From a virus (taxonomy: Duplodnaviria; Caudoviricetes), in IMG/VR virus record IMGVR_UViG_3300029825_000028, positions 1 to 34,277 of that record: 34,277 nucleotides of DNA, one strand, 5' to 3'. Position numbers and translations under genes: made by a program. Shown here in pieces: positions 1-34,277 of the stretch (positions are counted from its first letter, which is position 1; every line of letters begins with the position of its first letter). Under the pieces are notes generated by a model. That model saw only the letters and a list, made by a program, of their open reading frames with translations, did no database searches and was not told the origin of the DNA.

Positions 1-1344
1 AGAATCAATTGTATGCACCGCGTCAAGGTTCACAGGTTCACCATTGTAAGTACTCCAAGTATACAGGCTCGGGTCTGTAGGCGCCACCGGGCTGTCCGTA
101 TTGGCAATACCGATGTAGGGCTGTACGTAGTCTTCTGGATAGTCTTCGGGGGCAGGTGTCCAGGGAGTTGCGGTGGTGCCTTTTTCGAGTTTTAGACCGC
201 AGACAAATAATGTACCACCCTCGATAGAATTTTCAAATCTTGGTCGGATTTCCCCCCCAACGGTAACTTTGAATGTAACAGATAGTTTTGTCCATTCTTC
301 CGTATGTGTTATTTTTATTCCACCATTGTTTATGTTTCCTGCGTTTACGTCAGACGTAGAATTTCCGAATAATGCGACATTTCCAATAACACTGTTTTTT
401 ACATAACCAGAAAATGTATACTCTTCCCCCAATGACACAGCAATGTGCTGACCTAATCCTTCCCATGTCCCCATTCTCTTCTTAACCGTAAACCCATTGT
501 AAGTTCCATCAGTAGTCCACATGCCCGAATTTGCCCATGATGTCCCTGAAAAATCCTTAGTCCCTAAATACAGATTCCTCCCACTCGCATCCCACAAACT
601 AGGCTTATCCGTCATCCCTGTGCCCTGTGCATCCATTGCGTAGCGGATGTGGGTGTAGGCACCCGAACCTGTTTCAGGAAGTTTTTCATAAGTATTCATG
701 TCATACCATTCAAGAACCAACTGACCAGAATTATTCACTCTCACCCATTTGCACAGAATTTGAGCAACCCACGCCATGAGTTTGCGATATGTCAATCCAT
801 TCTCTACAGGCTTCTCATCAACAATATAGTTTGAATTTTCAAAAGAAGTCGTTCCTAAAGTGATTCCACAGTTCGTACAAGTGTCTTGAACAATCTGCAT
901 CAGCGTAGCAGGATATTCCAATGTACTGTCAGATGCATCAGAGTCAAGCATATAGAGATTATCGTAACACTCCAGTGAAATTGTAGCACCATTGTATTTA
1001 GGTGTCTCATAGACCGTATAATAGCCTATGCGTAGCTTTTCAGTCGTTCCGTCAGCAAGTTCCATTCCAGCATAAGCAGTAACCTTTGCGCCGTTGAAAT
1101 CGTATTCAGAATAACTATCGTCAATATTGTTTATGGTAAATTTCAGAACACCAATAATCACACTGCCAATATCAAATGTATTGTCACTGGAAACTGCATC
1201 TTCAAAAGAGAAACTTCCACTCCAAAGATTTGTATTATCAAAGTTCAAAGTCGTTCCGTCCTGCAAAGTCATGTCCGCATAGCACAGATAACTTCTATTG
1301 TCATTATTCAATTCATCTGCAAACCCACTGGAAACATTTCTCAT
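1..1344 (-). CDS. Tail/baseplate protein with carbohydrate-binding-like insert (3' end runs off the window)
   Basis: Missing from the ORF track because it is truncated. Manual translation from ATG 1344 gives MRNVSSGFADELNNDNRSYLCYADMTLQDG...FDIGSVIIG...GRNLYLGTKDF...KLEKGTTATPWTPAPED, open to base 1. GRNL...KLEKG..ATPW.PAPED is typical of siphophage tail/receptor-binding modules. It lies after the TMP and Dit genes. Confidence 0.85.
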   Translation of the reverse strand, partial: MRNVSSGFADELNNDNRSYLCYADMTLQDGTTLNFDNTNLWSGSFSFEDAVSSDNTFDIGSVIIGVLKFTINNIDDSYSEYDFNGAKVTAYAGMELADGTTEKLRIGYYTVYETPKYNGATISLECYDNLYMLDSDASDSTLEYPATLMQIVQDTCTNCGITLGTTSFENSNYIVDEKPVENGLTYRKLMAWVAQILCKWVRVNNSGQLVLEWYDMNTYEKLPETGSGAYTHIRYAMDAQGTGMTDKPSLWDASGRNLYLGTKDFSGTSWANSGMWTTDGTYNGFTVKKRMGTWEGLGQHIAVSLGEEYTFSGYVKNSVIGNVALFGNSTSDVNAGNINNGGIKITHTEEWTKLSVTFKVTVGGEIRPRFENSIEGGTLFVCGLKLEKGTTATPWTPAPEDYPEDYVQPYIGIANTDSPVAPTDPSLYTWSTYNGEPVNLDAVHTIDS

Positions 1345-1350
1345 GTACAA

Positions 1351-1707
1351 TTACCTCTCTATGATATCGAATGATACGGAGTCAAACCGTTTACCGCCCG
1401 CGAACCATTGCTTAAAAGGTGAACTTCTATCACCAACATAAAACGTCCTTGTCTCCATTGCATTGTCCATAGGGTCGTGATATGTAACGCTCACATACTC
1501 TGGATTAAAAGCCTGCAATATTGCCGCCGCATCCGCAGGGATAGGAGCGTTCCAGGCAAGTTTAAGTGTACGCTTTTGAGCTATTCTGTTTTTATGCATC
1601 ATTGCATCCTGCGTCCTTCCCGAATCTGACGCAGAAATGTCTTGAAGACCCCACTCACATTTCGAGGGAGTCTTCACTGCGACACCATTCACAGCTAAAA
1701 AAGCCAT
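1351..1707 (-). CDS. Putative distal tail protein (DUF6711-like)
   Basis: 118 aa directly after the TMP; DSGRT.D..MHK.RIA.KR.L.L.W and TFYVGDRS motifs; SD AAGGA. Confidence 0.7.
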   Translation of the reverse strand: MAFLAVNGVAVKTPSKCEWGLQDISASDSGRTQDAMMHKNRIAQKRTLKLAWNAPIPADAAAILQAFNPEYVSVTYHDPMDNAMETRTFYVGDRSSPFKQWFAGGKRFDSVSFDIIER

Positions 1708-1724
1708 AATCTTTGTCCTTTCTT

Positions 1725-4700
1725 TTATGTGCTAAACCTGTAATCCAGTTTATCCTGTCCACGTTGAACCGCTCTTGCCAGAACTTCATCGTTTTCGGTC
1801 TTGACCGTGACATAAAAAACAGGTTCTTTCCCGTTATCATTTCCCGAGAACAAACCTGCTACTTCCATCATGCCCTGTACAACAGCATTCTTAATACCTG
1901 TGGCAATTTGATTATTATTTGCGACAACATTCTTATTGCCCATGCGGCCAACCATTTCAGGGCCTTTTTCATTTGCTACAAACATCTCGCCCATTTGAGG
2001 AAAACCACCTTTAGCATACCAGTTCACATCAAAGTTAGGTGTCGCAAAGAAACTGTGCCCTACATTATGATACGAATAAGAACTAACACCGATATGCGGT
2101 GTCGGAATATACACACTCTTAAATCCGTCAGCAAAAGATTGAGCAGCATCACGCCCTACACCACGCATTCCATTTACGGCTGTTCTAACCTTGTTTGGGA
2201 GATTTCTAAATGCATTTTCTATGCTGTCCATACCGGATGATGTGGCACTTCTCATCTGACTCATGTTGTTTTTATGCGTGGAAAGGACACTTTGCATTCC
2301 TGAACTCATAGTTCTTTTAATACTGTCCATTTTAGAGCGGACGGAAGTATCCATTCCTGAAAGCGTAGAATCCAAGCTCTGTTTTGTGCCTTTCCAAGAA
2401 GAATCTGTATCAGTCTTTGTGCCGCTCCATGCATTTTTAACCTTATCTTTTATACTGTTAAAAACCGTTCCGGCAGTTGATTTCAGTCCGTCCCAAATCG
2501 TACCTAAGCCAGATTTTATACTATTCCACTTTTCTGTCGTATTGGTCTTGATATTGTCCCATTTCTGTGACACCGTAGCCTTTATATTTTCAAATTTAGT
2601 GGATGCCCAACTTTTTAGGTCATCCCATTTCCCACCCAAGTAAGTAGTAATCTTTCCCCATACTTCGGATGTCTTATCTTTCAAAGCCGTCCATTTTTCA
2701 GCCACCCAATCCTTCACCTTTGTTGCAGCTTCTTTGATTTCGTCCCAGTGAGTGACGATTAATGCAACACCAGCAATGATACCCATTATAAGCAATCCTT
2801 GCGGGCTGAATATTACGGAACCTATGCTTCCAAGAACCGGGCCTATCTTTGATACAACGCTTGACGCACCTGTTGCCAGTTTAGAAAAGATGCCACCCTC
2901 TCCGGCAATTTTGGCTACTCCCTCTGTAACTCCTGGGATTGTACCGGTCTTAATAAGCCCTCCCAGATTAGAAAGGTTTGTCGCGGCATCAGTGACCCAC
3001 TTGGCTGCGCTGCTCGCAAAGTCAACCATTTTAAATATGGCTGGGATACCTTTTATTGCTGCAAGAATCACTAAAAACGCTGTTCCAGAACCGCTGTCAA
3101 GCAATCCAGAAACAACGCCTTTTACAGCTTCAAGAATGCCGCCGGCAACCGTTGTGAATATCCCCCACCAGTCAATACTTCCAAGGAAATCACCTATTGC
3201 CTGGCCAAAAGCAACCCAGTCTGTATTGTCAATTACTTGTCTGATTGTTCCAAGCAATGACATTACCAAATCGCTCAATGACTGTCCGAGTCCTGCCCAG
3301 TCCGTATTATGGATAAAAGTATTAATTCCGTTATATAGGTTCGAAGCAATCTCATCCCATTTCACCGTATTGACAAAGTTCTGGATAATTTGAGCAAGAC
3401 CGTTTAACGCACTGGAAAGAACACTTCCTATGGTAGTAAAGTTCACCCTGGTGAAAATGCCATTAACTCCGTCGCCAAACTTCTTCCCCATTAAAGCATA
3501 ATTCAGACCGCCGTCCTTGCCATTCCCATTCACAAAACCGTCCAAAATATTCCAGATAATCATGAACTTATTTCCCAGGAATCTTCCCAGATTTTCAAAG
3601 TTCACTTCTGTAAATATACCATTCACTCCAGTTGCGAATTTAGCGCCTAATTGCTTCCAGTCAATGCCTTCAATGAGTAAGTTCAGAGTGTTTACAATGG
3701 TGTTAATTCCTGCGCCTATTGTACGTCCCATTAAATCCCAGTCTATGTATTTCACAAGACTGTTGAATGTCCTGGTAAATGCATTTACAAACCAAGTGAT
3801 TTTCGGGCCAACAGTATCCCAGTTTATAGCGTCATAGACCTTCTGCATCCCTTTATTAATGCCGTCGGCCATGATTTTTCCAAGAGCTTCCCAATCCTCT
3901 CTCAAGGCTGCATCACGCATTTTCTTTGCAAGGTCGGCAAGTGCGCCATCCACAGGAACGGTTTCGAACATATCCATTGGAGACACGCCACCGCCGCCTC
4001 CTCCGCCACCGCCGCCGGAGCCACCAGAACTACCGCCAGAGCCGCTGTTAGGGTCGTTCAAAATATTTAATTCATCAAACCCCATAACTGTCTTTTGGAG
4101 TTCCTTAGCGGCTTTATTCGCATCATCCAGCCCGTCAGATGCGCCTTTTCCTGTATCGGCTAGTGAAGCACCGTAGTCCTGCATCACCTTCACCGCCTTA
4201 ACGGTAAACCCCTTGCCTGTCAGTGCTGCAAAGAATTTTCCAACAGCGTTAAGTGCCGTTGCCACCATATCCACAAACTTCTGCAAATATGGGCCAACCG
4301 CATTAACTATTGGAGCAAATGCCGCTGCCCATGCATTTTTCAAATAAGACAAAGATGACATTATCCCGGAAATACTTTGATTGTATGCATTACTATATTG
4401 TACAAGGTTGTCAGAACCTTCTTTCAGTGCATTTTTTATGCCAGAAATCATTCCAAAGATAGTAGAATACAGCACAGACATTCCAATCATCTGTGGAACC
4501 CCGAATCTACGTCCAGATTGTTTCTGTACACCCAGAAGAGAATCTTTTAATCTTCCTAATGCTGAAATAGGGCTTGCTAACGTTTTTGTCAAACTTCTTG
4601 CTCCAGCTGCAAATGACACAAGACCTTTCCCTGCTTTTTTCGCACCAGACCATATTCCAGTAAAGAATTTGTTTACACCGTTTAAAGTGCTTTTTAATCC

Positions 4701-5663
4701 AGCGAATACTTCCGCAGTACTCCTTGTTGAATTGGCAGCTTTATACTCTGCGCTTGCGGTATCTCTTAATTCTTTGTTATACATTCTCTGTGCATTTGTA
4801 ACCTCTGCAAGTTCCCGGGCAACAGCATCATACTCTGGGTCAAACTGTGTATATCCGCTTGAAGCCAAACCTCTCAACTCAGATTTAAGTCTCTGAATTT
4901 GCGCTTCAAATGTGTTCGTTTTTCTTATTGTGTCATCACTAATAAACTTGCCAATATCAGGCTCCGCCAATGCAGAACCTATGCCTGTTCTATTTCTGGT
5001 AAATGCAGACTCTCTTACGCGCGGAATATTCGCCATGCTTGCCACGCTTGGTCTTGAAACCGCAGGAGTATCATTTCCTTTATTAATCGTAAAGTTGTTT
5101 AATTTAGCCTGTTCAGCATTTATCTCGGAAATACGGCTCTTGTACACATCAAGCATATTAGTAGCTTTCTGGATGTCATAAACAAGGTCATACCATGTCT
5201 TTCCAAGCTTATCAGTGCCTTCAACTGTAGTCTTTTTGTTCATTCTGTCTTGTGCCCTTCCGAGGGCTGACTCTGCGGCTTCAGCTTTCTGCTTTAATTC
5301 AGGTAATCCCATATCAGAAATATCAGTATTTTTACCAACATCTTTGAACTTCTCTTTCAGTTCGTCCACAGACTTTGCAGCATATTTCAAATCTGCACGA
5401 TTCACTCTGGGCGACATATTGGTTCTGCCTAATTTTTTCGCAGATGCCATTACTTCATCTATCTGGGATTGAGCCTTTTCAAAAGTACTCAAATCAAAGT
5501 TTCCAATGCTATCAATGGAACTGGAAAGTGACACAACTTTTTCGATAGAATCAGCTATTTTATTCAGTCTTTTTTCCATGCCGGATAATGCACGGTTGGC
5601 TTTACTAGCTTCAGCTTCAACCGCTATTTCAAGTCTATCTATCTCATTTGCCACTTTCGCCAC
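1725..5663 (-). CDS. Tail tape measure protein
   Basis: 1312 aa, helical and Ala/Gly-rich, with IDW..LG repeats, ~11-aa Trp-spaced repeats, a GFDELN motif, a Gly/Ser linker and a C-terminal WYAKGGF...GPEMVG; follows the tail chaperones. Confidence 0.95.
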   Translation of the reverse strand: MAKVANEIDRLEIAVEAEASKANRALSGMEKRLNKIADSIEKVVSLSSSIDSIGNFDLSTFEKAQSQIDEVMASAKKLGRTNMSPRVNRADLKYAAKSVDELKEKFKDVGKNTDISDMGLPELKQKAEAAESALGRAQDRMNKKTTVEGTDKLGKTWYDLVYDIQKATNMLDVYKSRISEINAEQAKLNNFTINKGNDTPAVSRPSVASMANIPRVRESAFTRNRTGIGSALAEPDIGKFISDDTIRKTNTFEAQIQRLKSELRGLASSGYTQFDPEYDAVARELAEVTNAQRMYNKELRDTASAEYKAANSTRSTAEVFAGLKSTLNGVNKFFTGIWSGAKKAGKGLVSFAAGARSLTKTLASPISALGRLKDSLLGVQKQSGRRFGVPQMIGMSVLYSTIFGMISGIKNALKEGSDNLVQYSNAYNQSISGIMSSLSYLKNAWAAAFAPIVNAVGPYLQKFVDMVATALNAVGKFFAALTGKGFTVKAVKVMQDYGASLADTGKGASDGLDDANKAAKELQKTVMGFDELNILNDPNSGSGGSSGGSGGGGGGGGGGVSPMDMFETVPVDGALADLAKKMRDAALREDWEALGKIMADGINKGMQKVYDAINWDTVGPKITWFVNAFTRTFNSLVKYIDWDLMGRTIGAGINTIVNTLNLLIEGIDWKQLGAKFATGVNGIFTEVNFENLGRFLGNKFMIIWNILDGFVNGNGKDGGLNYALMGKKFGDGVNGIFTRVNFTTIGSVLSSALNGLAQIIQNFVNTVKWDEIASNLYNGINTFIHNTDWAGLGQSLSDLVMSLLGTIRQVIDNTDWVAFGQAIGDFLGSIDWWGIFTTVAGGILEAVKGVVSGLLDSGSGTAFLVILAAIKGIPAIFKMVDFASSAAKWVTDAATNLSNLGGLIKTGTIPGVTEGVAKIAGEGGIFSKLATGASSVVSKIGPVLGSIGSVIFSPQGLLIMGIIAGVALIVTHWDEIKEAATKVKDWVAEKWTALKDKTSEVWGKITTYLGGKWDDLKSWASTKFENIKATVSQKWDNIKTNTTEKWNSIKSGLGTIWDGLKSTAGTVFNSIKDKVKNAWSGTKTDTDSSWKGTKQSLDSTLSGMDTSVRSKMDSIKRTMSSGMQSVLSTHKNNMSQMRSATSSGMDSIENAFRNLPNKVRTAVNGMRGVGRDAAQSFADGFKSVYIPTPHIGVSSYSYHNVGHSFFATPNFDVNWYAKGGFPQMGEMFVANEKGPEMVGRMGNKNVVANNNQIATGIKNAVVQGMMEVAGLFSGNDNGKEPVFYVTVKTENDEVLARAVQRGQDKLDYRFST

Positions 5664-5967
5664 TTCCTTTCATATTCTGATTGAATGCATTCGCCCATTC
5701 CCCAAACTTAATAGCGGAAACATCAGGGACGCTCACAGCCTTTGCAGAATCATTTTCCAATGCATGGTCAGGATATTTAACTTTCTTATCAAGACACGCC
5801 CCGATTGCATTCATAACGTACATTCCATTAAGCCATGCGGAATAGTTTAGGCTGTCAAAGTCAGCCTGTTGCTTATCCTCAAATGCTTTTTGATACAAAT
5901 TTATGACCTTTGGAGTCAACTCCCAAAAATCCTTATACGGAATGCCATACCGGATTGCACGGGGCAA
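5644..5967 (-). CDS. Tail assembly chaperone, gpT-like part (probably made as a -1 frameshift fusion)
   Basis: YGIPYKDFWELTP motif; no clear SD. The frame is open upstream to the T-TTT-TTC site at 6096-6102 within the preceding gene. Confidence 0.8.
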   Translation of the reverse strand: MPRAIRYGIPYKDFWELTPKVINLYQKAFEDKQQADFDSLNYSAWLNGMYVMNAIGACLDKKVKYPDHALENDSAKAVSVPDVSAIKFGEWANAFNQNMKGSGESGK

Positions 5968-5999
5968 CCAATATTCATTTATTGCTTGCGTATAGCTTT

Positions 6000-6362
6000 T
6001 TACTCGGATTCTTGTTCCGGTTTGCTTATCGGAGTTACCTTCGCTGTCTTCTTCACCGGTTTCTTCTCTTCCTCCTGAATCCCCAGCATCTTTTGGAAAA
6101 AATCTGATTCACCAATTGCCTCACCAAATGCACTTACAATGTCAGTGATGTTTCCGCCGCCAAGAACGTGCTGCTCAAGCAACTCTTCTGCCTCTGCTCT
6201 GTCAAATCCGGTCACTGCGCATGTAAATCCCATTGCAATAAGAAGTAACTGCTTTTTCTGGAATGCATCTATAATTGAAAAACCCTGCTCTTCCATTTTC
6301 GTATAATGCCTGAACGTCAATTCCGGCACATCATAACTTTTACTATTGATTTTGACTTTCAT
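6000..6362 (-). CDS. Tail assembly chaperone (gpG-like)
   Basis: Lies between the major tail and TMP genes; SD AAGGAG; contains a slippery heptamer. Confidence 0.8.
   Translation of the reverse strand: MKVKINSKSYDVPELTFRHYTKMEEQGFSIIDAFQKKQLLLIAMGFTCAVTGFDRAEAEELLEQHVLGGGNITDIVSAFGEAIGESDFFQKMLGIQEEEKKPVKKTAKVTPISKPEQESE
6096..6102 (-). other. -1 programmed frameshift site T TTT TTC (G/GT chaperone)
   Basis: Reads GAT TTT TTC. The -1 frame has a TGA just upstream and then stays open through to 5644. Confidence 0.8.
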
Positions 6363-6387
6363 TTGTCTCGTTCTCCTTGTCTGCTAT

Positions 6388-6427
6388 ATAAAAAATAATG
6401 GCGCACCCTATTTGTTTAAGATGCGCC
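6388..6427 (-). terminator. Intrinsic terminator after the major tail gene
   Basis: GGCGCATCTTA-aacaaa-TAGGGTGCGCC followed by ATTATTTTTT. Confidence 0.65.
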
Positions 6428-6489
6428 TTTGCCGATCGTTGCCAGCCCAATAACCCCCGTACCTACCACGGCTCTTTCAGCCGGGGGTA

Positions 6490-6906
6490 TTATTCCCCCG
6501 ATGCTGAGGTTGGAGAGATAACGGTTGAGGGTGTAACAGTGATTGTCATTTCACGCGCGCCGTTAACCTCGCCCTCATTTACAAATACAGAATGCTGCCC
6601 TTTCCAAGAGAAGATTCCGTCTGCGCCAGCCGCTCCGAACTCCAATTGATAAAACTGTTCAGTTCCGGCACTTTCACTGATTGCAGTATATTTCTCCTTA
6701 TCAAAATTTGCCGTAAACTGCATGGACTCAACCTGCTGAACGCCTGGAACGAACGTCTGCATAACGTCTTCCAAGTCAGTAGTTTCAATCTGTTCGGGTT
6801 CTCCGCCAAGTTGCGGGTATGTCTTGATTTTGCACAACTGCGTCAATGCAGATGCAGTTGTGCCTGCTTTCAAGATAGTATTAATTGTGCTTAATCCTGC
6901 GGACAT
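6490..6906 (-). CDS. Major tail (tube) protein
   Basis: IKTYPQLGGEPEQIETTDLED...FVPGVQ motif; start moved to ATG 6906 behind SD AGAAAGGAAGG. Confidence 0.9.
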   Translation of the reverse strand: MSAGLSTINTILKAGTTASALTQLCKIKTYPQLGGEPEQIETTDLEDVMQTFVPGVQQVESMQFTANFDKEKYTAISESAGTEQFYQLEFGAAGADGIFSWKGQHSVFVNEGEVNGAREMTITVTPSTVISPTSASGE

Positions 6907-6971
6907 AATTACCTTCCTTTCTACCGCCAACTATTGGCGGTCAGCGACTACCTCTTGCGATAGCCGGTCAT

Positions 6972-6999
6972 AAAAATAGAGAGCCTATATAAAGCTCTC
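6972..6999 (-). terminator. Terminator-like hairpin between the tail completion and major tail genes
   Basis: GAGAGCTT-tatat-AGGCTCTC followed by TATTTTT. Confidence 0.5.
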
Positions 7000-7396
7000 A
7001 GTTAAACTTTTCTATTTCATCTACCGAACTTACAATTCTTCTGAACCGTGCTACCATTCGATAGATATTTGTATCGGCGGCATTTGAAATCTTCATAGGA
7101 CCGTAATTTCTTACATACCCCATAATCCTCATGCCGTCACATGCTTTGCTAATAATGTTCTTTGCCTCTGTAATGCTCTTATTGGAAAAGACCTGTATCT
7201 CCACCACGGATTGAACCGCATTCTCTGTGTTCTCCAAATCCATAGCATAATCGGGACTGTCGATTTGAACCACTCCCATATAAGGGAACTTAGCCGGAGT
7301 CTTGGAACTGTCGTCCCCTATTTCCGAACAAATGTCAGACACATGTTTCTTCAAATTTGAGAGCACGCGATTACTCACGTCAAGCAATTCGACCAC
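6998..7396 (-). CDS. Tail completion/terminator protein
   Basis: PAKFPY motif, ends RMVARFRR; immediately upstream of the major tail gene. Confidence 0.75.
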   Translation of the reverse strand: MVELLDVSNRVLSNLKKHVSDICSEIGDDSSKTPAKFPYMGVVQIDSPDYAMDLENTENAVQSVVEIQVFSNKSITEAKNIISKACDGMRIMGYVRNYGPMKISNAADTNIYRMVARFRRIVSSVDEIEKFN

Positions 7397-8021
7397 ACCC
7401 TTTCATACTTCTCAAATCTCCGGGATAAAATAAAACCTCTGGGTCTCTTATTCCTAGTTGATATCGTTTGTATGTACGCTTGTCATTTATCCCAAGTATT
7501 TCGCACCACTCCGCAACACATTTGTCTTCACCATGATAAATGATTCTAATATTACTTGTTTTATTTCTTGCCTGTTCTTTCATGGTTATAAACGTACAGT
7601 TTTCAGGACAATACCCCACATCAAGGCTTTTTCTTTCAATGCTTAAATCTGGGTTCCACCCGTTTTCTACAGCCCATTTTGCAAAAGCTCTAAAACTGCT
7701 TCTCCACTCCTTACAAACAGTAATTCCTCTTGCCCCATAAGTGTAAAATCTGTCTGAATTAGTTTTATAGCACCTGTCTCTCATATTTCTCCAAACGTTA
7801 TAAAGCCTTTCATAGTCGCGCGGATTCAATCCGACACTGTTCTTCATGGATTCATAAAGACAACCGCATGATTTGATATCACCCGCAACAACGGAATCAA
7901 TCCTTATATCCTTTTCTTTTCCACATTCACACCGGAATCTTCCGTAGCGCCGTTTTCCACGCATGGTATCAATTCCTAGATATGTAAGCATATTAAATTT
8001 ATCGCCTGCTTTTATTTTCAT
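7380..8021 (-). CDS. HNH-type (homing-like) endonuclease
   Basis: RCECG...SCGC N-terminus followed by RLYNVWRNMRDRC...YGARGITVCKEW...SIER...GYCPENC...EQARNK; start ATG 8021 behind SD GGAGG; inserted among neck genes. Confidence 0.8.
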   Translation of the reverse strand: MKIKAGDKFNMLTYLGIDTMRGKRRYGRFRCECGKEKDIRIDSVVAGDIKSCGCLYESMKNSVGLNPRDYERLYNVWRNMRDRCYKTNSDRFYTYGARGITVCKEWRSSFRAFAKWAVENGWNPDLSIERKSLDVGYCPENCTFITMKEQARNKTSNIRIIYHGEDKCVAEWCEILGINDKRTYKRYQLGIRDPEVLFYPGDLRSMKGCGRIA

Positions 8022-8115
8022 AGAAATCCTCCAACACAAAAAGCGTAGCATTTCGCCACGCCGAATTAATATTGATTGGAGAGTGTTCGGAACATACCCG
8101 AACATGCCTCGCTCT

Positions 8116-8619
8116 CTATGAGCCAAAAACGGTTTTCGCTATATTCGCAATCAAACTTGAATCTCTCAATGCCTGCGCCGTTTCAAACATGAATGGCCTA
8201 GAGGGTATCCCCTGTGTCCAATGCCAAGTGCCGTCCTTATAGTAGTACCAACCTTCGGCACCATAATCATGTATGTCATATTTCCAGCCAGCAATTGAAG
8301 GGTCTGGGTGAGGGTTCTCCTTGCCTTTTAAGCCGGTACCAAACTCATTGAATAATGCCCAACCGCAATTTGTGTAAATTAGATAAGTAGCTCCGTTTGT
8401 TACAACATCACCCTGTTCCAGATTCATACTATTAAGAAGGTCCCCTGTAAATACAGCATCAAAATCCAGTATCTTCAATTGAGCGATTGCGACACCCTCT
8501 TCTGCCATACGATAAGCGAACTCTTCGCATTTATCCGTCAGCTCCATGCGGTATGTGTGAATCTGTCTTGCGATATCACGGAATCCTTTAGCAGATAATC
8601 CGGTTGAATACTTACCCAT
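8116..8619 (-). CDS. HK97 gp10-like neck protein
   Basis: TGDLLNS, FNEFGTG and TQGIPSRPFM motifs. Confidence 0.8.
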   Translation of the reverse strand: MGKYSTGLSAKGFRDIARQIHTYRMELTDKCEEFAYRMAEEGVAIAQLKILDFDAVFTGDLLNSMNLEQGDVVTNGATYLIYTNCGWALFNEFGTGLKGKENPHPDPSIAGWKYDIHDYGAEGWYYYKDGTWHWTQGIPSRPFMFETAQALRDSSLIANIAKTVFGS

Positions 8620-9001
8620 TCTTCTTCCTCGCTTTCAGCGCGATAACCAACACGTTCAATCCGTCAGCTGGATGTGCAGCAATTTCATAGTCAGCTGAAT
8701 CCGGGTCTGCGGAACCGTCTGGCAAAAGAACCGGTACTGTTTCATACCATACCAGGGATGTCTCTTTAATCGGCAAGCTCAATTCTGTTGTAGATATGGT
8801 TCGTGTAAAATCAATATCAGTTCCAAACACTTCCCTTTGAGCTGTGCCTTTGCCTGCTGACAGGCTGGCATAAAACTCTACAGGCGGACTATAGCCGACT
8901 GTGAAATCTCCGGTTTCGTCACCGTTTTCGTCAACTATTGGAACTTTATCACGGTACGTTGCGTACCATAGTTTCCGCTGATTGATTTTTAAGTTTCTCA
9001 T
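8612..9001 (-). CDS. Head closure/head-tail joining protein
   Basis: MRNLKINQRKLWYA...DENGDETG...; start moved to ATG 9001; position in the neck module. Confidence 0.7.
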   Translation of the reverse strand: MRNLKINQRKLWYATYRDKVPIVDENGDETGDFTVGYSPPVEFYASLSAGKGTAQREVFGTDIDFTRTISTTELSLPIKETSLVWYETVPVLLPDGSADPDSADYEIAAHPADGLNVLVIALKARKKNG

Positions 9002-9118
9002 TTTTATACGCTTCCCTCCACCAATTAAACTGCGTATCCCTGCGACTCTCGTCACGCACAATCTACTTCTCACTTAACCCAGTGAGCGGAAGATACCGGA
9101 TCACCTAAGCCTTTCTTT

Positions 9119-9442
9119 TTAGAATCCCGCCCATGCAAAAACCCCTTTCAGGCAATCGTCTCTACTTTTCCATGTTCTTGATTCGCCATTTTCGCTGTGG
9201 CCTGTTTGTCCCTCTACACCACTTTGATTGTAATCATAGAGAGCCAAATCATGGATGTTAGAATAAAGCAATCCAAGGTCTTTCTGGATTTTTTCTTCCG
9301 TAAAGTGAGACGGATAGCTTCTTCGGTTTTTCACTTCTGACACTGCGTTTTTAACTTTCAGTGCCAAGACCTGCACATCATCAATAGCCGTGATTCCTAA
9401 TTCAGTTTTTAAATCCTCAACCACCGTATTCTGAACATCCAT
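9119..9442 (-). CDS. Head-tail connector (adaptor) protein
   Basis: YNQSGVEGQTGHSENGESRTW motif typical of SPP1 gp15/HK97 gp6-like adaptors. Confidence 0.85.
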   Translation of the reverse strand: MDVQNTVVEDLKTELGITAIDDVQVLALKVKNAVSEVKNRRSYPSHFTEEKIQKDLGLLYSNIHDLALYDYNQSGVEGQTGHSENGESRTWKSRDDCLKGVFAWAGF

Positions 9443-9453
9443 AATCAAATCTC

Positions 9454-9594
9454 CTATTTTGTTGCCTTTCCCTTGCTGGAACGGGTGTTTTTTGGAGCGT
9501 CTTCAACTTCTTCGGAATCAGCAATATCAGCGGGGACATCTGCCCCCGCTGGATAAAGAACCCCGTTATGCTTCACCGTGTATCCATACTGCAT
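9454..9594 (-). CDS. Small capsid-associated protein (46 aa, not in the ORF track)
   Basis: MQYGYTVKHNGVLYPAGADVP...KATK; perfect SD AAGGAGG; fills the gap after the capsid gene. Confidence 0.75.
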   Translation of the reverse strand: MQYGYTVKHNGVLYPAGADVPADIADSEEVEDAPKNTRSSKGKATK

Positions 9595-9605
9595 ATTAAT
9601 CCTCC

Positions 9606-10703
9606 TTACGCTACCTTCATGATAAGCACGCTATCCATGTTCTCATATGACGGCAGGACGATTTCAGAAACAACACAATGGGTGTTAACTGGATGCTCTG
9701 TGGTGTAAGTGTAAATAGAAACACCTGTGTTCACAACCGACAGCGTTCCATTCGCAAGGCTACCGCTTCTCTCTTCCGGTGTAGTCCCATACCAAACATC
9801 ACCGAGAATATTGACATTTCCTGCAAGGGCAGAAATCACTCCATCAGGAATAAACGTATGGCTCTGACCGTCACTTCCGATGTACAGCTTGTTATATACA
9901 CGGATAGTGATTCCATAATTGTCAAGCAGGAATGACTTCACATCCTTATCCTTAATGGAAATGCCGCCGGTATAAGCTGTAATGCCAAGAACCTGCTTCT
10001 TTGTGTCTTCTGCGTTTACAAACTGTTTCCACGTTTTCTGATTCATGACGAACTCGGCAAGTTCTTCACCGTGGTTCTCACGATGCTGTGTCTGCGCATC
10101 CACTAAGTCCTGAATCGGTGTGGCGGTCGCAGGTGCACTCCAAAGGCTCTGTCCAGATAAGGCAATGTAATTCTTTGCTTTGTACTCTGCTGCGGAATCA
10201 TCCGTATAGTCAATGACATAAGCTCCGCCGCCGTCAACAGATATATCAATCTTCGGTACGCCGTCAGCCGGTGCCATTAACTGCCAAATCATGCGCTCGG
10301 GAACAACGTCTGCTCCAAGAACCAAATCCATAGGATTTTTCATAATCTCACGCAGAACCTGATTTGCCAGTCCTGAATTGTCGGAATCAAGATAAGTCAT
10401 ATAATCCTGCTCATCTTCCTCTGAAACCATGTAGGATTCACGGAAGAACGGCATTTTGTTCTGAATCTCCTTGAATCCGATCGGGTCTCTAAGCGGTGCT
10501 TTCGCATCGAAATTAGATCCTTTCAATGCAATCGGCAGACCTTTTCTGCCTTTAATAAATTTCAAATTAAGTCCTTGTTTCTTCTGTGTTCCAAAGTAAG
10601 AACGTCCAAGATAAGGTGCAATACCAAGTGACTGCTGATAGCTGTTCCAAGCCACTCCCAATGCCCTTGCTGTAAAAGCCTCTCCTAATGGTAATACTGG
10701 CAT
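9606..10703 (-). CDS. Major capsid protein (lambda gpE-like family)
   Basis: 365 aa; FDAKAPLR, MPFFRES and EIVLPSY motifs; follows the scaffold and decoration genes. Confidence 0.9.
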   Translation of the reverse strand: MPVLPLGEAFTARALGVAWNSYQQSLGIAPYLGRSYFGTQKKQGLNLKFIKGRKGLPIALKGSNFDAKAPLRDPIGFKEIQNKMPFFRESYMVSEEDEQDYMTYLDSDNSGLANQVLREIMKNPMDLVLGADVVPERMIWQLMAPADGVPKIDISVDGGGAYVIDYTDDSAAEYKAKNYIALSGQSLWSAPATATPIQDLVDAQTQHRENHGEELAEFVMNQKTWKQFVNAEDTKKQVLGITAYTGGISIKDKDVKSFLLDNYGITIRVYNKLYIGSDGQSHTFIPDGVISALAGNVNILGDVWYGTTPEERSGSLANGTLSVVNTGVSIYTYTTEHPVNTHCVVSEIVLPSYENMDSVLIMKVA

Positions 10704-10722
10704 GTTCTATTCCTCCCTTTCA

Positions 10723-11049
10723 TTAATCAAAAAAAGTAACTCTTGGTGTCGCAGCTTTTGCTTCTGCTGAAATAGTTACTCCGCTTGCCGTCAGTTTCGT
10801 GTTGTCAATAGACCCCTCATAAATATAGGTTCCCGGCGCATCCCCCTGCGTAACATTTACATCCGCAAGCAAATACCCTTTGCATGTTGCATCGTCAGCC
10901 GGAAACGGCGTTCCTGCCTTTACGATTTTCATGCCGTTAGCGTCTGCTGCAACTCCCGTGGCAGGAACAACACATGCTGCACCTTTATAGTCAAAAAACT
11001 TTAAAATTGTCTTTCCTTGTGTAAACTCATTTACAATCGGTTTTCCCAT
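10723..11049 (-). CDS. Head decoration/cement protein
   Basis: GMKIVKAGTPFP...GYLLADV.VT.GD motif; between the scaffold and capsid genes. Confidence 0.75.
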   Translation of the reverse strand: MGKPIVNEFTQGKTILKFFDYKGAACVVPATGVAADANGMKIVKAGTPFPADDATCKGYLLADVNVTQGDAPGTYIYEGSIDNTKLTASGVTISAEAKAATPRVTFFD

Positions 11050-11061
11050 TACATATACCTC

Positions 11062-11637
11062 CTATTTGTAATAATCCTTCGCTGATTGAGCATCCTTATC
11101 AACAGTTCCAAATGTGATTGATTTAGCATTCTTCACGTCGTCAGGCTCTTCCTCTTTACCGCCTGCTCCGCCGCTGCCTCCGCCGGGTGTTTTTGTAGTG
11201 TCCATTAATTCTTCTTTGGTTTTCTGGATTGCAGATTCTTTTTGCTTGGAAATAAGTCCTGCAAAATTAGTTGCCATGGTCTTTGTTGTTTCAGCATCCT
11301 CTGACACGATTCCAGAAAGTAAATCCTTATAATCTTCCTCTGTCAATCCGGCAGCAACAAGAATCTTCTCTGCTTCTAATTGGTTTGATTTCTTGGAAAA
11401 ATCAGCTTTTGCCGTTTCAGCATCAGCCAAAGCCTTCTTAACCTTTTCCGCATCAGTCAGGTTCTCTTCCTCCAGTTTGTCAAACTCTCCTGCCTTGCGG
11501 AGCAGTTCATCATAATCTGCCTTTTTAGGCACCTTGTTCTTCCATGACTCAACATCTGTGCCATTGATATTTAAAATCGCTGTAATCTGCTCTTCTGTGG
11601 CTTCTGGAAACTGTTTAAGTACATCCTCACGTTTCAT
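11062..11637 (-). CDS. Capsid scaffolding protein
   Basis: Acidic coiled coil, MKRED...TEEQI..IL N-terminus, TPGGG linker. Confidence 0.85.
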   Translation of the reverse strand: MKREDVLKQFPEATEEQITAILNINGTDVESWKNKVPKKADYDELLRKAGEFDKLEEENLTDAEKVKKALADAETAKADFSKKSNQLEAEKILVAAGLTEEDYKDLLSGIVSEDAETTKTMATNFAGLISKQKESAIQKTKEELMDTTKTPGGGSGGAGGKEEEPDDVKNAKSITFGTVDKDAQSAKDYYK

Positions 11638-11725
11638 TTAAATTCTCCTTCTTTCAGAACCTACGCTTTTTCAACACGGTATGCTCCGCTTAGTTCCTGC
11701 CGTCTCACGCTCGGGCCTGCAAAAT

Positions 11726-11780
11726 ATAAAAAGACAGTTAACCTCCGAACACTACTCCGCTCGATGTCTTCCTGTCTTTT
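11726..11780 (-). terminator. Terminator-like stem after the portal gene
   Basis: AAAAGACAG...CTGTCTTTTT followed by ATATTTT; large internal loop. Confidence 0.4.
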
Positions 11781-11872
11781 AAATAACTCGGTTTTCTTGG
11801 CTTCCCTGACTTTTCCGGTTCAGGGTCGTCCCTGCTCTTCTGTGTCTTTTTCGGAATAGTAGATCTATCCAT
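11738..11872 (-). CDS. Small hydrophilic ORF (44 aa, not in the ORF track)
   Basis: ATG overlaps the portal 3' end; SD GGTGGTG; MDRSTIPKKTQKSRDDPEPEKSGKPRKPSYLKDRKTSSGVVFGG. Confidence 0.4.
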   Translation of the reverse strand: MDRSTIPKKTQKSRDDPEPEKSGKPRKPSYLKDRKTSSGVVFGG

Positions 11873-13349
11873 TATCATCACCACCATTCAAAGCAGATGC
11901 ACTTAGTGCTGCATTTTGAGCCGCCCGTGCCTTTTCTTCCTGCGCCTGCATTTCTTCCGCAGTCTTGTACAAAGCATCCAGATAGGGACCTGATTCCAGA
12001 TAAACTTTTTCCGGATCGCCCCATAAGTCGCATGTACGAATCGCAATTTTCGGATGAATACCTTTTTCCAACATATAAATCAATGCCTGTGCCTTAACAA
12101 GCATATTGTCTGTCTTATTTCTTGTAATTTTCACATCAATATCGGCAATCGTGATTTTATCTGAAATCTGCTGCTTAGTCTTCAAGATGTTAAGTGCTAT
12201 TCTCAAAAACTCTTTTTCAGACTTTATCGTGACTGGTTCATCAATTTTTGCCCTCTGCTCCGCAAAATCCCAACCGTTACGCAAGTAAACTGCCTGTCCA
12301 GTATCCCCTCCAGTATTTTGTTCCCTGGATGGCATTCCCTCAATGATAAGCATGTTTTTATAAATATCATCCTTTGATACTTGTGTTTGCTGCTGATCTA
12401 ATTGAGAAGAAACCATTCCGACATCAGCCGGCATTGATGCATTCACAGTTTTTACTTTCAATGCGCCTATTTTACACATTTTCAGAAAGGTTTCTTCATC
12501 AATTTCACAATTCACGAACTTAATGAACGACTGAACAAATTGCTCAATACCGTCAACTCTGTTTGACTGAACCTTATTCATAGCATCCAACATTGTACTG
12601 ACAATTTCTACATCGGAAAGCCGTCTCACATTGTTTGGGTATTCCACAATAAGGATTTTCCCGTGTCCATTTGCAGACTCCTTTACTTCGTTGTCGTAGA
12701 CCTCAAACACACTCCGTGTAGTTGTGCATAGCCAATATTCCTGATTGTTTTCATCAAAGCATCTTGAACACGACATCATAGCTGGGTGTCCGTGAGAAGA
12801 GGAATACACAATAAAGTTGTAACGAGGGTCAGGAGTATCAATCCCCATTGCCGGCTCTCCGTCTTCAATGGAATCCATACTTTTGCTCCATGTTTCTCTA
12901 TATGCTGTGCCGCCTGTACTCTGCCAATCCCCGATTTGAGTATCATAATAAGGTTTGTCAATAACAGCCATGTATTTGTTTATTTTATCAATATCATTGG
13001 AAATTTCTTCATTATCTCCGGCACTAACATACTGAATAGGCTCTCCGTATGATTGAGCGGTCGCAAATCGGACAATTTCTAATGCATGGTTTTCAACGAT
13101 GTCATTTTTTATTTCCGGTCTAACATCCTTTTTCCGGTACAGGATAGGTTGATCCCCAGCGACATAATGATACAGATAATCAATTTCTCTACGATTTTGA
13201 TTATGTATAGGCAATGCCTTTGAGAGTTCATCTCTCACATTTTCCTTTTTGATTTCTTTCGCATTGCTGTATATGACTTTCCGCCCATATTTTCCGTGAC
13301 AGACTTGGAAAAATTGTTTTCTGTTTTCGTGAAATAAAATGCCGTCCAC
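11865..13349 (-). CDS. Portal protein (SPP1-type)
   Basis: 494 aa; YLYHYVAGDQPI, GEPIQY, IVEYPNN and GGDTGQA motifs. Confidence 0.92.
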   Translation of the reverse strand: MDGILFHENRKQFFQVCHGKYGRKVIYSNAKEIKKENVRDELSKALPIHNQNRREIDYLYHYVAGDQPILYRKKDVRPEIKNDIVENHALEIVRFATAQSYGEPIQYVSAGDNEEISNDIDKINKYMAVIDKPYYDTQIGDWQSTGGTAYRETWSKSMDSIEDGEPAMGIDTPDPRYNFIVYSSSHGHPAMMSCSRCFDENNQEYWLCTTTRSVFEVYDNEVKESANGHGKILIVEYPNNVRRLSDVEIVSTMLDAMNKVQSNRVDGIEQFVQSFIKFVNCEIDEETFLKMCKIGALKVKTVNASMPADVGMVSSQLDQQQTQVSKDDIYKNMLIIEGMPSREQNTGGDTGQAVYLRNGWDFAEQRAKIDEPVTIKSEKEFLRIALNILKTKQQISDKITIADIDVKITRNKTDNMLVKAQALIYMLEKGIHPKIAIRTCDLWGDPEKVYLESGPYLDALYKTAEEMQAQEEKARAAQNAALSASALNGGDDNG

Positions 13350-13374
13350 TGGTTCACCACCTTTCGTACACTAT

Positions 13375-13412
13375 AAAAAGAACCCCACGCATAGAAGTTG
13401 CGCAAGGTTCTC
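13375..13412 (-). terminator. Terminator-like hairpin upstream of the portal gene
   Basis: AGAACCTTGCGCA-acttcta-TGCGTGGGGTTCT followed by TTTT. Confidence 0.6.
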
Positions 13413-13434
13413 TTGTATTATTTTCTACGATACC

Positions 13435-13465
13435 ACTATAACACCGAACCACGTCCTGTGAGTGC
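13435..13465 (-). promoter_or_regulatory. Putative activator-dependent late promoter
   Basis: Extended -10 TGtTATAGT with a non-consensus -35 region (ACTCACAGGAC), directly after the ArpU-like gene as in RinA/ArpU systems. Confidence 0.5.
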
Positions 13466-13876
13466 TCATGTTCGCTTGTTTTGGTCCAGCAGATAAAAGA
13501 AGTATCTCCGGGTGTCATAGAACGCCGCCCGGCTGCATGGCATATCTTCCACACACAACAGATACCGTAAAGGGAGTTCATAACAGACGGATTGGATTAT
13601 GTATTTTGCAAGATCTTCATTTGCCTGTCTTGCCGTATTTTCAATCAAATCACACTTTTTGCCCAATTCCAAGCGTTTTATAGCGAGATTTCCCGTGGAG
13701 TCCGATGTATTACCACTAAATGCGCCTATTCCGTCAATTACGGGACTTTTTACAGCATCCGTCATATGGTTCAGTTGTTTTTTCCATTCCGGGTACTGTT
13801 CACAAAAACCACTCAATTCTTTGAAACGCTTACCGCTGATTCCGTACTTATCAAGTTTTAGCTTTCTCTTATCCAT
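13466..13876 (-). CDS. ArpU/RinA-like late transcription activator
   Basis: FC.QY.EWK, SDSTGNLA and a C-terminal HTH-like MPCSRAAFYDTRRYFF. Confidence 0.65.
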   Translation of the reverse strand: MDKRKLKLDKYGISGKRFKELSGFCEQYPEWKKQLNHMTDAVKSPVIDGIGAFSGNTSDSTGNLAIKRLELGKKCDLIENTARQANEDLAKYIIQSVCYELPLRYLLCVEDMPCSRAAFYDTRRYFFYLLDQNKRT

Positions 13877-13888
13877 GTTATTCCCCTC

Positions 13889-15520
13889 CTAATACGGCCT
13901 TTCCATAGCTTCACACTGCGCATACATCTCACCTTCAAGGGCCATTGCCAATTGTGTCAATCCGTCCGGCGAGTCATCATGCTCATTATCGCCAATCTGA
14001 ACAAACATGCCCAGCTCCTCCATTCCGTCACTGTATTCATCATCCTGCAAATCTGTCTCCAAAAATATGAAATGCTGTTGTATATATCCTGAATATGCTA
14101 TAATTTTGGACATTTTCTCCATATTACCCGGAGCCTTTTTGTCAGTGCAGCTGCACTTATACCCCATTTCCTGCAACTTTTCATCAACATACTTTCGGTA
14201 CATATCACCGCCATTATTTGCCTCAAATTGAATTTGCCGTATTTTCTCCCCCATAATCTTTCCAATAACAAGCGGCAGAGTAACTTCCTTTTTCCCTTTA
14301 TTGAATATCCACGAAGGGATATAAACATCACCATTGCTATATTCGTAGCCGATAGGCATTGATAAACTATCTCCTCCGCCCCAAGCCACGTCACATGCGG
14401 ACACGACCCGGTGATCCCCCTCTGGGAGAACCCCGTTGTAATATCGCAACTCATCCAACGGAAACAATAATCCCTCACGGACAAATGGATTCTGCATAAA
14501 TTTGGCTTCCCATTCATTCTTATCAAGTTTTTTTTTCATATCCTGATAATATTTTGTTGAAAAGCCTTTTACCGGATAGTCAAAATTGGATTCTCCATGT
14601 TCATTTAGTGCTGGAATTTTTCTAAACCTATAACGGGGATCACTCTTAAATTCTTTTTCAATTCTCCCCAAAGGATCTATCACATTCCACCTAGTCCCCA
14701 CCATTAGTTCCTTGGAACCGTCATTCTTACGGTCAACCAGAATATTCAAATAATCCTGATACCGCCCTTCCAATCTCCTTGGACTCAATGATTCTTTGCG
14801 ATCACGCACCAAGTCATCTACATACAAATATCCGTCACTACTGATATCTACAGCACCCGTCCATGTTCCGTCAATTCCACGGCAAGTAACCGTTGCAAAG
14901 CTCTCTACGCTATCGTAAAACAGCTCATTCTTTTCTGAAGACTTGTTTACCAGTTTTGCATCCGGGAATATTTCATTGAACGTGTATTCTTCATTTTGAG
15001 TTAATTTAATAATGTCGTTGTAAAACCTATCCGCCAAGATTCCACTGTGTCCGCTCATAGCGTTATGGCTGTCCGGACGTTTCCCGACTACCCAAGCAAA
15101 AAAGAATATACAAATAGTAGACTTTCCGACTCGTGGCGGCATTGACAATCCATAAAACTCAATTATTCCGTCCTCTAAGTCCTGTAAATCATCAACAACA
15201 ACTTTCAGTGTCTTTGCTCTTGGCTCATAAAACTTTTTTTTGAATGGCCTATTCTTCTCCATGTACAAAAGGAAACTCTCAAACAGAAACGGAGCCTCCC
15301 ACAAAAGCACGTTCCAGTAAAGTTCATTAAGATTTTCAGCCAGGGGAAGATAAGAAACCATTTCCTTTGCGTACTTTGTGATTTTCAGACAATAAGGAAG
15401 TTCCGAATTATCCTCTTCATACACGGCTCTCGCCATGCCAAAAAGGTCATTCATCGTTTCATAACTGACTGGCAGTTTTTTTATAGCATTAATAATTCTT
15501 CGGTTTCTTCCTGAAATCAC
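13889..15520 (-). CDS. terL: Terminase large subunit
   Basis: Walker A MPPRVGKS, Walker B YLYVDD, motif III GTRW, nuclease DVAWGGGD and HDDSPD. Confidence 0.95.
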   Translation of the reverse strand: MISGRNRRIINAIKKLPVSYETMNDLFGMARAVYEEDNSELPYCLKITKYAKEMVSYLPLAENLNELYWNVLLWEAPFLFESFLLYMEKNRPFKKKFYEPRAKTLKVVVDDLQDLEDGIIEFYGLSMPPRVGKSTICIFFFAWVVGKRPDSHNAMSGHSGILADRFYNDIIKLTQNEEYTFNEIFPDAKLVNKSSEKNELFYDSVESFATVTCRGIDGTWTGAVDISSDGYLYVDDLVRDRKESLSPRRLEGRYQDYLNILVDRKNDGSKELMVGTRWNVIDPLGRIEKEFKSDPRYRFRKIPALNEHGESNFDYPVKGFSTKYYQDMKKKLDKNEWEAKFMQNPFVREGLLFPLDELRYYNGVLPEGDHRVVSACDVAWGGGDSLSMPIGYEYSNGDVYIPSWIFNKGKKEVTLPLVIGKIMGEKIRQIQFEANNGGDMYRKYVDEKLQEMGYKCSCTDKKAPGNMEKMSKIIAYSGYIQQHFIFLETDLQDDEYSDGMEELGMFVQIGDNEHDDSPDGLTQLAMALEGEMYAQCEAMERPY

Positions 15521-15705
15521 TGTTTTTTCATCCTCTCAAAAATCATCCTGCACATACAAGCATTTTTACAAGTGATTACTTGCAGATACTTTGGAAATTT
15601 ATCTCTACATGACGTGACTTCCACGGACTCAACATCTGCTGAAAAATTACCACAGTATGCGCAATACGGCTCCAGATTTAGTGTGAATCCATTATCTTCA
15701 TTCAT
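15517..15705 (-). CDS. Small Cys-rich hypothetical protein
   Basis: CAYC...CKNACMC; SD AGGAGG; overlaps the terL start. Confidence 0.7.
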   Translation of the reverse strand: MNEDNGFTLNLEPYCAYCGNFSADVESVEVTSCRDKFPKYLQVITCKNACMCRMIFERMKKQ

Positions 15706-15792
15706 AACATCCCCTCCTAAAATAAAAATGAGCCGGCAAATGCTATTTCTAACATTCATCGGCTCTGGTTCTTGACCCTGGCACTTTTTATT

Positions 15793-16020
15793 TTATAATT
15801 TTCTTCCACACATAGGACAATACTGCGGGTTTATGTTGTCATATACTGAATCATCTTCATAACGATATTTATTAAATCCATAGAAAACAAATTTCCCTTT
15901 TAACTTTGCCAGTATTAATTTCTCTCTTCCCGGAAAATCTTCTATTTATGCTGTTAATGGCTGACAGGAACATTCATCTTCGTCTTTTATAATTCTTATT
16001 TTTTCACAGTAACTGCACAT
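15793..16020 (-). pseudogene. Frameshifted small zinc-ribbon gene (MCxYC...YCPMCGRKL family)
   Basis: Start MCSYCEK (SD AGGAG) and end QYCPMCGRKL lie in different frames; adding one base near 15973 would join them. Confidence 0.6.
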
Positions 16021-16163
16021 ATTTTTCCACTCCTTATCACCGGATAATAGGCTTTCTTGCAATGCTTACACCATATCGGCGTATTCTCTATGTTTGACTT
16101 ATGTTCAATCCTCTGCGCCGTTTTATGACCGCAGGGGCAATAATACCAACCGTTCTTAATCAT
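15996..16163 (-). CDS. Cys-rich KTR / Com-like zinc finger (55 aa, not in the ORF track)
   Basis: MIKNGWYYCPCGHKTAQRIEHKSNIENTPIWCKHCKKAYYPVIRSGKICAVTVKK; fits the W..CP.(C)G.KT...N.P..C..CK pattern. Confidence 0.7.
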   Translation of the reverse strand: MIKNGWYYCPCGHKTAQRIEHKSNIENTPIWCKHCKKAYYPVIRSGKICAVTVKK

Positions 16164-16167
16164 GTCC

Positions 16168-17364
16168 TCACTCACTCGCTTTAAAATTGTATACAGGCTT
16201 AATGATGTCTAATATATCTATTGTGTCAACGGTACTGTTAATAATATCAGCCATTGGCTTATATGCCATAGGACTTTCATCAATAGTTGACTGGCAAACA
16301 GAAGTTGTGTGAATACCTTCCATTGACTTTTGGAATTCTTCCAGAGAAATGTTTTCTCTTGCCTTTGTCCTGCTCATAATTCTGCCGGCACCATGCGGAG
16401 CTGATTGGTTCCAATCGTCATTTGACTTGCCTACTCCAATAATGCAACCGTCACGCATGTTTATAGGAATAAGCAGTTCTTCACCTTCTCTGGCCGCAAT
16501 AGCACCCTTGCGGACGATATTGGATTCATGGTCGATATAGTTATGAATGGTTTGAAATGACGAGCCTTGCAAATATCCCCACCCCATGTTTTCATAAATA
16601 ACTCCAGCAATCTCTGTCCGGTTAGTCATTGCGAAAAGCTGACATATTTGCATATCGTGCAAATACATTTTTCTATGTTCGCCAGTCAAATAACACAATT
16701 CCTTTGGTACATTCGGATTCTCTGAATGGATTTTCCTTCTCAAGTCTGAAAGACCTTTTTCTATCTCATTCTGTCTTCCAGTGGACTTGTAAAGTTCAAT
16801 CAGTTTTTTACTCTCAATGTTTAGTTTTCCTGCACCTTGCATATCATCAATAGCCATTTGCTGATATATATCTGCGACTTGTTTGCCCAGATTGCGACTG
16901 CCAGTATGGATAACCAAGTATTTCTCGCCTTTCGAGCCTTCATCAATTTCAATAAAATGATTACCGCCTCCAAGCGAACCGATACTGCGCTTTATCCGGT
17001 CAACATTCCTTAACTTCTCTTTGCAGTACAATTCATCAATCAACGGAAATGGTATTTCTTTATCATTGACGGCTCTTCCGGCCGGTATGTGATTTCTGAT
17101 AACAGAATCAAGTTTATCATAGTCAATGTCTATATCTCCGAGTTCGCAAGCAAGCATCCCGCATCCAACATCAACTCCAACGATGTTAGGAATTACTTTG
17201 TCGCCTAAATCAGCGGTAAATCCTATTACACAGCCCTTTCCAGCATGAACATCAGGCATAATGCGGATTTTACTATCAGAAAACGCAGGATTGTCAGCCA
17301 GCTCATGTATCTGTCTTAATGCTTCTGGTTCTACGTTTTTTGCAAATATTTTTAAATCACTCAT
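16168..17364 (-). CDS. rtcB: RtcB-family RNA ligase
   Basis: Catalytic motifs are intact: MPDVH, VGVDVGCG, GSLGGGNHFIE, IHTGSR, HNY, RKGA, SAPHGAGR, DESPMAYK. Start is 17364 by SD spacing; 17370 is possible. Confidence 0.97.
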   Translation of the reverse strand: MSDLKIFAKNVEPEALRQIHELADNPAFSDSKIRIMPDVHAGKGCVIGFTADLGDKVIPNIVGVDVGCGMLACELGDIDIDYDKLDSVIRNHIPAGRAVNDKEIPFPLIDELYCKEKLRNVDRIKRSIGSLGGGNHFIEIDEGSKGEKYLVIHTGSRNLGKQVADIYQQMAIDDMQGAGKLNIESKKLIELYKSTGRQNEIEKGLSDLRRKIHSENPNVPKELCYLTGEHRKMYLHDMQICQLFAMTNRTEIAGVIYENMGWGYLQGSSFQTIHNYIDHESNIVRKGAIAAREGEELLIPINMRDGCIIGVGKSNDDWNQSAPHGAGRIMSRTKARENISLEEFQKSMEGIHTTSVCQSTIDESPMAYKPMADIINSTVDTIDILDIIKPVYNFKASE

Positions 17365-17608
17365 TTTCATCACCTCTCATAAACAAAGATACTGGCGGCT
17401 GCCCGCTGATTACAGAAAGATAGACGCAAGGCCGCTTTCCAGATTCAATTACTTTGAGCAGTTGCGTGACATCTTCATCGGAAAACTCCCAACATGACGT
17501 GCTTTCCATTGATGCAAACTCATAATTGTATTTCCGAAAAGTCGGCAAGTCCATACAACCATCTCGCCTGCATATGCAATTTTGTTCTGGAAAATTTACT
17601 GGAATCAT
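17357..17608 (-). CDS. Hypothetical phage protein
   Basis: SD GAGG; overlaps the rtcB start; M.PV.F.E.N...C.DLP...SCW...QPPV pattern. Confidence 0.75.
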   Translation of the reverse strand: MIPVNFPEQNCICRRDGCMDLPTFRKYNYEFASMESTSCWEFSDEDVTQLLKVIESGKRPCVYLSVISGQPPVSLFMRGDENE

Positions 17609-17629
17609 GCTTATACCTCACTTTCTGCA

Positions 17630-17667
17630 ATAAAAAACCAACCACCGAATATTGGTGATTGGTTTTT
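17630..17667 (-). terminator. Moron terminator
   Basis: ACCAATCACC-aatattc-GGTGGTTGGT followed by TTTTT. Confidence 0.8.
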
Positions 17668-17678
17668 CAAGTACATAT

Positions 17679-17849
17679 TTACTTTATTTTTTTGTTCAGC
17701 AAATCAAGAATGTCATCCGCAATATTTTTCACATTGTAAGTATAGTCCGTATTGCTGCTTATAGTTTCTGCATCAGAAGAAATGTTTTTCAACTCATCAC
17801 GTATTTGCTTAAGCAATACTATAATTTCATCCGCCTGATCTTCATTCAT
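17679..17849 (-). CDS. Moron: 56-aa acidic coiled-coil protein
   Basis: SD AAGGAGG with its own promoter and terminator; the longer ORF call starting at 18089 is an artefact. Confidence 0.75.
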   Translation of the reverse strand: MNEDQADEIIVLLKQIRDELKNISSDAETISSNTDYTYNVKNIADDILDLLNKKIK

Positions 17850-17883
17850 AATCATTATCCTCCTTGCCAAATTTGATAGGAAG

Positions 17884-17912
17884 ATTATACCATTCCAACC
17901 ACCAATATTCAA
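17884..17912 (-). promoter_or_regulatory. sigmaA promoter of the moron
   Basis: TTGAAT-17 bp-TATAAT with TG extension. Confidence 0.8.
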
Positions 17913-18133
17913 TTGCCAAGGTTCAATTTTTCTATACTGCCCGTAAAAGGGCGTTGCATTTATATACTGCCCGTTCAGGGCTTTGTTTTTGAGATACAGA
18001 GCCGCCATGAGGTAACGGCCCTGCACTGTTGCGATTCTTAAACATTCAGGATATACTGGAAACAAACCACCATACGATAGTGAAATCATTGTTTTTAGTT
18101 ACCCGGCGGACAACCGCAACAAAAACGCCGGAG

Positions 18134-18206
18134 CTGGATAAGTAGGAGTCGAACCTACAACCTTTCGGTTAACAGCCGAATGCTCTGCCAATTGAGCTAT
18201 TATCCA
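18134..18206 (-). tRNA. tRNA-Asn(GTT)
   Basis: Full cloverleaf: TGGATAA/TTATCCA, GCTC/GAGC, TTCGG-CTGTTAA-CCGAA, GTAGG-TTCGACT-CCTAC; discriminator G; no encoded CCA. Confidence 0.95.
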
Positions 18207-18470
18207 TTAGCGGGTTCCCCCGCTGTCGGATGTATTTATCGTGTCTCCGTATCGCACTATGAGGTTTTGCCAGCTTTCGCCGTAAGAATTACGCCATTAC
18301 CTCCAACTCTCCGCGTGCATATAGCATCTCGGCTATCCCGTGGCATATGCAAGACCGGGCATCCATTTAGTCGCTTGGGCAAGCGGACGGTTTCAAGCGT
18401 GTCCTGCCGACAACTAGATTTTGCTCTGGCATTCGCCTGCATGTAGTATCTCCCACCTGCTTTGAAGCAA

Positions 18471-18601
18471 TTGAGCGGACAGAGATTTGCACTCTGCATG
18501 GGGCCTTGGCTAGCACCCGTGTAACCGCTTAAGGTCCCTCTAAGGTGATTCCCCTGTTATACCAAGGCTTTAACTGCGTTTACCTATTCCGCCACCGCTC
18601 A
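18471..18601 (-). ncRNA. tRNA-like RNA with an expanded arm in place of the anticodon arm
   Basis: Acceptor TGAGCGG/CCGCTCA; Leu-type D arm TG-GCGGAATAGGTAAACGC; T arm GCAGAG-TGCAAAT-CTCTGT; central GCCTTGGT/GCCAAGGC stem enclosing about 50 nt. Confidence 0.75.
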
Positions 18602-18781
18602 AATTTATCCACACCCTCGCAGAAGGTGAACCGGTATGTCATTTAGTGATGTGGATAAAACTTGCTACTCACAGCTGATTTTCGCAAGCCTTTTCTTTCC
18701 CGGCTTATTTATCGACAACTCCGGCAATTCCACGCTGAATCTGCGAACAGATGCATTGCAGAATTATGGAGACCTATGTTT

Positions 18782-19042
18782 TTATTTGCAAAGAGCCTGA
18801 ACAATCAGGTTCGTCACCATAAAGATTATTCCAGCCACAGCGGATGCCAGTAGACACTTTATAATCGTCCAGCCGACAATAGTTCCCGTAAGCGTTCCGG
18901 CGTCAAATGCAGCACATGCGGCTAAAATTGGTTTGATAAACATTATCCACCCACCAAAATAGATTGCTGCACCGATTCCAACAATCAAAATCAGAATCGC
19001 TATAATCACTTTAATCATTGCTTTCTTCTGGTCTTTATTCAT
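18782..19042 (-). CDS. Membrane protein (2-3 TM)
   Basis: Long hydrophobic segments; SD GGAGG. Confidence 0.8.
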   Translation of the reverse strand: MNKDQKKAMIKVIIAILILIVGIGAAIYFGGWIMFIKPILAACAAFDAGTLTGTIVGWTIIKCLLASAVAGIIFMVTNLIVQALCK

Positions 19043-19436
19043 GTCCAACAACCTCCCTTGTCTCTTTTACTCTTTTAAAATATAATTTATCAAGCTCAAT
19101 CACGTATGAACGTTCTATCTTTGTGACCTCAATAAAACATAAATCATCTATGCACTTTTCAGTTTTTTCAAAATCTGTGTCATTCACAAAAAACATATTT
19201 TCGTTTTCCAGCTGAGTAAAAACAGGGGCGTGCAGTCCAAGTCCATAGAACTTATACTCTTTTCCGTTCTTGTATATATACGTACCTCCAAACCATGAAT
19301 CAGGAATCATATCTCCGTCAAAACCAAGCCAAACAATATCGCCATTATCATATGCCTTAATCATGCGAGATAAAGAACGTACATTCTCCGTGATTTTATC
19401 AATACTTTCTTTCATGTCTTTAATCTCATCGCCCAT
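19035..19436 (-). CDS. Hypothetical protein
   Basis: 133 aa ORF coupled to its neighbours; SD AGGAGG. Confidence 0.75.
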   Translation of the reverse strand: MGDEIKDMKESIDKITENVRSLSRMIKAYDNGDIVWLGFDGDMIPDSWFGGTYIYKNGKEYKFYGLGLHAPVFTQLENENMFFVNDTDFEKTEKCIDDLCFIEVTKIERSYVIELDKLYFKRVKETREVVGHE

Positions 19437-19752
19437 GATAATTCCTCCTTTTCAGTGGCAGACCGTGAAGCCTGCGCCAATTGTTTTGCTTAATCCCGTC
19501 AGGGTCATAGCCAAACCCTATGATTAAGACTAAATCCGATACCGTCAATCCCTGTGTGGGCACAATATTTTTTGTTATGTCAATCACAAACTCACAACCC
19601 ATAGAGTCAAGATGCAACATATCGGCCTTAATTTCATCAATAGTGATTTCCAATGTCGGTATATCTTCCAGCGATTCATAATGTTCACCGTTTATGTAAA
19701 ATCCAGCGTTGCTTAAACCTATATCACTATCTACTGGCATATCACGCCTCAC
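19426..19752 (-). CDS. Hypothetical phage protein
   Basis: C-terminal NNWRRLHGLPLKRR motif common in Firmicutes phages; start uncertain (19752 or 19740). Confidence 0.7.
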   Translation of the reverse strand: MRRDMPVDSDIGLSNAGFYINGEHYESLEDIPTLEITIDEIKADMLHLDSMGCEFVIDITKNIVPTQGLTVSDLVLIIGFGYDPDGIKQNNWRRLHGLPLKRRNYHGR

Positions 19753-20249
19753 TTCCTGCGGTCATAATCTTCTTTCAAAATCTCATACAGCTTTTCATCG
19801 TAATACTTACCGTCAAAAAGTCTTGTGTTCTGCCTATATGTTCCAACAATCCTACCGCCGTACTTTTCACACATCTTGTCATAGGACTTCTCAATCGGAT
19901 TTCCAACCACAACATAAAAGTTCAGTTTCCGCAGATTGAATTTATCGAAAATATTTTCAAGTGCCTGACCTAAATCCATTGCAAAGGTGACTGAAGGTTT
20001 TTCCTCGAAATTGATGGCGCTCAATCCGTATGCCATATCACCAGCGCCCCTATCAATCTCATAAGCAATATACCCAATGACTTCTCCGTTTCTCACAGAA
20101 ACGAATTGATGATTAACCCATGTACTTTCCGCCGGTTGCCATTCTCCAAAATAATTTAACCCGGCCCAGAACTTATACCGTTCATCAAACCAGACTGAAT
20201 GAAATTTCTCCTTGAGTTGTTCGGCATATTTAATCGCTACTTGCAACAT
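19749..20249 (-). CDS. GNAT-family N-acetyltransferase-like protein
   Basis: VIGYI, FNLRKLNFYVVVGNP and FDGKYYDEKLYEIL resemble the RimJ/RimL-type GNAT C-terminus. Confidence 0.7.
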   Translation of the reverse strand: MLQVAIKYAEQLKEKFHSVWFDERYKFWAGLNYFGEWQPAESTWVNHQFVSVRNGEVIGYIAYEIDRGAGDMAYGLSAINFEEKPSVTFAMDLGQALENIFDKFNLRKLNFYVVVGNPIEKSYDKMCEKYGGRIVGTYRQNTRLFDGKYYDEKLYEILKEDYDRRK

Positions 20250-20485
20250 TACTGATCACGCTCCTTGCTTTCATGTCCAGGAGCCAGTCCCTTAATGGCT
20301 GCTTTGCATGCATGTCGTAGACACATGTATCCGGAATAATACATTGCTGCCGAAATCACAAGACATTGAAACTTTCCAGTCATAAATGTCAACCGCAGGT
20401 AATCACAGCCATACTGAACCAGAAATGAAGATACGAGCAACAGCACTATGCATTCCAGCAACCGGATTATTTGTTTGAATTTCAT
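20249..20485 (-). CDS. Small membrane protein
   Basis: SD AAGGAG; two hydrophobic stretches. Confidence 0.6.
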   Translation of the reverse strand: MKFKQIIRLLECIVLLLVSSFLVQYGCDYLRLTFMTGKFQCLVISAAMYYSGYMCLRHACKAAIKGLAPGHESKERDQ

Positions 20486-20810
20486 ATGGACTCCTTTCTG
20501 GCAAAGGCCTTTTTGTTTTAAATTTGCTTGGGGGACTCAGTTGGTGGGGCCGGGGGTGTTTCCACCAGACCCCCTCCGGAGTGCTCCTACTGCCTGTAAA
20601 ACGCAGCTTGTATTAATAAACTTATTTTATCGAACGTTCGTTCAGAACATATGTATCTATACGACAAATTACCGTTTCTTCTATAGAACTTTTAAAATAC
20701 TATATCTTGTGAATATAATTATCAAAACACAACATATTGTTATGCATCTTCTCTGTATGGAATCCATCTATACGATAAACCCAAGTATTCAGACAACTAA
20801 CATCATTGCG

Positions 20811-21452
20811 TCAAAACTCCGGTTCTGGTGGCTGCTGTTTTTCGCCCTGATCGGGCCGCTGCTCCAGATACTTCCGCTCCATGCCTGGAATGTCCGGGTT
20901 TTTTTGTCTTTGGTTCTGCCCTCTCGGCTGCCCCATGTTCCAGCCGTAATAACGATTGAGCACGCCCAAAACTCCAACCGGATTGATTTTCCCGGACACT
21001 AACTTGTCGCTTAAAGAGGCCTCTCTTTCGGTAGCCAGTTTTTTGACTATGCCAGACGTGCCGCGCTGAGTTTCAGGCCCGTTATTCCATGCATATATAG
21101 TCTCTGTAGTAATGCCAGTCATCTTACTAAAGCCTAATACAGATATCTCTTTTTCATACTCTGAACATAGTCTTATATACATATCACATACGGTATCTAT
21201 TAACCCTTGATTAGAGTAGTCAATATTGCTATTTTCGTTGTATCTCTTAACATCACTTTTAAGAGGCTTAAAGACATGGTCATAAATATAAAACAATACG
21301 CTATTCCAACGGTTTTGAGTCATTGAGTGTAGATCAGAATCTTTTAGTTTATGCTCTTCTGCATACTCTTGTACGTATAAATCTATATCGTTCTTATACA
21401 CTTCTACTTTCTGCTCCGTTGTTATAATTTCCTGTCCTTGTACTTTCTCCAT
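20811..21452 (-). CDS. terS: Putative terminase small subunit
   Basis: HTH-like GFSKMTGITTETIYAW and a NPVGVLGVLNRYYGWN oligomerisation-type motif; first gene of the transcription unit leading to terL. Confidence 0.7.
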   Translation of the reverse strand: MEKVQGQEIITTEQKVEVYKNDIDLYVQEYAEEHKLKDSDLHSMTQNRWNSVLFYIYDHVFKPLKSDVKRYNENSNIDYSNQGLIDTVCDMYIRLCSEYEKEISVLGFSKMTGITTETIYAWNNGPETQRGTSGIVKKLATEREASLSDKLVSGKINPVGVLGVLNRYYGWNMGQPRGQNQRQKNPDIPGMERKYLEQRPDQGEKQQPPEPEF

Positions 21453-21487
21453 GTCTTCTTACACCTCCAATCCTGTTACAGTCGTCT

Positions 21488-21531
21488 AAAATAAAAATAA
21501 GCGCCCAACACTTTTATGTGCTGAACGCTTT
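21488..21531 (-). terminator. Terminator in the terS leader
   Basis: AAGCGTTCAGCAC-ataaaa-GTGTTGGGCGCTT followed by ATTTTTATTTT. Confidence 0.7.
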
Positions 21532-21720
21532 TCGTTTCGTCTCAAGCCGGTTAAGGGAGCCTTGCTCCAGCGGCTTTGCCTTATACTTTCCAATCCTCCA
21601 AACGGTCCCAGCTCTGCGGCTCTCTCGTCCACCGGGGAAGATTACAAGGCCTTTATGTACAAATCCTTTTCCGTCACATAACCACAAGATATAGATTTCG
21701 TGGTCGTTTATCTACAATCT

Positions 21721-21750
21721 ACGTTAGCACAAAATATAGTGTCCTGTCAA
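21721..21750 (-). promoter_or_regulatory. Putative promoter upstream of the terS leader, with an NrdR-like box in the spacer
   Basis: TTGACA-18 bp-TAACGT with TG extension. Confidence 0.5.
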
Positions 21751-21919
21751 TATCAACTTTAAAAATATTTCCAGACGGTTAAAAGCTCCGGAGTTTTCCC
21801 GGCTGCCGGAAGCTCCTGAAGACGCTCCAAGCGATAGCGGTAAGATGCGGGGTCTTAAAAATCGTGCATTGACCCCGGAAATGCACAAGAGAGATATGTT
21901 TTTTATATCTCGACTTACT

Positions 21920-22170
21920 CTTTATCTATATCTAAATCTAAACCTAAAACTAAATCTATGGCAACAAAATGTTATCAAAATGTTGCCAAAATGTTATACA
22001 AAGGTGTTTTGTATAACGAAATGTTAACGAAACGATACACAACATGTAGTACAAAATGTTATCTGATTGTATAACAAAATGGAAACAAAATGTACAACAT
22101 ATTGATATACAAATGTAAAACATAATGTTTCCAAAGTGTATTACAAAATGTTTCCAATCTGTGTAACAAA
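21920..22170. repeat. Iteron-like repeat tract (candidate replication origin)
   Basis: CAAAATG exact at 21965, 21976, 21987, 22052, 22075, 22086 and 22144, with variants at 21999, 22110, 22121 and 22132; many are 11-12 bp apart; adjacent (T)CTAAA hexamer repeats; AT-rich. Confidence 0.7.
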
Positions 22171-22260
22171 ACGACTGCATTATATATAGAAGAAACTACT
22201 CTCTTTTATCGTCTGGAAATCGCCGTAAGGCGCACAGCTTCGCTGGTTGTGTGTCGGCTG

Positions 22261-22509
22261 CTATTTGCTTTTATCGTCTGTAGATGCTTTTTTACTCTCT
22301 GGTATATACTCCATAATCTGCCCCGGCTGACAGCCCAGCAACTCACAGATTTTTTGTATAGTCCTTGTGTCTATATGTCCAGAACCGTCTTTTAACTTTG
22401 CCACAATCCCAGGGCTTATCTTTGCATCACGGAGATACTGCCACCGCTTGCCCTTGCTTTCAAGTACCTTCTCTAATTTTTTAAAACTTATTTTCACATC
22501 TTCGGTCAT
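22261..22509 (-). CDS. Cro/C1-type HTH transcriptional regulator
   Basis: ISFKKL...ISPGIVAKLK...IDTRTIQKICELLGCQPGQIMEY (HTH_26-like). Confidence 0.9.
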   Translation of the reverse strand: MTEDVKISFKKLEKVLESKGKRWQYLRDAKISPGIVAKLKDGSGHIDTRTIQKICELLGCQPGQIMEYIPESKKASTDDKSK

Positions 22510-22537
22510 GTCTTTTTCCCGTCCTTTCTTTTTTTAT

Positions 22538-22668
22538 ATCATATCATTTTTACCGTACTATATCAAGTAATGGATTTTCGTACTATATTTAGTACATTTT
22601 GCACAAATAAATCGTACTATGTTTAGTAATATTGTCCATTGAATTTTCGTACTATCTATAGTAATATA
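22538..22668. promoter_or_regulatory. Divergent promoters with four palindromic operators
   Basis: CGTACTAT-NNN-(T/A)AGTA at 22554, 22579, 22613 and 22648; minus promoter TTGATA-17-TATGAT; plus promoter TTGAAT-17-TAATAT. Confidence 0.85.
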
Positions 22669-22719
22669 TAACCATAGCAACAAGGAAATCGAAAAATTCA
22701 AAAATGGAGGAAAAAAATC

Positions 22720-23136
22720 ATGATGACATTAAAAAATCTAAAAGCAGCAGTTAAAGACGGGACAATTGAGCTTTCTCACTACTCACTTACACGCGAGCAT
22801 AACGGCTATGTTAGCACAAAGGTTATGGAGACTGAGCCAGAAGAATACGCTGGGGAATACGGAATCGGGTTTGTAACCTATGAGAACAACCGGAAAAGTA
22901 CCCGTTACTGCTGGAAAAATTATTATATTTTTAAAAATTCCAATGAACTGAAAACCTTGGAAAAGTTGCAAAAACTTGACAAGCGGCTTGTAACCGCTGC
23001 AAAGCTGGCAGAGCTGGAAGGGATGCCGGAGGTCGAAAAAATCGAGTGTCTCGGGGCAAGTAGCCAAGTTCCCGGCGCAAACTGGTATGATGTACAGTTG
23101 GCCGACGGTTCCAGCATTGATATTTACACAAGATAA
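22720..23136 (+). CDS. Hypothetical early protein
   Basis: SD GGAGG; first gene of the divergent operon. Confidence 0.85.
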   Translation: MMTLKNLKAAVKDGTIELSHYSLTREHNGYVSTKVMETEPEEYAGEYGIGFVTYENNRKSTRYCWKNYYIFKNSNELKTLEKLQKLDKRLVTAAKLAELEGMPEVEKIECLGASSQVPGANWYDVQLADGSSIDIYTR

Positions 23137-23160
23137 ACAACCACCGCCCCACTCGGGGCG

Positions 23161-23210
23161 CTGTAATGCAGCCACAGCCGGTTCCAAGCCCGGAAAAATG
23201 CAGAGGACAG
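23161..23210 (+). ncRNA. Twister ribozyme (type P1)
   Basis: CTG-TAA-TGCA-GCC-ACA-GCCGG-TTCCAAGC-CCGG-AAAAA-TGCA-GAGG-A-CAG matches the twister core (UAA, GCC, CCGGU.CCAAGCCCGG, GAGG) with P1 CTG/CAG and P2 TGCA/TGCA; predicted cut U23164/A23165. Confidence 0.9.
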
Positions 23211-23234
23211 AAAAAAATGAATGGAGGAAATATC

Positions 23235-24254
23235 ATGAAATATTTCAAAAATGTGAAGAGTTTTGAAAATCTGAAAGCACAGTATAAAACACTACTAAAA
23301 AAGAACCACCCGGACAACGGTGGAGACGTGGAGGAAATGAAAAACATTAACGTCGAATTTGATGCACTCTTTCCAATATGGAAAGACCGTAAAGAAGTTG
23401 AAACAGGCGAAAAAGTAAAAGAGACGTCAGCCGAAATGCGCCGCCACTTTTACACAGAATTCGGCTGGGAAGGTAGCCGCTATGATTCTAACATGAGCAC
23501 GACTGAAATTGCAAAAGCGATTAGGTTGTACTGCAAGGAAAAATATCCAACTTGGAAATTTTCTGTTACAACAGAGTATTTTTCTGGTGGTTCCTCAATT
23601 AATTTTTCTGTGATGGAAGCTCCTGTTGACATCTACAACCGCAGCTACTTTTCGCTCCCATTTTATCCAGAACGCCATTTTGGACGGATTGAAGGGTATC
23701 GTAATGACGGTTGGACGATGTTTGATAAGATGACAGAGGAAAATGACTACTATATGCAAATTCACAGCATATCAAAAAGTCGTTCCGATTATAGATTTTT
23801 AAATGATATCGGATACGAAACTTTGCTTGATGTTTATCTGTTTATGCAATCTTACAATTATGATGATTCAGATAGCCAAATTGATTATTTTTCCACTAAT
23901 TTTTATAGTAGTTTTAACATTGGAAAATGGAATAAAGGCTTTAAAATTGTTCCGAAAACGGCCCGAATTAAAAACAAAGAAACTGCGCTAACAAAGAAAT
24001 CTAAAAAGACAGAGACACAGCAAAAGCAGGAAGAGCCAAAACAGCTTAAAGGCGAATACACATATAAAATTACACGCGGAGAGGACACCCGGGACGGTTC
24101 CGAGCTCTGGATTGTCCGCATCGCGGAAAGTCTCGACCGTGCCGCATATCTGGCAGAATTGGCAGCAATGAAAGAGCGTGGCGGATATTATAGCCGTTTC
24201 CGAAACGGCTTTATATTCCGTGTGGATCCGGCGGAACTTTTAAAAACAGCATAG
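23235..24254 (+). CDS. J-domain plus LPD29-like (polyvalent-protein-associated) protein
   Basis: N-terminal LKAQYKTLLKKNHPDNGGD (HPD motif); AKAIR...YP.WKFSV...SGGSSI...SYNYDDSDSQIDYF..NFY; start moved to ATG 23235 behind SD GGAGG. Confidence 0.8.
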   Translation: MKYFKNVKSFENLKAQYKTLLKKNHPDNGGDVEEMKNINVEFDALFPIWKDRKEVETGEKVKETSAEMRRHFYTEFGWEGSRYDSNMSTTEIAKAIRLYCKEKYPTWKFSVTTEYFSGGSSINFSVMEAPVDIYNRSYFSLPFYPERHFGRIEGYRNDGWTMFDKMTEENDYYMQIHSISKSRSDYRFLNDIGYETLLDVYLFMQSYNYDDSDSQIDYFSTNFYSSFNIGKWNKGFKIVPKTARIKNKETALTKKSKKTETQQKQEEPKQLKGEYTYKITRGEDTRDGSELWIVRIAESLDRAAYLAELAAMKERGGYYSRFRNGFIFRVDPAELLKTA

Positions 24255-24340
24255 CAGGCAGACAAGAGCGAAACTGGGGAGCATTTCCCCGGCTGCCTTT
24301 TACATCCTAGCCCCCAGGGAGAAGGGGAGAAAGTTAAAAA

Positions 24341-24580
24341 ATGAAAAACAAAGTATTGTTCCAGATATTGAAAGCTGCAAATTGGGTGGCCGCCCGATGT
24401 GTTTTGGCAATCGATAGCGGCTTGAGCTTGCAAGCTCGCCGCAGAAAAGAATTAGTAATAAAAGCCTTTAGGAAGGCTTCGCTGTCAATTGAATATAGCG
24501 GGGCTCCAGAGGCGTTAATTTGGGACGAACTCGCCGGATTAACGAATGAAGAACTCGAAAAAATTGTGCGGAATAAATGA
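24341..24580 (+). CDS. Hypothetical protein
   Basis: 79 aa; SD GGGGAG. Confidence 0.7.
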   Translation: MKNKVLFQILKAANWVAARCVLAIDSGLSLQARRRKELVIKAFRKASLSIEYSGAPEALIWDELAGLTNEELEKIVRNK

Positions 24581-24648
24581 GCCGAAACTCTCCATATATC
24601 CGGAGAGTCCGCCGAGGAATAGCCGCCCGGCGCTGATGAGGCAGGCTA
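24581..24648 (+). ncRNA. Hammerhead ribozyme (type II, pseudoknotted)
   Basis: GCC-GAAA-CTCTCC-loop-GGAGAG-TC|CGCCG-loop-CGGCG-CTGATGA-GGC; the core is complete and all three stems pair; loop I TAGCC pairs with the 3' tail GGCTA; predicted cut after C24609. Confidence 0.92.
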
Positions 24649-24733
24649 AAAAGAAATAAAATAATGGCGAAATCCTGCCACACGTGTTATGATATGGGCA
24701 GGATAAAGCGACGAAAAAAGAGGAGGAAAAAAG

Positions 24734-24958
24734 ATGTTAGACGAAACAATGAAGGCTATGCAGGCTCTCGAGAGCCACGGGTATAATTTTGACAATCTAA
24801 AGAGTGTTTCCGGTATCCATGTTAATGATTCTGGAAATCTCGAGTACAACTTCATGGCTGGAGACATAACCGGATACACTATGGAGCTGGACCCGGAAAC
24901 CGGAGAGAGCCGGCACCGGGGAAATGGTCCGGGCTGTTTTTGGACGGACTGGGGATAA
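24734..24958 (+). CDS. Hypothetical protein
   Basis: SD AGGAGG; candidate own promoter TGGCGA-17-TATGAT. Confidence 0.75.
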   Translation: MLDETMKAMQALESHGYNFDNLKSVSGIHVNDSGNLEYNFMAGDITGYTMELDPETGESRHRGNGPGCFWTDWG

Positions 24959-24964
24959 TTTTCA

Positions 24965-24995
24965 AGCTGGCGGCGATATGCTGCCGGCTCTTTTT
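24965..24995 (+). terminator. Intrinsic terminator ending the plus-strand operon
   Basis: AGCTGGCGGC-gatat-GCTGCCGGCT followed by CTTTTT. Confidence 0.8.
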
Positions 24996-25431
24996 AGTGC
25001 ATAAATTTATGTTTTAATTCAACACCTGGATGTTTTAGGGGGATTTCGTGCCCTGCATGCAGGCCTATATTGTACGCTTGTATTTTCCCCTTGCGATATC
25101 CGCCAGGCCGTGCTATGCTTTTTGTAGCCGGACATTTAACAAGGCTGTAATTTGCGATTTAAGTCATTTTAAGTGTTTGGGTTAACTACTTAGCACTTGG
25201 GCATACAAGCCATTAAACAGAGCCACACGCAAGCGCACAGCACGTGTAAATTGAGTGGATATATCCTGATTTGCCAGAAAAAGGACGTCAGAATGAATAA
25301 TTGTTTCTGCGTCCAGATTCTAGCCCTCTAAAATTTAGGTACCGAAAATTTTTTTTGGCGAAAGTTTCAGGGAAGTTCTGAAAAAAGGCCCTAAAAACGC
25401 GCGACTTTTCAGGATTTTTTTGAAAAACTTT

Positions 25432-26127
25432 TTATTTTTTCTTCATATTTTCCCATTGCTCTGGATATTCTTTGGAGAACCATTCAAGGAAATTTCCAAA
25501 AAGAGCCTCTTCTGCTGATTCCCTTGCTTTGATAGCGTCTGATTTGTCTTCATATCTACCAAGACTATATGTTTTTCCCTTAAATTTTATTTGAGATTTC
25601 CATTTGTCTCTATTCCAGCTCACGCCCGTGTGACCGGACGTGTTGTCTTTCCGGGTCCGCATTGTGAGGTTTCTGACATTTGTTCCTTCTACTGAATATT
25701 CCTTTGTTATGGATGCTAGATTATTGCCTAGTTTTGTTTGAAGCTCATCTCTGATACAACCGCAACTTTTCACTCGTCCACCAACTAAGTCGCTTGCGGA
25801 AATATCTTTATGTCCGCCGCATTCACATTCACAATTCCAAATAACGCTCCCATTCTCTGATCTTCTTTCTGTGGATTTTATGGCTGTTAATCTTCCAAAT
25901 TTCTTTCCAGATAAATTGTCTTGTTGGAATTGTGTTTTTTCTCTAAGGCAACCGCAACTCTGGTTTCTTCCGTTTATTATTCCGTCAGATCGCATCCACT
26001 TGCGACTTCTACAGAGTTCACATTCCACAAAGAAATAACTGCGATTATTTTCCCTTTTCCAGTCCAGGATATTAAGATATCCTATTGTGGTTCCAACCCG
26101 ATCAGATACTTTTACTTTCTTAGCCAT
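25432..26127 (-). CDS. AP2-domain DNA-binding protein with two Cys-rich repeats
   Basis: Two C.C..C...SCGC repeats; NTSGHTGVSW...W.SQI....LGRY...AIKAR (AP2); start ATG 26127. Confidence 0.85.
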   Translation of the reverse strand: MAKKVKVSDRVGTTIGYLNILDWKRENNRSYFFVECELCRSRKWMRSDGIINGRNQSCGCLREKTQFQQDNLSGKKFGRLTAIKSTERRSENGSVIWNCECECGGHKDISASDLVGGRVKSCGCIRDELQTKLGNNLASITKEYSVEGTNVRNLTMRTRKDNTSGHTGVSWNRDKWKSQIKFKGKTYSLGRYEDKSDAIKARESAEEALFGNFLEWFSKEYPEQWENMKKK

Positions 26128-26128
26128 T

Positions 26129-26446
26129 TTAATAAAATTCCTCAATGTATTTCCAAACCAAATCTGTAATTTCATCCAGGTCAGAATATCTCTGGCCCAT
26201 TTCATCATCATTCCAAAACATTTCCAACCCAGAGTATCCCATGTGGTTCTTCCTAAACATACAAAACCAATTGTCATTTTCTTTATTGTATCTTGCCAGT
26301 ATATCAGGCTTGTCATGGTATTTATCTTGGAGATAAACATACTTAACTCCGTGCTTGGAATGTTCAACTTGATAAAGGTAATACTGTAACCGTCTTTTCA
26401 CTGCCTCTTTCGTTGTGGCTTTCAAATTAATTTTACCTTGCGCCAT
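26129..26446 (-). CDS. Hypothetical protein
   Basis: 105 aa; abuts both neighbours; SD GGAGG. Confidence 0.75.
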   Translation of the reverse strand: MAQGKINLKATTKEAVKRRLQYYLYQVEHSKHGVKYVYLQDKYHDKPDILARYNKENDNWFCMFRKNHMGYSGLEMFWNDDEMGQRYSDLDEITDLVWKYIEEFY

Positions 26447-27037
26447 CTACTTTTCACCCTCCTTTAATCCCCACACTTCTTTGACTTCGTTTATACTAGC
26501 CAGCCAAGCACGCCCGCTTTTTGTTGCTGTTAAAAGCCTGTTTTGCTGGCACGCTTGTTTGAGCGCATCTGTTGTTATTCCAGTTTCTTCGGACAATTCT
26601 TTTAGGAGCTTAAGGTCGTACAGCAAATACATGTTTGTAACAAAAACGTCTATCAGGGACGCATCCAACTGTAAGTCTGATTGTTTTTTAGGAATATTCC
26701 AATGCGATACCATTTGTACATTGTTTACACTGCTGACCATAATTTCGGAAACCATTTCCCGGACTTCCTTCAAAAGTCTTTCATTGTTGCACAGCTTTTC
26801 TGTTGTCTCCAGAAGGTTCTTGGCGCCACCCCCGTATGTTACTGTACGGTTGCCCCTAACCATTAAATTCTCGTACTCTCCGGCTGACTTTATTATGCCA
26901 TTCTCCCCCTTGTCGTTCCTATTCAGGTACATTCCCAAAAGCCTTGTACATTTAAACATTTTTTCCAATGCCTGTGCATCTTTTTCAGAAACTTCTCTAA
27001 ACTGCGGTTGTATTTTCTTGTAAAGTTCTGCTTTCAT
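26447..27037 (-). CDS. Hypothetical protein with a C-terminal excisionase/MerR-like HTH
   Basis: LKELSEETGITTDALKQACQQNRL..ATKSGRAWL; SD AGGAGG. Confidence 0.7.
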   Translation of the reverse strand: MKAELYKKIQPQFREVSEKDAQALEKMFKCTRLLGMYLNRNDKGENGIIKSAGEYENLMVRGNRTVTYGGGAKNLLETTEKLCNNERLLKEVREMVSEIMVSSVNNVQMVSHWNIPKKQSDLQLDASLIDVFVTNMYLLYDLKLLKELSEETGITTDALKQACQQNRLLTATKSGRAWLASINEVKEVWGLKEGEK

Positions 27038-27083
27038 ATTGCTCCTCCTTTTGTTTTTCGTTTGACATTCTTTTTATATTCGT

Positions 27084-27112
27084 ATTATATCCTTTATCGA
27101 ATACTTTGTCAA
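27084..27112 (-). promoter_or_regulatory. Consensus sigmaA promoter
   Basis: TTGACA-17 bp-TATAAT, perfect match. Confidence 0.9.
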
Positions 27113-27180
27113 TGCTAGACAACAAAAAAGAAGGCTTACGCATTCCTTTTTGTATACTACAAATACGTTGTATGCAGAAT

Positions 27181-27495
27181 TTACAACCGCCTAATTACCC
27201 TTAATTTTATTGCATTTTCAACCCTTTTATCTGCCATAGCATTGCAGATGTAGGGGTTTGCATTTTTGCGATTGCTAAAAGTGCAAACTTCAAAGCCGGT
27301 GTTTGCACCTGGACTGAAAAACATTTTCATGCTGCAATCAGTCTCTCCAATATAAAATCCTTCTGGAATTTCGACTTCATATGGCTCACTTGTCATCCCG
27401 TTCCAATCATCTTCAATATCTTCAATGCTCCAGCGATATCCATAGGGGCTACTAACCTTCCATAATGTTACTGTATTCTTCATTTCTGTTTTCAC
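27181..27495 (-). CDS. Hypothetical protein
   Basis: GTG start; SD AAGGAGG. Confidence 0.75.
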   Translation of the reverse strand: MKTEMKNTVTLWKVSSPYGYRWSIEDIEDDWNGMTSEPYEVEIPEGFYIGETDCSMKMFFSPGANTGFEVCTFSNRKNANPYICNAMADKRVENAIKLRVIRRL

Positions 27496-27517
27496 TTTTA
27501 ATTCCTCCTTGTTTGTT

Positions 27518-28177
27518 CTAACTTTTCCACTGTTCAGGATGTGCTTCTTTATACCATTCTAGGAAAGGGCCATAGATGTGTCTTTCAGCTTCTTCCCTCG
27601 CGATTACGGCATTGATTTTTTCATCAAATCTTCCAAGGAAATACTTCCTTTTCTGAAACATGATTTCGGCTGCCCATTTCCCGCGATTTTCATCATACCA
27701 TACACCAGTTACTCCAGACGTATTTGTACTTCTGGGTTTTTGTGACTTTAATTTGCTTGGAGCTGTACCATTTATATATAATTCCTTTACTTTATCCTTT
27801 TGAAGACATCCGCATGATTGCGTATTTCCTGAGAGTAGATCATGGCTCCTCACAAAAGTTTCTTTTCCACAATCACACTTGCACCGCCATATTGTAAGTC
27901 TCGTTTTATCAGACTTTGTAGGCTCAATAGCTATCAATCTTCCAAATCTCATTCCGGTCAAGTCTTTTTTAGGCCGCCTATATACACAGCCACAATTTTT
28001 AATTTCCCCACGCAAAAGATTCGCCCTGGTGGCATATTTTATATTTCCGCAATCACATCGACACTTATATAATCTCCTGCCATAGGAATTGCGTTTATCT
28101 GATAACTCCAAAACGGTAAGCATATTATATTTTTGTCCAATCATACTTAAATCTGGCTTTTTAGGCATTTTCACCAT
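27518..28177 (-). CDS. AP2-domain protein with two Cys-rich repeats (paralog of 25432-26127)
   Basis: CRCDCG...CGC twice; NTSGVTGVWY...KWAAEI...FLGRF...A..AR. Confidence 0.85.
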   Translation of the reverse strand: MVKMPKKPDLSMIGQKYNMLTVLELSDKRNSYGRRLYKCRCDCGNIKYATRANLLRGEIKNCGCVYRRPKKDLTGMRFGRLIAIEPTKSDKTRLTIWRCKCDCGKETFVRSHDLLSGNTQSCGCLQKDKVKELYINGTAPSKLKSQKPRSTNTSGVTGVWYDENRGKWAAEIMFQKRKYFLGRFDEKINAVIAREEAERHIYGPFLEWYKEAHPEQWKS

Positions 28178-28796
28178 TCCTTATCTTTTCGAGATAGTCA
28201 CGCAACTTTTTTTCTTCTTCTTCTGTAACATATATTCTTGCAATTTTTCTACCGGTTGCTTTCCTGCCGGCACCTTCACGATAACCGCCCCAGTCAGTAC
28301 GAATATTGACTCTTCCTGGGGAACCATTAAAAGCTTCAATGCCCTTATTTCTTAAATATCCTTCCAAAGGTATCGCTTCGCCAGGGCCCACCTTTATCTG
28401 GATACTTTTAAAATATTTTGTATACTTTTCCCCATATATGGAACCAATGCGGTCTCCAAACTCTCCGGAAACCGTATCATCCGCAAGGTTATATTTCTTG
28501 CAGAGTTCATCAAATTCTTCTGAGGTGATTGGCCTGCCAGGCTCAATCGAAAAACCTTCCCTTGGAATCATATTGTTGGTTATATAGGAATACTCTGGCT
28601 GCTTTTCCTTTTTAGGTTCTAGTTTCTTTTTATATGGCCTCAACGCCTCTTTTTTGATAGGTCTTTGTCGAGTTTCCGTGTCAGCAATCATATACCAAGA
28701 ATCTCCAATATTTACAACCCATCCATTGGAATACGCCGGGTCATAATAGAATCCGTCTACGATTAACAGTCCGTCCTCATTGTACTCTAAGCTCAT
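28161..28796 (-). CDS. Hypothetical protein with a C-terminal GGxRxGAGRK DNA-binding motif
   Basis: WGGYREGAGRKATGRKIARIYVT; start ATG 28796 behind SD AGGAGG. Confidence 0.75.
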   Translation of the reverse strand: MSLEYNEDGLLIVDGFYYDPAYSNGWVVNIGDSWYMIADTETRQRPIKKEALRPYKKKLEPKKEKQPEYSYITNNMIPREGFSIEPGRPITSEEFDELCKKYNLADDTVSGEFGDRIGSIYGEKYTKYFKSIQIKVGPGEAIPLEGYLRNKGIEAFNGSPGRVNIRTDWGGYREGAGRKATGRKIARIYVTEEEEKKLRDYLEKIRNGENA

Positions 28797-28849
28797 AAAT
28801 ATTTCCTCCTCTTTTCTTGAAATAGGTGCACTTGTTTCAACTTGATATA

Positions 28850-28878
28850 AGTGTAACCTCAATCAAGGCATTTGTCAA
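28850..28878 (-). promoter_or_regulatory. sigmaA promoter
   Basis: TTGACA-17 bp-TACACT. Confidence 0.75.
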
Positions 28879-28931
28879 TCATTTTTTAATAGAATTTTTT
28901 TATAGAATTATTTTATAGCATGCTATCTAAA

Positions 28932-29990
28932 TTATGCCGCCGCTCCGTACTGTAAAAATGCATTTTTGACCTGATGCGGACTCCTGTATGCATAGTGTTT
29001 GTTCGTCACATTTCCGTTCTTATGTCCAAGATACAGAGATATAAGTTCTCCCGGGCATCCCCTACGCGCCATATTTGTGGCTGTAGTCTTTCGGAAAAGG
29101 TGCGGGTATATATTTCTACCTACGATAGACCGCTTCGCTATTTGCTTTAATGCAGAGCGCAGACCGCACCTTGTCATTCTTTTGTGTGGAGATTTCAGAG
29201 ACACAAATAAAGCTGGGTCGGAATCCTTCCTACTATCCACATACTTTTTGAGGTGAAATCTTGCAGCATCATCCAAACAGACAGTTCTGTATGCCCTGCC
29301 CTTTTGACCGTATACAAGTATATCTCCGGTTTCCCAATTGATATCTTCTATGTTGACGGAAACACATTCTCCAATGCGAACTGCTGTGGAACGCAGAAAC
29401 TCTATTAATGCCCTGTCTCGCAGACTTTCCCTATACTCTTCTATTTGCGTGACCTTATTCACGATTTTGACCTTACAGGCATCACGCAAGGCTTCTACTT
29501 CCCAGTCTTCCAAGTGATCAATAGGCTTTTCAGTCTCTACATACTTTTCTATGCTTTCAGCAGGATTTTCCGTGACAAGATGATTTCTCCTCATCCAAGT
29601 GAAAAAAGCTGATATCACACGCCGTTCATTATTTACTGTGACTGCCTTATTTCCTTTCTTGGAATATTGGTTCAGATAATATTCGATATCCATGTCAGTT
29701 ACATCTATCAGAGATTTTCCGACAAATGCAATAAAATTATTCATGGTTCGTCTGTAGTATTCCGCTGTATATTTACTTAGTTTAGGAGCCTTTTTAGCTT
29801 CAAACAGCTCCATAATACATTCGTTGGTATTTTCGTTGGTGGCAGGCAGAGTTTCTCCCATTTCCACGATATTGATGTTAAAGAGAGCCTGCACAATAGT
29901 TTGGTTCAGAATATCCATTGTGACAGAATCAAGATATGGTTTCATAGATGTCAAAATATTGTCTCTAAAAATTTCTTTCTGTGTACGCAT
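28932..29990 (-). CDS. Tyrosine recombinase (XerD-like)
   Basis: Catalytic residues R (STAVRIGE), K, HLFR, LGH and Y; N-terminal core-binding domain. Confidence 0.93.
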   Translation of the reverse strand: MRTQKEIFRDNILTSMKPYLDSVTMDILNQTIVQALFNINIVEMGETLPATNENTNECIMELFEAKKAPKLSKYTAEYYRRTMNNFIAFVGKSLIDVTDMDIEYYLNQYSKKGNKAVTVNNERRVISAFFTWMRRNHLVTENPAESIEKYVETEKPIDHLEDWEVEALRDACKVKIVNKVTQIEEYRESLRDRALIEFLRSTAVRIGECVSVNIEDINWETGDILVYGQKGRAYRTVCLDDAARFHLKKYVDSRKDSDPALFVSLKSPHKRMTRCGLRSALKQIAKRSIVGRNIYPHLFRKTTATNMARRGCPGELISLYLGHKNGNVTNKHYAYRSPHQVKNAFLQYGAAA

Positions 29991-30007
29991 AATTATCCTC
30001 CTTAATA

Positions 30008-30099
30008 TTGCTCAAGGACGAAAAAGTATGCTATAATGTCCTTGAGTGAATGGGTAACGGAGAACTCGCCAAAGTTTTAGTCCGTTACCTGTTTTTTAT
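30008..30099 (+). ncRNA. Candidate small RNA antisense to the recombinase leader (promoter plus terminator)
   Basis: TTGCTC-18-TATAAT with TG extension; GGTAACGGA...TCCGTTACC hairpin followed by TGTTTTTT; no ORF inside. Confidence 0.55.
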
Positions 30100-30195
30100 T
30101 GTTCAAAAACTCACTCACCCAATTTTCGATAAATCCCGGCTCCCTACTTCCGGTATTTTCCACTGTATGTATTGCTCTACTGTCATTCTCGGCAG

Positions 30196-30327
30196 TCATT
30201 TAACTGATTTTCCAATAAAAGTATTTTTCGGCTTGTTCTGATATGGTTTCCGCTTAAAATTTTCATAAGCGTTGCTATCAGGAGCGTTTTCAGCCATTTC
30301 AGCATATTCAATCTTTTTGCTTCTCAT
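30196..30327 (-). CDS. Small ORF (43 aa), possible degenerate paralog of 30909-31082
   Basis: MAENAPDSNAYENFKRKPYQ versus LAGRTPDKRAADRFNRPAYQ; poor SD spacing. Confidence 0.4.
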   Translation of the reverse strand: MRSKKIEYAEMAENAPDSNAYENFKRKPYQNKPKNTFIGKSVK

Positions 30328-30372
30328 TGCTCCTATTGCAGCAACTTTATTTTTATCTACCTCTGACACGTG

Positions 30373-30543
30373 TCAGTCCTCCCTATTCTCCTCTACTCTT
30401 TTGCTTGCCAGTTCTTTGCACCTGTCACAATCCAAATAGCAACAATACCTGACTGGAATATGCTGGCAATAATTCTTGCCATAACAATCCACATAATCAC
30501 AAATGATATTTGTTGCTCTGTGTCGAAATGCTTGTTTTGGCAT
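30373..30543 (-). CDS. Small Cys-rich protein
   Basis: SD GGAGGTG; seven Cys. Confidence 0.6.
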   Translation of the reverse strand: MPKQAFRHRATNIICDYVDCYGKNYCQHIPVRYCCYLDCDRCKELASKRVEENRED

Positions 30544-30575
30544 TCTTAGCACCTCCAATTTGTATAATTTACCTG

Positions 30576-30604
30576 TTTACTTTTAGAACATATGTTCGTA
30601 CAAT
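30576..30604 (+). promoter_or_regulatory. SOS (LexA/DinR) box within a sigmaA promoter
   Basis: AGAACATATGTTCG at 30585-30598, between TTTACT and TACAAT (17 bp spacer). Confidence 0.85.
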
Positions 30605-30636
30605 ATAGCTATTAATTTATGGAAGGATGATTAAAT

Positions 30637-30912
30637 ATGCCTGCTGCTGTATCCCGTGGAACAATTGATTCAGCAACGATGCTTCGGGTTCCTGTGATTG
30701 CCTCATATGATTGTTTTGGAAATACTCTGCCTTTGTATATTGGACATAATGGAGAGTCCTACAAAGTACTGTCTGCAACCCTTAAACCTGGTTTTGATTT
30801 AAAGGTCTTCCAGTGCAAAGTTGAAATATATGACCGTGTACGTGATGTAACACTCTCCTATCATCCTTACGAAAATGTATGGACAGTTCCAAAACGTCCG
30901 AAAAATTATTAA
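30637..30912 (+). CDS. SOS-regulated small protein
   Basis: SD AAGGA; opposite strand to its neighbours; LexA box in the promoter. Confidence 0.8.
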   Translation: MPAAVSRGTIDSATMLRVPVIASYDCFGNTLPLYIGHNGESYKVLSATLKPGFDLKVFQCKVEIYDRVRDVTLSYHPYENVWTVPKRPKNY

Positions 30913-31082
30913 ATAACACTCTTATGTATCTGTTCCCCCTGCGCCCTTACCGCCCTCTGTGTCTGGTAAGCGGGGCGGTTAAATCTATCCGCCGCCCGCT
31001 TATCTGGGGTACGTCCTGCCAGTCCTCCGTAGTGCTCTTGGCTGTCCTGACGCTGTTCTTTTCTGGTTCTACGCTTATTCAT
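30909..31082 (-). CDS. Small basic hypothetical protein
   Basis: Overlaps the upstream stop; SD GGGGTG. Confidence 0.6.
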   Translation of the reverse strand: MNKRRTRKEQRQDSQEHYGGLAGRTPDKRAADRFNRPAYQTQRAVRAQGEQIHKSVI

Positions 31083-31449
31083 CTTCATCACCCCACGGCA
31101 TCCTTGTTCCGCAGTAAGGGCAATAATGGAATGCCCCGGCTACTGTTTCATCGCACGCTGGGCACTTCACAGCTACCGCTCCGCTTGGAGGGGTTATTAT
31201 TTTATGCGGCTTTTCCGGCATCTGCTTTTCTCTCAACCTGTTTACTTCCTCACATTTTTCCAGATACAGTCTGTCTATCTCTATAAGTTGTTCCGGGGTA
31301 AGGTTGGTATCCTCGTATCTCGCTAAAGTTTCACATACCTTGACATTAAACTCGCAAATTTCCTCTTCACACCCCATTCCCAGACAAGGCTCTTCAAAGC
31401 ATTCTGGATAGTATGCTTTCCCTTCTTCCCACGCTGTTAATCTCTTCAT
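31075..31449 (-). CDS. Phage protein with a C-terminal zinc ribbon
   Basis: MKRLT, LARYEDT.LTPEQ and CPAC...YCPYCG. Confidence 0.85.
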   Translation of the reverse strand: MKRLTAWEEGKAYYPECFEEPCLGMGCEEEICEFNVKVCETLARYEDTNLTPEQLIEIDRLYLEKCEEVNRLREKQMPEKPHKIITPPSGAVAVKCPACDETVAGAFHYCPYCGTRMPWGDEDE

Positions 31450-31451
31450 CT

Positions 31452-32105
31452 CTACTCCTTTCCCGCAAAACTAAAATCAACTGTCTGTAATATCTTCCAC
31501 AATTTATCCACATCAGGACTTCTCCACGCTGTCATGGCGTAAGTATGGGCATCTTCCGAGTAATGATGGCTGTTTCCCCTCAAATGTTCTTCTGCGGCTT
31601 TCTGTGTAAGGAACATAGTGTCCTCATAGATTTTAGGAATTATCTTATACGGAATGGCTTCGTATTCATCGTATCCAAATTTATGTAGCCACTCTGTGAT
31701 TTCTTCTGCCGTCCCTAACTCATCGAACATCTCGTCTTTATTATCAATCGCTATGCTATCATGGAATATGCCTTTTTCTACTGATACTTTGTAGCTATCC
31801 CCATAGCATGAATTGATATCTTCCAGAAAGTTTTCCTGAATATACTTCACAATCTCCTCAATGCCATCCGCATCAGTGTAGCACCCTTCCGTGTCGTATA
31901 GTTCGATTCCATCCTCTTCACCCTCAACACGGTAAAGTTTTTCACTCCCCTTAATTACCCAAAATCTGGGGTCGGCTTGACTAACATGATCCTGAGTATT
32001 CATTTCCTTTTGCAGAGCAATTAGAAATTCCAATTCTTCTTTGGTGATATCATGCTTTTCTATTTCGTCTGCATGGTGTTTCAACCCTTTGTGATATATA
32101 GCCAT
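31452..32105 (-). CDS. Hypothetical phage protein
   Basis: TQDHVSQADPRFW and FLTQKAAEEH...N.HHY...HTYAMTAWRSP. Confidence 0.85.
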   Translation of the reverse strand: MAIYHKGLKHHADEIEKHDITKEELEFLIALQKEMNTQDHVSQADPRFWVIKGSEKLYRVEGEEDGIELYDTEGCYTDADGIEEIVKYIQENFLEDINSCYGDSYKVSVEKGIFHDSIAIDNKDEMFDELGTAEEITEWLHKFGYDEYEAIPYKIIPKIYEDTMFLTQKAAEEHLRGNSHHYSEDAHTYAMTAWRSPDVDKLWKILQTVDFSFAGKE

Positions 32106-32107
32106 CT

Positions 32108-32389
32108 CTATACCTCCACTTCTTCATCCTGTGGCATCTGAAATACACTAACGCAGTCTCCATGAATATAAACGCCGTGATGAACACAGTCCAGCTTTGC
32201 ATAATTATCCTGTATCATATCCAGTACCTTTATAGCTTTTTCTTCACTGGAATATTCTCCAATTGTAGATGTCGGTTCTACACTTCCGATATCATAAAAA
32301 AGAATATTTTTCTTATTCCTGTAATCCACTGCCGTTGTTCCATTTTCCAGATTTATCAGTTGCAACTTATCTTGACTTCTGATTAACAT
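32108..32389 (-). CDS. Hypothetical phage protein
   Basis: MLIRSQDK...GEYSSEEKAIKVLDMIQ...FQMP pattern. Confidence 0.85.
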   Translation of the reverse strand: MLIRSQDKLQLINLENGTTAVDYRNKKNILFYDIGSVEPTSTIGEYSSEEKAIKVLDMIQDNYAKLDCVHHGVYIHGDCVSVFQMPQDEEVEV

Positions 32390-32421
32390 TCTTCCCCTCC
32401 TTAAATGCTGATTTAGTTAAT

Positions 32422-33222
32422 TTACGGTAGCACTTCCGGGAAGTCTGCTATACTCATCTGTCCATCGGAATAATTAAGCATTTCCTCGGTTGCTCTCCGG
32501 TAAAAATCTTTGGATATCTCAAAGCCATAGCTATTCCTGCCAAGTTCCATTGCTGCCCTCAAGGTTGCTGCACTTCCCGCGCAAGGGTCAATCACAACGT
32601 CCCCCGGGTCTGTAAAGACTTCAATCAAGCGTTTTAATACATTCACAGGCTTTTGCGCCGGGTGAATCTTTGGATACTCCTTCGCGCTGTCCCGTTTCCA
32701 CTCAAACCAGTTAAATACCATCTTCCCATTGTTGCGGAACTTTGGCAGCTTATTACGGTACAGGAGAAGTGCATATTCAGTTGCACCGCATACCCTCATG
32801 TTTGCCTTAAGCACTTGCGGGCTGTAATTCTTGCAGAAAATCAGCGGAATGTTATGTACAAATCCATATTTCTCCGCATATTTGAGGACCGTCTGTATCT
32901 GCTCAAAGCTACAAAATACTATCATGCAAGGTGCATCTGAAGACTTCCCTCTGCCGTTACTCTTTGCAGGCTCTTTTTTCAGTAGCCGATTACAAAAGTG
33001 AAAATACTCTGCAATGTTAAAATTAAAATCTGTGTTAAACGCTGCCTTTTTAGCAAGTTTGCTTTCCCCGTTTTTATTGTCTCCTCCCACGTACCACATT
33101 GGATTAGAGCCGTAGAAGTTATTGCCTATGTTGTACGGGATATCCGCTATCACCAGCTGTGCTTTTGGTATCCCATACCTCTTATAATTTTGGAAATTAT
33201 CGTTAAAAAGTTCTGTTTTCAT
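32422..33222 (-). CDS. N6-adenine/N4-cytosine DNA methyltransferase (beta class)
   Basis: Motif IV DIPY precedes HPAQKP and motif I DPCAGS; start ATG 33222. Confidence 0.92.
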   Translation of the reverse strand: MKTELFNDNFQNYKRYGIPKAQLVIADIPYNIGNNFYGSNPMWYVGGDNKNGESKLAKKAAFNTDFNFNIAEYFHFCNRLLKKEPAKSNGRGKSSDAPCMIVFCSFEQIQTVLKYAEKYGFVHNIPLIFCKNYSPQVLKANMRVCGATEYALLLYRNKLPKFRNNGKMVFNWFEWKRDSAKEYPKIHPAQKPVNVLKRLIEVFTDPGDVVIDPCAGSAATLRAAMELGRNSYGFEISKDFYRRATEEMLNYSDGQMSIADFPEVLP

Positions 33223-33283
33223 TTTTGAAAGGAACCGATGCATCTTTACCCGGCCGGGGTTCCGACTCCTTCCTTAGATTTTT

Positions 33284-33457
33284 CTATTTTTCCGCAATCG
33301 CTTCTGTGCTCAAAACGTCGCACTTCACCATAGCTTCTAATACCACCTTGCTGTTATAGACAAAAGCTCCACAGTTCTTACACTTTCTTTGCAATTCTTT
33401 GTCTTTGGTTTGATATCGTCTTACAAACCCACAATTTGGACATATGTATTTCTTCAT
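33284..33457 (-). CDS. Small zinc-ribbon protein
   Basis: CPNCG...CKNCG; SD AGGAG. Confidence 0.7.
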   Translation of the reverse strand: MKKYICPNCGFVRRYQTKDKELQRKCKNCGAFVYNSKVVLEAMVKCDVLSTEAIAEK

Positions 33458-33482
33458 GTTGTTTTCTCCTCTAAATGGCGGT

Positions 33483-33731
33483 TTAGTGCAGTAATTTCTC
33501 AGCACTTTCAAAATCGTGCCCGAAGAAATTTTCATCAATGTTGTCATATATTGCTTCCAAAAAGGCATCATCATCAGATAGTCCAGAACTTTCAATCTGC
33601 TCATTAAATTCTCTGTCCTTGCAAGACATCATTCCAGGCTTTTCCCGTTCCCACCTTTTTACAAATTTTTGCCCGTTTACCCACAATGTTTCTACAAAAC
33701 CATTTTCTGTTGTTTCCACGCTATATTTCAT
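33483..33731 (-). CDS. Acidic hypothetical protein
   Basis: Start ATG 33731; SD GAGG. Confidence 0.7.
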   Translation of the reverse strand: MKYSVETTENGFVETLWVNGQKFVKRWEREKPGMMSCKDREFNEQIESSGLSDDDAFLEAIYDNIDENFFGHDFESAEKLLH

Positions 33732-33750
33732 CTCTACCTCTTTCCCCGGC

Positions 33751-34026
33751 TCAGCAGCCGTACGCTTTAAACACAATCTTTTTCCCCTCGAATGCATATA
33801 ATCCTTTTTGCAATTCATTCCACTTTTTTAATGCTAAGTATGCGGACTTTTCTTCGTACAGTCCGCCTCTGCCACAATTAGGGCATTTTACATTCCAATA
33901 CTGTTTATGCATTCTATTACTGTTATGCGGTATTAATATAGGCATTCCATAGTCGCATCTTTCCGCTAAGGTTGGCGGGTGAGGCATACATACACAAGGG
34001 ATAATATTATCTACTGTCATGTTCAT
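33751..34026 (-). CDS. Lar-like zinc-ribbon protein
   Basis: PCVC...VKCPNCG...A..KWN. Confidence 0.55.
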   Translation of the reverse strand: MNMTVDNIIPCVCMPHPPTLAERCDYGMPILIPHNSNRMHKQYWNVKCPNCGRGGLYEEKSAYLALKKWNELQKGLYAFEGKKIVFKAYGC

Positions 34027-34034
34027 TCACCCTC

Positions 34035-34277
34035 CTATTCTGCCTTGTACGGTTCCGGCAGTGGCATCCAGGCAAGAACAATATCCTTGTCAATCCTGGT
34101 GTCCGTACTTGTGTTTTTCCATACTCCCGCCTTTCCGATATAGCCAATTACTGAGAAATTATCACCGAAAGAAACTAATACGTCCACTTCCTTCTCCGGA
34201 AGCCGTTCCGATACCGGAATCCAAGCACCTACTCTGGTTCTGCCATTCCATGCCTGTGTTGCGCCTTCTCTCGTGCT
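34035..34277 (-). CDS. DUF551-domain protein (5' end off the window)
   Basis: Manual translation ...AWNGR...WIPVSERLPE...VLAWMPLPEPYKAE. Confidence 0.85.
   Translation of the reverse strand, partial: STREGATQAWNGRTRVGAWIPVSERLPEKEVDVLVSFGDNFSVIGYIGKAGVWKNTSTDTRIDKDIVLAWMPLPEPYKAE

What the first reader, a model, noticed from the sequence alone, without database searches (positions are those of the whole stretch)
23161..24648. Twister and hammerhead ribozymes bracket an mRNA in a phage that encodes RtcB: candidate natural circular-mRNA or RNA re-ligation system
Seen: a complete twister (cut 23164/23165) and a complete type II hammerhead (cut 24609/24610) lie on the same strand in one operon. 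They flank the J-domain/LPD29 gene and a 79-aa gene, both with their SDs. An intact rtcB lies about 6 kb away (16168-17364). Established: both ribozyme classes leave 5'-OH and 2',3'-cyclic phosphate ends, RtcB joins these ends, and the engineered Tornado system uses ribozyme-flanked RNA plus RtcB to make circles. Ribozymes in Clostridia prophages are known individually. Inference: the 1445-nt fragment 23165-24609 could be circularised (junction ...GGAGAGUC|AAUGCAGCC...) into an exonuclease-resistant mRNA, or the outer pieces could be spliced (23164 to 24610). Simpler alternative: the ribozymes only segment or stabilise the mRNA and RtcB repairs tRNA.
Basis: partly seen in the sequence, partly recalled or inferred. 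Interest (0 to 1): 0.92.

Follow-up and report, generated by a model that had tools for sequence, protein, structure and literature searches.

The report
Ribozymes cutting a phage accessory operon
Two self-cutting RNA motifs flank two genes in a phage operon and likely cut one long message into three separate linear messages, a layout described in phages in 2011; the phage's RNA ligase gene comes and goes among relatives that keep such ribozyme pairs, so a circular-mRNA system is unlikely.

Summary
A twister (23160-23211) and a type II hammerhead (24580-24650) lie on the + strand around the LPD29 and 79-aa genes, and rtcB is intact. The circular-mRNA reading is not supported.

rtcB lies on the opposite strand, between tRNA-Asn and the terminase gene. 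None of 94 phage records with this twister subfamily holds rtcB, including five at least 91% complete with the same twister-genes-hammerhead order. Among terminase-selected relatives, 12 of 19 records with a ribozyme pair lack rtcB; two sisters 98% identical share one pair and only one has rtcB. A raw link exists (7/9 vs 12/43, p=0.008) but fades within clades (p=0.32). The fragment's ends pair more weakly than all 11 swapped controls; Tornado relies on an 18-bp stem.

Most likely the ribozymes cut a repressor-controlled, probably early anti-defence, transcript into separately translated linear pieces, and RtcB repairs tRNA. Perreault 2011 described this layout and found no circles. This scan reached the same verdict on five other genomes. 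No RNA data were available, so circles are untested.

The parts
22261..22509 (-). Cro/C1-type HTH repressor gene, divergent from the ribozyme operon
   Evidence: PF13443 E 1.4e-10; homologues at the same place in many relatives
22554..22663 (.). four operator-like repeats (starts 22554, 22579, 22613, 22648); the last overlaps a weak by-eye promoter (-35 at 22639-22644, -10 at 22662-22667)
   Evidence: 5 matches (4 sites, one read on both strands) vs 0.11 expected; the promoter is by eye only and was not listed by the scan
22720..23136 (+). gene 1 of the operon, 138 aa, no known family
   Evidence: ribosome site
23145..23160 (+). GC-rich hairpin just 5' of the twister; would remain on the 3' end of the upstream piece
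   Evidence: general among related twisters (85 of 89 fold better than shuffles)
23160..23211 (+). type P1 twister ribozyme, predicted cut 23164/23165
   Evidence: 55 bits, E 7.4e-10; covariation
23235..24254 (+). gene 2, 339 aa, LPD29 domain with a weak J-domain-like N-terminus
   Evidence: PF18847 E 8e-15, PF00226 E 0.012 below cut-off
24255..24300 (+). terminator-like hairpin followed by U4, inside the would-be circle
   Evidence: fold z -0.95, so weak
24341..24580 (+). gene 3, 79 aa, no known family; its stop codon abuts the hammerhead
24580..24650 (+). type II hammerhead ribozyme with loop I/3'-tail pseudoknot, predicted cut 24609/24610
   Evidence: 51.4 bits, E 6.2e-8; covariation
24734..24958 (+). 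gene 4, 74 aa, no known family
24965..24999 (+). intrinsic terminator closing the operon
   Evidence: fold z -3.4
16168..17364 (-). rtcB, 398 aa, in the variable interval between the 213-aa gene at 20811-21452 (likely small terminase, inferred from position) and the large terminase
18133..18206 (-). tRNA-Asn(GTT), same strand and block as rtcB
15737..18910 (.). rtcB + tRNA-Asn block bounded by a 7-nt direct repeat (15737-15743, 18904-18910); DNA contigs of two studies join across it
   Evidence: (joint 15736 to 18904 in X1 and X2; short side only 23-30 letters)

Best explanation
A twister and a hammerhead ribozyme sit between genes of a four-gene phage operon and likely cut its transcript into three linear, separately translated messages, while the opposite-strand RtcB is likely an unrelated tRNA-repair gene. 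Shown: the two motifs, their intergenic positions, a ribosome site for each of the four genes, the divergent HTH gene with four operator-like repeats, the closing terminator, and the independent gain and loss of rtcB among relatives. Inferred: the operon (about 22670-24995) is read early, before the HTH repressor builds up, and carries counter-defence cargo (LPD29). Co-transcriptional cutting gives piece 1 (gene 1, ending in a hairpin plus cyclic phosphate), piece 2 (1445 nt; 5'-OH start, hammerhead stem III plus cyclic phosphate end) and piece 3 (gene 4; 5'-OH start). The 3' hairpins would shield upstream pieces from 3' exonucleases. The 5'-OH ends would be entry points for RNase J in a Lachnospiraceae host, as for glmS, so I lean (about 55:45) to cutting that shortens and uncouples the life of downstream messages rather than stabilising them. 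The hairpin-ribozyme-ribosome-site unit acts as a swappable boundary, which suits an operon whose genes turn over fast.
For: Architecture: of 89 distinct twisters, 85 have a 5' hairpin stronger than shuffles (mean -11.5 vs -6.7 kcal/mol) and 67 have a ribosome site and start within 120 nt of the cut; 30 of 34 hammerheads do too; controls 66 of 445 and 14 of 170 within 60 nt of a random point. Class and order are interchangeable at this site: hammerhead-hammerhead, twister-hammerhead, twister-twister-hammerhead, pistol-twister, and the enclosed genes differ. rtcB is dispensable: 0 of 94 twister-bearing records, 0 of 39 at least 90% complete; G001, with two twisters, a 59%-identical LPD29 gene and a hammerhead, has none although its terminase-to-operon interval is covered; G010 and G018 are 98.4% identical over 7168 bp including the same pair, and only G010 has rtcB. 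Only 4 of 48 rtcB-selected records (4 of 38 at least 90% complete) have a hammerhead pair. 65 of 71 rtcB loci have a same-strand tRNA nearby. RNase J in 5 of 5 host-side genomes. Literature: PMC3088659, PMC6765202, PMC3997798, PMC7824862, PMC13551039.
Against: No RNA evidence of cleavage, timing or half-life. In the lineage, pairs are commoner in rtcB-bearing records (7 of 9 vs 12 of 43, Fisher p=0.008; clade-stratified p=0.32, with only one informative clade). Host RtcB could stand in where the phage lacks it (3 of 5 host-side genomes hold an rtcB). The tRNA link does not single out rtcB: 44 of 46 rtcB-free relatives also have tRNAs in that interval vs 11 of 13 rtcB-bearing ones. The LPD29 gene also occurs without any detected ribozyme (8 of 9 loci), so cutting is not needed for that gene. 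The twister score is below Rfam's gathering cut-off.
Confidence: 0.76

Rival explanations
1. Selected circular mRNA: RtcB (phage or host) joins the 5'-OH at 23165 to the cyclic phosphate at 24609, giving a stable two-gene circle.
For: End chemistry is right and RtcB is intact. RtcB circularises ribozyme-released retrozyme RNAs in vitro, 30% to over 80% (PMC7229834). Raw lineage lean towards co-occurrence. All but 2 of 27 excised fragments hold at least one complete gene. Host rtcB exists in 3 of 5 genomes.
Against: No closing stem: the ends' duplex (-11.5 kcal/mol) is weaker than all 11 swapped-end controls, and across 27 fragments own minus swapped is -0.1 +/- 4.5; Tornado uses an 18-bp or longer stem. 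The 3' end is one nucleotide beyond a fully paired hairpin. A terminator-like hairpin lies inside the fragment. rtcB is absent from most pair-bearing phages and on the other strand. Perreault 2011 looked for spliced and circular products from such clusters and found none (data not shown there, and the passages read do not say whether a ligase was present).
Confidence: 0.06
2. Skip-splicing: RtcB joins 23164 to 24610, removing the two middle genes from the message.
For: Chemically compatible ends. The two 40-nt outer ends form a duplex of -22.1 kcal/mol.
Against: That duplex is within one standard deviation of random pairs from the operon (mean -19.0, sd 6.9 for 60-mers) and competes with each ribozyme's own fold. 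No reading frame would be joined. Same lack of rtcB dependence as above.
Confidence: 0.02
3. The ribozymes are passengers on small mobile gene cassettes (ribozyme plus ribosome site plus gene) that are swapped by recombination; cutting is tolerated, with little effect on this phage's fitness.
For: Identical or near-identical ribozyme units sit before different genes; close relatives have 0, 1 or 2 ribozymes; the LPD29 gene does without them elsewhere.
Against: Catalytic cores and pseudoknots are kept with compensatory changes and unrelated classes replace each other at one site, which points to selection for cutting.
Confidence: 0.12
4. One or both motifs do not cleave in context and act only as structure.
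For: Twister below Rfam's gathering score; not assayed.
Against: All core nucleotides match the consensus; the native context folds into the ribozyme helices; three similar clusters cleaved in vitro in PMC3088659.
Confidence: 0.04

Closest known systems
Clustered hammerhead ribozymes flanking single genes or short gene blocks in prophages (Perreault et al. 2011, PMC3088659; passages read)
   Same: Same-strand ribozymes between genes of a phage operon, variable gene content, type II hammerhead with loop I/3'-tail pseudoknot, anti-defence-type cargo (ardA there, LPD29 here; an ArdC-N gene in L049); processing into gene-sized mRNAs proposed, circles sought and not found.
   Different: Here one member is a twister, and the phage also encodes RtcB about 6 kb away on the other strand.
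Shared gene contexts of bacterial twister, hammerhead and pistol ribozymes (review PMC6765202; passages read)
   Same: Unrelated classes found near each other and near phage genes; the exact motif appears unimportant; polycistronic processing suggested, purpose still open.
   Different: This report adds an in-lineage test against rtcB and counts for the hairpin and ribosome-site layout.
Tornado circular RNA system (bioRxiv 10.1101/2023.07.11.548538; passages read)
   Same: [quoted passage not shown]
   Different: Tornado has an engineered 18-bp or longer stem holding the ends together; the phage fragment has none.
Retrozymes (PMC7229834; passages read)
   Same: Natural ribozyme-released RNAs that RtcB circularises in vitro.
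   Different: Short tandem repeats with one hammerhead per unit, in animals; here two different ribozymes bound a unique 1445-nt coding piece.
Phage RtcB with phage tRNAs as RNA repair (PMC7824862; passages read)
   Same: rtcB beside tRNA genes on the same strand.
   Different: Described for jumbo phages; this is a temperate siphovirus-like phage of Lachnospiraceae with relatives of about 55-80 kb.
Aca-regulated anti-defence operons (PMC13551039; passage read)
   Same: HTH-controlled operon of small unknown genes; four LPD29 genes were found in aca4 operons.
   Different: Here the HTH gene is divergent and was not tested as an Aca family member; that paper does not mention ribozymes.

Membership tests
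twister ribozyme, type P1 (RF03160) | P1, P2, P4 helices, two pseudoknots and conserved core around the U/A cut | tested here: met
   alignment, E 7.4e-10; covariation
twister ribozyme, type P1 (RF03160) | Rfam gathering score 67.2 bits | tested here: not met
   55.0 bits; this short subfamily scores 32-55 bits wherever seen
twister ribozyme, type P1 (RF03160) | site-specific self-cleavage | not testable with these tools
   needs an in vitro assay
type II hammerhead (RF02276) | CUGANGA/GAAA/NUH core, stems I and III closed, stem II open, score above 37 bits | tested here: met
   51.4 bits; pseudoknot covaries
type II hammerhead (RF02276) | site-specific self-cleavage | not testable with these tools
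   needs an in vitro assay
clustered phage ribozymes flanking gene blocks (Perreault 2011) | two or more same-strand ribozymes, intergenic, in a phage operon | tested here: met
clustered phage ribozymes flanking gene blocks (Perreault 2011) | enclosed genes not constant among relatives | tested here: met
RtcB ligases (PF01139) | full-length domain with conserved metal-binding and guanylylated residues | tested here: met
   residue roles recalled
Tornado-like ribozyme/RtcB circularisation | 5'-OH and cyclic-phosphate ends on one fragment | tested here: met
   follows from the two ribozyme classes and their order, if both cleave
Tornado-like ribozyme/RtcB circularisation | stem that brings the two ends together | tested here: not met
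Tornado-like ribozyme/RtcB circularisation | dependence on a phage ligase (co-occurrence) | tested here: not met
   a host ligase is not excluded
Tornado-like ribozyme/RtcB circularisation | covalent circle detected | not testable with these tools
   no RNA holder listed
Aca-regulated anti-defence operon | HTH of a known Aca family repressing an acr promoter | not tested
   HTH and operator-like repeats seen; no Aca or Acr comparison was run

The most novel reading that the evidence does not exclude
Ribozyme-released phage mRNA segments are circularised in vivo by RtcB (the phage's own when present, otherwise the host's), making this the first natural ribozyme-plus-RtcB circular mRNA in bacteria; the lean of rtcB towards ribozyme-rich clades would then be real.
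Probability: 0.06. Interest if true: 0.85.

Novelty: new member of a known kind. Interest (0 to 1): 0.2.

Why it matters
What clustered ribozymes do for phages has been open since 2011. This locus does not answer it, but its lineage gives natural controls: sister phages 98% identical that keep the same ribozyme pair with and without rtcB (G010, G018), complete phages with pairs and no rtcB (G159, G163, G164), and the same LPD29 gene with and without ribozymes. If circles were found after all, it would be a natural counterpart of the Tornado system and the first translated circular mRNA of this type in bacteria; my searches listed no such report, though most subscription papers are outside the library.

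Tried and rejected
RNA evidence: no RNA holder listed; this is no evidence either way. DNA contigs showed no joint at either cut site.

Depth in run X1 (ribozyme contig 46.6, exact rtcB contig 6.75, a diverged rtcB contig 19.8, deletion joint 14.2) hints at strains with and without rtcB. It is not used as a count because contig depth cannot rank genes and X1 may be the window's source.

A new ribosome site at the circle junction: the AUG at 23166 inside the twister is in frame with the LPD29 gene and a GGAG ends the fragment. Only 11 of 78 twisters have that AUG open into the next gene, about chance, and the GGAG is fully paired in stem III. Rejected.

Fragment length modulo 3 shows no pattern. 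Hidden ribozymes of other classes in 29 relatives' early regions: one pistol found (G161), none in the 14 regions. Promoter scan: 9 sites vs 9.7 expected, uninformative. PADLOC: no match for the four operon genes.

My regex for pistol ribozymes gave only spurious hits and was dropped. Model R1 was built with a mis-registered structure and not used; R2 contains one pair (columns 7-54) that the later count reassigned to the pseudoknot. The twister search of 48 rtcB-selected records found none but had no positive control in that call. tRNA co-occurrence does not discriminate rtcB-bearing from rtcB-free relatives. The p-value printed used a denominator of 44 by mistake; one search has the corrected 43. 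PMC8008677 and PMC8782182 gave nothing on RtcB with phage ribozymes.

Full report
Setting. The window is a whole 34,277-base virus record with portal, capsid, tail, terminase and integrase genes on the minus strand. Terminase relatives in named genomes are mostly Lachnospiraceae prophages (36 loci). Runs that hold the operon DNA are mostly fermentation metagenomes, none RNA.

Observation. Rfam finds twister-P1 at 23160-23211 (55.0 bits, E 7.4e-10, under the gathering score) and Hammerhead_II at 24580-24650 (51.4 bits, E 6.2e-8), both on +. Related motifs support both folds by two-sided changes, pseudoknots included (these alignments were picked by motif, so core conservation is partly built in). 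The cuts fall at 23164/23165 and 24609/24610, 1445 nt apart. rtcB is intact. Contigs of a second study cover both ribozymes without differences.

Anatomy. The ribozymes lie in a four-gene + strand operon: 138 aa, twister, LPD29 protein (339 aa), 79 aa, hammerhead, 74 aa, terminator. Every gene has its own GGAG-type ribosome site. Upstream, a Cro/C1 HTH gene points away, and four operator-like repeats lie between (0.11 expected). LPD domains are proposed to act early in invasion (PMC5512222, passages), and LPD29 genes occur in Aca-regulated operons (PMC13551039, passage); early timing and counter-defence are inferences from these. rtcB is on the minus strand, 0.65 kb before the large terminase gene and 0.8 kb after tRNA-Asn, so probably in a late unit (inference from position).

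Does the pair need rtcB? Test 1, selected by the twister: a pattern scan gave 95 viral loci; 94 records could be searched and none holds rtcB, 0 of 39 at least 90% complete. In the 80 loci with flanks, 17 have two or more same-strand ribozymes within 4 kb; 16 of these were searched for rtcB, none has it, six are at least 90% complete, and five (L045, L052, L068, L101, L114) have the window's twister-then-hammerhead order. Some of the 17 are near-duplicates. rtcB is rare among viral contigs overall (about 1500 stretches in 2.9 million contigs), so this shows that phage rtcB is not required, not that there is no enrichment.

Test 2, selected by terminase. 66 records were searched whole for rtcB (the 26 loci less one not held, and 41 of the 59 new loci, those on contigs of 20 kb or more that were held); 15 have it. 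Ribozymes were called with Rfam and my models R2 and R3. Adding the window and L017 (rtcB judged from its locus) and dropping 16 records cut before the operon (7 with rtcB, 9 without) leaves 52. Pairs occur in 7 of 9 with rtcB and 12 of 43 without (Fisher p=0.008). That raw lean is against my reading, and dropping the seven cut rtcB records favours it. On the terminase tree (quick IQ-TREE search, the careful one did not finish) every clade where rtcB-bearing phages have pairs also has rtcB-free sisters with pairs: 2/2 vs 2/2, 1/1 vs 1/1, 4/5 vs 4/8, 0/1 vs 0/3; stratified permutation p=0.32. The raw signal comes from clades lacking both traits, including nine near-identical records. G010 and G018 are 98.4% identical over 7168 bp with the same two hammerheads; in G018 the genes that flank rtcB are neighbours and rtcB is gone. 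G001, the closest match in layout (two twisters, LPD29 gene 59% identical, hammerhead), has six tRNAs and no rtcB in a covered interval.

Test 3, selected by rtcB: of 48 records of 50 kb or more (from the 80 loci), 15 have a type II hammerhead and 4 have a pair; no twister was found. G145 has rtcB and an LPD29 gene with no detected ribozyme. A weak further hint: DNA contigs in two studies join 15736 to 18904 at a 7-nt direct repeat, removing rtcB and tRNA-Asn; the short side is only 23-30 letters.

Are the ends built for ligation? Tornado uses a paired junction of 18 bp or more (bioRxiv 2023.07.11.548538, passages). Here the best end-to-end helix is 6 bp at probability about 0.3, starting 15 nt in from the 5' end. 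The first and last 40 nt pair more weakly than all 11 swapped controls, and over 27 distinct excised fragments own ends are no better than swapped ends. The 3' end is the hammerhead's stem III, fully paired to the penultimate base. A terminator-like hairpin at 24255-24300 may stop part of transcription inside the fragment (weak).

What the layout is built for. In 85 of 89 distinct twisters a hairpin lies just 5' of the cut, and a ribosome site with a start follows within 120 nt in 67 of 89 twisters and 30 of 34 hammerheads. So upstream pieces end in a hairpin and downstream pieces start at 5'-OH shortly before their own ribosome site. A similar dispensable upstream stem is reported for 90% of hatchet ribozymes (PMC10761166, passage); an optional P0 stem in twisters is recalled, not confirmed. 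Classes swap at this site, including a pistol-twister pair in G161, and the enclosed genes are mostly small and unrelated. In Bacillus, ribozyme-made 5'-OH ends are attacked by RNase J1 (PMC3997798, passages), and RNase J is in 5 of 5 host-side genomes. I therefore infer segmentation that uncouples, and more likely shortens, the life of downstream messages. Phage RtcB is described as repairing cut tRNAs (PMC7824862, passages); 65 of 71 rtcB loci have a same-strand tRNA nearby, though rtcB-free relatives have tRNAs there too.

Known or new. PMC3088659 (passages; supplements not read) describes hammerheads flanking single genes or short blocks in prophages, shows cleavage of three clusters including one from Clostridium scindens, raises spliced or circular products and reports finding neither. 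PMC6765202 (passages) states that twister and hammerhead share these contexts and that the purpose is open. Earlier agents of this scan reached the same verdict on five other genomes; those are unchecked notes, used only for the paper lead. Searches listed no report of RtcB-made circular mRNA from phage ribozyme pairs; I saw listings only for papers not named above.

Verdict. Real feature, new member of a known kind. Linear segmentation 0.76, passenger cassettes 0.12, selected circle 0.06, inactive motifs 0.04, skip-splicing 0.02. Host RtcB and incidental low-level ligation are not excluded. Interest 0.2.

Noticed in passing
window 22554-22663: Four operator-like repeats between the HTH gene and the ribozyme operon; resembles Aca-type self-contained control of an anti-defence operon. 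The four operon genes could be screened for anti-CRISPR or anti-restriction activity.
   Followed up: partly
window 15737-18910: rtcB plus tRNA-Asn block bounded by a 7-nt direct repeat; DNA contigs in two studies join across it, and run X1 also holds a diverged rtcB variant.
   Followed up: partly
window 24667-24710: Strong hairpin (z -4.5) between the hammerhead and gene 4 that contains an extended -10-like hexamer; could be an internal promoter, operator or 5' stabiliser.
   Followed up: no
window 23166-23234: The AUG inside the twister is in frame with the LPD29 gene (362-aa ORF); frequency among relatives is at chance level (11 of 78).
   Followed up: yes
L387 2596-3015 (G161): Pistol plus twister pair at the same operon position in an rtcB-free relative.
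   Followed up: partly
L052 3995-7654: Five ribozymes (four twisters, one hammerhead) in 3.7 kb of one operon in a 93% complete record without rtcB.
   Followed up: partly
L060 3977-4053, L117 3995-4061: Twisters whose 3' strands appear upstream of the core (L060 matches Twister-P5; L117 looks alike): permuted forms of the same subfamily.
   Followed up: no
window 7380-8126, 25432-26340, 27518-28177: Three HNH homing-endonuclease-like genes, one with an AP2 domain match.
   Followed up: no
terminase relatives, interval upstream of the large terminase: Highly variable tRNA sets (0 to 8 genes) in 59 relatives; 55 have at least one.
   Followed up: partly
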